A DNA stretch of 64,000 bases from Crocosphaera sp. XPORK-15E. GTDB lineage: Bacteria > Cyanobacteriota > Cyanobacteriia > Cyanobacteriales > Microcystaceae. Shown piece by piece: positions 1-64,000 of the stretch (position 1 is its first letter; the number at the start of each line of letters is the position of its first letter). Under the pieces are notes generated by a model. That model searched no databases, was not told where the DNA came from, and saw only the letters and a program-made list of their open reading frames with translations. The stretch spans positions 31,473-95,472 of the forward strand of contig NZ_JAYGHQ010000013.1 in NCBI RefSeq assembly GCF_034931425.1, read 5' to 3'. The position numbers and the translations under genes were made by a program.

Positions 1-1512
1 CATCAACGCTTTGGGGGACTCTGGTAATTCTGGCACATCATAGCCATTCCCTTGTAAAGCTTTCATTACCTCGTAAATAGACCCAAATACGTCTAAATAC
101 GCGGCAGTCCCGACATTTCCCTTATCCGGTGGAAAGCTAAACACCGTAATAGCGACTTTTTTCTCTAATTTGGGTTTTTTCCGTAAATTAGTCCATTTCA
201 TCGCTCGTTGGGCCACTGCTTCGATCCGATCTTGCAGTGCGATCGCCCGTCCCGTATTGCCGTCCCGTCCTGATAAAATAATAGGTTCAATGGCCCCATC
301 TAACTCAGGTATAGCTATTTGTAGCGCAACTTGGATGGGATGTAACCCTAGATCACTTGCTTCCCATTCCTGGGTAGTTTGAAATACCAGGGGTAAGGCG
401 CACATATAGGGACGGTTGAGGCGTTTTAATGATTCTATCGCTTTGGGGTGATCTTGACGGGCTGGACCGCCTACTAAGGCAAACCCTGTCAATGATATTA
501 CCGTGTCTACAATAGGAAATGGTTCTACTCCTTTAACACTGTGATCCAAGAAATAAGCTTCTACAGGTTTAGAAAAGTCTAAACCTCCGGCAAAAACAGG
601 AATAACTCTTGCCCCCATAGACTCTAATTCTTGTACCATAGCAACATAATGAGCATCATCTCCAGTTACTAAGTGAGTCCGTTGTAATATTAATCCCACA
701 CAAGGGGCCAAAGGATCTTTTAATTCATCAGAAATATCAGTCCGACTGTTGAACCAGTTTAGATAAGAGGGGACATCTTCAAACATTTTCATGGATAAAG
801 GATGCCAAATTCCCATATCAAGATAAACTACCGGATCTTTATATTCAACCTTTTGATCCTTGAGTAATTCTTGATAGGAATACTTATGAGCCAACATTAA
901 CAGAAAGTTCTCTAAATTCTCAGATGAACCCCCTAACCAATATTGGAAACTTAACATAAAATTGCGAGCATCTTGGGCTTTTTCTACCGGAAGATACTTC
1001 AACACTTGAGGAAGTGTCCGCAATAGCTTTAACATGGCATCTTGGAAACCAGCCCCAGAATTTTCCTTCCGTTTCCGCATAAATTGGGCGATCGCACTTT
1101 TAGACTGTCCCAACTGGGCCATAGAAAAGCTGCCTAATTTATTAAGACGCATGACTTGGGGCATTGAGGGGAACACCACCACCGCATCTAGGTTATCACG
1201 ATGGGGTTTAACCGCGTCTACCACTTTATCCGCTAAGTCTTCAATGAAGATGAGAGAAGCGATAAATAAGTTAGCTTTAGCCACATCTCGCTTAAATTCT
1301 TCGTAATTTTCCGGGTTTCTGAGTTCTTCTATGAGATAACCACTAATTTCGATGGCTAAATTGGGATTATTCTTATTGATAGCATTAACGGCCGCCGAGA
1401 GAGAACTCTGATATTGAGGTTCTAACACGACATAGACCACCTTGAGTAAGGAACGACCATTAATTGCCTCTGGAACGATATGGCGAATGGTGGACTTGAC
1501 GTGAGTAAACAT
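1..1512 (-). CDS. chlH: Magnesium chelatase subunit H, N-terminal ~504 aa. 5'-partial in the window: the gene runs off the left edge and its C-terminus lies outside.
   Basis: The minus-strand ATG at 1510-1512 opens a frame that continues to position 1. The translation ([35 protein letters not shown]...[35 protein letters not shown]...) is near-identical to cyanobacterial ChlH. An AAGGAG lies upstream. It is absent from the ORF track only because no stop falls inside the window. Confidence 0.9.
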
Positions 1513-1857
1513 CTATGATAATGCTCCTTAATTTTGATGATAGCCCAAACGGGTTATAAACAGTGCAACCCCTGAGAGGAGTTGGCAAAAAATGAAATAG
1601 GACTCCTCTGTGTTTGTAGCAGAAAATGACACCCGATTGATGGTTTAATCGATGATTTGACACATTTTGTAAAGAAACATGAAATATTTCGTTACAAATC
1701 TTGACAAATTGCCTGAGTGTATAGTCAAATTTTGCTTAATAAAAGTTATTTTATTAAGTATTGACAAAAATAACCTTAAATGTATCGGAAGTGTTAATGT
1801 TATAATTCTGATCAAATGATCTAACTTACTTTATTAAAAGCCGAAAAAACCTAGATT

Positions 1858-2673
1858 ATGGTAGATAGTAGTAGTTTTTCCTGGATTTTACCCCTTGCGG
1901 AAGAAGCTTATGCTAATCGTGAGGAAATATTAAGCAATTGGGAAAAATTTAAAACTCAATTAACAGGTAAACAGATTTCTATTGCAGTTACGGGATTACC
2001 AGGGGTAGGAAAAAGTGTATTATGTGACTACTTGAGTGAGAAGGCATATCAACGGAATTATTCAACTCCAGGAAAGTCCGAAGACTTAGAAAACAATAAT
2101 ATTGCTGCTAAAAATATTAAGATTCGTTTATCAACAATACCAGGACAAGATTCTCCTAATAAATTAGCTGCATTAGACGAAATTTTCCATGAAGAATATC
2201 CCATAGATGGGGTTATTCATGTTGTCGCTAATGGTTATTCTAGTCTTCGTTCTGCTTTTGCACAAGAATGGTATCAAGGAACAGATATTGAAGCATATCG
2301 TCAAGCACAGCTAAAAGTAGAAATTGATGATATAAGTGATATTTGTGAACGGATGAGAAAATCAATTAGAATAACAGGTAAGCCTAAATGGTTATTAGTT
2401 GCTGTTACCAAGATTGATTTATATTATGACACCATAGAACAAGCAAGAGATCGTTATCATGTAGGAGAGAGTGAATTTACTCGAAGAATAAGAAAATTAA
2501 GTAATCAAGTGGGGAGTGATAATTTTACTTGGGAGGTTTTACCCGTTTGTAGTATTCTAGATGATTTCAAATTAGGAGATACAATTTATCAATCCAAATT
2601 CAAAGAAAAGGAAAGAAATCATTATATTAATCAATTTCTTAAAAAAATTATAGCCATTAGTAAAGCATCATGA
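1858..2673 (+). CDS. Small P-loop GTPase of unknown family (TRAFAC class), first gene of a two-gene operon in an AT-rich islet
   Basis: 271-aa ORF. G1/Walker A is GLPGVGKS, a G3-like motif is LSTIPGQ, and G4 is VAVTKID. GC is very low relative to the flanks. Its stop overlaps the next start (ATGA at 2670-2673). Confidence 0.6.
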   Translation: MVDSSSFSWILPLAEEAYANREEILSNWEKFKTQLTGKQISIAVTGLPGVGKSVLCDYLSEKAYQRNYSTPGKSEDLENNNIAAKNIKIRLSTIPGQDSPNKLAALDEIFHEEYPIDGVIHVVANGYSSLRSAFAQEWYQGTDIEAYRQAQLKVEIDDISDICERMRKSIRITGKPKWLLVAVTKIDLYYDTIEQARDRYHVGESEFTRRIRKLSNQVGSDNFTWEVLPVCSILDDFKLGDTIYQSKFKEKERNHYINQFLKKIIAISKAS

Positions 2674-3281
2674 ACCCTCAATCTTCTGAACCCAATTATG
2701 AACTTGAGAAGCAACAAGATCAAGAACCATTATTTCCCTCTGAATATAGTTTACTTGCTAAAAGGAGATTATATCCTGAAGACGAAATTGAAAATTTACT
2801 AGAGTTTGCAGAAGATATAAAGAAAATATGTGATAATTATCTTGATAAATTAGAACAGCTAATGGTTTTAAGAGATCTCATTTTAGGATTTTTTGGATTT
2901 TTATATTGTCTCAGTCTTATTATAATCTATTTTTATATAGACGCTGAGTATCCTCCTTCCGGTTATTACAGTAAATTGTCATTTTTTATTCAAGTATTTA
3001 TAGCATTAAGCTCTTTGCTATTTTTTGTAATTACCATTGTTGCAATATCTTTAAATTCTCGGATTAATAAAATTAAAACCAAACTAAATTATGAGCAGAA
3101 TGTTCTTACACAAACAGTTGATTTAATAAGAGAAGCAATAGCTTTTATCGTTGTAAATAATGGATGGACAACAATTCAAGAGATTGAATTTAAAATTAGA
3201 TTATCAAGATTTAATACAGGTACATATAAAATGCCTCAAAGTGTTCTTAAAGAAATTCTTTCTCCTAAATCTAGAAAATGA
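2670..3281 (+). CDS. Two-TM membrane protein, translationally coupled to the upstream GTPase
   Basis: 203-aa ORF. It has an acidic N-terminal region and two hydrophobic helices (LILGFFGFLYCLSLIIIYFYI and FIQVFIALSSLLFFVITIVAISL). Its ATG overlaps the GTPase TGA by 4 nt. Confidence 0.55.
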   Translation: MNPQSSEPNYELEKQQDQEPLFPSEYSLLAKRRLYPEDEIENLLEFAEDIKKICDNYLDKLEQLMVLRDLILGFFGFLYCLSLIIIYFYIDAEYPPSGYYSKLSFFIQVFIALSSLLFFVITIVAISLNSRINKIKTKLNYEQNVLTQTVDLIREAIAFIVVNNGWTTIQEIEFKIRLSRFNTGTYKMPQSVLKEILSPKSRK

Positions 3282-3316
3282 TTGACATTTAAAAGTATAT
3301 TAAAAAATATTCTTAT

Positions 3317-3505
3317 TTGGTTGAATTTTCTACAGAAGATGATGCTTATCTAGCGAAATGTTTGGAATTGGGAATTATGGCACATGGAGATAGTCAAGAA
3401 GAAACAATTCAAGAAATTAAAGAAGCAGTTAGGGTTCATTTATTGATGTTAATTGAAGATGGGGAGAAAATTCCTCAACCGAAATCAATGGTAGTTGAGT
3501 TATAA
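3317..3505 (+). CDS. HicB-like (UPF0150) antitoxin, short or orphan, with a TTG start
   Basis: 62-aa ORF. The motif YLAKCLELGIMAHGDSQEETIQEIKEAVRVHL resembles the HicB/UPF0150 core. No HicA partner is seen adjacent. Confidence 0.45.
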   Translation: MVEFSTEDDAYLAKCLELGIMAHGDSQEETIQEIKEAVRVHLLMLIEDGEKIPQPKSMVVEL

Positions 3506-3584
3506 TTAATGTAAGTATATAAATACAAAATGGGGCTAAATTTTATGCAAAAACTTTACTTAAAAGAAGCGAATAATCAATTAG
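3477..3584. repeat. 108-bp direct repeat, copy 1. Covers the 3' end of the hicB-like ORF, the intergenic spacer and the first 14 codons of vapB.
   Basis: Copy 2 at 4158-4265 (offset 681 bp) differs by about 5 mismatches. Confidence 0.8.
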
Positions 3585-3772
3585 AGGAACTAATTAAAAA
3601 AGCATCTCAAGGAGAAGAAGTGATTATTATTAGTGATGATGGGGAATGTTTTCAAATTCTACCTCTGAAGTCAAAAAAACCTCGTCCAAAATTTGGAAGT
3701 GCTAAAGGTTTGATTGAAATGTCAGATGATTTTGATGAACCTTTAACAGATTTTGAAAATTACGAACCATGA
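3530..3772 (+). CDS. vapB: VapB-type antitoxin of the cyanobacterial FGSAKG...DFDEPL family
   Basis: 80-aa ORF. Its C-terminal motif PKFGSAKGLIEMSDDFDEPLTDFENY is typical of antitoxins paired with PIN toxins. It overlaps the next gene by 4 nt. Confidence 0.7.
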   Translation: MGLNFMQKLYLKEANNQLEELIKKASQGEEVIIISDDGECFQILPLKSKKPRPKFGSAKGLIEMSDDFDEPLTDFENYEP

Positions 3773-4155
3773 AATTATTACTTGACACTCATACTTTTCT
3801 TTGGTTTATTGATGGAAGTTCAAATCTGAGTCAGACAGCAAGACAGTTAATTGAAAATGAAGATAACCAGCGTTTTGTAAGTATTGCTAGTTTATGGGAA
3901 ATAGCAATTAAAGTTAGTATTGGTAAGCTTAAATTAGGAGTATCATTGCCTGATCTAGTAAAGCAACAGGTCTATGATAATGATATAGAATTGCTTGCAA
4001 TTAGTCCTGAGCATTTAGATATATTAAGAAAGCTAGATTTTCATCATAAAGATCCCTTTGATCGCTTGATCATTTCACAAAGTATAGTAGAGAAAATGAC
4101 AATCATCACTAAAGATACTGCGTTTATTAGTTATTCTGTTCAGATTTTATGGTGA
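3769..4155 (+). CDS. vapC: PIN-domain toxin VapC
   Basis: 128-aa ORF with MKLLLDTHTFLWF..., SLWEIAIK and HHKDPFDRLIISQS, which are PIN acidic-residue motifs. Confidence 0.85.
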   Translation: MKLLLDTHTFLWFIDGSSNLSQTARQLIENEDNQRFVSIASLWEIAIKVSIGKLKLGVSLPDLVKQQVYDNDIELLAISPEHLDILRKLDFHHKDPFDRLIISQSIVEKMTIITKDTAFISYSVQILW

Positions 4156-4157
4156 TT

Positions 4158-4265
4158 AACCGAAATCAATGGTAGTTGAGTTATAATTAATGTAAGTATA
4201 TAAATACAAAATTGGACTAAATTTTATGTAAAAACTTTACTTAAAAGAAGCGAACAATCAATTAG
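4158..4265. repeat. 108-bp direct repeat, copy 2. The duplicated vapB start is disrupted (ATGCAA becomes ATGTAA).
   Basis: About 95% identical to 3477-3584. Confidence 0.8.
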
Positions 4266-4370
4266 TTGATCTGTTCGTAAACAACGGACAGCTAATCTAA
4301 TTTTAGGATAAAGCGGATGATTTCTGTCAGCAAAACGCAATAAGACGTTGGTATCAACTAAATAAATCAC
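4224..4370 (-). pseudogene. Decayed N-terminal fragment of a second PIN-domain (VapC-like) gene
   Basis: The minus-strand frame reads (V)IYLVDTNVLLRFADRNHPLYPKIRLAVRCL..., a typical PIN N-terminus. It has no proper start, is under 50 codons and runs into repeat copy 2. Confidence 0.35.
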
Positions 4371-4431
4371 AATTAGAGATGATCCTCATAAATTCCTGCA
4401 CGACTTACCCCATAATCCGATGGTTAAAGAA

Positions 4432-5028
4432 TTATATAACAGGTATATCTAAAATAAAATCATGTAACACATCTTCCCCCGATAAATTACCAGGAAGAGA
4501 TACAATTTCTTTATCTTGATTTAGGCGATAAATTTCTACTTGTTGCTGTTGGGGATTAATTAACCATCCTAACCGTAACCCTGCATCAAGATATTCCGCC
4601 ATTTTCTCTTGTAAGTCTTCTAAATTATCGGTTCGTGAACGCAATTCTAGCACAAAATCAGGGCATAAAGGAGGAAATTTTTCTTGTTCTTCGTCTGTTA
4701 AACTATCCCATCTTTCTAATTTAACCCATGCCACATCAGGGGAACGTTTTCCCCCATTAGGTAAACGAAAAACCGTTGAAGAACTAAAGACGATTCCTAA
4801 TTTTGTTTGTTCATTCCATAACCATATTTTACTAATTAATCTGGCTTCTCGACTACCACTTTTTCCACCTAATGGGGACATAATCAATAATTCTCCTTTA
4901 GACGTTAATTCCAATCGCCATGCTTGATTGACTTGGCAAAGTTGATAAAATTCTTCATCGGTGAGTTGAACGGGTTTTACATTAAGCGTGATGGTGTTCA
5001 TTATTGAATTATTAATTGTGAATATCAA
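4432..5028 (-). CDS. Uma2-family (DUF820) restriction-endonuclease-like protein
   Basis: 198 aa. Motifs such as ELLIMSPLGGKSG...PDVAWV...PDFVLEL match the Uma2 family, which is abundant in cyanobacteria. Confidence 0.8.
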   Translation of the reverse strand: MIFTINNSIMNTITLNVKPVQLTDEEFYQLCQVNQAWRLELTSKGELLIMSPLGGKSGSREARLISKIWLWNEQTKLGIVFSSSTVFRLPNGGKRSPDVAWVKLERWDSLTDEEQEKFPPLCPDFVLELRSRTDNLEDLQEKMAEYLDAGLRLGWLINPQQQQVEIYRLNQDKEIVSLPGNLSGEDVLHDFILDIPVI

Positions 5029-5090
5029 TAGCTATTGTTCACAGTGCTATTTTAGTGCATTTTTACAAATTGAAAATGATTCAAAACTAA

Positions 5091-6536
5091 TCAAGAAAGT
5101 CTAGCATTAACCACTTGATCACGTCCTTGTTTTTTCGCTTTAAATAAAGCATCATCCGCACTATCAATTAAACATTTAAGATCTAATTCTAAGGAAGGAA
5201 TCATCGTTGCTACTCCTAAACTCATGGTGACATAGGGTTGGGCATCTGAGGCTTTATGAGGTATATTTAAGGCACGAATCCCTTCTAAAATGCGCTGGGC
5301 CACTTGTGTTGCCCCTTCATGGGGGGTATCAGGCAAAATAACTGCAAATTCTTCTCCTCCATAACGAGCGACTAGATCAGCAGGACGTAAGGCCGTACTA
5401 GCGATCGCCCCTGCCACGTTTTTCAGACAATCATCTCCCCCTAAATGGCCATAAGTATCATTGTACCGTTTGAAATAGTCAATATCTCCTAAAATCAAGG
5501 ATAAGGGTTTTTTCTCCCTTGCTAAACGTCGCCATTCTTGTTCTAAGGTTTCATCAAAACAACGACGGTTGGCAACTTCGGTTAAGCCATCAAGATTAGC
5601 TAACCGATGTAATTTATGATTAAGATCGTGCAATTCTCGGTTCATTTTGTTGAGAGATGCTTCATATCTTTGTTGTTCTTCTTCCGCACGTTTCCTAGTA
5701 GTAACATCCGTTTGTACTCCAATATAATAAATGACTTTTTCTGATTTATCAAGAACAGGAGATAAAGACACTTCATTCCAAAATAAAGAACCATCTTTGC
5801 GATAATTTCTGAGGATAAAACAGCAACCTTGTCCCTCTCGAAGACATTGACGTATTTGTTCTATTTGTGGTTGATGGCGATCGCTTCCTTGTAAAAAACG
5901 GCAATTTTTTCCTTTAACTTCTTCTAAAGAATATCCTGTCATTTTTTCAAACCCAGGATTAACATAAATAATGGGATAATCAGAATGAGTAGCATCAACA
6001 ATAATAATTCCATTATGAGTTGCCGCCACTGCTTGATGTAATAAGTAGGCTTCAATTTGGGGTTGAGAATAAAATTGTTGAGCAGATTCTGTTAATTTTA
6101 ATTGTCGTTTTAGCTGACTATTATTGCCTTTTAATTTTTGACTAGACAAACTAATTTTTACTTGATTTTCAACCCTAGCCAAAACTTCCTCAAGTTGATA
6201 AGGTTTGGTAATATAATCTACGCCACCCATTTCAAAAGCCTTAACTTTTTCCCCGATTTGATCGAAAGCACTAAGGAAAATAACCGGAATTTCAACCGTA
6301 TTTGTCTTGGCTTTTAATTGTTGACAAACCTGATAACCATCTAGCTGAGGAAGTTTAATATCTAATAACATTAAATCAGGGGGTTGGGTTTCCGCCGCAA
6401 GTAAGGCCATTTCTCCATCAATGGCTTGTCTAACATGATATCCTTGATCTTTGAGAATATTGGAGAGTAATCGTAAATTATCAAGTTGATCTTCGACAAT
6501 TAAAATATTAGCTTGATAGGGAGTTTGTGTCTTCAT
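5091..6536 (-). CDS. Response regulator with REC, PAS and GGDEF domains (diguanylate cyclase)
   Basis: 481 aa. The N-terminal receiver has LIVEDQ...DLMLLDIKLP, a PAS region follows, and the C-terminus carries RYGGEEFAVILPDT. It overlaps the upstream kinase gene by 4 nt. Confidence 0.85.
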   Translation of the reverse strand: MKTQTPYQANILIVEDQLDNLRLLSNILKDQGYHVRQAIDGEMALLAAETQPPDLMLLDIKLPQLDGYQVCQQLKAKTNTVEIPVIFLSAFDQIGEKVKAFEMGGVDYITKPYQLEEVLARVENQVKISLSSQKLKGNNSQLKRQLKLTESAQQFYSQPQIEAYLLHQAVAATHNGIIIVDATHSDYPIIYVNPGFEKMTGYSLEEVKGKNCRFLQGSDRHQPQIEQIRQCLREGQGCCFILRNYRKDGSLFWNEVSLSPVLDKSEKVIYYIGVQTDVTTRKRAEEEQQRYEASLNKMNRELHDLNHKLHRLANLDGLTEVANRRCFDETLEQEWRRLAREKKPLSLILGDIDYFKRYNDTYGHLGGDDCLKNVAGAIASTALRPADLVARYGGEEFAVILPDTPHEGATQVAQRILEGIRALNIPHKASDAQPYVTMSLGVATMIPSLELDLKCLIDSADDALFKAKKQGRDQVVNARLS

Positions 6537-9106
6537 GATTCATTAATTAAAGGTTGAGTAAGTTCTCGAATTTGACGAAAATTAAAGTAATTAACTAACT
6601 CAGTCATTCCGATAGCAACAGTAATCTGTTGATGAGGAATTTGTTGAATTAATTGGTACAAACTTTTACTATCTCCAGCACTCGCTGCCCAATCAACTTG
6701 ATTAATCCAGTCTAGAGGCATCATCCCTAAAGATGATGGAGTTAAACTAATAGATAAATTATCTTCATTCTTTGTTTCCATTTCTTCATTTTCGTAATCA
6801 TATTTCACTCCCAAATGTAGTTTGATTTTATTCAGTAATCGCTCAATTTCAAAAGGTTTATACAAAATATCATCACAAACTGAAGCTAATCTATTAATTT
6901 GATCGTTTTCTAAAGTACCTGAAGAAATTGCAATAATAATTGTCTGATTTTTTTGCGTTAAATCCTTAATTTGTTGAATTGTTTGATAGCCATCCATAAC
7001 AGGCATACGAGTATCCATGAAAATTAAATTAGGTCGCCAATTAAACCAAATATCTAAGGCTTCTTGCCCATTACTAGCTTCTTGCACTTCAAACCCAATA
7101 GGCTCTAAAAATTTCATTAATAACTGTCGATTTTCTTTTTGATCATCTACAATTAAAATACGATAATTTGCTTGATTAGGGGCTAGTCTAACTACTTGTC
7201 TAGTTGCTGTAATTGGCGGCATATCTTGTTCTTCAGGAAGAATAACAGGCAAATAAAACTGAATAATTGTGCCTTGATTAACTTGACTATTCAAATATAT
7301 TTTACCCCCCATTAAATGCACTAATTTTTTAGTAATTGATAAGCCTAATCCTGCTCCTTGGGTGGGAATTCCTCGGAAAAAGGGTTCAAATACTTTTTGT
7401 TGTATGTCTAAAGGAATTCCACAGCCTGTATCCTCCACTTCAATCCAAATAATATGTTGTGAAGAATCATTATTATTGCTGATTTCATCTAATGTCCATG
7501 ATTGATTATTACTGACTAATCGTAAGGTAATACTGCCCTTATCTGTAAATTTTATTGCATTATCTAAAAGATTAATTAATATTTGTCTTAATTTATTTTC
7601 ATCGGTTTTAATATAGGTGGGAACTTCGGGATCAATATCAAGGATTAGCTGTAAATTTTTGCTCTGAGCTTTAAGCTTTAACATTTCAATAATTGGCTCA
7701 ATTAGTTTTTTCAAATTAAAGGAAGTTGAATTAACAAAATCTGAACCGACTTCTAATTTTGAAATTTCTAAAATATCGTTAAACAAGGTCAATAAATATT
7801 CCCCACTACGACGCATAATGGTTAAATTTTCTCGTTGTTCTAGGGTCAAGGTGCGATCTCGATTGAGTAATTCAAGAAATCCTAAAATAATATTGAGAGG
7901 GGTACGCAATTCATGACTCATTTGCCCCAATAATTCATTTTTTCCCTGATTAGTAGCTTCTAATTGAGCCGTTCTTTGCTTCACCTTTTCTTCTAATTCT
8001 TCAGTGGTTTTAATGAGTTCAGCCGTTCTTTCTTTTATTAATTGTTCAACTCTTTTTTTGTCTGCTAAAGTTGTGCCTAAATAAATAGTTACCAAAGTAG
8101 TTAATCCTAATCCTAACAGAAAAATTAGCCCTGATCTGACCAAAATAGGAAATAAATTAATATCAGGAATTATGATTAATGACCATTGACGATCCGCAAC
8201 CTGTAGTGATCGCTGACAATTTAATGATTTTTGACAGCTAGATGGCAAATTTAAAGTAATATCTTCAGACTTTTTAAACCGTTTAGATTGAGCATCAAAC
8301 TTTAAAAAAATACCACTATTTTTGGTTGGCTCTTGCTCAATTAAATAAAAGCTAAGATCGTAATTAGGTAAATGCTTCAACGTCATTTTTATTAAGTCTT
8401 CAAGTCGATAAACTGTATAAGCAGTTCCCCTAAATTCTTGATGGCGTTGTGCGATGTTATCTACTTGGCTACCACGACTATAAATGGGATAGTAAAGAAC
8501 AAATCCTGTTTCCCCATTAATAAGAGTAATCGGTTCACTGGCTGTAATTTTTCCCGTATTTCTTGCTTTTTGCAGAGGCATATTTAAGCTTTCTGTTGAC
8601 CCCAAGTTTAAACCAATTACTGATTGATAAAAAGGTTTAGGTTCTCCATAAGTAACCGGAAAATATTCGGTTTTATTTTCCAGGGGCTGACCATCTTTTG
8701 CCCATATCGTAAAATCAGGAAATCCCTGAGATTTCATCATTTTTTCATAAAGAGAACGTTCTTTTTGGGAAATTAAAGGGGCCCATGCCATGCCAAAAAT
8801 TCCTGAATACTCATTTAAAAAAGGTGTCGTAAAAGCCTGAAAATCTTTATTAGTTACTTCATCGGATGCCTCATAAAAAATCCCTAAAGCCTTCGTCACT
8901 TGAGTATATTCTTGAAGATGTTGTTGAATATGTTGGACAATGTGATCTCCTTTTGCTTCAAATGCCTTTTTAGCTTGATCTAATTCGAGATTCCAACCCA
9001 TCCAAGCAGCGATGACCGAAATTCCCCCCCCGATACATAAACTAATACCTAGGGGAAGATAGGAATGAAAACGGGAGAACGGATCTGTCATCAAAAAGAA
9101 CCACAA
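6533..9106 (-). CDS. Hybrid sensor histidine kinase with an N-terminal CHASE sensor, HisKA, HATPase and a C-terminal receiver
   Basis: 857 aa. There are TM segments flanking a periplasmic CHASE-like domain, an H-box MSHELRTPLNIILGF, an ATPase G-box DTGCGI...GLGLSI, and a receiver ILIVDDQKENR...FMDTRMPVMDG. Confidence 0.85.
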   Translation of the reverse strand: MWFFLMTDPFSRFHSYLPLGISLCIGGGISVIAAWMGWNLELDQAKKAFEAKGDHIVQHIQQHLQEYTQVTKALGIFYEASDEVTNKDFQAFTTPFLNEYSGIFGMAWAPLISQKERSLYEKMMKSQGFPDFTIWAKDGQPLENKTEYFPVTYGEPKPFYQSVIGLNLGSTESLNMPLQKARNTGKITASEPITLINGETGFVLYYPIYSRGSQVDNIAQRHQEFRGTAYTVYRLEDLIKMTLKHLPNYDLSFYLIEQEPTKNSGIFLKFDAQSKRFKKSEDITLNLPSSCQKSLNCQRSLQVADRQWSLIIIPDINLFPILVRSGLIFLLGLGLTTLVTIYLGTTLADKKRVEQLIKERTAELIKTTEELEEKVKQRTAQLEATNQGKNELLGQMSHELRTPLNIILGFLELLNRDRTLTLEQRENLTIMRRSGEYLLTLFNDILEISKLEVGSDFVNSTSFNLKKLIEPIIEMLKLKAQSKNLQLILDIDPEVPTYIKTDENKLRQILINLLDNAIKFTDKGSITLRLVSNNQSWTLDEISNNNDSSQHIIWIEVEDTGCGIPLDIQQKVFEPFFRGIPTQGAGLGLSITKKLVHLMGGKIYLNSQVNQGTIIQFYLPVILPEEQDMPPITATRQVVRLAPNQANYRILIVDDQKENRQLLMKFLEPIGFEVQEASNGQEALDIWFNWRPNLIFMDTRMPVMDGYQTIQQIKDLTQKNQTIIIAISSGTLENDQINRLASVCDDILYKPFEIERLLNKIKLHLGVKYDYENEEMETKNEDNLSISLTPSSLGMMPLDWINQVDWAASAGDSKSLYQLIQQIPHQQITVAIGMTELVNYFNFRQIRELTQPLINES

Positions 9107-9387
9107 GCGTAAAGATTTAACAGCGAGTCAGCGATCGCCCTTGAGTGAAGTCTTCCCAATGACGACAATCAGAACAATCAGGGATATTTTGTAGATTAGC
9201 TCAGTTTAGTGGGTTATTGCTTAGGCAATTCTGCGGATCTCTTGGGCTGTTTTTTTGCAAAATTCCGTGATTCTACCCTTCGCCTTGATGTCCTACTCTC
9301 TTTGAGAATGGACTTGTTTGTAAAGATTTTTTATATTATATTAAGAACAGTGACTAAAATAAAACAGTGAATTAGAGGAATTTTTTC

Positions 9388-9576
9388 ATGCCCTATACAA
9401 CGGAAGAAGGCGGACGTTTAAACAACTTTGCGGCAGAACCAAAAGTCTATGAGGCTACGCCCCCCACCAAGTCCCAACAACGTAACTACATTATCCTGGG
9501 AGTTGCCGCTTTGTTGTTAGTCGGTGGTTTATTGACTGTTGCGGTGTATGCTTCCTCTAATGTGGGTGTTAGCTAA
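9388..9576 (+). CDS. Small single-pass thylakoid/membrane protein, possibly Psb34-like
   Basis: 62 aa. The N-terminus is TTEEGGRLNNFAAEPKVY, followed by one hydrophobic helix IILGVAALLLVGGLLTVAVYA. The Psb34 assignment comes from memory of the family and is not verified. Confidence 0.45.
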   Translation: MPYTTEEGGRLNNFAAEPKVYEATPPTKSQQRNYIILGVAALLLVGGLLTVAVYASSNVGVS

Positions 9577-9603
9577 CTACGCTATCACCACTCATCATAA
9601 CAA

Positions 9604-9645
9604 AAGCCACCCCTGAATCTATTATAGAGGTGGCTTAATTTATTG
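9604..9645. terminator. Candidate bidirectional terminator between convergent genes
   Basis: An 8-bp stem AAGCCACC/GGTGGCTT with a 17-nt loop is followed by AATTTATTG. Confidence 0.35.
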
Positions 9646-9674
9646 TTGTGATTGCCGTCAAACTTTTAGACAGC

Positions 9675-10385
9675 TTAGAAGAATTTTGGTTGATGACGGA
9701 TTAAATTGAGGAATTCCTCACGGGTTTTTTGCTCTTCTTGAAAATCTCCCAGCATGGCACTGGTGACAGTCCAAGAGCCAGGTTTTTGAACCCCACGCAT
9801 AACCATACACATATGAGTAGCTTCCATGACGACAGCTACCCCACGAGGTTCTAAAATTTCTTGAATAGCTTCGGCAATTTGACGAGTGAGACGCTCTTGT
9901 ACTTGTAAGCGACGGGAATACATTTCCACGATCCGGGCTAATTTGCTCAGTCCCACCACTTTCTGGTTAGGAATATAAGCAACGTGGGCCTGTCCCATAA
10001 AAGGTAACATATGGTGTTCACACAAGCTAAAGAAATTAATATCTCGAACTAACACCATTTCATTGTGTCCCTCGTCAAAGATCGCCCCATTGACTAATTC
10101 TTCGAGAGACTGATCATAACCTTGGGTGAGAAACTTCATGGCCTCTGCTACCCGTTTCGGGGTTTTGAGCAACCCTTCCCGCTCCGGATCTTCTCCCACC
10201 GCTTCTAACATAGTGCGGACAGCATCCATCATTTTCTCGGTACTAACATCAGAAGGCGGCTGAATTTTAGCTTGCTGTCCATTGTGGGTATTGCGATCAG
10301 GCCGAGTCACTACTCTCTCCGTTAAATTAGGGTTGAGGGCATTAGGGTTAAGGCGATTGGAGCCGTTAGGAGACGCTATTGTCAT
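9675..10385 (-). CDS. folE: GTP cyclohydrolase I
   Basis: 236 aa with [29 protein letters not shown] and RLQVQERLT motifs. Confidence 0.9.
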
Positions 10386-10412
10386 AGTTAAAGTAAAAAC
10401 GCTTATCGGGGA

Positions 10413-11141
10413 TTAAAGGGTTCCAGCACTTGGTAAAATGGTGATCTCTTCCATGACGGCTTCTGCTGGTAAGAGGGCCGCCTGAAGGATAGTTTGGGCC
10501 ACAAGCTCAGGCTTGAGCATGGCAGTACGATCAAAGTCGGCCTGTACTGTCTCCGTGTCCCAAATCGGTGTATTAACAGCACCCGGCAGAATGGTTACGA
10601 CACGGATGCCATGGCTTCGCTCTTCAGCCGCTAAGACTTTTGAAAAAGATACCAAACCCGCTTTACTGACACAGTATGCTCCCCAGCCCGCAAAAGGCTG
10701 AGTCGCGGCAATAGAGGCGACATTAATAATGATTCCTTGGCTGCGATCGCGCATCTGGGGCAAGACCCCTTGAACACACTGAAAGACACTGGTTAAGTTC
10801 AAATCTATTACCCGTTGCCAGTCTGATAGGGATGTCTCCCGCAATAAATTGGTGTACCCCATTCCTGCGTTATTGACTATAATGTCAACGCCATCAAAAT
10901 CAGCCACAATTTCTTGGATTTTTGCTGGTATTTCTGATAGCTGACTTAAGTCGATCTCATAGGCTTTGGCCTTAACTCCCTGCTCTCTAGCTGTTTGAGC
11001 CACAGATTCTAGTTGATCAAGGGAACGGCTAACAAGGGCAACGTCAATCCCTGCTTGAGCAAAGGCTAAACTGGTTGCTTTGCCAATACCACGACTTGCG
11101 CCTGTGATAATTGCTTTGGGTTGATTTAACGAAGAACTCAT
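10413..11141 (-). CDS. SDR-family short-chain dehydrogenase/reductase
   Basis: 242 aa with TGASRGIGKA, NNAG and a YxxxK (YCVSK) catalytic motif. Confidence 0.85.
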   Translation of the reverse strand: MSSSLNQPKAIITGASRGIGKATSLAFAQAGIDVALVSRSLDQLESVAQTAREQGVKAKAYEIDLSQLSEIPAKIQEIVADFDGVDIIVNNAGMGYTNLLRETSLSDWQRVIDLNLTSVFQCVQGVLPQMRDRSQGIIINVASIAATQPFAGWGAYCVSKAGLVSFSKVLAAEERSHGIRVVTILPGAVNTPIWDTETVQADFDRTAMLKPELVAQTILQAALLPAEAVMEEITILPSAGTL

Positions 11142-11334
11142 GGTATACTCAGTTTTCTATTTGACATTTCACCCACGAGTGAACTGCGCGATGCTCTGTT
11201 TGTGGTATCCTGTAACATTTCCAAATTTAAGAAATTGTTACAAAAGTTCACTTTGCAATTATAACATTCTCTGGGGAGTTCACGGTTAAGGATCTTGAAA
11301 TCCAATGATTGTGAGACTGATACCCTGTCGTTAT

Positions 11335-12333
11335 CTAGTGGGTTGCGGTTAAGGCGGGTTCTCGCTCTAAAAATACGCCGATTTTACGGAATTTTTGATA
11401 CCGTAAGGCTTTGCGCTTTTCTGGGGACAACATTGATAATTCTTCCAGATGTTTTAATAAGGTTTGTTTGAGCAGGGCCGCAGCTTCTAGGGGTTTAGCG
11501 TGGGCTGCCCCAGAGGGTTCGGGTATAATTTCATCAATAATTCCCAACTCTTTTAAGTCGCTGGAGGTAATTTTGAGAGCAACAGCGGCCTGGGGAGATT
11601 TTTTCGCATCTTTCCAGAGAATAGCAGCACAAGCTTCGGGGGTAGCAACGGTATAAACGGCGTGTTCTAGCATCAATAATTGATCGCCGACTCCAATACC
11701 TAAAGCACCGCCTGATCCTCCTTCGCCGATGACAGTACAGATGATCGGGACATCAAAACTAAACATTTGACGGAGGTTAAAGGCGATCGCTTCTCCTTGG
11801 CCTAATTTTTCGGCATCTACCCCGGCCCAAGCTCCAGGGGTATCAATAAAGGTAATAATGGGCATCCCAAATTGGTTAGCGTGTTCCATGAGGCGAATGG
11901 CTTTGCGATAACCTCCAGGGGCCGGCATCCCAAAATTACGGGCTACATTATCCTTAGTATCCCGTCCTTTTTGATGGCCTAAAATAACAACGGGACGACC
12001 CCCCAAACGGGCCACGCCTCCCACTAAGGCCGGATCATCAGAGCCGCCGCGATCGCCGTGTAACTCAAACCATTCATCAGCGATCGCCTGTATATAGTCG
12101 AGGGTACTGGGGCGACGAGGGTGACGGGCTAACTGGAGGCGTTGAGAGGGGGTTAAGGCAATAAAAATCTCTTGACGGAGGGTTTCAGCACGATTTTCGA
12201 GTTGAGCGATTTGCTCGGAGACATCGACATTGTTTTCTTCTGCTAATTGCCGAATTTGCTCAATGCGGGCTTCTAACTCCCATAAAGGCTTTTCAAAGTC
12301 CAGCAGAAAGGTTCGGCGTTCGTTTTTGCTCAT
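11335..12333 (-). CDS. accA: Acetyl-CoA carboxylase carboxyltransferase alpha subunit
   Basis: 332 aa. The N-terminus [18 protein letters not shown] and the AccA core are present. Confidence 0.9.
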
Positions 12334-12449
12334 GAAATCCCCAATAGCTCATCAGGCAGGTCTGACATTATATTATACCCTTTGAGGTTATGCTTGGATT
12401 TTCTTTGATGGGATACAATCATAAAATTGTAATAACCTGGCAATTGTCT

Positions 12450-14384
12450 ATGGATACTTGGTTACAACCTGACGCAACGGTTAATCATCGCTATCAGATC
12501 CTACGTCAACTCGGACAAGGAAAATTAGGACGGACATACTTAGCTGAAGATCGTCATCGCTTCAAGGAACTTTGTATTCTACAAGAATTTGCCCCTGATG
12601 TTCATGATCCCCAGGCTTTACAAAAAACCGAAGAACTGTTTCAACGAAAAGCCCAAATTCTCTACAGTCTCGATCATCCCCAAATTCCTCGTTTTCGTGA
12701 ATTATTTCCCTTCAAACACGAAGAAAAAATCAGTTTATTTTTAGCACAAGACTATATCCAAGGGTTAACCTATCGTCAGCTATTAAATGAGCGTTTAAGC
12801 CAAGGAGAAGTATTTTCCGAAGCAGAAGTGACCCAATTTTTATTAGATATTTTACCCGTTCTTATTTATCTTCATGGAAAGGGGATTATTCACCGTGATT
12901 TAACCCCTGATAATATTGTTTGTCGTGATGAGGATAAATTACCCATTCTCATTGATTTTGGCAGTGTTAAACAACTGTCTGCCATTGCCACAACCTATTT
13001 TAAACAACCTCAATTACTCACGGCCAAAATTCTGCAAATTGGTCAACCAGGATATGCCCCCCAGGAACAGATTAATCAGGGAATCGTCTCGGCTTCTAGT
13101 GATTTATATGGGTTAGCTGCCACTGCTCTTGTTTTGCTGACGGGGAAAGAACCCCTAACCCTAATTGATCCACACACATCTCTTTGGTCTTGGCCCTCAG
13201 AAATCTCTTTGAGCGATTCTTTGACCCATATCTTACAAAAAATGTTGGCTCAAGCTTCCGGCGATCGCTATGATTCGGCCCAAGAAGTAATTAATGCCCT
13301 AAACAATCTTACTCCTCAACCTACCACACCCACAAAAGTCGTTGTTAATTCTACGGCAAATTCTGCTATAATCTCTCAGATTTCTACTCAGGAAATCTCT
13401 CGTCAATCTACCTCTGAAATACAAACCAATATGACATTGACAAGCAATAAAAATAGTCCGATAACTGGCTGTTTAGGTAAGCTTATTTTGATTTTGAGCC
13501 TAATTTTAGGATCAGGAATGATTGGGTGGTGGGCCGGAAAAGTATGGATATCACAAGTATTGACAGCTAAGAAAAACCCTGAGCAGATTTCTATTTTTTC
13601 TAATGAAGAATCAACCCCAAAAATTAGTGACCAAGAGTTACAGCGTAAAACAGAATTACGCACCCGTCGTCGTCAATTAGGGCTTGATCAAAGTTGGTTT
13701 GTTAATGTGGTTGATGAGATTTTTGGCGATCAGTATCCTTCGGAGAAAGGAAGGATCTTGAGCAATGGGAAAGATGATGCTTCTTGGCGAGAAAAATGGG
13801 ATCAAACGGCGGCTAATTTATTAGATACTTTAGAAGGATTAAGTGCAGAAGCAATGCAAGGAATTGGCAGTTATACCCAAAATCAACGGGATAGTTGGAA
13901 ATCACAAGTTAATAATTTACATTTGAGTAGTCGGGCGTTATATGATTTAGTTGATGGGCAATTTTTGTCCAAGTTTCCTGAACAGATAGACCAGAATTTT
14001 TTGGATAAACCTATTGGCCAAATTTGGAGTGCGATGGTATTAGATACCTTAACAGCTTTACAGTCAGGAACTATCTATGAAAAGCTTTCTTTAGTATCAG
14101 AATTTCCCACAATTGAAAGAGAAGAAAGGTTAGAAGTTGGAGCAGGAAAAGCCTATGTTTTACAATTAAACGCCGCCGAAAAAATTGAGATAAAATTAGA
14201 AGGCGATCGCAATTTATTGTTATCGATTTATTCACCGACTGGTAATAATAATCTATTAGAAGATTCTCCAGAACATCAATGGTCAGGAGAACTCCCTGAA
14301 AGCGGTTATTATGAGTTTACAGTGGTATCTAAAGCGGATAAACCTGTTAATTATAAGTTAAAGATTACGGTTTCTCAAGAATAG
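12450..14384 (+). CDS. Ser/Thr protein kinase with a C-terminal TM segment and an extracytoplasmic domain. The start was chosen at the internal ATG that begins MDTWLQPD.
   Basis: Kinase motifs GQGKLGRTY, HRDLTPDNIV, DFGSVK and APQE are present, followed by a TM helix LILILSLILGSGMIGWWAG. The track ORF starts at 12390, but that N-terminal extension is unlikely to be real. Confidence 0.8.
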   Translation: MDTWLQPDATVNHRYQILRQLGQGKLGRTYLAEDRHRFKELCILQEFAPDVHDPQALQKTEELFQRKAQILYSLDHPQIPRFRELFPFKHEEKISLFLAQDYIQGLTYRQLLNERLSQGEVFSEAEVTQFLLDILPVLIYLHGKGIIHRDLTPDNIVCRDEDKLPILIDFGSVKQLSAIATTYFKQPQLLTAKILQIGQPGYAPQEQINQGIVSASSDLYGLAATALVLLTGKEPLTLIDPHTSLWSWPSEISLSDSLTHILQKMLAQASGDRYDSAQEVINALNNLTPQPTTPTKVVVNSTANSAIISQISTQEISRQSTSEIQTNMTLTSNKNSPITGCLGKLILILSLILGSGMIGWWAGKVWISQVLTAKKNPEQISIFSNEESTPKISDQELQRKTELRTRRRQLGLDQSWFVNVVDEIFGDQYPSEKGRILSNGKDDASWREKWDQTAANLLDTLEGLSAEAMQGIGSYTQNQRDSWKSQVNNLHLSSRALYDLVDGQFLSKFPEQIDQNFLDKPIGQIWSAMVLDTLTALQSGTIYEKLSLVSEFPTIEREERLEVGAGKAYVLQLNAAEKIEIKLEGDRNLLLSIYSPTGNNNLLEDSPEHQWSGELPESGYYEFTVVSKADKPVNYKLKITVSQE

Positions 14385-14404
14385 TAAAATTAAGCCTAAA
14401 TTTG

Positions 14405-16870
14405 TTAACATTTGATAGTAGGGACGGGACGATGTACATAAGCGATCGCCCTTCCTTTGACTGAGTTTTTATCATAAATTCCTTGAAAATTACCCTCTAA
14501 TTTTGTTCTGTTACGAATTAACTTTAGGGTATATTCTGCTTCTGCATTTGTTGCAGTTAGTAGGGTAGGAAAGGTTTGAATTTTAAGGGTTAATTTAAAC
14601 TCATTATTGTTTGTTTCACTCTCAATAATTTCCCCTCTAATTCCATCACCATAAACAATTTTATCCCAAGTATTATTAGAGCAAACTAAACCAATTATTA
14701 GATGATTTTTAATCATTTTTAAACTAGGTTTATCCCCTTCTCTTGCAGGGGACAAGGTTTGAATTTTAACCATTCCTCCTAACAGGGTAACAAAAATTTG
14801 TCCCTGTAACGGTTCATGAGTTTTTTGCGGTAAATTATCCCAAAAAGTAGCGATAGAAACGGCTCTATAATTCCCTTGTCTGAGAGGATTTATGATTTCA
14901 AATTGGGGACTATTATTCCATAGTTTATCCCCTTTTCCATGCCAACGATATTTAGTATAACCTAACAGGCCAGGATGGGAAAAACTGCGATCTATTGCCT
15001 CTCGCCCCCGCAATTTTTGCCTAGTAATAGTATCATACCCTCCAGGGGGTTCAATGGGGTTTCTGATCAGGCTATAATCATCTGTCCAGGTACTTAATTC
15101 ACCATTAAGAATAGGACGATTTACAACTTGATAAAAGTCATCGAATAACTCATAAAAATTCCCTCGATAATTGTTGCGAGAAACCACATCAGCATATTGT
15201 TTTTCTACTTCTAAAACTGCTGGCCCTGGAGTCTGTCCCCAACGACAACCTAAAATTAGATGATTGGGATCATATTTGCGGATTTTTTCGATACAAATTT
15301 GATAATATTGTTCTACCCAAAGTTGAACAAAGTCAGATTGATCTTGTAAATAAGTTTCGGAAATTAAGATTTCTTCCCTTGCTGTTAAATTGCGTATATT
15401 TTCTTTTGAAACAATCTCAATTTGCCAAACTTTACCTAAATTTTTCAGGGAAGTATGACGAGTTAATACAAATTCCCAGGCTTTTTGTGCCGCAGGTATT
15501 TCTTGTTTTTGACTTAAACAAAACTGTAATAAACCAATGCCTTTTGGGTTTAATTTTGGTTCTGCTGGTAATTCTAATTGATCCGGTTTAATGGGGCCAT
15601 TATAACGATAAGTAGGGCTATAAGAAATAATACTTTCATTATGACCTAAGACTTCCATAAAACCTCGTTCATTATCTAAAAAATAACCCAGAAGCATTTT
15701 ATTATTTTTCAGAGGAGTACAAAGATTTTTGCATTTTTCATCAATATTTTCTGCCCATTCTGGATGCCAAACATCAGGAAATTTTTCCATTAACCACGGC
15801 CCTTCGTAATAGGTTTCAATAATTTCTGTAAATGCCATATCTTGGTCAAAAAATTCCGATGTTGTCCAGGCCCCCATCCCATTAAAACCCCATTCTTTAA
15901 GATAGTTTACCCAGGTTTTAACGGTGGTTTTGGGAAGCGGAGGTAAGTTAGCCCGTCTTCCTCCCATTCCTCCTGCATTTAACCCCGTACAACCCCGATG
16001 ATAAAAGGCCTTTCCTTGGGGATCAATAAACCACCATTTCCCATAAATACTCTTACCAACTCTAAAAAATTTCTCTTTACCTCGAATGGTTTTAGAATCA
16101 AATTTAACGGCAGTTAATAGCTTATCATCATTGGTTTTTGCCATATCTATTGTTTGTTGCCATTGACTAAGTTTCCATTGATAAACTGCTTCAATTTCTG
16201 CTTTTGTAACTATTGTAAAGCGAGTAGCTAAACGGGCTAAATTCCAAGGTAGCCATTTTGTTTTGTTGCCGTGATAGACTTCAATAATAATAGAATAAAT
16301 TCCCTTTTGAACTTGTATAAATTCTCCATGTTTAACAGGTGTTTTATTTACCCACATTTCTGCCTTAACATTTAAACCTGCTACGCCATGACATACCCTT
16401 AATAAGTAAGGTTGATCAAAGGTAATAACTGTATAAAAAATAGAATAAATTTCTGGTTTATTATTGCCTATTTTTTTTAGATCAATTGCATCCGTAAAGT
16501 CGGGCCAACTGTTAGAGATTATTTGCTCTTTTGGTAAAGTTTTAAAGTTGTTTAAATTTGATACATTATTGATAAGTTTTTGACCTTCTCCTTGGGTTAT
16601 TTGGGTTTGATATAACCATTGTTGAGGAACCATATTATCTTTAAATTGAATGGGAGTAATATAATTATTAAAAATTATATCTTGAGACGGATAAATATCA
16701 ATAATAGTTGGTTTTAGGGGTTTAGGTTCAATTCCTGGAATGTTTTGATCATTAGTTTTTACTATCTCTTGAGAGACTGCCGATTTTTGATAGTATTTTG
16801 TCAATATTCCAGAAAGTAAAGCGACAGTCCAACCGAATAAAAAACGTCTATTAAATTTCATATTTCCCAA
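14405..16870 (-). CDS. Large secreted protein, probably a glycoside-hydrolase-like enzyme (TIM-barrel family not determined)
   Basis: 821 aa. An N-terminal signal peptide is followed by a long domain with GH-like acidic/aromatic motifs (NERGF, WGFNGMGAWT). The family cannot be resolved from the sequence alone. Confidence 0.55.
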   Translation of the reverse strand: MGNMKFNRRFLFGWTVALLSGILTKYYQKSAVSQEIVKTNDQNIPGIEPKPLKPTIIDIYPSQDIIFNNYITPIQFKDNMVPQQWLYQTQITQGEGQKLINNVSNLNNFKTLPKEQIISNSWPDFTDAIDLKKIGNNKPEIYSIFYTVITFDQPYLLRVCHGVAGLNVKAEMWVNKTPVKHGEFIQVQKGIYSIIIEVYHGNKTKWLPWNLARLATRFTIVTKAEIEAVYQWKLSQWQQTIDMAKTNDDKLLTAVKFDSKTIRGKEKFFRVGKSIYGKWWFIDPQGKAFYHRGCTGLNAGGMGGRRANLPPLPKTTVKTWVNYLKEWGFNGMGAWTTSEFFDQDMAFTEIIETYYEGPWLMEKFPDVWHPEWAENIDEKCKNLCTPLKNNKMLLGYFLDNERGFMEVLGHNESIISYSPTYRYNGPIKPDQLELPAEPKLNPKGIGLLQFCLSQKQEIPAAQKAWEFVLTRHTSLKNLGKVWQIEIVSKENIRNLTAREEILISETYLQDQSDFVQLWVEQYYQICIEKIRKYDPNHLILGCRWGQTPGPAVLEVEKQYADVVSRNNYRGNFYELFDDFYQVVNRPILNGELSTWTDDYSLIRNPIEPPGGYDTITRQKLRGREAIDRSFSHPGLLGYTKYRWHGKGDKLWNNSPQFEIINPLRQGNYRAVSIATFWDNLPQKTHEPLQGQIFVTLLGGMVKIQTLSPAREGDKPSLKMIKNHLIIGLVCSNNTWDKIVYGDGIRGEIIESETNNNEFKLTLKIQTFPTLLTATNAEAEYTLKLIRNRTKLEGNFQGIYDKNSVKGRAIAYVHRPVPTIKC

Positions 16871-17247
16871 TATTCTAAGGTTCTACAGAACTTGCAAGCC
16901 AAAATCAACAACTATATACAGTCTAAAGCCTAATACGATAACAACAATAAAATGAGAATAGTAAAAGACAAAAAAATGAGAATTTTTACCGGAAAATTGG
17001 GTTTAAGGTTCCCCGTCCCTTTTAGGACGGCTTTATATGGTGTATGATGTTAAGGATAGCGGGCAGGGTAATCAACCGCTTTAAAAACCCAGTCATCGAA
17101 GGATGAACGCACCATCAGGATCACAAGCGTTCCTGAACAGGGAACATCTGCCCTTAGCTTGGCGGCTTTTGGTTTAGTTAGTGCGGCTGTACTCAGACGC
17201 AAACGCAAATAATTCAAATTTTAACAGGACTTACGCAACTGTTTTGG

Positions 17248-17274
17248 TAGGGGCAATTCATGAATTGCCCCTAC
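17248..17274. repeat. Perfect 27-nt palindrome GTAGGGGCAATTCA|TGAATTGCCCCTAC, a member of the GTAGGG...CCCTAC element family
   Basis: It lies in a 457-bp intergenic region and shares its ends with the palindromes at 37391-37730. Confidence 0.5.
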
Positions 17275-17327
17275 AGGTATACCGCTACGGGTCAGGCAAA
17301 AGTTAGGAGAAAAGAAAGGTTCAGCTT

Positions 17328-18533
17328 TTAAATAAACTTAGCGATCGCCTCAGCAATACCTTGAGATCCTCCTGGTTTTCCGACTCTTTCTTGACCATTT
17401 TTTACACAATTTTCTAAGTAATCATTGTCTCTTAAAATTTTTTGAATTGTTTGAGCAGCTTGGGTAAACATAGCAGGATTTTTATAACTGTTGCCAATAG
17501 TAGTTATAGAAGTGCCTAATAGTCGCATTTGGGCCTCAGCAAATTCGTAGGTAAATTGGGGGCCTTTTCCTGGTAATTGAATGACAGGTTTTCCTAAGCC
17601 TACTACTTGTTCAACGGCTGTTCCTGCCATGCCAATCGCTAAATTACATTGATAAATAATATCGGCAAAAGCATTATAATAACCTTGAATTATTATTATT
17701 TTATCTGTTAATTTTTTTGTGAATATTCCTGGAAATTGATAGTCCCATCCTTGTTTTTTTGCCAAATTTTCTAAGTCTAATTCTGTAATACTTTTTACCA
17801 AAGCAATCCGAAATTGAACCGTTTCTAAATCAGCTAATACTTCACAGACTTGTAATTGTAATTCTAAGTTATGAATAGCTTCAGGAACTCGACTACCTGG
17901 TAATAAAGCAATCATAGGAAGATCCGGGTTTAAATGTAAATCTTGACCGGTTGGAGTGAGAACATCCATAATAGGATAGCCCGCAAAAATTGCCTTTTTC
18001 ATCCCTTGGTTTTGTAAGTCTTCGGCCGTAAAATTATCCCTGGTAAAGATAGCTAAACATCGGGGCGATCGCAAACCTAAACGAGTTAACCAGGGAAGTC
18101 GTAATTTTCCTTCATAAAAGCTAGAAGTAGACACCAAAAAAGCCACATAGGGACGACCAGAAATATAGGCCATGGTAATGGGAAAAATATCCCCAACAGC
18201 CACAATTAAATTATAATTAGAGCTAGACTTTAATAGGGTGCGAATTTGATAGATAGTCAGTCCAATTAACCCGGCACTTAAATCTTTTAATAACGTGAAT
18301 ATATTCATATAAAAAATGCCGCCAGATGGCAAATTTTGGGGTTGTCCAAGGATGGGAATATCTAAAGAATGGTAAGCGTTGCCTTCCCCAACCAAAGGCA
18401 TTCCTGATACAATGATTTGAGGGGCAATTTTAACCAATGCCTGGAGAATGAGACTAGCATTTAGGTCTTCTCCATGCCCATTACTCATAAATAATACTGG
18501 TTTTTTGAGCATGATTGATATTGAGAAAAGCAT
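17328..18533 (-). CDS. Lipid-A-disaccharide synthase-related glycosyltransferase (LpxB-like), paralogue 1
   Basis: 401 aa with SNGHGEDL...MPLVGEGNAY...LPGSR motifs. It is a paralogue of 49823-51076. Confidence 0.75.
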   Translation of the reverse strand: MLFSISIMLKKPVLFMSNGHGEDLNASLILQALVKIAPQIIVSGMPLVGEGNAYHSLDIPILGQPQNLPSGGIFYMNIFTLLKDLSAGLIGLTIYQIRTLLKSSSNYNLIVAVGDIFPITMAYISGRPYVAFLVSTSSFYEGKLRLPWLTRLGLRSPRCLAIFTRDNFTAEDLQNQGMKKAIFAGYPIMDVLTPTGQDLHLNPDLPMIALLPGSRVPEAIHNLELQLQVCEVLADLETVQFRIALVKSITELDLENLAKKQGWDYQFPGIFTKKLTDKIIIIQGYYNAFADIIYQCNLAIGMAGTAVEQVVGLGKPVIQLPGKGPQFTYEFAEAQMRLLGTSITTIGNSYKNPAMFTQAAQTIQKILRDNDYLENCVKNGQERVGKPGGSQGIAEAIAKFI

Positions 18534-18663
18534 TCTTTGTTAAGATAACATAAATTAGTTTAAAACTTGGCAATTAATGGCTAAAATTAAAGAAGATATC
18601 TTAAAGTTAAAATTTCTAGATTGATAAATAAAACATTCTATTATCTTAATTCCTAACTTCATT

Positions 18664-21564
18664 ATGACATCAATTTGGGGTTCTCTAGTAATTTTTATCC
18701 TTTGTCCTCTCCTTGGGGGACTGCCTATTATTGAGTGGTTAACTTATATTTTTACTGGACAAAAATTGTCGCAACTAGGAACAGGAAATGTCTCAGTTTC
18801 TGCTGCTTTTTATCATGGGGGAACCTTTGTCGGAATTTTAGCGGCTTTATCAGAAGCAGGAAAAGGAATTATTGCTATTTTATTAGCCCGTTATTTTTTT
18901 CCCGTGCAACCAATATGGGAATTAATGGCATTAATTGCCCTAATTATGGGACGATATTGGATGGGAAAAGGTGCCGGAACTACTAATTTATTTTGGGGAA
19001 TGATGGCTCATGATTGGCAAGCAACCTTTTTAACTGCCTTAATAGGTGGGGGCAGTTTTACTATTTTTCGTGATCGTAGCACAGGCCGTTTAGTGGCATT
19101 ATTTTTATTAGCTTTTATCCTAACATTGAGACATCCTAATGATTCAGGATATATTGCCATGGCTTGGAGTTTATCAGGGTTAATGGCTTGGATTTTTGCT
19201 AAAATACCTGATGATTTAGATTTACCAGAAACCGGTGTCAAAACTTCTTCTAGAAAAATGTTTAAATTCTTCCGAGGCGAGAAAGCTATTGTTTCCTTAA
19301 ATCATCAATTAGATGCAACCAAAGTCGGGCAAAAAGCAGCGACTTTATCCTATCTTAAGGGTTTAGGGTATCAAGTTCCTGATGGTTGGATCTTCCTTCC
19401 TGGTGATGATCCACAGCTTTTAATAGATTACCTTGATCCGAGTCCCATTCACCCTCTTGTGGTGCGATCTTCTGCTATTGGAGAAGATAGTGAAACTGCT
19501 TCAGCCGCAGGACAATATCTGACAATTTTAAATGTTACAAATCAAGCAGAATTACAAGCTGCTCTTTTAGATTGTTTAGCTTCTTATAATCATCCTCATG
19601 CCGTTAAATATCGTCGAGATCAAGGACAAAGCGATCAAGGTATGGCTGTCTTAATTCAAAACCAAGTTAAAGGAGTATTTTCTGGGGTTGCTTTTAGTCG
19701 AGATCCTGTTAATCCTCTTAGCAATTTTGTTGTTATAGAAGCCTTACCAGGAGAAGCCAATCAGGTTGTATCAGGAAAAATTACACCTGAACAATATCAA
19801 GTTGAAGTGTACCATAATAACGAAACTGATGCAATTAAAATCAATAATTTAGAATCTCAGGATACAAGAGATGTTCCACCGCAATTAATTGAAAAAGTAG
19901 CAATTTTAGCGAGAGATTTAGAAGCTTTATATCATGGAATTCCTCAAGATATAGAATGGAGTTATGATGGGCAACAACTATGGTTATTGCAAACGCGAAC
20001 AATTACCAATTTACGACCAATTTGGACGCGAAAAATTGCCTCGGAAGTAATTCCAGGGGTAATTCATCCTCTAACTTGGTCAATTAATAAACCCTTAACT
20101 TGTGGGGTTTGGGGAGATATTTTTACTCTAGTTTTAGGCAAAAAAACTCAGGATTTAGACTTCAACGAAACAGCAACTTTACATTATCAACGAGCTTATT
20201 TTAACGCAACCCTATTAGGAGAGATTTTTCAACGAATGGGCCTACCTCCAGAAAGTTTAGAATTCCTCACTAGAGGGGCAAAAATGAGTAAACCATCTTT
20301 AATTTCTACTCTGATTAGTTTACCTGGTTTATTACGTTTATTGGGGAAAGAACGCAAGTTAGAAAAAGACTTTGAAAAGGACAATAAAAGCCTATTTAAG
20401 CCTCATCTCGATAAATTATATAATCAATCGCTGTCTGATTTGTCTCCCCAAGATTTATTAAAGCGAATTGAAAGCATTTTATTATTGCTAAAATCAGCAA
20501 CTTATTATAGTATTTTAGCTCCCTTAAGTTTAGCTTTACGACAAAATTTATTAAAAGTTCCTCCTGAAACATTAGATAACAAAGGAACCCCAGAAATTGC
20601 CTCTTTACAAGCCTTAGAAAAGTTAGCTTTTCAGACGAAAGCTTTAATTAATGGTCGTATAATTGATAATTGTGATGCTTTATTTGAGGAACTTAATCAT
20701 CATCCTCAAGGACAAAAAATTGTCAGAGAATTTAATGATATTTTAGCAAAATATGGTTATCTAAGTGATGTTGCTACGGATATTGCTGTTCCTTGTTGGC
20801 AAGATAATCCTCAAAATGTTAAACTATTATTTACTCAGTTAGTTTTAAAGGATAAACCTGTAGAAATCAACAACAAAAAAATTACAAAAAACTGGAACAA
20901 TAAACAGGTGCAAAAAAGATTAAATCTCAAAGGAAAAGTCACAGAAATTTATTCTCAATTACTCGCTCAACTACGTTGGACTTTTCTCAGTTTAGCTGAT
21001 TTCTTAATTAAACAAGGTATCATTTCACAAACTCAAGACATTTTTTACTTAACCTATGATGAGATTTTTAAAATTATTTCCCATCAAAATGTAGCCTTAG
21101 AGTCAAAGATTTCTGCTAAAATACAGCAACGAAAAGCAGAATTTAGCCAAAACCAAAACCTTGTCACAATTCCCTATATTGTCTATGGAAATATTACCCC
21201 AACTCTTAATCAATTTGAGCCTTCATTATCAATAATTAATCAACAAATAAAAGGAATTGGGGCCAGTTTTGGTCAAGCGGAAGGTTGGATTAAAATTTGT
21301 AGAAATTTCCAAACTTTGGCAGAAATTCCCCCAAATACAATCATTGTTGTTCCCTATGCTGATTCAGGATGGGGCCCCTTATTAGCCCGTGCTAGTGGTA
21401 TCATAGCAGAAGTAGGCGGTTCTTTATCTCATGGGGCCATTGTGGCCAGAGAATATGGAATTCCAGCAATTATGGATGTTCACCATGCGACGGAATTATT
21501 AAGAGATGGCCAACGGGTACGAATTGATGGACAGCAAGGAATTATTGAACTTTTAGAAAGTTAA
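18664..21564 (+). CDS. Fusion protein: an N-terminal PlsY-like (DUF205) membrane domain joined to PEP-utilising enzyme (PEP synthase/PPDK-like) ATP-grasp and mobile domains
   Basis: 966 aa. The N-terminus has a GTGNVSVSAAF...KG motif and about five TM helices. The middle has LDATKVGQKAATLSYL (nucleotide-binding). The C-terminus GWGPLLARASGIIAEVGGSLSHGAIVAREYGIPA is a PEP-utilising mobile domain. Confidence 0.75.
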   Translation: MTSIWGSLVIFILCPLLGGLPIIEWLTYIFTGQKLSQLGTGNVSVSAAFYHGGTFVGILAALSEAGKGIIAILLARYFFPVQPIWELMALIALIMGRYWMGKGAGTTNLFWGMMAHDWQATFLTALIGGGSFTIFRDRSTGRLVALFLLAFILTLRHPNDSGYIAMAWSLSGLMAWIFAKIPDDLDLPETGVKTSSRKMFKFFRGEKAIVSLNHQLDATKVGQKAATLSYLKGLGYQVPDGWIFLPGDDPQLLIDYLDPSPIHPLVVRSSAIGEDSETASAAGQYLTILNVTNQAELQAALLDCLASYNHPHAVKYRRDQGQSDQGMAVLIQNQVKGVFSGVAFSRDPVNPLSNFVVIEALPGEANQVVSGKITPEQYQVEVYHNNETDAIKINNLESQDTRDVPPQLIEKVAILARDLEALYHGIPQDIEWSYDGQQLWLLQTRTITNLRPIWTRKIASEVIPGVIHPLTWSINKPLTCGVWGDIFTLVLGKKTQDLDFNETATLHYQRAYFNATLLGEIFQRMGLPPESLEFLTRGAKMSKPSLISTLISLPGLLRLLGKERKLEKDFEKDNKSLFKPHLDKLYNQSLSDLSPQDLLKRIESILLLLKSATYYSILAPLSLALRQNLLKVPPETLDNKGTPEIASLQALEKLAFQTKALINGRIIDNCDALFEELNHHPQGQKIVREFNDILAKYGYLSDVATDIAVPCWQDNPQNVKLLFTQLVLKDKPVEINNKKITKNWNNKQVQKRLNLKGKVTEIYSQLLAQLRWTFLSLADFLIKQGIISQTQDIFYLTYDEIFKIISHQNVALESKISAKIQQRKAEFSQNQNLVTIPYIVYGNITPTLNQFEPSLSIINQQIKGIGASFGQAEGWIKICRNFQTLAEIPPNTIIVVPYADSGWGPLLARASGIIAEVGGSLSHGAIVAREYGIPAIMDVHHATELLRDGQRVRIDGQQGIIELLES

Positions 21565-23079
21565 TTGATTGGGAATCAAAGCGTTATAACTATGGAAAAT
21601 AAACCGATAAAAAAAGCCTGGCACCAAAAATTAAAACAATTTGACTGGATAATATTAGGATGTATTCTTGTCCTTAGTTTAGTCTTGGGAGGTTTGTTAG
21701 TAAGGGGTGAACAAGTTCCTTTACAAGTGAGTTATTTTAGTTGGGAAGGTAAAAAAGTAGGGGTACAAGATAGAACCTTTAATATCAAATTTAATCGTCC
21801 CGTAAACCAGGATAGTGTTGAAAAGAATTTAATCATTGAACCCCCGCTTCCTGGACGAATTACCTGGCAAGGAAAAACCCTAATTTATACTTTAAATGAT
21901 CCCCCAATTTACGGGACAAACTATCAACTTAAGCTGCAAAATGCTCAAAGAAGCTATGACGAAAACACCATAGAACCTTTTGTGAGTTTGTTTACTACCC
22001 GTGATCGAGTATTAGCCTATATTGGCATTGAAAAAGAAGAAAGAGGTCGCTTAATTCTGTATAATATTACTGATATTAATCAACCCAAAAAGACCATTTT
22101 AACGCCCCGTGATTTAGTGGTGACAAACTTTAAAATTTACCCTGATAGTGAGCAAATTATTTTTAGTGCGTTTGAACCTAGTCTTCGGACTCAAGGAATT
22201 GCAAAACAAGAACTTTATGCAGTAACCACTGGGTTTAATATTTCTCCCTCAATAAACCCTTCTCAAAGAGCAGGAAGACTTAAAAGAATTTTAGACGCAA
22301 ACGATTATCAGAATCTCAGTTTTGACCTTTCAAAAAATGGTAAAACTATCATTGTTTGGCGGATTAACAATAAAAATCAGGCTGACTCTAGTTTATGGAT
22401 AATTCCTGAAGAAGAAAAACCTAGATCCCTAGGAATTCCTGGATCAAATTTTGTCATTTCTCCTGATGGTAAACGTTTAGCTGTCGCACAACAAGGAGGA
22501 ATCAGAATTGTTCCATTAGGATCTGATGCTGGTTCTTCTCAAATTTTACCAAACTATGAAAAAATCTTGGGATTTTCTCAAAATGGAGAAAAACTTTTAC
22601 TGGTAAAAGATAATGTTGATTACACTCGTTCTTTAGTTTTGATAAATAAAAATGCAGAAAAACAAGAACTCTTGAGAACCCCTTATCCTATTATTGATTG
22701 TGAGTTTGAACCTAGGGAAAAACAAAATATTTATTGCTTGAAAACTGACCTAATACAAGGAGAAAATGGACAGTATCACGAAGAACCGTTTCTGTCAGTT
22801 GTTAACTTAAAAACTAAGACAGATTTGCCTTTATTAGCTTTACCAAATTATCGAGATGTTGTCTTGAGTATGTCCCCTGATGGAGTTGCCTTATTGTTCG
22901 ATCAAGTAGTAACAACTGTCCCCCAATCTGAGTATGATTTATTAACATCTGAAAAGCAAGCGATCGCCGATGGACAACTCTGGTTACTTCCCCTACCTGA
23001 ATTAGAAGGAGCGAAAAAATCGATTAAAATTCAACCCCAAGAATTGACCACAGGATTTAAACCTCAATGGCTACCCTAA
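21565..23079 (+). CDS. Membrane-anchored PD40/TolB-like beta-propeller protein
   Basis: 504 aa. The start is 1 nt after the upstream stop. It has an N-terminal TM helix and repeated SPDGKRLAV / MSPDGVALLF motifs. Confidence 0.6.
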   Translation: MIGNQSVITMENKPIKKAWHQKLKQFDWIILGCILVLSLVLGGLLVRGEQVPLQVSYFSWEGKKVGVQDRTFNIKFNRPVNQDSVEKNLIIEPPLPGRITWQGKTLIYTLNDPPIYGTNYQLKLQNAQRSYDENTIEPFVSLFTTRDRVLAYIGIEKEERGRLILYNITDINQPKKTILTPRDLVVTNFKIYPDSEQIIFSAFEPSLRTQGIAKQELYAVTTGFNISPSINPSQRAGRLKRILDANDYQNLSFDLSKNGKTIIVWRINNKNQADSSLWIIPEEEKPRSLGIPGSNFVISPDGKRLAVAQQGGIRIVPLGSDAGSSQILPNYEKILGFSQNGEKLLLVKDNVDYTRSLVLINKNAEKQELLRTPYPIIDCEFEPREKQNIYCLKTDLIQGENGQYHEEPFLSVVNLKTKTDLPLLALPNYRDVVLSMSPDGVALLFDQVVTTVPQSEYDLLTSEKQAIADGQLWLLPLPELEGAKKSIKIQPQELTTGFKPQWLP

Positions 23080-23159
23080 AAAGTCAAGGGACAACAGGGA
23101 ATATATAGGTTAAAATTGAGAAATAGTTGACTTAAGTAAACATCAAGAGGGTTAAGATC

Positions 23160-23354
23160 GTGAATTTAATCTCTATCATTATCTTAGGAATTTATTTGGT
23201 TGGCATCTGGAAATTTGTCTCAGGATATAACAACACTAATTTTAGTCGTCAATTACCGACAAAATTAATCTTAGCTTTGTTATGGCCAGCTTTATTAGTT
23301 ATGAATCCATCCTATCGTCAAAACTTTACTAAAGCTTTAAAAGGACGGAATTGA
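23160..23354 (+). CDS. Small two-helix membrane protein, hypothetical
   Basis: 64-aa hydrophobic ORF with no competing frame. Confidence 0.35.
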   Translation: MNLISIIILGIYLVGIWKFVSGYNNTNFSRQLPTKLILALLWPALLVMNPSYRQNFTKALKGRN

Positions 23355-23364
23355 TTAAAGTTTA

Positions 23365-24135
23365 ATGACAGAAAAATCAGGAAAAATTTGGTTAATTGGG
23401 GGGACAGGAGACAGCGTAAATATTGCATCTGCGATCGCCTCCCATCAATTTTCTTGCATTGTTACAGTCACCACCCTTACGGCCCAAAATCTTTACCCTA
23501 TTATTCCCCAAATAACCGTCAAAGTTGGTAAATTAGAGGCAGCAGAAATCAAGCAATTATGCTATCAAGAAAGTATTCAGGGAATTATTGATGCTTCTCA
23601 TCCTTTTGCCGTTAATATTTCTCAAAAAGTCCTGGAATTTTCTCAACAAGAATCTATTCCTTATTTACGTTATGAAAGACCTAGTTTAAATCCCAATCCT
23701 AATATTATTGAATTAGAGAGTTTTGAGGCTTTAATTAAAGGAAATTATCTGCTAAATAAACGGGTTTTACTAACTATTGGTTGTCAAGCTTTACATCTGT
23801 TTAAGCAATGGCATGATCAGGCTGTTTTATCTGCTCGTATTCTCCCTAAAATTGACTCCTTAGATATGGCATTAAAAGCGGGATTTAGTAACGATCGCTT
23901 GATTGCTTTACGTCCTCCTATTACCCTAGAATTAGAAAGAGCATTATGGCAACAGTGGGACATTAACTTAGTGGTAACAAAAGCATCAGGAAAACAGGGA
24001 GGAGAAGACATTAAAGCAAGAGTTGCTGAGGAATTAGGCATTCCTTTAATTGTGATTAAACGACCGAAATTAAATTATCCTCAACAAACAGAGCAATTAT
24101 CTGATATTATTGAATTTTGTTATCAATATTGTTAG
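23365..24135 (+). CDS. cobK: Precorrin-6A / cobalt-precorrin-6A reductase
   Basis: 256 aa. The N-terminus KIWLIGGTGDS and its length are typical of CobK/CbiJ. Confidence 0.8.
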   Translation: MTEKSGKIWLIGGTGDSVNIASAIASHQFSCIVTVTTLTAQNLYPIIPQITVKVGKLEAAEIKQLCYQESIQGIIDASHPFAVNISQKVLEFSQQESIPYLRYERPSLNPNPNIIELESFEALIKGNYLLNKRVLLTIGCQALHLFKQWHDQAVLSARILPKIDSLDMALKAGFSNDRLIALRPPITLELERALWQQWDINLVVTKASGKQGGEDIKARVAEELGIPLIVIKRPKLNYPQQTEQLSDIIEFCYQYC

Positions 24136-24144
24136 GAATCAATC

Positions 24145-24429
24145 ATGTCTGAATCAATCACCCCTGCTATTAGCGATCGCATTTGTAAACACATGAATGA
24201 AGATCACACCGATGCCATTATTTTGTATGCTAAAGTCTTTGGAAATACCCCAGACACTGAAACAGCGAAAATGGACTCAATTGATCCTGAAGGAATGAAT
24301 TTATCTGTAGAAATTAAGGGAGAAACGATTCCGGTTAGAGTGATATTTGATCATGTTTTAAAAGATGCAGAAGATGCTCATCATACTTTAATTGATATGA
24401 TAAAAAAAGCACGGACTTCTAAAGGTTAG
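24145..24429 (+). CDS. DUF2470-family protein
   Basis: 94 aa with the HMNEDHTDA motif. Confidence 0.6.
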   Translation: MSESITPAISDRICKHMNEDHTDAIILYAKVFGNTPDTETAKMDSIDPEGMNLSVEIKGETIPVRVIFDHVLKDAEDAHHTLIDMIKKARTSKG

Positions 24430-24590
24430 ATATTATCTTAAAAATCATAGACTTGAACCCTAAAGAGTCAAGCTATACAAACAAAGCCTACCAAAACAGG
24501 CTTATAATTAAGCCGTTTAGACAGCCTTTGTTATTATAGAATCAGGCTTGAGCCTGTATATTGTACACAGGTATTAATTCTAGATGACTT

Positions 24591-25028
24591 ATGAATATTA
24601 TTTCTAATTTAAAAACCCTTTATGAAATTGATGATTCTCTCTGGTTAGAAGAAAACATCAAACTGTTGAAAACGAAACAATTTGATAAATTAGATTTGGA
24701 AAACTTGATCGAGGAGTTAGAGGATTTGGGGAGCGAAAAAAAACATAGATTAGAAAGTTTATTAGAGCAAGTTATTAGACATTTTCTTCTCTTAAACTAC
24801 TGGGACTCAGAAAGGGCATATAATAAAGCTCATTGGGAATCAGAAATCGTTAATTTCCAAAACCAACTAGAAACTTACTTAAACACGAATCTTCGCCATT
24901 ACTTACAACAAAATATATCGCGTATTTATGGAAAGACTTTGCGTTATGTTCGCAAAAAGACACAAGACACCGTTACTTTTCCCGATGAATGTCCCTACAC
25001 ATTAAATGATCTTCTTTCTGACTTCTAA
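24591..25028 (+). CDS. DUF29-family protein
   Basis: 145 aa with the [37 protein letters not shown]...DECPYT pattern. Confidence 0.7.
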
Positions 25029-25063
25029 TATTGATTCCCCCCTCTAATCGATGTACTTACCTT

Positions 25064-26209
25064 ATGTTTAACTTCGCTCAACCTCTTTATCCCTTAATTC
25101 TCGCTGCTGCTAAAAACAACCCAGAAAACGCCCATCAGCAACTTCTAAAAACCCTAAACTATCTTGATAGCAACCGTCACACTTTTTGGGGACAATGGGT
25201 ACTCTCTCAGATGGAGAGTTCTTTCTGTTTCAATGATCCCCGTCTTCAACAAACATTATGGGGGTTAAACTTTAATAACCCCGTCGGGTTGGCCGCAGGA
25301 TGTGATAAAGATGGAATCGCGGCTGGTATCTGGAGTCATTTAGGCTTTGGCTTTGCGGAAATTGGGGCTGTGACACTTCATTCTCAACCTGGAAACCCCC
25401 TACCTCGTTTATTTCGTTTACCCCTGGATAAAGCCGCTTTAAACCGATTAGGGGCGAATAATCAAGGGGCAGAAATTATCGCCCAAACTTTACAAAATAC
25501 TTGGCAACGTCAACCCCGTCAAATTCCTATTGGCATTAATTTATGTAAGTCGAAAATTACGTCTTTGGAGGCAGCAGCAGAGGATTATGTGGGGAGTTTT
25601 TGTTATCTGGAAAACTGGGCAGATTATTTTGTGGTTAATGTGAGTTCTCCTAATACTCCTGGACTGCGATCGCTACAAGAAGGGGAACAATTAAACCTTA
25701 TTTTAGACGCATTACAACAAGCTAATAAACAACATAAACCCCTATTTGTTAAGATTTCTCCTGACCTAACTTGGGAAGGGATTACCATCATTATTAACTT
25801 AGCTAAAACCTACAATTTGGCGGGGATTATTGCCACCAATACTACCATAAAACGGGAGGGTTTAAAGACAAAAATTCTCGAAAAAACAGGCAATCTAATT
25901 GATCAGGAAGCAGGGGGAATTAGTGGCCAACCTATTCGCCAACGTTCAACTGAGGTGATTCGATTTATTTATGAACAAACTCAAGGAAGATTACCAATTA
26001 TTGGGGTTGGGGGAATTTTTAATGCTGACGATGCTTGGGAAAAAATTACCGCAGGAGCCAGTTTATTACAATTATATACAGGTTGGATTTATCAAGGGCC
26101 TTGGATGATTCCGCAAATTAATAAAGAGTTAATTACTAAGTTAGAAAAACACGGATTTTCCCAGATTTCAGAAGCCGTTGGCACTTCGGTTATTGATAAA
26201 AAAGTTTAG
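25064..26209 (+). CDS. pyrD: Dihydroorotate dehydrogenase (quinone)
   Basis: Motifs [15 protein letters not shown] and [13 protein letters not shown] are present. The start was chosen at MFNFAQP rather than the TTG-extended track ORF at 25031. Confidence 0.85.
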
Positions 26210-26437
26210 GTTAGATTCTAATCTTAAAAACCAATTTTTATCTAATAATTGCTCTAAAATATAGGGACATTCTTGAGGAAAATCTACAGAAAATCCCGTT
26301 TTTTCTTGAACATACTCTAAAGCATCTTGATAGATTACCGTTAATTCATTGCCTAAATAATTGTGTAGATTAGTGGTTAAGTATTTTCGTAATTTAGGAA
26401 GATTAGGAGAATCAATTAGTATTATTAAAGATGGCAA
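26168..26437 (-). pseudogene. C-terminal fragment of a second DUF29 gene
   Basis: 89-aa ORF ending ...DFPQECPYILEQLLDKNWF, matching only the C-terminal half of DUF29. It overlaps the pyrD 3' end. The N-terminal half is absent or lies in another frame. Confidence 0.45.
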
Positions 26438-26583
26438 AGTTGTTACTTTAACGGCTGAACAAATCCCACCTTTAACAGAATATAGTCTTTAAGAATTCCT
26501 TGGATGATTTGTCGGGAATCTTGAACAGTTGCTTTCAGTTTGTTAAAGATGCTCATAGTTAGTTAATTGAATAAGTTGATAGA

Positions 26584-28653
26584 TTAGAAATCATTTACAA
26601 GCTGCTCGATTTGCTTGCTAAATTGTTGTAGTTCTTGAGATTTTTGAGTAATCATAGTTTTGTTGGTTTGACGTTTTTCTATGGTTTCTTGATAGAGTTT
26701 TTCTTGTGCTTCTAACATATTTTCATAAAGAGATATGAATTCTGTGATAATGCTATCTGCTTTTTCCACTCGCTGATCAATAGTTGAGAACACTATCTCA
26801 TCAAGTTTCTTTTTCATAGGGTCTAGGGATTTTCTAAAAGACTTCCACCCTTGCTCAAAAATTTTCTTTTTAAGTTTGATTTCTTTGTCCTTATCATGTT
26901 TTCTACTAAACCCGTCTATTCCAAAACCAGCAACCGATATAACTAAAAAGAAAGACCACACAGGCCATGCTAAAGGGGCTAATGCTAAATGTAAGAAACC
27001 CGCTACACAAGCACCTACTACATCAGCACCTATTTTTAATCCTCCAAAAATAAACTCTGTGTCAATTTGGCCAAGAGTTATATTCAGTTCGTTAGTTAGA
27101 TTACTTTTTATCTGCTGATCTATTCCATCTATACCCGTTTTAATTTTGTCAAACTCTAGCTTTAAATGATGGTCTAGAATGAGACAATTCTCTTTAATAA
27201 TAGGAATTAAATCGTTTTTTTCAAAATTAGTTATTTCACATTTTAAATCTTCAAAAAATTGCTGTTGATAATCTTTAATAACAGCTTTTTGATTCCAAAA
27301 CATTGAATGTGAAGAATTCCAACGAATAACTTTATCAGTCAATCTATTTTTTAAGTTTTCTTTTCCCCAATTGTCTAAAGCTTCGTGAAGCTTCTCTTTG
27401 ATTTGTTCGGAAGTTTCAGAAGCAAGTTTGTTGATTCGTCCGTCACAACCACTGACTTGACCTATTTGTTCTATCACTTTTTGCTTTTCAGCTTCATATA
27501 TATTTAACTTGTTTTCAAAGTCTTGGTCTGTTTGTCCCAATTGTTTTATACTAACTTCAACTAAATTATGTATTTGATTAGGAACTTTCTGAAATTTTAG
27601 TAAACCCCTATCTTTAGCCAGGAAAGTCTCAAGAGACTGGGTAAAATATTGAAAATTATCTAAATGTTGGCTATCAGATTGTTCAATAATTGCCTTTAGA
27701 ACTTTTTGAGCAGATAAAAAATGAATTCTGTTTTCACCAGCTATCAGAGCAGTTTCTCCCAAACAAATTCTTTCAATTCGTTCTTTAACGTCTTGACGTT
27801 CTTGTTCTTCTTCATCATCCAAAAGATCCCATTTATTAACCACAAGAAAAAGATTATGAGCAGGTTGCTTTGAATTTCCCCCATTGAGAGAGGTTTTTAA
27901 TTCTTGAATAAGTTCTCGTTCTCCTTGCGTTAAAGGACGAGAAGCATCTGTTAAAAAAATAATAGCATCTATATCTTCAAGGAGTTGTTTCGTAACAGCA
28001 GTACGGTCAGGATGTTCATTTAAGCCTGGAGAATCAAGAAACGTTACTCCATTTTTACATAATTCTAAATTGGGATGCTCAAAAATAATTTCCTTAATTT
28101 GATTTTTCTTCAGTCCTTCGCTGGCACTATCTAAAGCGATATCTTTATCAATAGACGCTTTTTCTTGATACTGTTCTAAGGAAATATTTTCTTGTTTCCC
28201 ATTCTTATATACACAGATAACTCGCTTTTGTTTGCCATATTTGAGAACACTGACAGTTCCACTACAAGGAATCGTTCTAACAGGTTGAATTTTTTCCCCT
28301 AATAAGGCATTTAATAAAGTTGATTTTCCTTGGCTAAAGTCCCCCACAACAGCTACTCTAAATGCGTCTGAATTTAGGAATTGACGAATTTTTTCTAAAT
28401 CTTGAATCTGATCATGAGCAAGAACTCCCCCTTGATTACAGTCCATGAGAGTAAGAAGCATTTGATGACATAAAGATTCAATCTTTTGCCGATAAACTTG
28501 AAATTTTTCTAATTCTTTATAAACTACGTTCCCTTTTTTATCTAGAGCATTAGGTTTAGCTTGTGAAAAAAATGAAAAAATATCAACTAGCGTTTTATTC
28601 ATGGGGATCTGTTTATCGAGTGGGTTTCTGACTCTAACATTCCCAGATGTCAC
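26584..28653 (-). CDS. Bacterial dynamin-like protein (BDLP; large membrane-remodelling GTPase)
   Basis: 689 aa. G1 is VVGDFSQGKSTLLNAL, G3 is FLDSPGLNE and G4 is VVNKWDL. There are long helical stalk regions and a C-terminal hydrophobic paddle/hairpin ADVVGACVAGFLHLALAPLAWPVWSFFLVISVAGF. Confidence 0.85.
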   Translation of the reverse strand: MTSGNVRVRNPLDKQIPMNKTLVDIFSFFSQAKPNALDKKGNVVYKELEKFQVYRQKIESLCHQMLLTLMDCNQGGVLAHDQIQDLEKIRQFLNSDAFRVAVVGDFSQGKSTLLNALLGEKIQPVRTIPCSGTVSVLKYGKQKRVICVYKNGKQENISLEQYQEKASIDKDIALDSASEGLKKNQIKEIIFEHPNLELCKNGVTFLDSPGLNEHPDRTAVTKQLLEDIDAIIFLTDASRPLTQGERELIQELKTSLNGGNSKQPAHNLFLVVNKWDLLDDEEEQERQDVKERIERICLGETALIAGENRIHFLSAQKVLKAIIEQSDSQHLDNFQYFTQSLETFLAKDRGLLKFQKVPNQIHNLVEVSIKQLGQTDQDFENKLNIYEAEKQKVIEQIGQVSGCDGRINKLASETSEQIKEKLHEALDNWGKENLKNRLTDKVIRWNSSHSMFWNQKAVIKDYQQQFFEDLKCEITNFEKNDLIPIIKENCLILDHHLKLEFDKIKTGIDGIDQQIKSNLTNELNITLGQIDTEFIFGGLKIGADVVGACVAGFLHLALAPLAWPVWSFFLVISVAGFGIDGFSRKHDKDKEIKLKKKIFEQGWKSFRKSLDPMKKKLDEIVFSTIDQRVEKADSIITEFISLYENMLEAQEKLYQETIEKRQTNKTMITQKSQELQQFSKQIEQLVNDF

Positions 28654-28750
28654 TAAAAAATTAACAACATTCCCAAAAAATACGGATGAGTTAGCGAACC
28701 TAACCGATTAATCTGAAAAAAGATGTTCTTTACACCAGGAAAACGGCAAA

Positions 28751-30043
28751 ATGTTGTTTCAGTTCTCTCCCCTCATTGAAGCAGGAATCGCAGCAGGTAA
28801 ATATGCACCAGTCTTTTCTTCTGGGGTTCCCATTGGTCTTGCCAGAGATGCAGCCACAGGGCAGTTTGTTGGTCTTGCCCAAGGTTTTATAAACAGTGCA
28901 GGGATGGCAGCCAACCCCCTAACCGCCTCCCTACAAATCGTGACCAGTGGCGCACAAATGTATCAAACCCATAGAGGTTTTCAAGTCGTGCAACAAGGGC
29001 TTCAATCTATCCAAGCCAGTGTAGGAGTCTTGCAAGCTACTACCGCCGTCATTGGGGTAGGAGTGGCCGCAGGGGTTGCGCTTTCTGCTGTGAATCTCTA
29101 TCACACCCTAAAATTAAGAAAAGCCGTAGAGAGACTGGAAATAAACGTAGAAAACGGTTTTATTGACTTAAAGCAAGCTTTGAAAGACCAAGGACGAGAA
29201 ATTATTCAACTCATAGAAGAAGTCGCTCAAGATATTAAATTTGAACAACATCGTTTAATTTTAGTCAAAGCCTATGGTTTGTTTACAAAGGCAATAAATC
29301 GTTTGCGTTCAGCCCTTCAATTACAAGATATTAGCCGCAGAAATGCTGAAATCGATTCAGCACGAGGAATGTTATATGAAGCTCTAGCAGACTATACTAA
29401 CCCCCAATTACTTGAGGAAATATCAGCCCCAGGAATCCTTCGCCGCGCCGAATGTGCTTGGGGTATTGAACAAACCATTATCTCAACTTACCAGATGCAA
29501 GGGGAGTTATCCGTTGTTAGCGATCGCCTAAAGTGTCTCCAAGGTAAGATCCGCCAAGATACGGTTAAAGTCGTTAAATCTTGTGAAACTGAAGACGAGC
29601 TTGATTTTCTGTTTCCTGAAATCAGCCGAATTCGTTATCATGATCTAGTTGTCATCGAGTCTTGGCAAACTCAAAATGATTGGATAAAGTCCCTCCCTTC
29701 TGAAGACCTAAAATTACTTCAAAGTGCTGATTTTAGCGAGACAGATGTTCCTCTTAGTAATAATCAAAAAGACATTCCACTTATCCCATCAGAACCTTTA
29801 GAACTTTCGCTTTATAAAGAGTTACAAGAAAAGTCTCATCCTGGTTCTCTACGAGATCAGTTATTCTTTATGATGGACTCTAATTTACGTCAAAACGCTG
29901 AATTATATATTAGTCAGCAAGCTAATTTATCGGCACATAAAACCTTAGCTTCATCCAATTTACAAATCGCTTCAGATTTAACCGTTGCTAATCTTTACTG
30001 GTATTTTAAATTAAGAGATGATTCAGAGGATATTTTAAAGTAG
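28751..30043 (+). CDS. Hypothetical 430-aa protein, divergently transcribed from the BDLP gene, with a Gly/Ala-rich hydrophobic N-terminus
   Basis: It is a long uninterrupted ORF. No family was recognised. Confidence 0.55.
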   Translation: MLFQFSPLIEAGIAAGKYAPVFSSGVPIGLARDAATGQFVGLAQGFINSAGMAANPLTASLQIVTSGAQMYQTHRGFQVVQQGLQSIQASVGVLQATTAVIGVGVAAGVALSAVNLYHTLKLRKAVERLEINVENGFIDLKQALKDQGREIIQLIEEVAQDIKFEQHRLILVKAYGLFTKAINRLRSALQLQDISRRNAEIDSARGMLYEALADYTNPQLLEEISAPGILRRAECAWGIEQTIISTYQMQGELSVVSDRLKCLQGKIRQDTVKVVKSCETEDELDFLFPEISRIRYHDLVVIESWQTQNDWIKSLPSEDLKLLQSADFSETDVPLSNNQKDIPLIPSEPLELSLYKELQEKSHPGSLRDQLFFMMDSNLRQNAELYISQQANLSAHKTLASSNLQIASDLTVANLYWYFKLRDDSEDILK

Positions 30044-30093
30044 TAAAAGCCCTACAGAAAAGGTGTTATAAATCCGCCAAGAGACGGTTAAAG

Positions 30094-30330
30094 TTAGCGA
30101 GATTTATTTAATTCATGTTCTTTGTAAGCTTTAGCAGAAGCTTTTATCCAAGTGCTTGCAGCTATGACAAAGGGAACAAACATGACAAAAAACCCAGTGA
30201 ATAAAGGATGTTGACGACCAAAAGGATTATTCATTAAAAAGGCAATAATTAAGCCACAATAAACTAATCCTACTAAGGGCAAACCAATAACTAATAGGGC
30301 AAATTTCGTATCTTTATCCACGGGAAACAC
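30094..30330 (-). CDS. Small two-TM membrane protein, hypothetical
   Basis: 78 aa with two hydrophobic helices. Confidence 0.4.
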   Translation of the reverse strand: MFPVDKDTKFALLVIGLPLVGLVYCGLIIAFLMNNPFGRQHPLFTGFFVMFVPFVIAASTWIKASAKAYKEHELNKSR

Positions 30331-30355
30331 TCCTCATTTTTTGTAAGAATATCGG

Positions 30356-30922
30356 TTAATTTGTGGGGTTTGGCTGTCCCATAACCTTTGCAAAGACTGG
30401 ACGTTCCATCATCCTTTTTGCATATTCTGCCACAGCAGGATATTCATTAAAGTTCATTTTTAACATAAACTGAGCAAAGGTAAGAACTGAACCCACAGCA
30501 ACATCAGCAACGGTGAATTCATCCCCAACTAAATAGGATTTATTGGCTAAAATTGTCTCTAAAGCTGATAATAATTTGGGAGTCTCCTTTTCTCGGTTTG
30601 CTTCCACAAATAAACCTGTTGCTAAGGAAGAATTACCAAACAATACCCATTGATAAAATACGCTTTTTTCCTCAACAGAAGTGGGTAATTTACCGTATTT
30701 TTCGGCCAAATAAAGTAAAATTGCCCCCGACTCCCACAGTGTAAAATCCCCGTCTACAATTGCTGGAACTTTGCCCATAGGATTAATGGCTAAAAATTCA
30801 GGTTGACGATGTTCTCCTGCTTGCATATCTAAGAGAACAAATTCATAGGGAACCCCTAATTCTTCCAAATACCATTGAACAATCGTTGCCCGTGAAATTT
30901 TACCACCATAAAGTTTTAACAT
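30356..30922 (-). CDS. Glutathione S-transferase
   Basis: 188 aa with a GST N-terminal thioredoxin-like fold (KLYGG...NPMGKVPAIVDGDFTLWESGAILLYLAEKYG). Confidence 0.85.
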   Translation of the reverse strand: MLKLYGGKISRATIVQWYLEELGVPYEFVLLDMQAGEHRQPEFLAINPMGKVPAIVDGDFTLWESGAILLYLAEKYGKLPTSVEEKSVFYQWVLFGNSSLATGLFVEANREKETPKLLSALETILANKSYLVGDEFTVADVAVGSVLTFAQFMLKMNFNEYPAVAEYAKRMMERPVFAKVMGQPNPTN

Positions 30923-30961
30923 GGATTGTTCTTCTCCTAATCAATTAAGGATTAATGACAT

Positions 30962-33040
30962 CTACGTGGTTTTTTTCTGCTCAGGTTTTTGGGTTGCTAA
31001 CTGAGTCAAAATTTGAGGATTTTCCTGTAAGAATTTTAACACACTATTTTGATCAATAGCAACATCCGAATCGAATCCTTTAACTAATTGTTGTCCCCAA
31101 TTCATAACCGTTGGATTTTGTAAAAGTTTCGTTAAAATAGTCAAGCCACTGGTGGCCATTAATAGCTTAGTAGGGTCGCCATTTTCTCCGTTTTGAGTTC
31201 CGGCAAGAATAATAGGATTATTTCCCAATACCCCTGGTTGTGGTGCTAAAGCGGCCATAATTTCAGGTAACACTTTAATCAGTTTTTCTAGATTGTCTTC
31301 CGCAAGTTGTACAGTTAAAGCTTTGACAGAAATTGTATTTTGTGCTGCAATTTTTGCTTTTTCACCCTCTGCTTCTTTGAGAGATTTATCTAATTCTGCC
31401 GCCGCTTTAATTTGAATTGCTTCTGCAAGTTGTAAAGCGATACTCTTTTCGTTTTCTGCCATCAGTCTTTTTTGCTCTAATTCCCCTTTTTGAGCGATTA
31501 AAGCGGTTTCTTTCTGTTGTTCAGCTTTAATAAGGGCAATTTCTTTGTGAGTTTCTTCTTCAGCCCTTTGAATCGCGTCTTCCTGCTCTATTTTAGCCAT
31601 AGAAACTGCTGTTTGCGATTCAATCAGATCTTTTTCAGCCACCGCTAATTCTTGATTCTTTTCTTTGATTCTAATCCCTTTAGCTATTTCTGCCGATTCG
31701 ACTGTTTCTTTCTTTTGAATTTCAGCCACCTCTAATTCTTGATTCTTTTCTTTGATTCTAATCCCTTTCTCGATTTCTGCTGATTCGACAGCTTCTTTTT
31801 GTTGAATTTCAGCCACCTCTAATTCTTGATTTTTTTGCTTAATTCTAATGCCTTTCTCGATTTCTGCTGATTCGACAGCTTCTTTTTGTTGAATTTCAGC
31901 CACCTCTAATTCTTGATTTTTTTGTTTAATTCTAATGCCTTTATCAATTTCTGCCGATTCAAGAGCTTCTTTTTGTTGAATTTGTCGCTCTTGTATTTCT
32001 TGTGCAGAGGAGATCATTCCTTCTTTAATTTCTTGTTCTTTTTGCACTTTAATCAATTCTTGTGTAGCCCTTTCTGTTTGTCGGACTTCAAGAATTTGCC
32101 TTTCATTAGCAGTAGTCATTTGCTCAATTTGCAGACTATTTTCTAACTCTTTTTGCCTTAATTGCCGTTCGGCCGACAATTGTTTTTGGGTTTCTTGTAG
32201 TTTTAGTAAAGCAATTTCTGTTTTCGTTTCCTCTTGTACTTTTTCCAGTTCTTTTTTATTCTGTTGTACGATAGATTCTCGCGTAACAACTGCTTGAATA
32301 TCTAAATAATTATCAGGATTATAATGATTAAGTTCATCAATGTTAGTAATGGCAATATTGAGTAATTGCAAGCCATAACGGGCCAAATCAGGTTCTATCT
32401 TAGATTTAAGATGATTTGTTACCATGTCCACGCTGCCTTGTAATTCCCCTAAATTCGCTTGAGAAGCAGCATCACGCAAATGGCCTTCCAGAATATCATT
32501 GACTCGTTTTTTGATGTCTTCTTCTTCTACTAAGATTTCTTTGTCCCCTTTTTTTCCACTTCCGAGCAACATGGCCGCGTTACGAATACTCTCTAAATCT
32601 GGGTTAACTCGTACCTGTAAACTGCCGTTAAATACTGCTTTGAGAAAATCTTTAGTTCTTAAGGGCTTTTCTACAGTATTACCCCGTACAACAGTAACCG
32701 TCACCTGATTAAGTGAAACAATGGTAATGGCTTCAAATCCAGGGAAAAAGAGGGTAGAACGAGTTATAACCTGTTTATCACGGGTGGGGCCTGAGATGAC
32801 AAAAGCTTCATTGGTGTTACAAACCCGATAAAATCTAGTAAACATCAAGTAACTGATCATCAGCACCCCTAGGATGCTACCGCCAACAATTCCGACGGGT
32901 ACAAGCCAAGCCCAATCGCTGTTAAGGGGGATTTGAGCGATATAGGGGGTTTCAACCGTAGAAGCCACCTCAATATAACTGGTTTGGGGTTGTTTGGGAG
33001 AGAATTTTCGGATTAAATTTAATTCTAGTTGTGGATTCAT
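30962..33040 (-). CDS. floT: Flotillin (SPFH/band-7 family, FloT/YqiK-like) with a long coiled-coil tail
   Basis: 692 aa. An N-terminal TM helix is followed by an SPFH domain and an E/K/Q-rich coiled coil that contains an internal repeat array. Confidence 0.85.
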   Translation of the reverse strand: MNPQLELNLIRKFSPKQPQTSYIEVASTVETPYIAQIPLNSDWAWLVPVGIVGGSILGVLMISYLMFTRFYRVCNTNEAFVISGPTRDKQVITRSTLFFPGFEAITIVSLNQVTVTVVRGNTVEKPLRTKDFLKAVFNGSLQVRVNPDLESIRNAAMLLGSGKKGDKEILVEEEDIKKRVNDILEGHLRDAASQANLGELQGSVDMVTNHLKSKIEPDLARYGLQLLNIAITNIDELNHYNPDNYLDIQAVVTRESIVQQNKKELEKVQEETKTEIALLKLQETQKQLSAERQLRQKELENSLQIEQMTTANERQILEVRQTERATQELIKVQKEQEIKEGMISSAQEIQERQIQQKEALESAEIDKGIRIKQKNQELEVAEIQQKEAVESAEIEKGIRIKQKNQELEVAEIQQKEAVESAEIEKGIRIKEKNQELEVAEIQKKETVESAEIAKGIRIKEKNQELAVAEKDLIESQTAVSMAKIEQEDAIQRAEEETHKEIALIKAEQQKETALIAQKGELEQKRLMAENEKSIALQLAEAIQIKAAAELDKSLKEAEGEKAKIAAQNTISVKALTVQLAEDNLEKLIKVLPEIMAALAPQPGVLGNNPIILAGTQNGENGDPTKLLMATSGLTILTKLLQNPTVMNWGQQLVKGFDSDVAIDQNSVLKFLQENPQILTQLATQKPEQKKTT
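31636..31983. repeat. Four tandem in-frame 87-bp repeats (29-aa unit ESAEIEKGIRIKQKNQELEVAEIQQKEAV) inside the flotillin coiled-coil region
   Basis: The period is exactly 87 nt (unit starts at 31636, 31723, 31810 and 31897) with a few substitutions per unit. Confidence 0.85.
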
Positions 33041-33108
33041 GGAATTATGACCTCAAATTATTGACAGCAATTCTTAACTTTATTGTTATAGTTCATTTAT
33101 TGGTTTGT

Positions 33109-33140
33109 CAATTCATAAGTTCAGAAAATAAGTTCATATT
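33109..33140. promoter_or_regulatory. 32-bp element with tandem TGAACTTAT half-sites (minus-strand sense) upstream of floT
   Basis: It is identical to 33918-33949. On the minus strand it reads AATATGAACTTATTTTCTGAACTTATGAATTG. Confidence 0.45.
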
Positions 33141-33167
33141 ATTCATAAAAGAAAAGAGAAAATTGAT

Positions 33168-33851
33168 TTATATTAGGGGGTTATCCTTGATCGCTTTCAT
33201 TTCATCGTAACTATCGGCTTTTACTACGGCATAGCGTCGAGGTGAAACTAAACCCAGAATGTAGACTTGATCTCCTACTTGAAAATGGCGATCGCTGGCA
33301 TTTTCCCAAGGCAAACCATAAATTTGCACAGAATATTGCCCAACAGTATCATAAACATTAATCTCCATCAGTTCCTCTCCCAAGACAGAAAGAACTTTTC
33401 CTTTACAACCAATAAATCGCTCAGGAATCAGTTGTTCAGCAGTGGTATGGGTTTTTAATAAAGGTTTAAAGTGGGCAAAAATGCCGACTAGGAGTCTGGC
33501 CAACATTAACCCGACTCCTTTGATTATAAAGGATTCGGTCACATTAGGATACAAACCATATTGCCAATGCCACCATAAATTACCGCCCCAGCCGATCATC
33601 CCTATCATAAAGGGATAAATACCCAACAGAAAGAGTATGGGTGCTGATCCAACCCCGACCAAGGCTAATAATAGTCCAAAAACCGGAATTCTTAATAGGG
33701 GAACTGTAGTAGACTCCCCTTCCATCAAATCTGGTGCAAAACCCGTCAAGATGGCTAGGATCATTAACAGTAATCCTATAATTGCCATAATGATCAATCC
33801 TTGATTGGCCGGGGCTAAGAGATAACTCGCGGTTAAACTCATATCTTGCAC
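33168..33851 (-). CDS. NfeD-like membrane protein (flotillin-associated, YuaF-like) with a C-terminal OB-fold
   Basis: 227 aa. It has multiple N-terminal TM helices and a C-terminal beta-barrel GKVLSVLGEELMEINVYD...QVGDQVYILG. It sits in the canonical position upstream of floT. Confidence 0.75.
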   Translation of the reverse strand: MQDMSLTASYLLAPANQGLIIMAIIGLLLMILAILTGFAPDLMEGESTTVPLLRIPVFGLLLALVGVGSAPILFLLGIYPFMIGMIGWGGNLWWHWQYGLYPNVTESFIIKGVGLMLARLLVGIFAHFKPLLKTHTTAEQLIPERFIGCKGKVLSVLGEELMEINVYDTVGQYSVQIYGLPWENASDRHFQVGDQVYILGLVSPRRYAVVKADSYDEMKAIKDNPLI

Positions 33852-33917
33852 CTATTTAAAATTGACAAGTTAACAGCAGTCTTTTGCTCTATTGTCAGGG
33901 TTCACTGCTTCATTTTG

Positions 33918-33975
33918 CAATTCATAAGTTCAGAAAATAAGTTCATATTCTTCACAAAATAAGTTCATACTACTG
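33918..33975. promoter_or_regulatory. Second copy of the 32-bp TGAACTTAT element, with a third half-site, upstream of nfeD
   Basis: It matches 33109-33140 exactly over 32 bp and is followed by an extra ...AAAATAAGTTCATA half-site. Confidence 0.45.
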
Positions 33976-35929
33976 TTCCCGTTAAAGGGGAACTGGCGAT
34001 CGCATATTCTTTAACGGGTATTCGTCCCCCTAAATAAGCGAGTCTTCCTGCTTCTGTAGCCATTCCCATCGCTTTAGCCATGATAACGGGATTTTGAGCT
34101 AAGGCGATCGCACTATTAATTAACACTGCATCCGCGCCCATTTCCATCGCTTGAGAGGCTTCACTAGGGGTTCCGATCCCCGCATCTACGACTACAGGAA
34201 TCTTCGCTTCTTCGATAATAATAGCAATATTAGCCTGATTACGAATGCCTTGGCCCGAACCAATGGGAGAACCTAATGGCATCACCGTAGCACATCCTAC
34301 ATCTTCTAACCGCTTAGCCAATAGAGGATCAGCGTTAATATAAGGCAGTACAGCAAACCCTTCTTTAACCAACTGTTCAGCCGCTTCTAGGGTTCCTATG
34401 GGGTCAGGTAACAAATATTTATCATAAGGAATCACTTCTAGTTTGACAAAATTATTGTCTTCCTGGCCCAATAATTTAGCCATTTCTCGACCTAAACGGG
34501 CGACTCTGATGGCTTCTTCTGCGGTTTTACAGCCCGCAGTATTGGGCAACATCCAAATTTTACCCCAATCTAAAGCTTCTGCTAACCCTTCATGGCCGGG
34601 GGCGTTAGTTTGGACTCTCCTCACCGCAACCGTCACAATTTGACATCCACTGGCCACCACACTTTGCTGCATAATTGGGATGCTAGGATATTTACCTGTT
34701 CCTGTCATCAACCGCGAGTGAAATTTGCGCCCGGCAATGATTAATTCATCTACAGGGGAAAGCTGAGAAGTTCCGTTGTTGCCATTAATAGCTTGGGGAA
34801 CTGCATAATGATTAAAAGTGGTCATAGATAGGGGTGGGGGAGAAGGTTTACTGTAGAAGCGATCGCCTTTAAAATTATCCAATAAGGGATCAGTTTTTTG
34901 GTTAATTACTAAATCAGCAATCATAGATGCTGTCACTGGGGCCAATAAAATACCGTTGCGATAATGTCCTGTGGCTAAAATTAAGTTATCACAACCATAT
35001 TGACCTAAAATGGGCAATTCATCGGGAGTACCGGGCCGATAACCCCACCAAAATTCTTCGATGGGCCAGTCTGCTATTTTAGGATAAAGTCGGGTTGCTC
35101 GTTTAATCAGGGTTTCGATGCCTTGGGGGGTATTATGGGGAGTCCATCCCACATCTTCGGAGGTGGCCCCTATGATCAAACGTCCATTCTGTCGGGGGAC
35201 TAAGTAGGTTTGTGGCCCGTATAATACCCTTTGTAGGGTATAGGGTTCATTTGGTTGTTGAGGCATCCTCACAGCTAACATTTGCCCTTTGATGGGACGC
35301 ACGGGCAGGGGTAAAATTTGACTGGCCCAAGATCCACTAGCAATAATGTAGGTGTTACCTTCTAATTCTCCTTGGTTCGTTAAAATACTGGTAATTTTGC
35401 CCTGTTTTTGTTGTAGGGTATTTACAGTTACGCCATCTTTTATCTCAACCCCTAATTGTTGGGCTGCTTGACGTAGGGCCGGCATTACTTGGCGGTTGTC
35501 TACTTGTCCATCTTCAGGATACCACCAACCTCCTACCACATCATCCCCTAACCCTGGTTGATAGAGACGAATGGCGGTTTTATCTAACCATTGTCCCTTA
35601 GAATTGTTGCGTAATTCGACAGGGGGTAAGTCATAGACAGGGGCCAAGATACCACAAGGATTGTAACCGAGATCGAGTCCGGTGAGATCTTGCAGTTTCC
35701 GCACCCATTCAGGATATAACCAGCGAGACTTTAAACATAAGTCTAACAGTGGGCCAGAGGGTAATTCTTCCGCATAAGGGGCTAACATTCCTGCTGCTGC
35801 TACGGAGGCAGTTTGGGGGAAGTTTCGGTTACAAACAGTGACAGATGCGCCCCGCAGTTTTAAGTCTACTGCGATCGCCGTTCCAATGATGCCACCGCCT
35901 ATGATGATAATATCGTTTGTTGCGTTCAT
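33965..35929 (-). CDS. thiOG: Bifunctional glycine oxidase (ThiO) - thiazole synthase (ThiG) fusion
   Basis: 654 aa. The N-terminus has an FAD-binding [13 protein letters not shown] motif, and the C-terminus has the ThiG TIM-barrel ([16 protein letters not shown]...[14 protein letters not shown]). This fusion is typical of cyanobacteria. Confidence 0.85.
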
Positions 35930-36115
35930 GGTTTATCAGTAATTTCACCCCACTCTTACCTTAACTTGTTTGGGGTCTGGATTGGAAGGGATCACTGATG
36001 AAAATTTTAGTTTTGTTGTTTCTTCAGTCCAAGCAACAAAGTCGGTTTCATACAATTTTGCAAGGGTTTTAAGCATTAAAATTAAACTCCTTTATTGTCA
36101 GGTCAAGTTTATTGA

Positions 36116-37383
36116 TTATTCACTTTCGGTAAATCCTTCTACAAAACCAACTGCTGCTTTATAGAATACATTATTTTCGCTGTAATGTTCTCCTACTTTA
36201 ATTAATGCCGTTTTACCCCCATTTAACCATCGTTCCCTATCAAATACTGGTTTAATAACTTCCCATTTCTGCGGTTGATTTCTTTGAATTTCAGTAAATT
36301 CAGCTTGTATGATTTCTGTAGCTTCTGTTTCGTTAATGTTGGGATTTTCATGATTTAGCTTATTTAACATTTCTCTAATTTCATCGAGAGAATTTTTTAT
36401 AGATGAGTCAGAAGTATAGTTATTCTGGTTTCCTTCAGCTTGATTTTTTTCATGATACTGAGTATTTCCATAAAAATTAAATGTACGTTGATCTGACATG
36501 GGATTTTCCTCTTTATTATCAAATGTAAATAAATCAGGTCGAACAATATCATTGACTAAACCCTGTACATTTACCATAGCATAACTATTGTTACATTTAA
36601 TTGTGGGTTCTTTATCATCAATGTATTTATTAAGGATATTCCAAAGATAAAAATCAGGTGACTGACTCCCTTTACACTTTGAACAATTACAAGGGACTAA
36701 TGTTTTATATTCGAGACGTTCATAAGACTTATGAATTTTATCTAATTCATGTCTCACTGTTGTTAATAAATCTCGTTTACGGTTTCCTGTGACTCTAATC
36801 CTAATTTCTCCTTTATGATAGCGATAAAGTTCAATAATTTCTGCCCTTGCACCATCTTTATTTAAAACAACTCCTGTTTTCCAAACACAAGTTTCATTTT
36901 CAATTATGGCATGGGTTTCCACAATAAAACGGGTTATAATACCTTTGGGCATAAATTCGTATTCATAACGCAAAAGCAGGTTATTTTCTTCATCCCAATT
37001 ATACTCTGGTTGCTCTGTACTTAATAATTGTGGTGCAATATAATTTCCTGGTTGACTGGGAATTTCATAACATAACTTAAAGTTCATCATTAAGCGTAAT
37101 AATTCTCCGTGCATGGTGATATATTTTTCTTCATTCCAGATATTTTTTAAATCATTGCGAGCAAATTTACCGAAGTTTTTTTAACAGTTTCATTATCTAA
37201 TACTTTATAAACTGCATCTGTTCCCCAGGCAGTATTAAGAATGATTGTTTTTTTCAAAAGATCATCATTTTGAAAGTGGAGAAATACCCCTAAGTCAGGA
37301 AAATAACCACTTAATTGTAATTTATCTTCTAAACGTTTAAATCCCTGTTGTTGACAGATGTTTAAATATTCATCAAAATTCAA
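36116..37383 (-). pseudogene. Remnant of a Roc-COR (ROCO-type GTPase) gene. Only the COR region remains, and it is split by a frameshift into ORFs 37147-37383 and 36116-37114.
   Basis: The 78-aa ORF (…YLNICQQQGF...LHFQNDDLLKKTIILNTAWGTDAVYKVL) matches the start of a COR domain. The 332-aa ORF continues in a different frame with no intervening stop in its own frame. No Roc, P-loop or LRR region lies upstream, where palindromic elements sit instead. Confidence 0.5.
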
Positions 37384-37390
37384 TCACAGG

Positions 37391-37730
37391 GTAGGGACAT
37401 AATATATTATGTCCCTACGATATTTCTTCAAAAAAGTATAAGGTAGGAAATGCAGATCAAATCAAAAGAATGATTAAAAGCCTCAAGTAAGATTTTAGTC
37501 ATGTTAATCTACAATTAAAACCTAAAGAATATTTTTCACATAAGGATAGGCAAGTTATTAAAAGAGGGCGAATGCAATTCGCCCCTACAATAATATTATT
37601 TCCCCAATGGTAGGGGCGCATTGCGTGCGCCCCTACCATTGGGGAACATCTCATTGCGTCTCGCGGTCAAGTTTATTAATGATTTATGATGAAAAAAAAT
37701 TACCTAGTTGTAGGGTGGGCATTGCCCACC
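37391..37730. repeat. Cluster of four GC-rich palindromic elements with GTAGGG...CCCTAC-type ends (REP- or MITE-like)
   Basis: Members are 37391-37418 (perfect 14-bp arms), about 37566-37589, 37602-37644 (19-bp arms, 43 nt) and 37714-37730 (8-bp arms). Confidence 0.55.
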
Positions 37731-37736
37731 GACAGA

Positions 37737-39311
37737 TTATGCTAAAGCTAACTGTTTTTTCTTGTCTTCAATAGGTGCAGATAAAGCATCTTCTAAGTCT
37801 GCTTTTCCTAATCTTTGTTCTAGGATTTTCATCACTTCTCGTCCAAAATCATTGGGGTTTTGTTGCCATGCTTGTAAGCAAACTTCCCCAAAAAATGATC
37901 CCAAGGGTTCAGGGTTCCATAATAGTTTTTTCGCTGTCCAAGGCATTATACTCATGGGGTTATATCCTGGTTTAAGGATATTATGTTCAAAAGCATATTG
38001 CTCTAAATGGGTATGAGGTTGTAACCCAATGAAAAAGATGGCGGGTTCAACTTTATCTACTCCAAAAATTTTCTCTAATTCTCGATGATAAGTAATCGTT
38101 TGACGAATGGTGTCAAAGGTTTCATCAATGACATTAAAGGAATAATTGACGGAGACTAAATCATTAAACCCTGCCGCTTTTAAGTCCCGACAATTTTGTA
38201 AAACAGTGCGTAAATTGTAACCCATTCTCATTTTACGGACTAATTCTTGTGAGCCGCTAGTAATACCAATCTCAAAATAATTCATCCCCGTTTTTGCCAT
38301 CAAATCACACAATTTTGGGTTTAAATTATCGGCCCGAATATAAGCAGCCCAATGAACATCTGTCATGCCAGACTCAAGGATTTTTTCTAATAATTCCTCC
38401 GCATCTTTCATATAGAGACGGGCAGGAATAAATTGAGCATCCGTAAACCAAAAATTACGAATTCCTCGGTCATAAAGTTGCTGCATTTCCTTAACAACTT
38501 CATCAGCAGGGTTAATCCTAACTTGTTTCCCCTCAACAACAGTATAAACACAATAACAACAATTATGAGGACAACCGCGTTTAGTTTGTACCCCAATATA
38601 AAAATCATTTTCTTGGAAATAATAACTAAATTCCGGCCAAATGGTTTCGATATAATCGTAGTTACAAGCCGTCTTTTCTAAAGGGGTTGGGGCTTCATGA
38701 ATTAGCCGATTACGAGGTTCATTTTCCCCGACAACATAACATCTTTCATTAGAAAAATCTTGATCCCGCAAGAATTTCTCTAGTAAAGTTTCTCCCTCTC
38801 CTACTGATACAATAGTCCCTGAAGGTAGCTGAGTTTTTAACTGTTCATAAAACACACTCACAGCCCCACCACCAACCACTAAACGGGCCTCTGGATGATA
38901 TTTTTTCGCCCTAGTTAAACCCCGACGAATTAGCCCTAAATTACGCCACAACTCACTATAATAGGCTGTTGTTACCTTTAACCCCCCTAACGCCCCTCTG
39001 AGACGAATTAAGGGGTTATGGGCGTAATAAAATTCAAAGGCATTTTGTAAGGGGTTGCCTCCCCGTCCCCCCACTGGGGCATAAATTTGAATATCTCGCC
39101 AAGAAAAAACGAGTAAGGTGGGCTTAAACTCATCAATACAATTATCTAAAGCTTTTTTGAAGTCTAAGGGGGGAACTGCCCCCAAATCAAAGATTTTCTG
39201 TTCAATATCGGGAAATAACTTATGAACATGATCCGAGAGATAAACAACACCAATGGGGAAAATGGGGTTACAGGGAAGGCGGCAGTAGAGAATGCGCTGT
39301 GCTGTGGTCAT
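37737..39311 (-). CDS. B12-binding-domain radical SAM protein (BchE-like)
   Basis: 524 aa with an N-terminal cobalamin-binding-like domain and a CPHNCCYC radical-SAM cluster motif. Confidence 0.8.
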   Translation of the reverse strand: MTTAQRILYCRLPCNPIFPIGVVYLSDHVHKLFPDIEQKIFDLGAVPPLDFKKALDNCIDEFKPTLLVFSWRDIQIYAPVGGRGGNPLQNAFEFYYAHNPLIRLRGALGGLKVTTAYYSELWRNLGLIRRGLTRAKKYHPEARLVVGGGAVSVFYEQLKTQLPSGTIVSVGEGETLLEKFLRDQDFSNERCYVVGENEPRNRLIHEAPTPLEKTACNYDYIETIWPEFSYYFQENDFYIGVQTKRGCPHNCCYCVYTVVEGKQVRINPADEVVKEMQQLYDRGIRNFWFTDAQFIPARLYMKDAEELLEKILESGMTDVHWAAYIRADNLNPKLCDLMAKTGMNYFEIGITSGSQELVRKMRMGYNLRTVLQNCRDLKAAGFNDLVSVNYSFNVIDETFDTIRQTITYHRELEKIFGVDKVEPAIFFIGLQPHTHLEQYAFEHNILKPGYNPMSIMPWTAKKLLWNPEPLGSFFGEVCLQAWQQNPNDFGREVMKILEQRLGKADLEDALSAPIEDKKKQLALA

Positions 39312-39695
39312 GGTTGTCTTAAAAGTGTGATGGGCCAGATGGTCTTCTCAACAGGCGATCGCTTTTAGCTCTGTTACAATCCTATTGAGCGATCCCCGCT
39401 TTGGTAAACTTATTTTTCGCCTCTCAGTTACCAGAGGATTTGTAATATATCTTAACTTTAACGATATTTTAACGGACTAGCAAGGGAATAACTGGACACT
39501 GACGGGCTTGCTAGGCATTTTCGGGTAAACTTTTTTATTATTTGATTTTCTGCACATTATACAATACTACTGCAGTAGTATGCCATATTTTGCAAGAAAA
39601 ATATTGAATGTAATATTGATTACAACTAACGGGGATCACGGAGTGTTAGTGTAAAGAGGAAATGAACAATCAGAACTCACATTGCCTCAATTACT

Positions 39696-40079
39696 ATGGC
39701 TCAGATCCTTGATCCCATTCCAACTGGGCAAAGGAACTCACTCCTTTGCTGTTATGTAAACGCAACGAATCAGATTCAAGTTGTTCGGATTACCAATCTT
39801 CCTAAGTGGTATTTTGAGCGTGTTGTTTTTCCTGGACAACGGCTTGTGTTTGAAACTTTACCGAAAGCACAATTAGAAATTCATACGGGAATGATGGCGA
39901 GTGCTATTCTTTCCGATACTATTCCTTGTGAACGCCTTTGTATAAACGATAGGGGTGAGGAAGAAATGGAAGAAGAAATGATTACCGTTCCTGTCCCCAC
40001 TGATAAAAAACAAACCTTACAACCGAGTGACACATTCACTCATTACAAAGTTTCTACTTTAAAAGCTGCATTAGTTTAG
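39696..40079 (+). CDS. DUF1830-family protein
   Basis: 127 aa with YFERVVFPGQRL as the family signature. Confidence 0.7.
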   Translation: MAQILDPIPTGQRNSLLCCYVNATNQIQVVRITNLPKWYFERVVFPGQRLVFETLPKAQLEIHTGMMASAILSDTIPCERLCINDRGEEEMEEEMITVPVPTDKKQTLQPSDTFTHYKVSTLKAALV

Positions 40080-40223
40080 AAAGTCGCATAACGACAATCA
40101 ATAATTGACAAAATCTAGCTGAGGTTGCCCCATAAGGGGCAATTTTTTTTGGCAAGGTAATTAAGAGGCAACACTTGGACTTACTTTGACTTCGCTAACA
40201 TACAATAAGATTAATACATCATT

Positions 40224-40676
40224 TTGCGACTATTAACTATGAATTTACCTTCTTTTTTATGGCTTTGGAAAATTGCAGCTTGGTCAATGGGTTTATCTTT
40301 ATTTGCATACTTTTTATTAGGAATATCGGGAGGATGGATGTTTTATCAGCGAAATACTCAAGCTTCTCCTCCTTTGTGGTTGCGCCCTGTTCATTATATA
40401 ATTGGGGCTATTCTGGTTATGTTAGTGTTATTATTATTAGTAATTGGCTTAGTTGGGACATTAGGCCATTATGGTAGTTTAGGCCATTCTTATCATTTAA
40501 TTGCTGGCTTAGTAACCGTTATTTTAGTCTTAATTTCTGCTACAGCAGCCACCCAAATTAGTCCAGAACGTCCTAGAATGAGGATGCTACATATTGGCAC
40601 TAATATTATTTTATTTATCAGCTTTGCTTTAGTTAGTTTATCAGGTTGGTCTGTGGTTCAGAAATATTTACCTTAA
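40224..40676 (+). CDS. Multi-TM membrane protein (DUF4079-like)
   Basis: 150 aa with about four hydrophobic helices. The start may instead be the MNLP at 40239. Confidence 0.55.
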   Translation: MRLLTMNLPSFLWLWKIAAWSMGLSLFAYFLLGISGGWMFYQRNTQASPPLWLRPVHYIIGAILVMLVLLLLVIGLVGTLGHYGSLGHSYHLIAGLVTVILVLISATAATQISPERPRMRMLHIGTNIILFISFALVSLSGWSVVQKYLP

Positions 40677-40978
40677 AGTTGAAGGTTAAGACTGTTATAA
40701 ATATTAATTAATAAAAGTTTGAGGTAAGTTAAACTGTTTTAAAATTTCGGTTCTACCGAACTTATTATGTAAATTCTTAAAATAATAACTTACTTTTTTT
40801 AGTAAAAAGAAAATAGAATAAGAAACAAGATCCTTACAAGGCTTGCTTTTAGAGACATTTAATGGTTAAATAAATATTGAAAGAAAAGTGATATTTCAAG
40901 TTAACTTACACTCATGCCATCAAATTCTCAACTAAACTTAATGACAAATGTCCTTCAATTAGAAGGAGTTATCGTTAT

Positions 40979-41020
40979 CAATGGACAATGGACAATTAAC
41001 CAATTGTCCATTGTCCATTG
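40979..41020. repeat. Perfect 19-bp-stem hairpin CAATGGACAATGGACAATT-AACC-AATTGTCCATTGTCCATTG, which contains a tandem ATGGACA repeat
   Basis: The inverted repeat is visible directly. It sits at the edge of a GC-rich non-coding block. Confidence 0.6.
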
Positions 41021-41470
41021 GTGACATCCTCCCACGCACGACCTAATCTTCGTGCGGGGAACCTCCCTAACTCACGATAGGGCATTCCTGGTTATTCCCG
41101 TTTACACGAGGTTTCGCCACTTATCTAGAACACATTGGTACAAGCGATGAGTACATCTCCCACTGTTGGTTCCCCGACAGAACGACTAATCAGGCGTTTT
41201 CGTTTCCCAGAGTCCCTGGGTAGTTTGTCTGATTTCTACAATTTTTTTTCGTATTTCCCAAGTTCGGTCGGCCCCGTCTTGCGACTGTCTTTCACTCTCA
41301 TCTTGGATGGATACATTCCAACTTCGGCTCAATTGGTGGTTTTTACCTTACGGCCACTTCTACCTTATCACAAAAACCCTGCCCTGGCTTTCCCACCGCA
41401 GGTGCGCGTAGCGACCCCTCGATTTTCGTTCCGAATAGCGGGGATTTCTCGCTCCCGAACTCGTTAAAAT
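41021..41470. other. GC-rich ~450-bp block with no coherent reading frame; candidate structured ncRNA or decayed element
   Basis: All six frames look non-protein-like. The only ORF (41135-41467) is P/S/R-rich low-complexity. The base composition differs from the flanks. Confidence 0.3.
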
Positions 41471-41499
41471 AAAAATAATTACACTTATCATTAATCTCA

Positions 41500-42537
41500 A
41501 TGCCACTCACTCAAGAAACCTTATTAGGAAAATCTGTAGACGAATTAACCACCTGGGTAAAACAACAGGGACAACCCGCATATCGAGGCAAACAACTCCA
41601 TCAATGGTTGTACGAAAAAGGAGCGCGATCGCTGACAGAAATCTCTGTTTTCCCCAAAACTTGGCGGGAAGAATTAAGTGATTATCCCATCGGACGATCA
41701 AAAATTGTTCACCGAACCATTGCCCCTGATGGTACAAGGAAATACCTCTTAAGTTTAGCAGATGGTTTAATCATTGAAGCTGTTGGCATTCCCACATCAA
41801 AACGGTTGACGGTTTGTGTGTCTTCCCAAGTCGGTTGTCCGATGAATTGTGATTTTTGTGCTACAGGAAAAGGGGGTTATGAACGCAATTTAACCTGTGC
41901 TGAAATCGTTGATCAAGTATTAACTGTTCAAGAAGACTTTCAACAAAGAGTAAGTCATGTTGTTTTTATGGGAATGGGAGAACCTTTATTAAACATCAAA
42001 GAAGTGGTAAAAGCCGTTAAAATTATTAATCAAGATGTAGGAATTGGCCAGCGATCGCTTACTATTTCTACGGTAGGTATTCCTCAAAAAATCTTACAAC
42101 TTGCTCATTATCAATTACAAATAACTTTTGCTGTGAGTCTTCATGCTTCTAACCAAGCTTTACGGGAACAATTAATTCCTGGTGCTAAACATTACACCCT
42201 CGGAAAATTGTTAGCAGACTGTCGAAAATATGTTGATATTACAGGGCGACGGGTAACATTTGAATATGTTTTATTAGGGGGTGTAAATGATTTACCAGAA
42301 CACGCCATTGAATTAGCAAATCACCTCAAAGGGTTTCAAAGTCATGTGAATTTAATTCCCTATAACCCCATTGCAGAAGCTGACTATCAACGCCCAGATG
42401 AACACAGTATTCAAAAGTTTATGCAACTCTTACAAGAGCGTAGAATTGCCGCTAGTGTTCGTTATTCGAGGGGTTTAGAAGCGGATGCTGCTTGTGGACA
42501 ATTACGCACATCTCGTCATGAAGTTGGAAGCGTATAA
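41500..42537 (+). CDS. rlmN: 23S rRNA (A2503-C2) / tRNA methyltransferase, radical SAM
   Basis: 345 aa with the [11 protein letters not shown] motif and an RlmN N-terminus. Confidence 0.9.
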
Positions 42538-42546
42538 ATTATGTGG

Positions 42547-42567
42547 GGTCGAACAGTCTTCGACCCT
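42547..42567 (+). terminator. Hairpin GGGTCGAA-CAGTC-TTCGACCC 10 nt after the rlmN stop
   Basis: The stem is a perfect 8 bp, but no U-tract follows. Confidence 0.3.
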
Positions 42568-42847
42568 AAAGAACTCAGATCAAGTATTTTGAATTCTCAT
42601 GATATGATTATATATCATATTTAATTAATCAAAGAAACTATGCAAATAAAAGAAATTAAAGAATCATTCAAGCAGAGTTTATTAGAAATACGACGCAAAC
42701 GACTAGAAGGAAGACCCACAATTTCAGAATCGGAAGTTTATAAAAGGTATGGAATTGAAAAGTAAATGAGCTATTCTGTAAAGTTTGAGCTAGATTTGAC
42801 TGATGAAGAAAAGCAAAAGTTACTCCCTCAAGAAATTCTCACTAATA

Positions 42848-43399
42848 TTAGGAAAAAATAGCTAATTCAAGATGTTTTAAAGCAGTTTCTAAGTCATCAT
42901 TAACAATAGTTTTATCAAATTCTTGACTTGCTTCTAACTCCTGTTTGGCCCTGTCAAGACGACGCATCATAGCCGCTTCTGAGTCTGTTCCTCGACCCCT
43001 CAGACGACGTTCTAATTCAGCAAAAGAAGGGGGAAGAATAAAAATTCTCAAAGCATCAGGAAATGTTTGTTTAATGGCTTTAGCACCGATAACTTCTATT
43101 TCTAAAAGCACGGTGTTTCCAAGGTTGATTTGTGCTTCAACCTTGGCGCGGGGTGTTCCGTAATAATTGCCCGCATATTCAGCCCATTCGAGTAATTCAT
43201 TTTGCTGAATCATTTTGTCAAAATCGGCACGAGGGAGGAAATAATAATCTTTCCCCTCCACTTCTCCAGAACGAGGAGAACGAGTAGTTGCAGAGACAGA
43301 CAAATATAAGTCAGGGTGACGCGCTAATAAAGCGCGAACCAGCGTCCCTTTACCCACACCACTCGGCCCAGTTAATACAATAAGCTTTCCTGATGCCAT
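42848..43399 (-). CDS. gmk: Guanylate kinase
   Basis: 183 aa with [10 protein letters not shown] and the Gmk core. Confidence 0.9.
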
Positions 43400-43430
43400 G
43401 AGATTAGATTATTAAGTGAATCAGTAAATT

Positions 43431-43700
43431 TTAGTTACTATTAGCAATGGCTTCCTTACTAACCACAAAACGATGGGCCACTGTTTCTGGTTGGATGGCT
43501 GATAAAACGACATGACTTGAATCTGTAATAATAACAGCACGGGTACGACGACCATAGGTGGCATCCACCAGTTGACCCCGTTCGCGGGCATCGCTGATAA
43601 TCCGTTTAATTGGGGCTGATTCTGGGCTAACAATCGCAATGACCCGATTCGCAGACACAATATTACCAAACCCAATGTTGATGAGTTGTATGCTTTCCAT
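43431..43700 (-). CDS. remA: RemA/DUF370-family regulator
   Basis: 89 aa. It matches [30 protein letters not shown]...[29 protein letters not shown], and it sits in the conserved position upstream of gmk. Confidence 0.8.
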
Positions 43701-43942
43701 AGTGATTAACGGCTATGCCGTATGAGAAGTAATTAACTAGGTACCATTCCTATGATATCGCTTAAAATCAAGACTTACAACGTTAAAACTTATATAACTT
43801 TCTATTTTTTAGTTTCTTTTCAGCTTTTTATCATACTTCTTCCACAATTGTCTAAACTTGTCCATACCCGCCCCTATGGTTCAGGAATTCTGTCGGGGCA
43901 AATCCCCTGGTGTGGAACTATCTTGGCTATTTTAACCCTTTC

Positions 43943-45076
43943 TTAGAGCAATTGGGCTAATTTCTGAGACAAAGCCCCCGGACTAAATTGGTCTAAAGCC
44001 TCTTGTCGTAACCATTCCCCCTGACACCTTTGATCATTTCCTTGCAGAATTTCCAGACATCCTTGGGCAACCGCATCAGGATTACGGTGAGGTACTCGCC
44101 AGCCTAACTTTCCATCCTGTAGAGGATCGGCTGAACCGTCAGCATCTCCTGACAAAACGGGAATCCCACAGGCCATGGCTTCGAGATAAACAATGCCAAA
44201 TCCCTCTTGTGAGGGCATGATATAGGCATCCGCAAGCCGATAATGGTTAACTAGGTCTTCGGTAGGGACAAACCCCGCAAAAACCACGCGATCGCTGACA
44301 CCTAGATCTTTGGTCAACTGTTCTAAGCGAGGGAGATCATCCCCTCGGCCAATTACCAGATACTTAATGTTAGGAAAAGATTGTAAAATTTTCGGTAATG
44401 CCCTGATAGTAACGTCAACTCCTTTATAAATATCCCCTGACCATAATCGCGCCACTGTCATTAGTGTTTTAGCATCTTTTAGGTCATATTTTTCTAATAA
44501 ATCAATCGGTTTTTTCCCTGGTGTAAATTGATTTCCATCAACAATACAAGGCAAAATCTCAACCGTTTTGGGATCAATATTATTCCCTTGGCATAAACAA
44601 TCTCGACTATAGCGACTAATTGTCCAAATTGCCGCAGCATTTTTGAGGGCTTTTTGTTGTTGTGGAGGTAAAGGTTTCCAGACTTCTTTGCCATAGGTTA
44701 AAACTGTATAGGGAATAGCCAAGGGTTGGCAAAAGAATTGAATTAGTGGGGCTAAATTTATATGACCACAAAAAACTTTTTTCGGACGTTTCTGAATTAA
44801 ATGAGTCAGTAAAGTATAGGCGAGTTTTAACCTTCCTTTCCAGGGAGGCATAGTTTTGAGATAGTGAAAGTTAATTAATTCAGTGTCAAAAGGATTATGA
44901 CAGTCTGGGGAATCTCTTAATAAGAATATATCAGTTTTTGGAGGATTGGGTAATTGCTCAATTAAAGACAAGTAAGCTTGTAGGACATCTTTAACATAAG
45001 CTTGTATTCCCCCTTCTTGGGAGAAGATTTCTAAGAAAACAAAAGTGTAATGATCAGGATTAGACATTTTCAACAT
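43943..45076 (-). CDS. Glycosyltransferase family 4 (GT-B fold)
   Basis: 377 aa with the C-terminal EGFGIVYLEAMACGIPV motif. Confidence 0.8.
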   Translation of the reverse strand: MLKMSNPDHYTFVFLEIFSQEGGIQAYVKDVLQAYLSLIEQLPNPPKTDIFLLRDSPDCHNPFDTELINFHYLKTMPPWKGRLKLAYTLLTHLIQKRPKKVFCGHINLAPLIQFFCQPLAIPYTVLTYGKEVWKPLPPQQQKALKNAAAIWTISRYSRDCLCQGNNIDPKTVEILPCIVDGNQFTPGKKPIDLLEKYDLKDAKTLMTVARLWSGDIYKGVDVTIRALPKILQSFPNIKYLVIGRGDDLPRLEQLTKDLGVSDRVVFAGFVPTEDLVNHYRLADAYIMPSQEGFGIVYLEAMACGIPVLSGDADGSADPLQDGKLGWRVPHRNPDAVAQGCLEILQGNDQRCQGEWLRQEALDQFSPGALSQKLAQLL

Positions 45077-45087
45077 TTAAAAAAAGT

Positions 45088-46209
45088 TTAAAAAATTTCA
45101 TTGATAACTAAATTATCTCGATGAATAATAGTTTCTGCTCCACTATACCCTAATAATTGCGGGATTTTATCAGAATGATTTCCTTTGATTTTATCAATTT
45201 CTTCACTATTATAATTGACAATGCCTCTCGCAATTTCTTGACCTGTTTCATTACATAATTCTACAGAGTCTGAGGCTTCAAATTCTCCTTCTACTTTGAG
45301 AATTCCGGCAGCTAGTAAAGACTTACCTCCTTGACAAATAGCGCGAACTGCTCCTTTATCTAAGTATAGTTTTCCTGTGGGCAAAAGTCCATAGGCGATC
45401 CAACGTTTACGAGCATTATCATGTTTAAGTTGGGGTTCAAACTGAGTGCCAATATTTTCCCCTTGGATAATTTTAAGCAGATTTTCGGGGTATTTTCCAT
45501 GAGTAATAACCGTCCTTACTCCTGCTCCTGTAGCAATGCGGGCCGCTGTTAATTTGGTTGACATTCCCCCCGTTCCCCATTGTGACCCTTTATCTCCTGC
45601 TTTTACCTGTAATTGAGCAAATTCGCTACTATTCACCAGGTTAATAGGTTTAGCATCAGCAACTACACGGGGATCAGCAGAATAAAGTCGATCTACATCA
45701 GTTAATAAGAATAACCAATCAGCTTTAATTAAACTAGCAACCAAAGCAGAAAGGGTATCATTATCCCCAAATTTTAACTCCTCAATTGCCACTGTATCAT
45801 TTTCATTAACAATGGGAATTACCCCTAATTCTAAGAGAGCTTCAAAGGTGTTTTTAACATTAACATAACAGTTACGGTCTATTAATTCTCGTCTGGTTAA
45901 TAAAACTTGGGCAATGGGTTGTCCTAGGGTACTAAAAAGGTCATCATAGACTCGAATTAAACGTCCTTGGCCCACAGCAGCAACCGCTTGTTTAACGGCG
46001 ATTTTTTTGGGACGTTCTTTTAAATTTAAACGGCCACAACCAACCCCAACGGCCCCTGATGAAACTAAGACCAAATGATAGCCTAATTGTCGTAATTCGG
46101 TTAAGGTTTCTACTAGAGATGCAATGGTTGATAAGGCTAATTTTCCTGTCTCTGGTTGAGTCAAGCTAGAGGTGCCAATTTTAACGACAAGGGTGAGTTT
46201 ATTATTCAT
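45088..46209 (-). CDS. proB: Glutamate 5-kinase with a C-terminal PUA domain
   Basis: 373 aa with [11 protein letters not shown]..., VSSGAVGVG and a PUA tail. Confidence 0.9.
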
Positions 46210-46253
46210 ATATTCGACAAAAAGTCAATAATAAAAAGGGTTTTAGATTATCA

Positions 46254-47297
46254 TTACTCTGCTGCCCGTAAAGTAGCCCCAATTAGGCCAATATCAGGAT
46301 TTAAGATAATATGAACAGGTATTTGATTCAAGAGGGAACTCATTCGGCCTTTAGATTGAAAAGCTTGCATAAAGTCTCCATTTTTCATCAATGGTAATAT
46401 TTTAGCAGCAATTCCCCCTGCTACATATAGCCCCCCGTAGGGTAATAATTTTAAGGCCAAATTACCTGCTTCTGCTCCATAAGCTTCAATAAATATTTTC
46501 ATTGCTTGTTGACATAAAAAATCATCTTTTTCTAGGGCCGCTTTGGCAACTTCAGCAGAAAGATCAAGACTTTTTTCCTTTTCCCAAGTTTGATATATCT
46601 GTTTTAATATATGTGATTCTTGTTCAGGGTTTTTATGGCGTAAAAATTGATAAATTGCCGTAATTCCCAAACCAGAAACAACCCGTTCTACTGATACCCT
46701 GGACAATTGATATTTGTCTTGAATATAGGTTAATAATTCAAATTCTAAGGGAGTACGAGGTGCAAAATCTGCATGGGAACCTTCTGAGGAAAATACACCA
46801 TATTTTCCGGTGGGTAAAGGAATAAGAAAACCTTCCCCTAAACCTGTTCCTGCACCTAAAACAGCGATAGGATATTTGGGGTTTGGTGTAACATCTTGTA
46901 GGGTATATAAATCATCTTTGGTCAACCCTAAAATACCATAACCAATGGCAGCAAAATCATTGATTAAACTTACTTGATTTAAAGACAGTTCTTTTTGTAA
47001 GCGATCGCTACTTAATGACCAACTTAAATTGGTTAATTCTGAAGTATTATTTACCACTGGCCCCGCAATACCAAAACAAGCACTTTTAACAGCTATTTCT
47101 TGATTTAACTGTGACTTAGCTTCGGCATAAAATTGTTGAACAATAGGAACAATATCGCTAAATTTTTGACTCTGATAAACTTGTTGATATAAAGTAATTA
47201 GCTGCGGTAATTTATCCCCCTTACTTAATATTTCTACATTGACAAGGCGTAAAATTGTTTTAGTTCCGCCGATATCTCCTGCTAGGATCATGGTCAT
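46254..47297 (-). CDS. glk: Glucokinase
   Basis: 347 aa. The N-terminus ILAGDIGGTKT and its length fit the Glk family. Confidence 0.8.
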   Translation of the reverse strand: MTMILAGDIGGTKTILRLVNVEILSKGDKLPQLITLYQQVYQSQKFSDIVPIVQQFYAEAKSQLNQEIAVKSACFGIAGPVVNNTSELTNLSWSLSSDRLQKELSLNQVSLINDFAAIGYGILGLTKDDLYTLQDVTPNPKYPIAVLGAGTGLGEGFLIPLPTGKYGVFSSEGSHADFAPRTPLEFELLTYIQDKYQLSRVSVERVVSGLGITAIYQFLRHKNPEQESHILKQIYQTWEKEKSLDLSAEVAKAALEKDDFLCQQAMKIFIEAYGAEAGNLALKLLPYGGLYVAGGIAAKILPLMKNGDFMQAFQSKGRMSSLLNQIPVHIILNPDIGLIGATLRAAE

Positions 47298-47446
47298 GAT
47301 TGGTTTTACTCCTTATCTCATATTATCTAGTATGATCAAATTAGCATTTTTGGGTAAAATGATCCATATCTATTTTATAGGTATCATAAAATTCAACTAG
47401 AGCAACCTCAATATTATAATCAATTAATAATTGACAGTTTCATGAT

Positions 47447-47848
47447 TCATAATTTCTTTGCTTGATTAATCCAGGTTTGAATAATATCAGGAGACGGACA
47501 TAAATCTTTGCGTTGTAAAGTCGCAACTTGTAGTTTAAGAATTTGTCTATGTAAGGAAGAAACTGGGGTTTCTGCTAACTGCTTGGTTGAGATGATACCT
47601 GAATGTAAAATAAGTCCACAATAATTGCATCCAATACTGGGAACCCTTGCTAAATCCGCTAATGCTACCCATTTACTAATTAATTTTAGTGGAGATTTTA
47701 ATTGATTAGCTAAGGCTTGTTTTTCCGTTGGGTTTTTGGCATGATTAAGTAAAGATTGAGTCGTGTTAATTCCTAATGCTTTTAATTGTTCCTGCGCTAT
47801 CTTACTTAATCCTGGTAACTGTTCAATATTCCAATAAGAAGGTTTCAT
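47447..47848 (-). CDS. DUF4332-family protein
   Basis: 133 aa with the N-terminal W-I-LPG...LGI pattern. Confidence 0.55.
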   Translation of the reverse strand: MKPSYWNIEQLPGLSKIAQEQLKALGINTTQSLLNHAKNPTEKQALANQLKSPLKLISKWVALADLARVPSIGCNYCGLILHSGIISTKQLAETPVSSLHRQILKLQVATLQRKDLCPSPDIIQTWINQAKKL

Positions 47849-48069
47849 ATAAGGTTAATTAGCTCGTAAAAACGGTAAACTTAGATTTTGCCCCTAGCTT
47901 GAAAACCCTGATTTTTTACCTAATAGTAACGAAGTCATGCTTATTTTTAGTCTCTAAAAATCGGGGTTTTGTGATTTTCAAATCATGGTGCAAGATCTCA
48001 GCAAATAAATATGAGAAATGCTATACACTAATTCTGACCAATGAACTATGATAACGGCAGAAGTAATGT

Positions 48070-49812
48070 TTAAAATTCCTCCGAACCTTTGGCGTATTGT
48101 TGCTTATAAAACTTAGCATAACGTCCTTCTTTTGCTAACAACTCATCATGGGTTCCCGACTCTACAACTTGCCCCTTTTCTAACACTAAAATACAATCAG
48201 CACGACGCACCGTACTTAAACGGTGAGCAATGACAAAAACCGTGCGATTCTCCATTACCCTTTCTAATGCTTCTTGTACCAATGCTTCTGATTCAGAATC
48301 AAGGGCTGATGTCGCTTCATCTAATATCATAATACGGGGATTTAATAATACTGCCCTAGCGATCGCAATTCGTTGTCTTTGTCCCCCTGAGAGGTTAACG
48401 CCTCGTTCCCCTACCCAAGTATGATAGCCTTGAGATAACTGGACAATAAATGAATGAGCATTGGCAATTTTTGCTGCTGTTTCTATTGCTTCATAATCTA
48501 ATTCTTCCTGTCCATAAGCAATATTTTGGGCGATAGTTCCTGAAAATAAAGTTGTTTCTTGGGGAACTATACCAATTTGACGACGTAAACTTGTTAAAGT
48601 AACATCTTTAATATCAATACCATCAATTAAAATTTGTCCATCTTGGGGATCATAGAAACGAGGGAGTAAATTAACTAAGGTGGTTTTTCCTGCACCAGAT
48701 GAACCTACTAAAGCAATAATTTGACCTGGTTGCGCTAATAAAGTGAGATTTCTTAGAACAGGTTTATCTGATTTGTAAGCAAAACTAACATCAAAATATT
48801 CTACTTTTCCCGTCACTTGTGGCAAGATTAAGGCATTTTCTTTCTCGACAACTGTAGGGGTTTCTGCCATTAATTCAAAGATGCGGTCAACTGATGCTTC
48901 TGCTTGTTTAAACTCATTATAATTGCTGGTCATCAAATCAATAGGATGAAGCAAGATAGCAACGGCAGCTAAATAACTGACAAATTCTTCTGATCTTAAA
49001 TTACCTTGAGAAATTTGCCATCCCCCAATCAAAAAGAGGGACATAATACTGACTGCTTCTAAAAATCCTACCACCGGATATTGAGTCGCTTTTAATTTTT
49101 CTGCTTTATATCTTGCTTGACGATTTTGTTTGGCTTCTTGACTAAATCGTTTGACTTCATAATCTTGTCCCGCAAAAGCTTGAACTACACGAATACCACT
49201 AAAAACCTCGGTTAACAAGGCGGAAAGGTTAGAGATTTGATTTTGACTGCGACGGGATAAAATTAATAATTTTTCCCCAAACTGACCAACCAAAGTGGCC
49301 ATTAAAGGGGCTAAAATTAGACTCGCTACTGTTAACTGCCAGTTCAAATAAAACATATAGGCAGGAATCACAATTAATTGCAGTGCATTAGAAACAAATT
49401 GATGGGATAACTTGTCAACAATTTCCCCAATTTTATCAATATCTTCCGTTAAACGATAGGTGAGATCTCCCGTTTTGGCTGTTTCAAAATAATCTAAACC
49501 TAATTGATGTAAATGGGCATAAACACTCTTGCGAACATTTAAAACCATTTCTAAAGAAGCATCAATCATAAAGATATTTTGACCATATTGAAAAACACCC
49601 CTTACTAAAAAAGCTAAAGTTCCTAAACCTAACCAATAGGCTACTTGTTCAATATTACCTTGACCAATATATAAAGAAACTTGTCCCGCTAAAAAAGGTA
49701 AGGATAAAGTGACTGAGACAAAGCCTAAAATACAGAGTAAACCTTTAACTAATAAAGGCCATTGTGTCCATAAATAAGGTAATAATTGCCACCAATTTGA
49801 TCGTTGTTTCAT
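48070..49812 (-). CDS. ABC transporter with fused permease and ATPase, MsbA-like exporter
   Basis: 580 aa. Six N-terminal TM helices are followed by Walker A GSSGAGKTT, the signature LSGGQRQRIAIARA and Walker B ILDEATSALD. Confidence 0.85.
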   Translation of the reverse strand: MKQRSNWWQLLPYLWTQWPLLVKGLLCILGFVSVTLSLPFLAGQVSLYIGQGNIEQVAYWLGLGTLAFLVRGVFQYGQNIFMIDASLEMVLNVRKSVYAHLHQLGLDYFETAKTGDLTYRLTEDIDKIGEIVDKLSHQFVSNALQLIVIPAYMFYLNWQLTVASLILAPLMATLVGQFGEKLLILSRRSQNQISNLSALLTEVFSGIRVVQAFAGQDYEVKRFSQEAKQNRQARYKAEKLKATQYPVVGFLEAVSIMSLFLIGGWQISQGNLRSEEFVSYLAAVAILLHPIDLMTSNYNEFKQAEASVDRIFELMAETPTVVEKENALILPQVTGKVEYFDVSFAYKSDKPVLRNLTLLAQPGQIIALVGSSGAGKTTLVNLLPRFYDPQDGQILIDGIDIKDVTLTSLRRQIGIVPQETTLFSGTIAQNIAYGQEELDYEAIETAAKIANAHSFIVQLSQGYHTWVGERGVNLSGGQRQRIAIARAVLLNPRIMILDEATSALDSESEALVQEALERVMENRTVFVIAHRLSTVRRADCILVLEKGQVVESGTHDELLAKEGRYAKFYKQQYAKGSEEF

Positions 49813-49822
49813 CTTAATTATG

Positions 49823-51076
49823 TTAATTATTAATTATTAACTGATCTTCTGTTACTCCCAGATAGGTTAACAAAAAACGGGCAATTCTGACAGAAGCCCC
49901 CGGCGGGCCAAAACGATTTTTGCCTTGTTCGACACAATCGGCGAGATAATCCTTATCAGCGAGGGTTTTAGCCACACATTGAGCCGCTTCTCGCAAGGTT
50001 TCAGGAGTAGCGGGGCCCTTTCCGATAGTTTGAGCGCAACTGCCGATTAATCGCGTTTGTGCTTCGGCAAATTCGTAGGTGAATTGGGGGCCTTCCCCTG
50101 GTACTTGAATCACAGGTTTTCCCAGAGCAATGCCTTGATCAACGGCTAATCCTGCCATTCCTAACATTAAAGTACAGTTATGCAAAATATCATTAAAAGC
50201 ATCACCATAACACAAAACTTGAATAGTCCCTTTGTCTGTCTGATAGGTAAGTTTTCCATCTTCAGCTTGCCATCCTTGACTGTTAGCAATTTCCCCTAAT
50301 TCTTGCATTACTTTGGGAACTAAAGCGGCTCGAAATTGAACTTGTTCAGGGGACATGACTTTAACAATTTCTAAAATTAGATTTAGTTGTAATTTAAAAT
50401 TACGAACCGCTTCTGGTAATCTTGATCCTGGCAATAAAGCAACCATGGGAAGATCAGAATTTAAGTCTAAATCTTTGCCTGTTGGTTGCAGTTTGTCTAG
50501 GGAAGGAATTCCCCCAAATTGTGCTTTTGTGATGCCTTGTTTGCCTAAATCTTTTGCTGTATATGGATCTCTGGTAAATACCGTTAAACAACGTTTTGAA
50601 CGCAAAAAAGTTCCGATAAAAGGGCCAATATTTAACCTTCCTTCGTAGAGAGCAGACAGACAGGAAATAAAGGAAACATAGGGATAACCTGTCGAATAAG
50701 CAAACCCTTGGGAAACAGTGTCCCCTGTAGCCATAATTAAATCGCAAGTAGGGGCATATTGCCAAACTGCTTGTAATTGTTGCCAAGTTAACCCCACTAA
50801 CCCTGCTTTTAAGTCCGTCAGCAGACGTAAACGATTAATATAGGAAAACCCCCCAGAAGGCATATTTTGGGTAGGGCCAATGATCGGGACATTTAAGCGA
50901 CGGTAGGCGTTTCCTTCCCCCACAATGGGCATTGCGGCTACTTCTAAATTAGGATACATTTGTAGTAGGGTTTCAATGACGTATGACGAGTGATTATCCT
51001 CTCCATGACCATTGCTGATAAATAATATTCGTTTAGAGGGTGACGACATAGGGTAGTTTCCTTGGAAATTTTTCAA
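49823..51076 (-). CDS. Lipid-A-disaccharide synthase-related glycosyltransferase (LpxB-like), paralogue 2
   Basis: 417 aa, roughly half identical to 17328-18533 (SNGHGEDN...MPIVGEGNAY...LPGSR). Confidence 0.75.
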   Translation of the reverse strand: MKNFQGNYPMSSPSKRILFISNGHGEDNHSSYVIETLLQMYPNLEVAAMPIVGEGNAYRRLNVPIIGPTQNMPSGGFSYINRLRLLTDLKAGLVGLTWQQLQAVWQYAPTCDLIMATGDTVSQGFAYSTGYPYVSFISCLSALYEGRLNIGPFIGTFLRSKRCLTVFTRDPYTAKDLGKQGITKAQFGGIPSLDKLQPTGKDLDLNSDLPMVALLPGSRLPEAVRNFKLQLNLILEIVKVMSPEQVQFRAALVPKVMQELGEIANSQGWQAEDGKLTYQTDKGTIQVLCYGDAFNDILHNCTLMLGMAGLAVDQGIALGKPVIQVPGEGPQFTYEFAEAQTRLIGSCAQTIGKGPATPETLREAAQCVAKTLADKDYLADCVEQGKNRFGPPGASVRIARFLLTYLGVTEDQLIINN

Positions 51077-51626
51077 TAGTTAATATTTAACCCTAAATCT
51101 CGAAGTTACAGGCTAAAAAATACAAAAAGTCAGTTAAGATTGTCTGTGGGTTTGTTTTTCTATTCTTGAGAATTAGGTAATCTATCCAGATTTCGTTCCA
51201 TTTGTCAAGGCTCAGTTTTACAAATCTTAATATAAGTAATTATGTATTAGTTGGAATAGGGTGTTAAATGCTCTTGGAACCGGATCATTGCTTAGTGAAG
51301 AAAAAAGAAAAGTAAGGACAAAACAACGCAATGTAGAGGGTTTCAGGCGTTAAATCTTGATTTTTAGACGGATTTCCACCTAATAACATTAGTATATCAC
51401 ATTCTGAAAATAGCCGAAATCTCATTTTAGGGCAAATTTCGAGAAAAGTGGGCAAAATCAGTTCATTGTAAAGTTAGGTGAAGCATTTAAACTGATTGAG
51501 ATAAATCATAGTTAACTTACTTTTTAATCAGTTTAACTCATATATGAGGCAAGCGATCGCCCAACTTATTCATAATAAAAATTAAGTTTGTTAAGGAAAA
51601 TTCTGATTAATAGTTATTTTTTTGTC

Positions 51627-51648
51627 GGGGCATAGAAAATTATGCCCC
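51627..51648 (-). terminator. Hairpin GGGGCATA-GAAAATT-TATGCCCC just downstream of ccaA
   Basis: The stem is a perfect 8 bp; the adjacent tract is A-rich rather than U-rich on the transcribed strand. Confidence 0.3.
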
Positions 51649-51665
51649 TCAATTCCGTCAGAAGA

Positions 51666-52493
51666 TCAATGAGATCCCCGATAAATGCGTTGAGCTTGTT
51701 CTGGGGGAAAATGTTCATATCCTGGCAGTGAAGACCCATTATTGCCGTTATTCGTCTCTTTTATTCCCTTACCATTCCGGGTAGGGGTGGAGACAGTGGA
51801 AACTTTAAACACTGATGAAGCAGGAACAGGACAAGTGGGATGAAAATTATACTCCGGTTCGGGATACAGCAGACGACTTTGGGGAGGGACAAAATCATGA
51901 GAAAGAGGGTCATATTCCAAGACTTCCCCGCTTTCAAGGCGATAAATCCAACCATGTAAGGTTAAATTGCCTTGATGTAAACGGGAACGAATGACGGGAT
52001 AGGTTTGCAAATTTTCCAGTTGAGTCAGCACATTTTCAGCCACTGTCACTTCTAAAAGTTCTTCCCCTTCTAAATTACTGTAATTATCTTTAATAAGTTG
52101 TCTAGTCGCTTCTGCGTGCTTTAACCAATTATAAACTAGGGGCATTTTTTCCTCTAGACTACTCAATTTAAGTAACCCTTTCATGGCACCACAATGGGAA
52201 TGACCACAAACAATCACTTGTTCAATGTTTAAAGCAGAAATTGCATATTCGATCGCGGCCCCTTCCCCACCATTCGCGGCCCCAAAGGGAGGAATAATAT
52301 TACCCGCATTACGAATGACAAAGAGTTCTCCTACTTGCGCTTGTGTAATTAAATTGGGATCGATACGGGAGTCAGAACAGGTAATAAAAAGAATACGGGG
52401 ATGTTGTCCGTGAGATAATTCTTCAAACAGTTCACGATGAGAACTAAAATAACCTGTTTGGAACTTTTGTAGTCCCTCAATTAGCTTTTTCAT
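51666..52493 (-). CDS. ccaA: Beta-carbonic anhydrase, carboxysomal type
   Basis: 275 aa, closely matching Synechocystis CcaA/IcfA across its length, for example HPRILFITCSDSRIDPNLIT and VCGHSHCGAMKGLL. Confidence 0.85.
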   Translation of the reverse strand: MKKLIEGLQKFQTGYFSSHRELFEELSHGQHPRILFITCSDSRIDPNLITQAQVGELFVIRNAGNIIPPFGAANGGEGAAIEYAISALNIEQVIVCGHSHCGAMKGLLKLSSLEEKMPLVYNWLKHAEATRQLIKDNYSNLEGEELLEVTVAENVLTQLENLQTYPVIRSRLHQGNLTLHGWIYRLESGEVLEYDPLSHDFVPPQSRLLYPEPEYNFHPTCPVPASSVFKVSTVSTPTRNGKGIKETNNGNNGSSLPGYEHFPPEQAQRIYRGSH

Positions 52494-52694
52494 AAGGAAA
52501 GTGGATATGTTTACTTAATTTAGCTTTAGTCTTTAATCTGTTTTTGATTATCCTATAACTTGGCTCTTTTGTATAGTGTAATCTCAGTTTAAGTTCTGTA
52601 AAAAATAGTTAAGTTATCTCGGTAGGGATAATTCATGAATTATCCCGACACAACACAATTTATAGATAGATTGAGGAAATTATAATCTATTGGA

Positions 52695-53825
52695 CTAACC
52701 ATTAACAATAATTAATTGAGAGGTTAGAAAACGGTTCATCCACCCTTCTAAATAGGCACGATTTTCTTTTTTTTGTTGGAGATCATTGGTATTCAAAGGA
52801 TAAGGGGCCAACCCTTTAATAGCAGCCGTTGTTACACAAAACATTGATTTTTGAAAGCTTTGACAAATTTGAACCAATAAGTCATCTTCTTGACGAAAAC
52901 TTTGGCGATAAATATCATGAAGATAGTCAGGTAAATAATGACGCATATCCTGCATTAATAGGGTTGGGGGAATACCTGCACCACCAACAGGTAAGGGATC
53001 TGCATATAAGGCCCCGTAAGTAAAAATAGCTTGTTCCGAGGGTATTTGATAGGCTTGAGCATTATAAGAAATGGTACCAGGAAAGGGAGTTCCTCGGAAG
53101 AAGATGGCTTCTACATAGGGAACAGCAGTATCCATTAAAAAGGTTAATTCTGCTGATTTTGGTAAGATATCATAGACCTTATCTTGTATTTTTACTTGAT
53201 AAGTAATGGGCTTATTAGCATCTTTAACTAACCCATCTAAAATATGTTGAACAACATCAGGAATTGACTTAATTTCTCCTTGATCATAGCGATCAGATAA
53301 GGATAAGAACATATCGGCCATAACTCGCCAAAATTGCCCCAAACCACTATAATAAGACATCATTCTCATGTGTTCAGGCAAAAATTCAGGAAAGGCTTTA
53401 TGCAGTCCTAACATTAAAAAATTGTTCTTAAATTTAGCTTGAATTACCTTCTCAACATTTTGTTTAAATTCAAGGATATCTAAGTAAGCATCTAACTCTC
53501 CTCCGCCATGCCACATCATCGCTTTCATACAGTATTCTGCATATTCAAAATTAATGCGATCGTGGTTCCAATGATGCCATAATTTATTGAAAGAAAACTC
53601 CCCATTAAAATATTTAAAAAAGGGAAATAAGACTAAAAATTGATGCTCGGCAATATAAATAAGATTACGGGAATAAGCATCTAATATCACCCCATAACTC
53701 TTAAGAATACCTACTACTTCCAGTACATTTCGCGGAGAGTCTTTGAGTAAGGCATCTCCCCTTTCCAGACGATAGATATACTCAGCAAGGGGGTGACGGG
53801 AAGCTTCTATTTGTATACTAACCAT
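52695..53825 (-). CDS. CO2 hydration protein of the ChpX/ChpY (CupA/CupB) family
   Basis: 376 aa. The N-terminus HPLAEYIYRLERGDALLKDSPRNVLEVVGILKSYGVILDAY and its length fit ChpXY. Confidence 0.7.
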   Translation of the reverse strand: MVSIQIEASRHPLAEYIYRLERGDALLKDSPRNVLEVVGILKSYGVILDAYSRNLIYIAEHQFLVLFPFFKYFNGEFSFNKLWHHWNHDRINFEYAEYCMKAMMWHGGGELDAYLDILEFKQNVEKVIQAKFKNNFLMLGLHKAFPEFLPEHMRMMSYYSGLGQFWRVMADMFLSLSDRYDQGEIKSIPDVVQHILDGLVKDANKPITYQVKIQDKVYDILPKSAELTFLMDTAVPYVEAIFFRGTPFPGTISYNAQAYQIPSEQAIFTYGALYADPLPVGGAGIPPTLLMQDMRHYLPDYLHDIYRQSFRQEDDLLVQICQSFQKSMFCVTTAAIKGLAPYPLNTNDLQQKKENRAYLEGWMNRFLTSQLIIVNG

Positions 53826-53976
53826 AATTTACTTATCTCTTATTCAGTTCTTCAGTCTAATCTTTCCATTATTCCATTATTATTGCATTTTAGGAAACTA
53901 TTTTGATAAAGGGAACAGGTTAATTTGATAATTTATGTGTGTACTCACTTATCAATGAATAATGAATAATTCTTAC

Positions 53977-56898
53977 TTATTTAGCTTCCATCCAATTTTT
54001 ACCATGATGAATTTCTACTAATAAAGGAACAGTTAAATTAACAGCATTTTCCATAGTATTTTTAATTTTAGGCTGTAATTCTTCCCATTCTTGAGGCGGT
54101 ACTTCAAACACTAATTCATCATGAACTTGTAACAATAATCTAGCTTGATAATTAGCTAAAATTTTCTGAATTTTTACCATAGCAATTTTAATAATATCAG
54201 CACTTGATCCTTGAATGGGAGCATTAGCAGCGGCCCTTAATAATTGAGCATCAGTATAATTCAAATTTAACTGCTCTAAATTAATGGTTTTAGGAGCATG
54301 GCCACGAAACTGATATAAACTATTTGTACTAAATTTAAAATAACGCCTTCTGCCTAAAATTGTTGTCACATATCCATTAGCGATCGCTTCTTTTTTCATA
54401 GTTTCTAAATACTCAAATACCTGGGCATAGCGTTGACGATATTTATTAATAAATTCTTTGCCTTCTGCCGCACTTACCCCCGCTTCTCTGGCAAATCTTT
54501 GGGCCCCCATGCCATAAATTACACCAAAGTTAATAGTTTTACCTAAATTTCGTTCTGCTGATGTAATATTATCCTTTTCAAATAACAGTTTTGCTGTCAC
54601 ACTATGGACATCTTGACTATTTTTATAGGCATCTAATAAAACTGGTTCTTGACTTAAATGGGCTAAAATTCTTAATTCAATTTGAGAATAATCTGCGGAG
54701 ACTAATAACCATCCTTCTTGGGGAAGAAATGCTTGTCTAATTTTACGAGAAAATTCGGTTCTGATCGGAATATTTTGTAAATTAGGATTAGAAGAAGATA
54801 GTCTTCCTGTTGCGGTTACAGACTGATTAAAATTCGTGTGTATTCGGTTAGTTTTTGCATCAACTAATTCAGGTAAAGCATCTACATAAGTTGATTTTAA
54901 TTTAGATAAAGTTCGATAGTCTAAAATATAATCAATGATCGGATGATCGCCTTGTAATTTTTCTAATGTAGCATGATCAGTCGAGTATCCTGTTTTTGTT
55001 TTGCGAGATTTTTTGCGGTTTAATTCTAATTTTTCAAAAAGAATTTCTCCTAATTGTTTTGGCGATCCTAAATTAAAGTTTTCTCCCGCTTCGTGATATG
55101 CTTGCTGTTCAATAATGTTTAAATTTTCTTCTAATTGTTGAGATAATTTTCCTAAGTATTCTGTGTCAATTATAATCCCTTGATCTTCCATGGCCGCTAA
55201 CACGGGTTCTAAGGGTTGTTCGACTTCTAATAATAAGGTTTCAAGCTCAGAAGTTTGGGCTAATTTAGCTTTTAAGGGTTCTACTAATAACCAAGTAGAA
55301 TAAGCATCTATACCACAATAATCAGCCACAGTTTCAAGATCAAGGTCGGCAATAGTTTTATTTTTTGCAATACCTAATTCATTATAATTTTGAGAGGTAA
55401 TATCAGACAAATATTGTTGACATAAATCACTCAATTTATGACTGCCTTCCGGATCAATAACATAACTCGCTAACATAGTATCAAAAACTACCCCATCTAA
55501 CTTAATTCCCTGATGGTGTAAAATGAGACGATCAAACTTTGTATTCTGAAAAACCTTGGGATATTTATTACTTTCTAAAATCGTTCTTAATCTTTCTAAA
55601 ACTTGTTCTTTTTTGAGTTGTTCTCCCTGTTTATGTCCCACAGGAATATAGGCAACATCAGTGGGTTTATTTCCCCAACAACAACCAATTCCTACTAAGT
55701 CTGCTTGTCTCGGATTTAAGTCCGTTGTTTCTGTATCCCAAGCCACCGGAAAAGCAGAATTAGTCTGTTTAAGCAGAATTTCAACTAACTCATCTAACTG
55801 GGGTTTACTTGTAATAATTTGAGGATTAATTGAAGAATTTCTCTGCTTTTTTTCAATAGCTATATATTTCTTTTCTTCAGAAGATAATGAGTCAAAAATT
55901 GATAGTTGTTTGGGTTGATTATCATCAAATATTTTTGACTCTTTTGGTAGTTCTATTTGTACTTGTCCCCCAAATTGTTGCTGTAATTGATTGATTTTTT
56001 TTAAGAACTTTTTTAATTCCAGTTTTTCAAGTACAGGTTGTAATAAATCAAGATTAAACCCTTTAAGTTTACAATTTTCTAAAGTCAGATCAAGGGGAAC
56101 ATTAACAATTATTTCAGCTAAATAACGGGAATGTTCAGCGTCTTTTACTCCTTCCTTTAACTTCTTCTGGTTAGCCCCTTTAATTTGCTCAAGATTTTGA
56201 TAAATCTTCTCAAGATTACCATATTCAGTTAATAACTTAACTGCTGTTTTTTCCCCTATACCTCGCACCCCAGGAATATTATCTGATTTATCACCACACA
56301 AAGCTTTATAATCAATAACTTGAGTCGGTTTAACCCCTAATTTTTCTTCGACAGATGCTTCGTTAAACAGGGTATATCCTTCCCCTGTAGAACTTTTAAT
56401 GGCATTTCTTTCTAAATAAAGAACATTAATATTATGCTGATCATCTACTAATTGAAAAAGATCCCGATCGCCACTAACAATGATCACCCGATAACCTGAC
56501 TCACTAGCTTTTTTAGCCAGGGTTCCTAAAACATCATCCGCTTCATATCCAGGGGCAGTAACAATGATTAAATTTAACGCCTCTAATAAGTCTTGTAAAT
56601 TTTTCACATCAGGAATAAAATCCTCTGGTGTTTCCTGTCGATCAGCCTTATAATTAATGTCAGCTTTATGACGAAATGTAGGTTCTTTGAGATCAAAAGC
56701 AATCGCCATATATTGAGGTTTCTGAGACTCAATCACTTGGATTAAAGAATTGAGAAACCCAAAGCAAACACTGGTGGGAATGCCTGTGGAAGTCCGCAAA
56801 GGCCCTGTTCTAGCTTTGGCAAAAGCATAATAGGCACGAAAGGCCAAAGAATGACCATCAACGAGAAGAAACAGGGGTAAGGTTGGCTGAGGTTGCAT
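53977..56898 (-). CDS. polA: DNA polymerase I
   Basis: 973 aa with 5'-3' exonuclease, 3'-5' exonuclease-like and polymerase motifs (DYSQIELRILAHLS, KTINFGVIYGMG, QVHDELVFE). Confidence 0.9.
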   Translation of the reverse strand: MQPQPTLPLFLLVDGHSLAFRAYYAFAKARTGPLRTSTGIPTSVCFGFLNSLIQVIESQKPQYMAIAFDLKEPTFRHKADINYKADRQETPEDFIPDVKNLQDLLEALNLIIVTAPGYEADDVLGTLAKKASESGYRVIIVSGDRDLFQLVDDQHNINVLYLERNAIKSSTGEGYTLFNEASVEEKLGVKPTQVIDYKALCGDKSDNIPGVRGIGEKTAVKLLTEYGNLEKIYQNLEQIKGANQKKLKEGVKDAEHSRYLAEIIVNVPLDLTLENCKLKGFNLDLLQPVLEKLELKKFLKKINQLQQQFGGQVQIELPKESKIFDDNQPKQLSIFDSLSSEEKKYIAIEKKQRNSSINPQIITSKPQLDELVEILLKQTNSAFPVAWDTETTDLNPRQADLVGIGCCWGNKPTDVAYIPVGHKQGEQLKKEQVLERLRTILESNKYPKVFQNTKFDRLILHHQGIKLDGVVFDTMLASYVIDPEGSHKLSDLCQQYLSDITSQNYNELGIAKNKTIADLDLETVADYCGIDAYSTWLLVEPLKAKLAQTSELETLLLEVEQPLEPVLAAMEDQGIIIDTEYLGKLSQQLEENLNIIEQQAYHEAGENFNLGSPKQLGEILFEKLELNRKKSRKTKTGYSTDHATLEKLQGDHPIIDYILDYRTLSKLKSTYVDALPELVDAKTNRIHTNFNQSVTATGRLSSSNPNLQNIPIRTEFSRKIRQAFLPQEGWLLVSADYSQIELRILAHLSQEPVLLDAYKNSQDVHSVTAKLLFEKDNITSAERNLGKTINFGVIYGMGAQRFAREAGVSAAEGKEFINKYRQRYAQVFEYLETMKKEAIANGYVTTILGRRRYFKFSTNSLYQFRGHAPKTINLEQLNLNYTDAQLLRAAANAPIQGSSADIIKIAMVKIQKILANYQARLLLQVHDELVFEVPPQEWEELQPKIKNTMENAVNLTVPLLVEIHHGKNWMEAK

Positions 56899-57175
56899 TA
56901 TTAAAATGGGTGATAATCTATCAAAGACTAAGAAAGCAACTCGTATTTATGTACTATACCATAATTGTGTTATTGGGTAACATCTCTCCTTAATCTTCCA
57001 TGTTTGGGCAATTTTTTAGAAATTTTTGCTTTGAGATGTTACTTTTTTTTGCAATATGGGTACTCTAATCATCAACTAGATCTGATCTGACTTAAAGTCA
57101 TTGTCTTTATGACATTAAAGATCTTAGCAAACTTTTACCAATTTTAGACATTTTTATCCTAAACTAACAAAGTCA

Positions 57176-57694
57176 ATGAAAACCATCAACAAAAAAATTT
57201 GTTTATTAGGTCATTTTCATGCAGGAAAAACCAGCCTAGTGATTCAATTCCTGGAAAAGAGATTTCAAAATTATTATGGGGCTGATCTTGGGGTAAAAAT
57301 TTTTGAAACTTGCCACCAATTTCATGAAGATCAAACCCTGAATTTATCTATTTGGGATATTGCTGGTTCAGTAGATGAATATTTTCCTAACCCAGTTTAT
57401 TTAGCAGGAACCCACGGAGTAATAATTGTGACAGATATCAGTCAAACTGATGCCTTAGATCATGTTAACAGCTATTTACATTGGCTTGATACTCTGACTG
57501 ATATTCCCCTAAAAATTGCTATTGCTTTAAATAAATGTGATTTAATAGATACGGCTGATTTATCCCTTGATTATTTCCCAACTAATCCCTTAGTTATTAA
57601 AACTTACGAAACTTCAGCCAAGACAGGAAAAAATGTTAATATAATTTTTCAAGAGCTATTTAATCACTTATGGGATTCCCCGTCAATACCATGA
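57176..57694 (+). CDS. Ras-like small GTPase
   Basis: 172 aa. G1 is LLGHFHAGKTSL, G3 is WDIAGS and G4 is LNKCDL. It overlaps the next gene by 25 nt. Confidence 0.7.
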   Translation: MKTINKKICLLGHFHAGKTSLVIQFLEKRFQNYYGADLGVKIFETCHQFHEDQTLNLSIWDIAGSVDEYFPNPVYLAGTHGVIIVTDISQTDALDHVNSYLHWLDTLTDIPLKIAIALNKCDLIDTADLSLDYFPTNPLVIKTYETSAKTGKNVNIIFQELFNHLWDSPSIP

Positions 57695-59103
57695 TAAAAA
57701 AGTTAATTCATCCTCAATATCGAGACCATCTTAAAGTTGGACAAAATTGGTTAATTAGGGACATTTCCCAAGGAGTTGATCGGTTTTCCAATTCTCCTAA
57801 TGCCCTGAAATCTGGTCAAGATATTCGGGATGTCTTTCCAGAAATTAGAGGACTAGAAAGCATCTTATCCGATGTTTTTCATGGCAAAAGAATTAGTTAT
57901 GAAATTAAGCATCTTTGTCGCCATTCTTCTCAACAATCTCTCCATTATTTTAATCTTTATTTTTTACTAGATCAAAATAGTGATCATCAATTATTAGTTT
58001 TAGTAGAAGAAGCCAGAGAATCCCTACATACTTTGCAAAAAATGACGCAAATCACCAAAGAAACCTTACTTTCTGTACAAGAAAAAGAAAAATTTCTTGG
58101 TATTATTACTCAACAGATTTGGCGCTCTTTGAAACTCGAAGATGTTTTAAAACTCAATATTACACAAATTCGTCAAAAATTAGACTGTTGTCGCGTCCTC
58201 ATTTATCAAGTTCACAATTTCCAAAAAAATTGGTACGGAAGAATTATTACTGAAACCGTTGCCCCAGGATGTAAAGAATTATTAGACCAGGAATTTAATA
58301 ACCCGACTCTCCATCAAAATTGGGGACAATTGTACCGCGATCAGGAGGTATTCCAAATTGAAGATATCAACCATTATGGCTTAGAAGAATCCTGGCGTAA
58401 AACCCTCCAAGATAATCAAATTGACTCTCAATTAGTCATCCCAATTTGGATTAGTGATGCCGAAGCAGAAACCTCATTTGAAATTCACCTGTGGGGACTC
58501 CTGATTATTCATCACCATACCCCCCGTTATTGGTATAAAAAAGAGATTCAAATGGTCAAAAACCTATCAGAATACCTCACTATCTCCATCCAACTCGAAA
58601 GACTAGCTATCATTGATTATCTGACACATTTACCCAATCGTCGCGCTTTTAATAGTCAATTACAACAAGAATGGGAAAGACTGGCCCGTGAGAAACAACC
58701 CCTCGCTTTAATCTTATGTGATGTTGATTATTTTTCCCGTTTTAACAAAACCTATGGACACCTCAGCGGCGATCATTGTTTAAGACAAATTGCCTCCATT
58801 TTAGCCAAAAGTATTAAACGTTCAGCAGATACTGCTGCCCGCTATGGAGGTGAAGAATTTGCTATTATTTTACCTAATACAGAAATTGAGGGGGCTTACC
58901 AAGTCGCCGAAAAAGTTCGCCAAGAAATCAACGCACTCAAAATCCCTCATCAAGAATCCCCTAAACAATATGTCACCATCAGTTTAGGGGTAGCCAGTTA
59001 CATTCCTAACACAAGCTTAACTATCGAAACCTTAATTCAAGCGGCGGATAATGCCTTATTAGCTGCTAAACAAGCGGGACGAGACTGCACTATCAAACAC
59101 TAA
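57670..59103 (+). CDS. GAF-domain diguanylate cyclase (GGDEF)
   Basis: 477 aa. A central GAF-like region is followed by a C-terminal GGDEF domain with RYGGEEFAIILPNT. Confidence 0.85.
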   Translation: MGFPVNTMIKKLIHPQYRDHLKVGQNWLIRDISQGVDRFSNSPNALKSGQDIRDVFPEIRGLESILSDVFHGKRISYEIKHLCRHSSQQSLHYFNLYFLLDQNSDHQLLVLVEEARESLHTLQKMTQITKETLLSVQEKEKFLGIITQQIWRSLKLEDVLKLNITQIRQKLDCCRVLIYQVHNFQKNWYGRIITETVAPGCKELLDQEFNNPTLHQNWGQLYRDQEVFQIEDINHYGLEESWRKTLQDNQIDSQLVIPIWISDAEAETSFEIHLWGLLIIHHHTPRYWYKKEIQMVKNLSEYLTISIQLERLAIIDYLTHLPNRRAFNSQLQQEWERLAREKQPLALILCDVDYFSRFNKTYGHLSGDHCLRQIASILAKSIKRSADTAARYGGEEFAIILPNTEIEGAYQVAEKVRQEINALKIPHQESPKQYVTISLGVASYIPNTSLTIETLIQAADNALLAAKQAGRDCTIKH

Positions 59104-59180
59104 TCTAACCTTTCCCTAACCATTTTTCTAATATTTTATTCCCAATTTTGCCCTAATCATTCATAATCCTTAAGAGAGTA

Positions 59181-60548
59181 TTGTCTGAGAAATACCGAAA
59201 AATGAATTTATTTGATCGCATTCGTTTAGGGTTAGCTGTTGGCGTTGCTAAAACCGTAACAGCAGGGGTTCGTTTCCTGGGCTTAGGGGCAGCGAGTGTC
59301 TTACCTGGGGAAATTTCCCGCCGTTTTCATCCGAGACTCTTATCCCTGCTGTGTGAGCAAGTGAAACAGGGGGTTATTCTTGTGGTGGGAACCAATGGCA
59401 AAACCACCACCTCTTTATTATTACGAACAATTTTAGAAAATCAAGGCTATAAAGTCGCCCATAATGATACAGGAGCTAACTTAATTAATGGCCTAGTTAC
59501 TACCTTATTAAATAAGACAAATTTAATTGGAAAACTCCAGGCAGATTATGCCATTTTAGAAGTGGATGAAAATATTGTTCCTCTGATTTTAAATGACTGT
59601 AAACCTCGGATTATTTTGGCATTAAATTTATTTCGAGATCAATTAGATCGTTATGGGGAAGTAGACACCATTAGTCAACGTTGGCAAAAAGCAATCGCCC
59701 CTTTAGCCTCTGATACAGTCATTATTCTTAATGCCGATGATCCAACCCTTTCTTATTTAGGACAACAATTAGCACAAAAAGTACGTTATTTTGGACTGAG
59801 TGAACCTGATTTATATTTAGAAGAAATTCCCCATGCTGTAGATTCAATCTACTGTCCAAGCTGTGGCTATCCTTTAAATTATAAAGGGGTTTATTTATCC
59901 CATTTAGGGGACTTTACTTGTCCTAGTTGTGGCTTTAGTAAGAGTCAAACTGCCTTTCATAGCAAGGATTGGCCGCAGATTTTAATTGGAGTTTATAATA
60001 AGTATAATACCTTGGCCGCGGGCTTAGTCGCTCAGGAATTAGGCATTAATACCCCCGAAATTTTTGCAACCGTTAATAACTTTAAAGCCGCCTTTGGACG
60101 GGCAGAAGAATTAACTATTGAAGGCAAGCACGTGCGGATTTTACTATCAAAAAATCCCGTAGGTATGAATGAAACAATTAGGGCAGTTAATGAGATCAAA
60201 AAGACTGGAAAATCCTCCACAACTTTGTTAGTATTAAATGATAGAACCCCTGACGGTACTGATGTTTCTTGGATCTGGGATGTAGATACAGAAACCTTGG
60301 TAAGTTTAGGAGGAAATTTAGTGGTTAGCGGCGATCGCATTTATGATTTGGCCTTGCGGTTACAATATAGTCAAGAGACTCAACCCGAAGAAGCGGATCA
60401 GGTTAAACTGATTATTAAAGAAAATCTACAAGAAGCGGTGCAAACTGCCTTAAATTTAAGTTCTGAAAATGAAACCTTACACATTATTCCTACCTATTCC
60501 GCCATGTTGGAAGTCAGAGGAATTTTGACCGGTAGACAAATTCTATAA
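59181..60548 (+). CDS. murT: MurT-like Mur-ligase-domain protein with a C-terminal DUF1727 and a Cys4 zinc ribbon
   Basis: 455 aa with VVGTNGKTTT (Mur ligase P-loop), CPSCG...CPSCG and a DUF1727-like tail. Confidence 0.7.
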   Translation: MSEKYRKMNLFDRIRLGLAVGVAKTVTAGVRFLGLGAASVLPGEISRRFHPRLLSLLCEQVKQGVILVVGTNGKTTTSLLLRTILENQGYKVAHNDTGANLINGLVTTLLNKTNLIGKLQADYAILEVDENIVPLILNDCKPRIILALNLFRDQLDRYGEVDTISQRWQKAIAPLASDTVIILNADDPTLSYLGQQLAQKVRYFGLSEPDLYLEEIPHAVDSIYCPSCGYPLNYKGVYLSHLGDFTCPSCGFSKSQTAFHSKDWPQILIGVYNKYNTLAAGLVAQELGINTPEIFATVNNFKAAFGRAEELTIEGKHVRILLSKNPVGMNETIRAVNEIKKTGKSSTTLLVLNDRTPDGTDVSWIWDVDTETLVSLGGNLVVSGDRIYDLALRLQYSQETQPEEADQVKLIIKENLQEAVQTALNLSSENETLHIIPTYSAMLEVRGILTGRQIL

Positions 60549-60736
60549 CCTAATGATAATTTTCTCTTTAACTCTTGTGGAAAAAGCCCCATAATCTGTG
60601 GAAAAAGTGCATCTCTTGTGGAGAAAACTCTCTTAACAGAGAAAGGCATTGAAAGATTTTGTAACCTTAACAGCAGACAAAAGTAGTTAACTGTGTTACT
60701 ATCTGGGGTAGGTTCATCAAAATTCCTCGATCACCT

Positions 60737-61234
60737 ATGGGCAAGGTTCTGGTGTTGAATGCCTCCTATGAACCGCTCAATATCACCAGTTGGCGAAGGG
60801 CGGTTGTCTTGTTAATCAAGGGCAAAGCTGAACGGCTTGAAAATAATGAACAGTTTATCTATACTGATTTTCCCCTACCTTCAGTCATTCGACTGCGCCA
60901 ATATGTTCGCGTCCCTTACAAAGAAATTCCTTTAACTCGACGTAATATTCTGGAACGAGATCGCCACACTTGTCAATATTGTTATTACCGAGGAGAACAA
61001 TTAACCCTAGACCATGTAATTCCCCGTTCACGAGGTGGGGGTGATACCTGGGAAAACCTCGTCACTGCCTGTGTGCGTTGTAACGTGAAAAAAGGCAACC
61101 GCACCCCCAAAGAAGCCCAGATGAATCTGTATCATACGCCTCGCCGTCCTTATAGTAGCCTACATTTTGAACTGGTCAAGCATACCAGAGGAAATCTTAA
61201 TCACGAATGGCGTAAATACGTTATTGGCATTTAA
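60737..61234 (+). CDS. HNH endonuclease
   Basis: 165 aa with the HNH motif CQYC...LTLDHVIPRSRGG...WENLVTACVRCNVKKGN. Confidence 0.8.
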   Translation: MGKVLVLNASYEPLNITSWRRAVVLLIKGKAERLENNEQFIYTDFPLPSVIRLRQYVRVPYKEIPLTRRNILERDRHTCQYCYYRGEQLTLDHVIPRSRGGGDTWENLVTACVRCNVKKGNRTPKEAQMNLYHTPRRPYSSLHFELVKHTRGNLNHEWRKYVIGI

Positions 61235-61239
61235 GGAAG

Positions 61240-61503
61240 TTAGGTGGCTTCTCCCTGGACTTCTGCTACCTGAAAGCCCATCTCACATTCGTAGAGGGAA
61301 ACTTGCTCACTTTCCATTTTAGCCAAGGAGTGGCCACAGCCTAGTTGTCCTTGATACCAGCGGGGTTGTCCCTGACGGTTGGAGAGTAAACAGCCTGGAC
61401 ACACTTGCTGGACTGATAAAATATTTTCACGGGTTAAGATAACTAACATATTAAAACTCCCATTGACCCTCAATGGCATCAAATCCATTGTAAGGGGTAT
61501 CAT
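61240..61503 (-). CDS. Hypothetical small Cys-containing protein
   Basis: 87-aa ORF with no recognisable family. It is retained only for lack of a competing frame. Confidence 0.3.
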   Translation of the reverse strand: MIPLTMDLMPLRVNGSFNMLVILTRENILSVQQVCPGCLLSNRQGQPRWYQGQLGCGHSLAKMESEQVSLYECEMGFQVAEVQGEAT

Positions 61504-61675
61504 CCAGCATTGTCGTCTAATCTCTGAAATTGCTACATAGCTTAACCTAATATGTAATTTGCAAAGCTCAGAAAACTTTTTTTCAGTTAATTGCCAATTT
61601 TTTTGTAATAGAACACAATCTTATGCTATGATGAGTAATCGTGGGTTAAAAAGCTAATTAAACCCATAACCTAAC

Positions 61676-61986
61676 GGGGGCGTGGCGGAATGGTAGACGC
61701 TGCGGACTTAAATAAATTGAGCCTTGATAGAGAAATCTAGCAAGTGTAAGCTCTCAAACTCAGGGAAACCTAAGTCTAGTATATAGATAAGGCAATCCTG
61801 AGCCAAGCCGAAACCGTAAGGTTTCGGAAGGTGCAGAGACTCGACGGGAGCTACCCTAACAGATAAAGCTGAGGGTAAAGAGAGAGTCCAATTCTCAAAG
61901 CTGAGATCAAGCAGTAGCGAAAGCTGCAAGAGAATGAAAATCCGTTGACCTTAAAAGTCGTGAGAGTTCAAGTCTCTCCGCCCCCA
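61676..61986 (+). tRNA. trnL-UAA: tRNA-Leu(UAA) interrupted by a group I intron in the anticodon loop
   Basis: The 5' exon GGGGGCGTGGCGGAATGGTAGACGCTGCGGACTT ends at U34. The 3' exon is AAAATCCGTTGACCTTAAAAGTCGTGAGAGTTCAAGTCTCTCCGCCCCCA. The acceptor stem is 7 bp (GGGGGCG/CGCCCCC), the T-arm is GAGAG-TTCAAGT-CTCTC, and the spliced anticodon loop is CUUAAAA. Confidence 0.85.
61710..61936 (+). ncRNA. Group I self-splicing intron (cyanobacterial tRNA-Leu intron)
   Basis: It is 227 nt long, inserted between U34 and A35, and ends in G. It has the same position and general sequence character as the classic cyanobacterial and plastid trnL(UAA) intron. Confidence 0.75.
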
Positions 61987-62193
61987 TAATACCCTCAAGC
62001 TGCTTCAAGAAGCCTAGGCAATAATAGACACTATTGCCGTTAAATTCCTGGTTAACTCTAGGAAATCGGCATCTTCTACTAAACCGCCAGCAGCTAAAAT
62101 GCGAATAATAGCAATTTTTTGTTACTTAATGTGGTTTGGAAATAAGGCGATCACTGTTAACTAAAGATTTGAACGGATGAGCTAAAAATACGA

Positions 62194-62874
62194 TTAAGAT
62201 CGCTGTTTCAGGATAAATTCAGCAATAGCTAAATCGACAGGGGTTGTTACTTTTAAATTAGTTTCTTCTCCTTCGACAATTTTAACGGGTAGCTGACATT
62301 TTTCAAACAAAGCAGCATCATCTGTCACTTCCCACCCTAATTGATAGCCTTTTTCATGACAATCTTTTAATAAGTTTACATCAAATCCTTGGGGGGTTTG
62401 AGCCGCCCATAAATTAGCCCGATTGGGAGTATCTTGAATTAAATAATTACTATCAACAACTTTAATGGTGTCTTTAACCGGAATGGCGGCAATTAATCCC
62501 TGACAATTAGATAATTCTAAAGCACAATTATCTAATAAATCAGCCGTGACTAAACATCTAGCTCCATCATGAATTAAAACCTGTTTAGCCTCCTTCGGTA
62601 AGGCTTTTAAACCATTAAAAACTGAAGCTTGACGAGTTTCTCCTCCTTGAATTAATTCCACAGGTTTACTTACAGAAATTGTGGATAAAATGCTCTTAAA
62701 TTCAGGAAAATCATAGGCCTGTCCAATAATACCAATCCAGTGAATTTGTTGGGATGCTTCAGCCGCTAACAATGTCCAAGTTAAAAGGGGTTTTCCTAAA
62801 AGAGTGAGGAGAAGTTTATTGCGATCGCTTCCCATGCGTTTTCCTAATCCAGCAGCAGGAATTAATAAATACAT
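62194..62874 (-). CDS. ispD: 2-C-methyl-D-erythritol 4-phosphate cytidylyltransferase
   Basis: 226 aa with LIPAAGLGKRMG...NKLL. Confidence 0.85.
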   Translation of the reverse strand: MYLLIPAAGLGKRMGSDRNKLLLTLLGKPLLTWTLLAAEASQQIHWIGIIGQAYDFPEFKSILSTISVSKPVELIQGGETRQASVFNGLKALPKEAKQVLIHDGARCLVTADLLDNCALELSNCQGLIAAIPVKDTIKVVDSNYLIQDTPNRANLWAAQTPQGFDVNLLKDCHEKGYQLGWEVTDDAALFEKCQLPVKIVEGEETNLKVTTPVDLAIAEFILKQRS

Positions 62875-62932
62875 TTTCTTGATTTTTCGATGATTTACTG
62901 TTTAATTATAACAAAAAAAGTCCCTAAATAAA

Positions 62933-63496
62933 CTAGAGGATTGTCTCAATTTCTGCTACTTTTTGATCATAGTCAGTATCATTGAATATCTCTTGACTTT
63001 CTTCTAATAAAATTGAGTGATTGAGTTGAAGCCAAGAACTACATCCTCCATATTCATTAGCATAGGCAATTAAAACAGGTTTCGGTAATAAATAAACCCG
63101 TAATAATAAGAGAAAAAGGGGTTGCCCAGGTTTCCAATTAAATCGTTCTTTAACAAATTGTTCTGTCCAAATATGGTAAGGTAATAAAAGGTTTACTTTA
63201 GAGGCTTCTTGAATCTGAAAAATATGAGTAATATTAGCCCAACTATTAATAGTAATTGTATCAGGATGCCAACCAGAAGGCACAGGGGTTACTGAAGTCT
63301 GATAAACTGACTTTAATAAATGAGGTTTTTGGTGTTCATAGGTAGGGTATAATAAAATTGGATTATGCTTGACTTTAAAATGACCACCAACTTCTCGAAT
63401 GCCACCTTTACGCAATAGCAAAATTGTTTGTCCTTTTTCTAGGGCATTAACAGCAACATCCCATTCTTTTAAAGCATGAATTAGAGGAGTTAACAT
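62933..63496 (-). CDS. DUF1802-family protein
   Basis: 187 aa with ALKEWDVAVNALEKGQTILLLRKGGI...LYPTYEHQ. Confidence 0.55.
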   Translation of the reverse strand: MLTPLIHALKEWDVAVNALEKGQTILLLRKGGIREVGGHFKVKHNPILLYPTYEHQKPHLLKSVYQTSVTPVPSGWHPDTITINSWANITHIFQIQEASKVNLLLPYHIWTEQFVKERFNWKPGQPLFLLLLRVYLLPKPVLIAYANEYGGCSSWLQLNHSILLEESQEIFNDTDYDQKVAEIETIL

Positions 63497-63609
63497 CAGT
63501 CAAAAATCAATTAAAACAAGTAAATTATAGGAGTTCCAATTACCGTAACATTTTTTTGATAATTGTCAAGTATCTAAACAAAAATTAACCTTTGACTAAC
63601 AAATATCTA

Positions 63610-64000
63610 TGAATGAAATTGCAGCAGTCATATTAGCAGGAGGTTATGGAACGAGGGTTAAACACCTACTTCCTAATGTACCAAAACCCATGGCTCCGGT
63701 GGCAGGTAAACCCTTTTTAGAATGGATTATTAGGTATCTAAAACAGCAAGGAATTACCAAAGGAATTGTATCAACAGGTTATTTAGGGGAAGTAATTGAG
63801 GAACATTTTAAACAGCAAGAAGTCAAAGGAATGGACATTTATTGTTGTCGAGAACAACAAGCTTTAGGGACAGCAGGAGGATTTTTAAATGCTGTTAATC
63901 AGAGCGAGCTATCTCCTCAAGCTTGGTTAGTCATGAATGGAGACTCTTTAATTGTAGCCCAATTTAACCAACTGGCCCATTATTTAAAAGATGATACCAT
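63610..64000 (+). CDS. Nucleotidyltransferase (NTP-transferase domain, sugar-1-phosphate nucleotidylyltransferase-like); 3'-partial, cut by the right edge
   Basis: The ATG at 63610 opens MNEIAAVILAGGYGTRVKHLLPNVPKPMAPVAGKPFLEWII..., which matches the GxGTRL N-terminus. The frame stays open to 64000. Confidence 0.7.

Follow-up and report, generated by a model that had tools for sequence, protein, structure and literature searches.

The two overlapping genes described here, on the plus strand of a 64 kb stretch of Crocosphaera DNA (the whole of which we call the window), constitute a conserved two-gene module whose members are co-transcribed and inherited together, are in most cases translationally coupled and are on occasion fused. 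The upstream gene (gene A) encodes what is, on the evidence of its sequence, a small G protein specific for GTP, which belongs to the extended Ras/Arf type and has a switch II like that of MglA; the downstream gene (gene B) encodes a helical hairpin protein with two transmembrane (TM) segments. The strict co-occurrence of both genes across phyla, prophages and a plasmid makes the pair a credible candidate for a new mobile conflict module, probably anti-phage. The explanation that we favour, plausible if not quite probable, is that of a self-contained, horizontally mobile pair acting as a switch at the membrane, governed by its nucleotide state, which would serve in conflict between genomes and most likely against phages.

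A coupled gene pair in an AT-rich islet

The junction of the two genes reads ...GCATCATGAACC..., so that the ATG of gene B (2670-2672) overlaps the TGA of gene A (2671-2673); the ATGA overlap reported by the first-pass annotation is thus found both in the ORF coordinates and in the junction itself. Since homologues occur in many phyla, with identities from 73% down to 27%, both are real genes and not chance ORFs.

The GC content of the pair is 30.3% (32.6% for the GTPase and 27.3% for the partner), which places it at the 2.4th percentile among 1424-nt windows of the 64 kb, and the islet around it is essentially the lowest-GC 2.8 kb of the whole stretch (0.2th percentile). For comparison, the mean of the window is 37.1%, the chlH flank has 42.6% and Uma2 35.0%. 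A GC content far lower than that of the flanks, as initially described, therefore holds against chlH, the difference with Uma2 being only modest. The minus-strand gene upstream of the pair is one that we take to encode a ChlH-like N-terminus. Downstream, the Pfam search bears out the presence of adjoining toxin-antitoxin genes (HicB-like, DUF2281/Phd-like and PIN, Table 1), and the Uma2 gene lies on the same side. Searches of the islet borders for tRNA genes, Rfam families and flanking att-like repeats found none, and promoter and terminator scans gave nothing better than shuffled sequence.

Table 1. Coordinates, in the window, of the gene pair, its motifs and the surrounding islet.
Feature	Position	Strand	Basis and remarks
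AT-rich islet with the pair and toxin-antitoxin genes, 30.1% GC	1600-4400	.	context, outside the module proper
Gene A, small GTPase, 271 aa	1858-2673	+	ATG start; ORF list
G1/P-loop GLPGVGKS, residues 46-53	1993-2016	+	G46, G51 and K52 invariant in 42 homologues
G3/switch II TIPGQ, residues 93-97	2134-2148	+	P95 and G96 invariant in 42 homologues
Long helical insert between G3 and G4, about residues 144-173	2287-2376	+	AF2 helix, pLDDT >90; E155 invariant in alignment columns
G4 TKID, guanine-specificity motif, residues 184-187	2407-2418	+	K185 and D187 invariant in 42 homologues
ATGA start/stop overlap, translational coupling	2670-2673	+	ORF ends and junction sequence
Gene B, two-TM helical-hairpin partner, 203 aa	2670-3281	+	ATG start; ORF list
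Conserved cytosolic N-terminal helix, …EIENLLEFAEDI…	2778-2849	+	A47 invariant; L43 and E48 kept in at least 90%
TM helix 1, about residues 63-92	2856-2945	+	hydropathy; sequence not conserved in alignment
TM helix 2, about residues 101-133, then basic stretch RINKIKTK	2970-3068	+	hydropathy
Conserved cytosolic C-terminal helices, L..V.LIRE…W..IQEIEFKIRLSRF	3102-3212	+	E155, R177, L178 and R180 nearly invariant (alignment)
HicB-like ORF	3317-3505		downstream of the pair; Pfam search
DUF2281/Phd-like antitoxin	3530-3772		downstream of the pair; Pfam search
PIN toxin	3769-4155		downstream of the pair; Pfam search

The GTPase, its membrane partner and their association

The G1, G3 and G4 motifs proposed from the sequence are confirmed by their conservation across 42 homologues. 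GLPGVGKS agrees with the G1 pattern GxxxxGK[ST] and TKID with the G4 pattern [NT]KxD. The canonical Asp of the DxxG form of G3 is absent throughout the family, whose consensus is V-I-P-G-Q with a Gly invariant in the 42 homologues, and the Gln that directly follows this Gly (Q97) is kept in at least 90% of homologues. The conservation of G1, G4 and the PGQ of G3 suggests that the GTPase is likely active.

The G domain of gene A has a Ras-like alpha/beta fold; its top structural matches are small GTPases, the fold being of the Arf/SRbeta/Rag/Galpha type. It scores 29.2 bits with Pfam MMR_HSR1 (PF01926; gathering threshold 21.9) over residues 42-131 only, and a match to this family is on record for a minority of the homologues. 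As MMR_HSR1 is a generic G-domain model, such a match is uninformative on ribosome binding. The first-pass annotation recognised no classical family; relatives do exist, through MMR_HSR1, the Arf/SRbeta/Rag/Galpha fold and the xxPGQ of MglA. Neither gene A nor gene B maps to a housekeeping family in Pfam, PADLOC or NCBIfam; a confident assignment of both to such a family had been named in advance as counting against the idea of a conflict module.

In gene B, hydropathy supports the two TM helices initially described (Table 1), and the acidic head corresponds to a low-complexity stretch, residues 1-36, ahead of the N-terminal helix; across the family this N-terminal region has a median net charge of -3. 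Exactly two hydrophobic segments are present in 127 of the 140 standalone members. For the 15 residues past the second one the median charge is +3, so that a cytosolic C-terminus is expected under the positive-inside rule; both termini are predicted to be cytosolic. The AF2 model consists of helices 37-93 and 99-163, and a motif R[LIVM]S[RK][FLIY] is found in 117 of 153 family representatives. The alignment locates the conservation of the partner in its cytosolic helices, the TM segments being the least conserved part, so that a membrane anchor fits better than a specific pore; from the sequences compared, this pattern agrees with a role as anchor or receptor no less than with one as pore.

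The family of the partner amounts to 479 representatives at E ≤ 1e-3, collected by exhaustive HMM search because the word-indexed search badly under-samples it (5 + 10 matches). None of Pfam, PADLOC, NCBIfam and PHROGs contains a match for the window partner, and Foldseek finds no significant match of its AF2 model in the PDB, just generic coiled coils, all with E >0.1. DUF4407 (PF14362), for which the window partner gives no Pfam match, is confined to some homologues from cyanobacteria, where it is fused at the C-terminus (locus L005; protein P0144, at 5.5e-32), and the literature on this domain, limited to incidental mentions, is uninformative.

The proposal that the two genes are co-conserved is well supported. 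All 24 non-actinobacterial genome loci having an intact GTPase were found, with the partner HMM, to encode a partner homologue directly after it in the same orientation; the groups named for these loci are Cyanobacteria, Acidobacteriota, Armatimonadota, Myxococcota, Bacteroidota, Planctomycetota, alpha- and betaproteobacteria, and Microlunatus. Reciprocally, two of two distant partner representatives have a GTPase of the family directly upstream. The intergenic spacing lies between -23 and +8 nt in 29 of 31 loci, ten of the 31 showing the 4-nt overlap. The distance matrices of GTPase and partner are correlated (r = 0.82, above all 2000 permutations); the mean pairwise identity is 39% for the GTPase versus 23% for the partner, the upstream gene being the better conserved. 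Moreover a natural fusion exists in Akkermansia (P0065), in which GTPase residues 1-237 are followed by two TM segments and by helices that keep the RLSRF-type motif. The GTPase and its partner would be in physical contact: the N-terminal W9…R21 segment and/or the C-terminal helix of the GTPase are predicted to bind the LLxLAE and RLSRF helices of the partner, as suggested by the Akkermansia fusion, from which the C-terminal helix of the GTPase and the N-terminal helix of the partner are both missing. A related actinobacterial clade, widely kept in Intrasporangiaceae and Nocardioidaceae, has the GTPase without the partner. No conserved third gene emerges across phyla when the neighbourhoods of the family loci are compared: the large proteins encoded directly upstream at three loci (about 960-995 aa; L025, L030 and L031) were rejected as a third component, as they are not homologous to one another.

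Distribution, mobility and gene neighbourhood

The module is rare and patchy: 174 relatives occur in 185,579 species genomes, and the module is met in at least ten bacterial phyla, in a prophage and on a plasmid. In the species-genome scan the pair is absent from other Crocosphaera species, and a Microcystaceae MAG contains a truncated GTPase remnant without partner. Among viral sequences, only two relatives occur in 2.9 million IMG/VR contigs, and tblastn finds none in 50,697 GenBank phage genomes.

Four copies lie on mobile elements, three in prophage or viral-collection contigs and one on a plasmid. The pair adjoins an integrase in a Bosea prophage and in one IMG/VR contig (L095), the latter with a phage primase nearby; in the other, a phage contig (L094), it is inserted between a neck protein and a head protease, like a moron. 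On a transposase-rich plasmid of Hymenobacter it lies between transposases, with a DUF262 gene near. In each of these elements the module is carried as accessory cargo. The low GC, the absence from other Crocosphaera species and the carriage by prophage and plasmid support the horizontal acquisition suggested at first reading, and the pair indeed looks horizontally acquired.

Defence-type genes are located at most three genes away in 6 of 28 chromosomal loci, as a raw count. They include a type II RM system (L027), a SWIM protein of DRT class XIII (L018, 4.5e-169), a mad3-like (MADS-like) ATPase (L021), a UvrD/GajB-like helicase directly upstream of the pair (L025), an OLD/GajA/AriA-like protein directly downstream (L030) and the TIR protein PDC-S73 directly upstream (L035). 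A match to RT_XIII (1.5e-148) also occurs among the scanned neighbours, probably for the gene adjacent to the SWIM gene of L018. At the opposite, the majority of the 149 scanned neighbour genes are housekeeping (SDR, RadA, IspD, ABC transporters), and in Acidobacteriota the pair occupies a syntenic housekeeping position. The expected proximity to defence genes is thus observed sometimes, many loci having housekeeping flanks, and the association of the pair with defence islands appears only moderate on this count.

Database searches agree with the first-pass annotation, which could place the pair in no named system: PADLOC matches it to no named defence system. In PADLOC-DB v2.0.0 the GTPase gives only matches of P-loop length (PDC-M51B at 5.6e-4 over 33 residues; mad8, Csx3 and others above 0.005), and the window partner gives none, two other partner proteins matching weakly (E 0.001-0.06). 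PHROGs and NCBIfam yield P-loop-level noise only, with no model for the pair. Across PADLOC, PHROGs and NCBIfam, no homology of the pair to validated defence proteins was found.

Relation to known systems and candidate functions

In its switch II gene A resembles MglA (PDB 6hjh, 3t12), which also has a small single G domain and an Asp-less G3, T-[VI]-P-G-Q, with a catalytic-type Gln after the Gly. In the hhalign alignment TIPGQ falls opposite TVPGQ in the MglA of M. xanthus (sequence verified against PDB 6hjh), and the strand that follows reads VDGVIHVV in the window protein and VDGVVFVA in MglA. The family profile aligns with MglA at a probability of 74.6% and an E of 2.7e-5, the register being right from G1 to beta4 and off after the helical insert. 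However, gene A is longer (271 aa against 195 aa), contains a helical insert of 30 residues and is extended at both its N- and C-termini by conserved stretches, and its module is patchy and mobile. The genetic context differs as well: MglB is coupled to MglA in 404 of 488 cases (PMC4316618), whereas the neighbour of gene A is always the 2-TM protein and not MglB/roadblock. No roadblock family figures among the 25 commonest Pfam families of the 149 neighbour genes. Membership of the MglA family was rejected, there being no adjacent MglB (roadblock/LC7) gene.

The Gln after the G3 Gly is also a feature of Arf/Arl/Sar1/SRbeta, Rag and Galpha, and Arf/SRbeta-type GTPases are, in a similar way, held at the membrane through a TM element or a receptor; SRbeta carries its own TM anchor. 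In contrast with Arf, SRbeta, Rag and Galpha, to which it is just 12-20% identical, gene A lacks the Asp of DxxG; it is bacterial and phage-borne, its anchor would be a separate two-TM hairpin protein, and the pair is unrelated to secretion or trafficking genes.

Among known defence systems, RexAB and the 2TM/4TM effectors of CBASS, Pycsar and retrons associate, in one prophage- or island-borne operon, a cytosolic nucleotide-binding component and a small membrane protein. The pair shares this architecture, an analogy with abortive infection that the first-pass annotation had drawn and in which the parts of sensor for the GTPase and effector for the 2-TM protein are hypothetical; it has no homology to them in PADLOC, comprises no cyclase or second-messenger enzyme, and the conserved surface of its partner consists of cytosolic helices, probably binding the GTPase directly. 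The bacterial dynamin-like system Eleos (LeoA/LeoBC) is likewise a GTPase-based two-gene operon, anti-phage, whose protection is lost when the P-loop is mutated (bioRxiv 10.1101/2022.05.11.491447). Its GTPases are large, of the dynamin family, and have no 2-TM hairpin partner, whereas gene A is small and Ras/Arf-like; gene A was set aside as a member of dynamin/Eleos as it has no Pfam dynamin match, no PADLOC match, and small GTPases as structural matches. The GTPase-centric conflict systems (DO-GTPase, GAP1, GASH and others; Kaur, Burroughs, Iyer and Aravind 2020) are mobile gene neighbourhoods that centre on GTPases and have a predicted role in biological conflict (PMC7159879). That paper describes them as multi-gene systems that combine double-OB GTPases, GAP1 and FNIII with variable effectors and that hardly occur in cyanobacteria, while the pair keeps strictly to two genes and no third component is conserved. 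Membership in these systems was discarded on the lack of a third gene kept across phyla, and the published description also sets them apart. The literature examined describes no defence system combining a small GTPase and a TM protein.

Among the readings considered for the pair we prefer, as a hypothesis, defence or superinfection exclusion. The N-terminal LLxLAE and C-terminal LLRE…RLSRF helices of the partner would form a stalk docking the GTPase at the inner membrane, and the complex would work there as a nucleotide-state switch. It would serve inter-genome conflict, most likely as a prophage- or host-encoded protection from incoming phage, by either of two routes: an infection-triggered change of GTP/GDP state could allow the hairpin protein to form oligomers that depolarise the membrane (abortive infection), or the complex could block genome entry at the membrane (superinfection exclusion).

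A cellular role foreign to conflict, in membrane signalling or remodelling, would make of the partner a receptor or anchor, as for SRbeta, Sar1/Sec12, or MglA in polarity and trafficking, or else of the pair a split, miniature tether of the atlastin/mitofusin kind, with G domain, helical stalk, TM hairpin and C-terminal helix. The nearest folds (Arf-like, SRbeta, Rag, Galpha) and the MglA-like G3 are consistent with it, as are the conservation of the partner in cytosolic helices with TM segments that are merely hydrophobic, the housekeeping neighbours at many loci, the syntenic position in Acidobacteriota, the wide maintenance of the solo GTPase clade in Intrasporangiaceae and Nocardioidaceae, and the order GTPase, TM hairpin, C-terminal helices in P0065. 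We nevertheless hold this role for unlikely: the distribution is extremely sparse and patchy, a decayed GTPase remnant exists, the pair sits in a low-GC islet and is carried by a prophage, two viral-collection contigs and a transposon-rich plasmid, and neither an MglB/roadblock, GAP or GEF partner nor a conserved third gene was found.

The pair could also be conceived as an addiction or stabilisation module of toxin-antitoxin type, in which the 2-TM protein would be a membrane-depolarising toxin and the GTPase its regulator or antitoxin, persisting selfishly and not for defence. This suits a tightly coupled cassette whose upstream gene is the better conserved, found on mobile elements and surrounded in the window by HicB-like and VapBC-like modules, with a partner that is small, hydrophobic and N-in/C-in. 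Small GTPase antitoxins are however known in no toxin-antitoxin family, a partner of about 150-200 aa with conserved cytosolic helices does not resemble the short type I or holin-like membrane toxins, and the covalent fusion P0065 is hard to reconcile with the classical logic of differential stability, which renders this possibility quite improbable; as the boundary between toxin-antitoxin and abortive infection is blurred, it overlaps with the anti-phage explanation. A service to the phage itself, i.e. the timing of lysis by a regulated holin/antiholin-type device or host takeover, the chromosomal copies being then prophage remnants, seems to us a very distant prospect. Class II holins do resemble the partner by their two-TM, N-in/C-in topology, the pair occurs in a prophage and an integrase-bearing element, and in L094 it lies among virion-morphogenesis genes. 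But relatives are lacking from the GenBank phages and number only two in IMG/VR, prophage genes are absent near most chromosomal loci, no endolysin or spanin adjoins the pair in the Bosea prophage, L095 and L094 loci examined, and a place beside the integrase is what one expects of moron or lysogenic-conversion genes that the prophage expresses, unlike a lysis cassette.

Bacteria have few small Ras-like GTPases, most of them uncharacterised, and the literature examined describes no immune or conflict system that employs one, the GTPase-based defence system found there being dynamin-like (Eleos). Returning to the anti-phage explanation, its fullest form, which we put forward tentatively as possible rather than probable, is that the pair would be the first anti-phage or superinfection-exclusion system based on a small Ras-superfamily (MglA/Arf-like) GTPase docked on a two-TM hairpin receptor at the inner membrane: a phage and prophage moron, scattered horizontally over more than ten phyla, and a prokaryotic immune counterpart of the receptor-bound Arf/SRbeta switches. 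If the module does defend against phages, it would add a new type of switch to the bacterial immune repertoire, offer a compact two-protein model of a nucleotide switch controlling a membrane protein, and bear on the origin of membrane-anchored GTPases of the Arf/SRbeta type. If not, it would still be a strictly conserved, phage-carried pair of a GTPase and a membrane receptor, and the family is now defined by several hundred diverse members, with their motifs and natural fusions.

The gene pair and its surroundings

In an AT-rich islet, the first-pass annotation had described a small P-loop GTPase translationally coupled to a two-TM protein. Two overlapping ORFs are indeed found there (ORF A, the GTPase, and ORF B, its partner), with the ATG of B and the TGA of A in a four-base overlap at the junction GCATCATGAACC. 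The three announced GTPase motifs are present in A, and in B two hydrophobic segments follow an acidic head as described. The low GC content is borne out as well: 30.3% for the pair against 37.1% for the window, the pair lying within the lowest-GC 2.8 kb of the 64 kb (30.1% GC, 0.2th percentile). Upstream is a minus-strand gene whose product starts with what we take to be the ChlH N-terminus; downstream come a HicB-like ORF, then overlapping genes for a DUF2281/Phd-like antitoxin and a PIN toxin, then Uma2. The window is DNA of Crocosphaera sp. XPORK-15E, P0001 and P0085 giving matches of 100%.

Coordinates of the features in the window and in homologous loci (L-numbers)
Feature	Sequence	Position	Strand	Description
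ORF A, GTPase	window	1858-2673	+	271 aa (ORF listing); GLPGVGKS, residues 46-53; TIPGQ, 93-97; TKID, 184-187
ORF B, 2-TM partner	window	2670-3281	+	203 aa (ORF listing); strongly hydrophobic segments, residues 63-92 and 101-133
AT-rich islet	window	1600-4400		
HicB-like ORF	window	3317-3505		62 aa, TTG start
Direct repeat, 115 nt	window	3477-3591 / 4158-4272		94% identity, 681 nt apart
PIN-like fragment	window	4224-4370	-	'VIYLVDTNVLLRFADRNHP…'
Response-regulator-PAS-GGDEF and CHASE-type hybrid histidine kinase genes	window	5091-9106	-	481 aa and 857 aa
GTPase fragment	L017, Microcystaceae MAG	5998-6516		172 aa (residues 85-244, 67% identity)
Partner with DUF4407 domain	L005	6859-8412		
K+-channel-like protein	L094, IMG/VR	3635-4384		249 aa, multi-TM, signature TTLGFGE
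Solo GTPase	L038	5908-6714		actinobacterial
Solo GTPase, annotated	NZ_CP094291.1 (L093)	8396-9157 (7962-8723)		actinobacterial

No HicA toxin ORF was found near the short HicB-like ORF, possibly an antitoxin that is orphaned or truncated. The direct repeat flanks the DUF2281/Phd-PIN (VapBC-like) cassette; its second copy repeats, in degenerate form, the 3' end of the HicB-like ORF together with the spacer and the beginning of the antitoxin. A stop codon breaks this copy, which adjoins the PIN-like fragment. This repeat looks like the scar of a cassette insertion or of a recombination between TA cassettes. Beyond the islet, the response-regulator and kinase genes overlap by their stop and start codons and form an ordinary two-component operon of 33-37% GC, slightly above the islet, where the resident gene set resumes.

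Two protein families inherited together

The GTPase matches Pfam MMR_HSR1 barely over threshold (29.2 versus 21.9 bits), its remaining matches in Pfam, NCBIfam, PADLOC and PHROGs being P-loop-level noise. An indexed protein search gave 84 clusters, and a motif scan of GTDB at one genome per species (185,579 species) 174 relatives. Since G46, G51, K52, P95, G96, K185 and D187 are invariant in the alignment (n=42) and Q97 is at least 90% conserved, the GTPase looks like an active, guanine-specific enzyme, as judged from sequence. Its AF2 model is confident (pLDDT 83.8, pTM 0.84) and displays a Ras-like core with a helical insert of 30 residues (144-173) and, at the C-terminus, a long helix; the N-terminal 36 residues are conserved and poorly predicted.

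By motif the closest relative is MglA, whose hallmark, a G3 deprived of the canonical Asp, is common to the GTPase ([TV]-[IV]-P-G-Q). With hhalign, the family profile aligns to Myxococcus xanthus MglA (sequence checked against PDB 6hjh) with a probability of 74.6% and an E of 2.7e-5, over G1, RxxxxV-I-P-G-Q facing RFHLYTVPGQ, and the next strand. The GTPase is not itself an MglA. Its length exceeds that of MglA by 75 residues, no MglB gene adjoins it, and the alignment goes out of register past the insert. By fold, Arf, SRbeta, Rag and Galpha are the closest. The earlier remark that the protein resembles no recognised classical family is corrected by the MMR_HSR1 score, the MglA-like G3 and the fold.

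The partner is matched by none of the four libraries. That it is a real family is shown by an HMM built from the downstream ORFs of related loci. In an exhaustive HMM search of 1.84 billion representatives, 479 members pass E<=1e-3, and 250 pass E<=1e-10. Exactly two hydrophobic segments occur in 127 of 140 standalone members. The median charge is -3 in the N-terminal region and +3 in the stretch after TM2, therefore both termini are predicted to be cytosolic. The conserved elements are cytosolic, namely an N-terminal helix, D..LL.LAE (A47 invariant, L43 and E48 at least 90% conserved), and C-terminal helices, L.EV..LLRE…S.LERAEFRIRLSRF; the TM segments show no sequence conservation. The AF2 model (pLDDT 71) is a single long helical hairpin (37-93 and 99-163) with the TM segments at its tip, plus a third short helix, and Foldseek against the PDB returned no significant match. 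Some cyanobacterial partners (on L005; homologous protein P0144) carry a C-terminal DUF4407 domain, a function-orphan Pfam family with multiple TM segments and a coiled coil, which these fusions tie to the GTPase module.

The coupling of the two genes extends well beyond the window. The partner lies directly downstream on the same strand in all 24 non-actinobacterial genome loci with an intact GTPase (Cyanobacteria, Acidobacteriota, Armatimonadota, Myxococcota, Bacteroidota, Planctomycetota, alpha- and beta-proteobacteria, Microlunatus), and reciprocally a family GTPase directly precedes two distant partner representatives. Of 31 loci, 29 have the genes spaced by between -23 and +8 nt and ten share the 4-nt overlap, and the distance matrices of both proteins correlate (r = 0.82, above all 2000 permutations). 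In Akkermansia, protein P0065 (355 aa, several contigs) fuses GTPase residues 1-237 to a pair of TM segments followed by the RLSRF helices; the GTPase C-terminal helix and the partner N-terminal helix are missing together, a hint that these may normally hold the two proteins together. All-against-all comparison of the neighbours found no third conserved gene, and synteny is limited to Acidobacteriota.

A large actinobacterial clade (L037-L091; Terrabacter, Nocardioides, Humibacillus, Intrasporangium, Georgenia; about 30-35% identity) has the GTPase alone, no 2-TM partner being detected. Its Ala/Gly/Leu-rich hydrophobic N-terminus (…ALGATVATGLLTALASAP…) might replace the partner as anchor.

Carriers and neighbours

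The GTPase family is sparse and patchy, other Crocosphaera species being absent among the GTDB matches; the L017 fragment, without partner, seems to be a remnant in decay. Accessory and mobile, the module adjoins an integrase in a Bosea prophage-like region (with a CI/LexA-like repressor, GapR and DUF5131) and on the IMG/VR viral contig L095 (phage primase nearby), lies between neck protein and head maturation protease genes on the IMG/VR contig L094, and between transposases, near a DUF262 gene, on a Hymenobacter plasmid. No relative was found by tblastn in 50,697 GenBank phage genomes. On L094 the K+-channel-like gene, directly upstream, shares one insertion with the pair, perhaps as a further cargo gene that acts on the membrane. 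On a contig labelled Janthinobacterium lividum MAG (L040), the pair and two neighbour genes are closest to Armatimonadota (Capsulimonadaceae) loci L016 and L018, which suggests a mis-binned contig or the recent transfer of a larger block.

By raw count, defence-type genes occur within three genes of the pair in 6 of 28 chromosomal loci: a type II RM (Akkermansia), a DRT class XIII SWIM protein (Capsulimonadaceae, 4.5e-169), a mad3-like ATPase (Myxococcaceae), a UvrD/GajB-like helicase (Pacificibacter), an OLD/GajA/AriA-like protein (Flavobacteriales MAG) and the TIR protein PDC-S73 (Segetibacter). The scan of neighbours also gave an RT_XIII match (1.5e-148), which probably belongs to the gene adjoining the SWIM protein. 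The suspicion of a defence or conflict module is partly supported by a conserved, co-inherited, mobile pair sometimes near defence-type genes, but the commonest neighbour families are housekeeping (SDR, RadA, IspD).

Possible roles

A small G protein, GTP-specific by sequence, and a two-TM hairpin with conserved cytosolic helices are thus co-expressed, co-inherited and sometimes fused. We tentatively favor a GTPase switch at the membrane: the cytosolic helices of B would dock A at the inner membrane, where the nucleotide state of A would control B, or access to something at the membrane. The role would be in inter-genome conflict, most probably the protection of a host or lysogen from incoming phage, either through abortive infection with depolarisation of the membrane or through superinfection exclusion with an entry block; the defence part is drawn from genomic context. 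A cellular switch for membrane signalling or remodelling is supported by the relatives in fold, by the loci with housekeeping neighbours and by the actinobacterial clade with a solo GTPase; it appears unlikely, being weakened by the sparse distribution and by phage carriage. An addiction module of TA type with a membrane toxin overlaps the abortive-infection reading, but the P0065 fusion is hard to square with it, and we consider it quite improbable. The phage carriage could also reflect a lysis or takeover function serving the phage; the pair is rare in phage collections and has no lysis genes beside it in the loci examined, which makes this very doubtful.

In its logic the module resembles abortive-infection systems in which two genes include a small TM effector. 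Membership in these, in MglA, in Arf/SRbeta/Rag/Galpha or in Eleos, which is dynamin-like and the one GTPase-based defence system described in the literature covered (bioRxiv 10.1101/2022.05.11.491447), was rejected, the defining features of each failing. Nor does the pair belong to the multi-gene, GTPase-centric conflict systems that Kaur et al. 2020 describe as nearly absent from cyanobacteria (PMC7159879). The census of prokaryotic small GTPases by Wuichet and Sogaard-Andersen left out proteins above 240 aa and reported no such pairing. Our literature searches found no description of the pair; it would be an NTPase and membrane-protein conflict module, of predicted function, built on a small Ras-superfamily switch. 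As a two-gene module the pair is well-defined, conserved, carried by phages and inexpensive to test.

Follow-up and report, generated by a model that had tools for sequence, protein, structure and literature searches.

Locus organization

The window analysed is a 64,000-nt stretch of Crocosphaera sp. XPORK-15E DNA (contig NZ_JAYGHQ010000013.1 of assembly GCF_034931425.1, positions 31,473 to 95,472). Two overlapping genes were identified in it, encoding a small GTPase of the Ras superfamily and a predicted diguanylate cyclase whose N-terminal domain is called N-PAS here (Table 1).

Table 1. Features of the GTPase/cyclase locus, in coordinates of the window
Feature	Position	Strand	Evidence and remarks
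polA	53977..56898	-	ORF map; divergent from the GTPase gene, directly upstream of the pair
Intergenic region polA/GTPase gene, 277 nt	56899..57175	.	ORF map; presumed promoter region of a two-gene operon
rup-like small Ras-superfamily GTPase, 172 aa	57176..57694	+	Pfam Ras 1.4e-22; motifs; dN/dS
Diguanylate cyclase, 470 aa from the corrected start: N-PAS, helical linker, GAF, GGDEF	57691..59103	+	ORF, ortholog N-termini, Pfam, AF2
N-PAS, divergent PAS fold, residues about 10-108	57718..58014	+	AF2, Foldseek, co-occurrence with the GTPase
Helical linker (signalling helix) with conserved Gln-116 and Gln-120	58015..58134	+	Conservation; helix 110-142 in the domain model
GAF domain, residues about 149-300	58135..58590	+	Pfam GAF 2.4e-9; folded in the AF2 model
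GGDEF catalytic domain, residues about 306-465	58606..59085	+	Pfam, positions 1-160 of 161 in the profile, 183 bits
RxxD inhibitory site (RSAD)	58819-58830	+	Read from the sequence; five residues upstream of GGEEF
GGEEF active site	58846-58860	+	Read directly from the sequence

An earlier sequence-only reading had the two genes overlapping by 25 nt and gave the cyclase 477 aa, which is the length counted from the first ATG of its ORF (57670..59103, + strand). The genes do overlap, but probably by less. In the orthologs from Crocosphaera sp. UHCC 0190 (L001) and a metagenome (L003) no extension is possible upstream of the residue aligned with Met-8 (MIKKLI...) of the 477-aa ORF, and the N-terminal domain family as a whole starts at this position. 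The ortholog N-termini thus make ATG 57691 the most likely start. From there the protein has 470 aa, and its gene shares 4 nt (ATGA) with the end of the GTPase gene, whose stop codon is TGA at 57692-57694. The same spacing of -4 was the commonest between GTPase and N-PAS genes in homologous loci (18/63), and an overlap of this type suggests translational coupling of the two genes.

A MurT gene lies directly downstream of the cyclase. The pair and its flanks are kept in two further genomes or metagenomes of the Crocosphaera clade, with polA directly upstream in the orthologous loci L001 and L002, as in the window. Comparison with the orthologs indicated purifying selection on both genes, with dN/dS at 0.21-0.31 (GTPase) and 0.17-0.20 (cyclase).

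Upstream of the GTPase gene a consensus scan for promoters returned 10 sites against 8.1 expected from shuffled sequence, and none was assigned; promoter and terminator scans around the pair as a whole likewise performed no better than on shuffled sequence. An Rfam scan gave no match near the pair, so that no riboswitch is evident, and neither protein matched a PADLOC defence-system model (E<=0.01).

The small GTPase

Both ORFs and the GTPase motifs quoted in the sequence-only reading were present as described: G1 GHFHAGKTS (residues 12-20), G3 WDIAG (60-64) and G4 NKCD (119-122), to which G5 SAK (147-149) is added here. Besides Pfam Ras, the protein matched Roc (1.6e-16) and TIGR00231 small_GTP (2.2e-15). 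It thus has the features by which Ras superfamily small GTPases are recognized, namely a single G domain of about 150-240 aa, the motifs G1, G3, G4 and G5, and a profile match. The classic switch I threonine (Ras Thr-35) and catalytic glutamine (Ras Gln-61) are both absent; these residues mark classic switching and catalysis, not membership of the fold.

The GTPase is 100% identical to a protein of Crocosphaera sp. XPORK-15E, and about 355 homologs were found, mainly cyanobacterial entries named "Rab family GTPase" with 36-44% identity. Its nearest solved structures are the eukaryotic Rab5, RabF2b and Rab6 (E about 1e-19 to 1e-16), which makes the label "eukaryote-like" a fair one. On a comparison of scores only, it reached about 105-114 bits against canonical family members and 71 bits against the best Rab. 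From these matches the family is mainly cyanobacterial and Rab-like.

When aligned to Rab5 and RabF2b, Asp-37 of the GTPase is opposite the switch I threonine and Ser-65 is opposite the catalytic glutamine (Ras Gln-61), while Phe-14 occupies the position of Ras Gly-12. A glutamine after DxxG is conserved neither in this protein nor in its family. Three near-invariant residues of the family are replaced (D13H, T37D and E63A), and the same three Crocosphaera-clade sequences are affected each time. The switch I threonine is kept in 117/120 family members, with Asp, Asp and Ser in the exceptions; the G3 glutamate is likewise kept in 117/120, with Ala in all three; and the P-loop aspartate is kept in 116/120, with His in all three. 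It is the switch I threonine that normally links switch conformation to the gamma-phosphate and Mg2+, and with Asp in its place the Crocosphaera-clade GTPase may not cycle in the classical way.

The diguanylate cyclase and its N-terminal domain

The description of the partner as a GAF-GGDEF protein was borne out by the profile matches (Pfam GGDEF 4.3e-54 in addition to the GAF match) and by an intact GGEEF motif and RxxD site. The catalytic columns of the GGDEF domain (D, N, H, R) are conserved in the cyclase alignment; with the active-site motif, the conserved residues and the I-site all in place, the protein has what is expected of a GGDEF diguanylate cyclase and is predicted to be one. An AF2 model of the full-length protein had a mean pLDDT of 82 and three confidently folded domains, residues 122-132 being of low confidence. 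One reading considered for the GAF domain was that of a bilin-binding (cyanobacteriochrome) domain. A second, canonical PAS domain present in relatives is absent from the window cyclase, where the alignment has a gap; the helical linker is the site at which the relatives insert it.

The N-PAS domain gave nothing in a Pfam/NCBIfam scan, with no Pfam PAS model at E<=0.1, so that its membership in PAS rests on fold only. Its AF2 model (pLDDT 87.9, pTM 0.72) has the topology b-b-a-a-a-b-b-b followed by the helix, and every top Foldseek match in the PDB was a PAS or LOV domain (3k3c at 7e-5, 3luq, DosP and short LOV proteins). Residues conserved across the family are S26, F49-P50-E51, G54, E56, R77 and Y86. 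On the helix, Gln-120 shows no variation in the N-PAS alignment A2, and 92% of 141 sequences have Gln-116.

Homologs of N-PAS were obtained by an exhaustive search of representatives, since a word-indexed search with a 147-aa N-terminal fragment missed even the parent protein and one using the N-PAS profile returned only 5 proteins. The family takes in at least 219 of 1.84 billion cluster representatives (E<=1e-3; clustering at 50% identity). Proteins with a wide range of outputs carry the domain at their very N-terminus; where it is internal, it comes after Ser/Thr kinase, receiver or OmpR-type DNA-binding domains. The outputs among 78 global representatives included 26 HisKA/HATPase, 21 GGDEF, 13 Guanylate_cyc and 2 SpoIIE domains; those among 74 GTPase-adjacent N-PAS proteins included 47 histidine kinases, 19 class III cyclases and 1 HD_5 protein. 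No natural fusion of GTPase and N-PAS was seen among 150 representatives. This distribution is that of a domain which appears to behave as a modular input. A family which carried no annotation thereby gains a predicted PAS fold and a likely role, in proteins where it is fused to kinases, class III cyclases, GGDEF, HD_5 and phosphatase domains.

Gene neighbourhood of homologous loci

In loci with enough downstream DNA, an N-PAS gene directly followed the GTPase gene in 63/78 cases, most commonly at gaps of -4, +4 or +5 nt, and cyclase residues 1-130 matched the N-terminal domain of these downstream genes at E 1e-28 to 1e-7. The sequence-only reading had named two grounds for rejecting it, a pairing unique to this genome with no synteny elsewhere and a small ORF that is no GTPase by profile search. 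Neither applies: the profile matches are those of a GTPase, and the order spans several cyanobacterial orders and one Sulfurimonas genome. It was also found from the opposite direction: each of the 3/3 GGDEF-type N-PAS proteins looked up (L086, L087/L088, L089) is directly preceded by a GTPase homolog. As far as gene order can tell, the part of the cyclase that travels with the GTPase is N-PAS and not GAF. The suggestion that the GAF ligand could act as the GTPase effector found no support; the other suggestion of the sequence-only reading, that the GTPase could gate the cyclase, is a reasonable hypothesis.

Upstream of the GTPase, the canonical set consists of a coiled-coil protein (DUFY) and an envelope protein of the architecture DUFX-TM-BON-OmpA, the BON and OmpA domains being those recognized by Pfam in proteins of the upstream genes. 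DUFX was present in 61/66 loci and DUFY in 52/66. The central domain of DUFX looks Roadblock/LC7-like by eye; a profile search of PDB sequences and a Pfam scan (E<=10) returned nothing meaningful for it. The locus L087 shows the full arrangement (DUFY, DUFX:OmpA, Rup and N-PAS:PAS:GAF:GGDEF, the latter with a 4-nt overlap). Its cyclase is related to that of the window by 36% identity in N-PAS and 38% over 372 aa of GAF-GGDEF, and it shares MurT with the window as a downstream neighbour, although here a PAS-GAF-cyclase gene and two small ORFs stand between the cyclase and MurT. When DUFY and DUFX proteins from 7 loci were compared with the whole 64-kb window by tblastn, nothing was found below E 0.3. 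Five other loci without adjacent DUFX and DUFY retain canonical GTPase motifs, and the loss of these neighbours alone does not therefore predict the GTPase substitutions.

Two further arrangements were noted. In 11 loci two different N-PAS proteins are encoded behind one GTPase, which fits one GTPase feeding several effectors. In 14/78 loci, mainly of Pleurocapsales, the GTPase and DUFX occur with no N-PAS gene nearby, so an adjacent N-PAS protein is not strictly needed by the GTPase.

Relationship to known GTPase systems

The coupling of a Ras-like switch to c-di-GMP synthesis had been regarded in the sequence-only reading as undescribed. It has a precedent in the Group 1 Rup system, which was described by computation across other phyla as well (Wuichet & Sogaard-Andersen 2014, Genome Biol Evol 7:57; PMC4316618). 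By the phylogenomics of that survey, no prokaryotic GTPases are more closely related to eukaryotic Rab, Ras, Rho and Ran than those of Group 1 Rup. The genes of this group have as neighbours those for the coiled-coil DUFY, for a membrane protein of the DUFX-OmpA type and for a signalling output, which is a GGDEF/EAL protein or a histidine kinase with a conserved N-terminal region containing an invariant glutamine; the supplementary table gives the order DUFY>DUFX:OmpA>Rup>, e.g. Ava_0879, Npun_F1891 (Nostoc punctiforme) and cce_4705 (Cyanothece ATCC 51142) (PMC4316618). No experimental or follow-up work on these GTPases was found in the literature searched.

The window pair shares with Group 1 Rup a single-domain Rab/Ras-like GTPase that lacks the G3 glutamine and is not coupled to an MglB homolog, together with an adjacent output (of the GGDEF or histidine kinase type) bearing the invariant-Gln region at its N-terminus; moreover, the closest homologs of its GTPase outside the clade sit in DUFY>DUFX:OmpA>Rup> loci. 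It differs in having polA directly upstream in place of adjacent DUFY and DUFX:OmpA genes, in the missing second PAS domain of the cyclase, and in the three GTPase substitutions. On gene order and homology, the locus is best described as a real conserved pair and a reduced variant of this known system. The first ~130 residues of the cyclase are the N-terminal region of Group 1 Rup outputs, modelled as a divergent PAS domain and a long helix, and the "invariant glutamine" that Wuichet & Sogaard-Andersen noted there may correspond to Gln-116 or Gln-120. To the published picture are added the modelled PAS fold of that region and outputs of the class III cyclase and HD_5 types.

Other systems are less close. 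In MglA/MglB of Myxococcus and Thermus, too, the gene of a bacterial Ras-like small GTPase lies next to that of a regulator or partner, but MglA is a separate family with a modified G3 and its partner is the Roadblock/LC7 GAP MglB, whereas the window GTPase has no adjacent MglB-like gene and its best matches are Rup and Rab proteins, not MglA. In the actinobacterial conservon (CvnA-D), a small Ras-like GTPase is likewise wired to a sensor-kinase-type protein within a multi-gene module, an analogy already drawn by Wuichet & Sogaard-Andersen (PMC4316618). The conservon has parts of its own (the MglA-family GTPase CvnD, the Roadblock protein CvnB and the membrane histidine-kinase-like CvnA), while the window has no adjacent Roadblock gene, a soluble cyclase as output and a PAS fold as the putative coupling domain. 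PAS/GAF-regulated GGDEF cyclases, e.g. those of the PleD and WspR class, have GGEEF, RxxD and N-terminal sensory domains joined by helical linkers in common with the window cyclase; the presumed input here would be a separately encoded small GTPase, not phosphorylation or a small ligand alone. Finally, eukaryotic Rabs and their TBC GAPs provide the nearest solved structures and a precedent for a catalytic glutamine in trans, its supply by TBC RabGAPs being established. Unlike Rabs, the window GTPase has no prenylation tail, no Gln-61 and no switch I threonine, and its partner is a PAS protein, not a TBC protein, with a candidate GAP role.

Proposed mechanism

The interpretation we favour, with confidence slightly above even, is that the two genes derive by reduction from the Group 1 Rup signalling system and that the GTPase acts on the cyclase. 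The two genes would be co-transcribed and translationally coupled. The GTPase, with G1, G3 (DxxG), G4 and G5 intact, would bind guanine nucleotide but probably hydrolyses GTP poorly by itself, since it has no cis glutamine at Ras position 61 and a bulky phenylalanine at position 12. One of its nucleotide states would dock on the N-PAS/helix module of a dimeric cyclase, and the signal would pass through the helical linker and GAF to alter the way in which the two GGDEF domains meet. Synthesis of c-di-GMP, subject to the intact GGEEF and RxxD product-inhibition site, would be turned up or down as a result. Gln-116 or Gln-120 on the helix may serve as a catalytic glutamine in trans; the effector would then double as the off-switch of the GTPase, as suggested by Wuichet & Sogaard-Andersen (PMC4316618). 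Control of the cyclase through N-PAS is inferred, and the direction of flow, from GTPase to cyclase, follows from domain logic only. Several observations count against this reading: the lack of a GTPase/N-PAS fusion among 150 representatives, the loci with the GTPase but no N-PAS gene nearby, Asp at switch I in this clade, and the position of the conserved glutamines, since their helix is likely to pair as a dimeric coiled coil and is no obvious site for a catalytic finger. The input of the Crocosphaera clade probably differs from the canonical one, given the missing adjacent DUFY and DUFX and the loss of three near-invariant residues; candidates are GAF, the guanine-nucleotide state of the cell and partners whose genes lie elsewhere.

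The N-PAS protein could alternatively act mainly on the GTPase, as a GAP module which gives Gln-116 or Gln-120 in trans, with the true effector encoded elsewhere and GAF setting the cyclase activity. The family-wide lack of a conserved glutamine at the Ras-61 position, the invariant or nearly invariant glutamines of the N-PAS helix and the example of TBC RabGAPs are all in keeping with it. A catalytic role in trans was in fact proposed for the invariant glutamine of Rup outputs (PMC4316618). A dedicated GAP, however, is unlikely to be fused to so many enzymatic outputs or to occur twice behind one GTPase, and both the output variety and the double occurrence are typical of an input domain. This alternative is considered unlikely. 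GAP and effector roles of N-PAS are not mutually exclusive, as effectors can also be GAPs.

Somewhat less probable still is that the Crocosphaera-clade GTPase has become a non-cycling pseudo-switch, permanently nucleotide-bound or nucleotide-sensing, which stabilizes or localizes the cyclase after loss of DUFX and DUFY. The replacement of the switch I threonine in the three sequences of this clade only, the replacement of the G3 glutamate and P-loop aspartate in the same three, and the absence of DUFX and DUFY from the window and the orthologous loci, are what such a history would leave. Set against this, the intact G1, DxxG, NKxD and SAK motifs and the purifying selection on the gene point clearly to retained nucleotide binding, Mg2+ could still be coordinated by Ser or Asp at switch I, and the five other loci which lack adjacent DUFX/DUFY have kept canonical motifs. 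Incidental adjacency of unrelated signalling genes is very improbable, for although 4-nt overlaps are common between bacterial genes, the synteny survey (the order in most loci of several cyanobacterial orders and in Sulfurimonas, the three independently looked-up GGDEF-type proteins, and its occurrence in the 2014 survey of other phyla; PMC4316618) effectively refutes it.

For the preferred reading, in which the GTPase controls the cyclase, the two-gene version of Crocosphaera is a convenient minimal test system, as it has no adjacent membrane partners and c-di-GMP is easily measured. Rup systems bear on the question of how the state of a Ras-like switch is passed on in bacteria, where GAPs, GEFs and effectors of the eukaryotic type are lacking; N-PAS as a docking site, glutamine supply in trans and control of a second-messenger enzyme by nucleotide state are all approachable with the pair.

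As a more speculative and rather improbable extension, the Crocosphaera clade may have reduced a Rup system of four components, linked to the envelope, to a soluble minimum of two proteins. The Rab-like GTPase, having lost the switch I threonine and the G3 glutamate of its family, would work by a non-canonical mechanism. It could, for example, report the cellular GTP/GDP state directly to a GTP-consuming cyclase through a PAS "GTPase-receiver", and the glutamine of the effector helix would make the effector a GAP as well. The clade-specific changes T37D, E63A and D13H in the GTPase, and T109R/K and N123K in N-PAS, would then represent co-adaptation of an interface. An effector that is also a GAP has a precedent in G-alpha and some of its effectors.

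The GTPase and cyclase genes

The GTPase, which is 100% identical to a Crocosphaera sp. XPORK-15E protein, matched the profiles Pfam Ras (1.4e-22), Roc (1.6e-16) and TIGR00231 small_GTP (2.2e-15) and carries the motifs GHFHAGKTS, WDIAG and NKCD, with SAK as G5. The ORFs, profile matches and motifs bear out the sequence-only reading of a small GTPase gene overlapping a GAF-GGDEF gene. The closest solved structures were those of eukaryotic Rab5, RabF2b and Rab6. Against orthologs, dN/dS is 0.21-0.31 (GTPase) and 0.17-0.20 (cyclase), indicating that purifying selection persists on both.

The overlap itself stands; the claimed 25 nt and 477 aa most likely do not. Because the ortholog from Crocosphaera sp. 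UHCC 0190 (L001) begins MIKKLIHPQY, 27 nt past its GTPase gene, and both the metagenomic ortholog L003 (12 nt past its own GTPase gene) and the N-terminal domain family as a whole begin at the aligned position, the cyclase start is most likely ATG 57691, resulting in a product of 470 aa. At this position the start codon and the stop codon of the GTPase gene share the sequence ATGA, a classic layout for translational coupling, and translation of the cyclase is likely coupled to the GTPase gene.

Features of the GTPase-cyclase locus and its downstream region
Feature	Position	Strand	Basis
GTPase ORF, 172 aa	57176..57694	+	ORF list and sequence
Cyclase ORF, 477 aa from first ATG	57670..59103	+	ORF list and sequence
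RxxD I-site (RSAD) of GGDEF domain	58819-58830	+	sequence
GGEEF motif of GGDEF domain	58846-58860	+	sequence
MurT, directly after cyclase gene	59181..60548		Pfam marks of L001 ortholog (Mur ligase/MurT_C)
HNH-endonuclease-like ORF, after MurT	60737-61234
Group I intron in putative tRNA-Leu(UAA)	61676-61987	+	Rfam RF00028 match 61700-61907

Domains of the cyclase

Pfam identified a full-length GGDEF domain (4.3e-54) and a GAF domain (2.4e-9) and assigned nothing over the first ~150 residues. Residues 1-143, searched exhaustively against 1.84 billion cluster representatives (E<=1e-3), matched 219 proteins, almost always at the extreme N-terminus. Conserved positions are S26, F49-P50-E51, G54, E56, R77 and Y86, an E-D-V-T-E motif where the last strand ends, and Q116, Q120, N123 and E124 in the helix which follows. 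An AlphaFold2 model based upon a 30-sequence alignment (pLDDT 87.9, pTM 0.72) has the PAS topology b-b-a-a-a-b-b-b and a long helix (110-142), and the top Foldseek matches in the PDB were all PAS or LOV domains with helical linkers. As modelled, the domain is a PAS fold, and was named N-PAS.

In a full-length model (pLDDT 82, pTM 0.49) N-PAS, GAF and GGDEF were well folded and joined by helices. Residues 122-132 were of low confidence; in the alignment this is the site where the second, canonical PAS domain of relatives is missing from the Crocosphaera clade. The catalytic columns of the GGDEF domain are conserved in relatives, and by sequence it is predicted to be an active, product-inhibited cyclase.

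Gene order in relatives

A scan of one genome per GTDB species yielded 80 loci with GTPase homologs (35-42% identity), which were surveyed by our own ORF calling and phmmer/hmmsearch. These are mostly cyanobacterial (Nostocales, Microcoleus and other Oscillatoriales, Pleurocapsales, Spirulina, Symploca), and one is from Sulfurimonas. Of the 78 loci whose downstream DNA is long enough, 63 have an N-PAS gene directly 3' of the GTPase gene; the pair is real and conserved beyond this genome. The commonest spacing is -4 nt (18/63), followed by +4 (17 loci) and +5 (8 loci). Upstream, 61/66 loci encode a 700-900-aa protein (DUFX) in which a conserved central domain is combined with a TM segment and, by Pfam, BON and OmpA; a ~215-aa coiled-coil protein (DUFY) is encoded in 52/66.

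No N-PAS gene was found near the GTPase in 14/78 loci, mostly Pleurocapsales. Eight loci of Pleurocapsales/Xenococcaceae type (L006, L015, L016, L033, L036, L048, L058, L062) keep DUFX and the GTPase with no N-PAS gene nearby, and in L006 the next gene encodes a 742-aa GGDEF protein that lacks N-PAS. A different partner may serve the GTPase of this lineage. Contigs of MAGs labelled Candidatus Gracilibacteria (L005) and Acetobacteraceae (L074) carry GTPase and DUFX genes very like cyanobacterial ones; they probably come from cyanobacteria and were mis-binned, and do not mark true occurrences in those phyla.

The central ~130 residues of DUFX (L021:7640-9826) have the consensus ...QAIFLIHKASGLVISE...EMVAGMLTAIRSF...IILEVAGYCYLAVVV.GEP... 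and by eye appear Roadblock/LC7- or longin-like; profile searches of PDB sequences and Pfam gave nothing at E<=10. If the likeness is true, the canonical Rup system would hold a classic GTPase-regulator fold.

Outputs fused to N-PAS

Among 74 GTPase-adjacent N-PAS proteins, 47 carry HisKA/HATPase, 19 a class III cyclase, one HD_5 and none GGDEF; 78 global N-PAS representatives include 26 HisKA/HATPase, 21 GGDEF, 13 class III cyclase, two SpoIIE and two Pkinase proteins. For each of the three GGDEF-type representatives looked up (L086, L087/L088, L089), the gene immediately 5' encodes a GTPase homolog.

Tandem pairs of N-PAS genes occur in 11 loci. In Microcoleus and related genomes (L013, L019, L023, L037, L040, L047, L049, L050, L065) the first encodes an N-PAS-PAS histidine kinase (~516 aa) and the second an N-PAS-PAS-GAF-PAS class III adenylate/guanylate cyclase (~928 aa), which suggests that a single GTPase feeds two different outputs. 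In Sulfurimonas sp. SAG-AH-194-L11 (Campylobacterota; L027:10525-11619) the four-gene arrangement ends with N-PAS fused to HD_5/HD (HD-GYP-like), so the system can apparently be wired to c-di-GMP breakdown besides synthesis.

The Crocosphaera clade

Residue counts were taken over 120 GTPase family members. The position of Ras Gly-12 is Phe in 119/120, and no conserved Gln occurs at the Ras-61 position anywhere in the family. Three deviations are limited to the three Crocosphaera-clade sequences: switch I Thr (117/120) is Asp, Asp or Ser; Glu of G3 WD[LI]EG (117/120) is Ala; and Asp of the P-loop GDF (116/120) is His. The canonical residues are retained in five other loci where DUFX and DUFY are likewise not adjacent. 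Clade-wide changes in N-PAS are T109 to R/K and N123 to K. Tblastn with DUFY and DUFX proteins from seven loci found nothing below E 0.3 in the 64-kb window, and polA lies directly upstream of the GTPase, on the opposite strand, both here and at the orthologous L001 and L002 loci.

L087 has the order DUFY, DUFX:BON:OmpA, GTPase, N-PAS:PAS:GAF:GGDEF (4-nt overlap), with MurT and GatD further downstream, and its cyclase aligns with ours at 36% over N-PAS and 38% over 372 aa of GAF-GGDEF. From this gene order, the shared MurT and the cyclase alignment, our locus looks like a positional ortholog of the canonical four-gene system that has lost DUFY, DUFX and the second PAS domain.

Mechanism

Family membership, fold, motif integrity and gene order are established. 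We infer that the GTPase, in one nucleotide state, docks on the N-PAS/helix module of a dimeric cyclase; the signal would run along the helical linker, through GAF, and shift the pairing of the two GGDEF domains, controlling c-di-GMP synthesis. Flow from GTPase through N-PAS to output is favoured, since N-PAS is input-like (N-terminal and fused to many different outputs) and one GTPase sometimes precedes two N-PAS proteins with different outputs. A rival is that N-PAS acts purely as a GAP; the conserved helix Gln residues could make the effector also a GAP, and the two roles are therefore compatible. Another is that the GTPase has turned into a non-cycling subunit; the clade's altered residues speak for this, its intact motifs against. 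Chance adjacency of the two genes is effectively excluded by the synteny survey. Given the missing envelope-linked partners and the altered switch I, the input of the Crocosphaera clade probably differs from the canonical one; it could be a ligand of the GAF domain, the guanine-nucleotide status or partners encoded elsewhere.

Relation to the described Rup family

The Rup family and its Group 1 were defined by Wuichet & Sogaard-Andersen 2014 (PMC4316618). Group 1 GTPases lack the G3 Gln and are uncoupled from MglB, and their output, a GGDEF/EAL protein or a histidine kinase, carries in its N-terminal region an invariant Gln for which a catalytic role in trans was proposed (PMC4316618). The supplementary table lists Ava_0879, Npun_F1891, cce_4705 (Cyanothece ATCC 51142) and others as DUFY>DUFX:OmpA>Rup> (PMC4316618), the gene order of our survey. 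A link between a Ras-like GTPase and a c-di-GMP enzyme, earlier thought undescribed, has thus already been described, computationally only. According to the authors, none of the Rup proteins had yet been studied experimentally (PMC4316618), and no later work on Rup GTPases, related subjects or six of the Group 1 loci was found in the literature searched. The advance here is modest: a reduced variant of two genes whose switch region is atypical, a model-based PAS-fold identity for the coupling domain, and a broader catalogue of N-PAS outputs. The locus is a tractable way into an uncharacterised family that is more closely related to eukaryotic Rab/Ras GTPases than any other in bacteria.

Downstream region

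The gene directly after MurT encodes a GatD-type amidotransferase (GATase_3) in L087; our locus has the HNH-endonuclease-like ORF there, and the usual MurT/GatD pairing seems broken. Further downstream, ARAGORN did not call the split tRNA. The group I intron (RF00028; 91.6 bits, E 3.4e-22) lies between the 5' exon GGGGGCGTGGCGGAATGGTAGACGCTGCGGACTTAA and the 3' exon AAAATCCGTTGACC...CTCTCCGCCCCCA and is the classic cyanobacterial tRNA-Leu intron.
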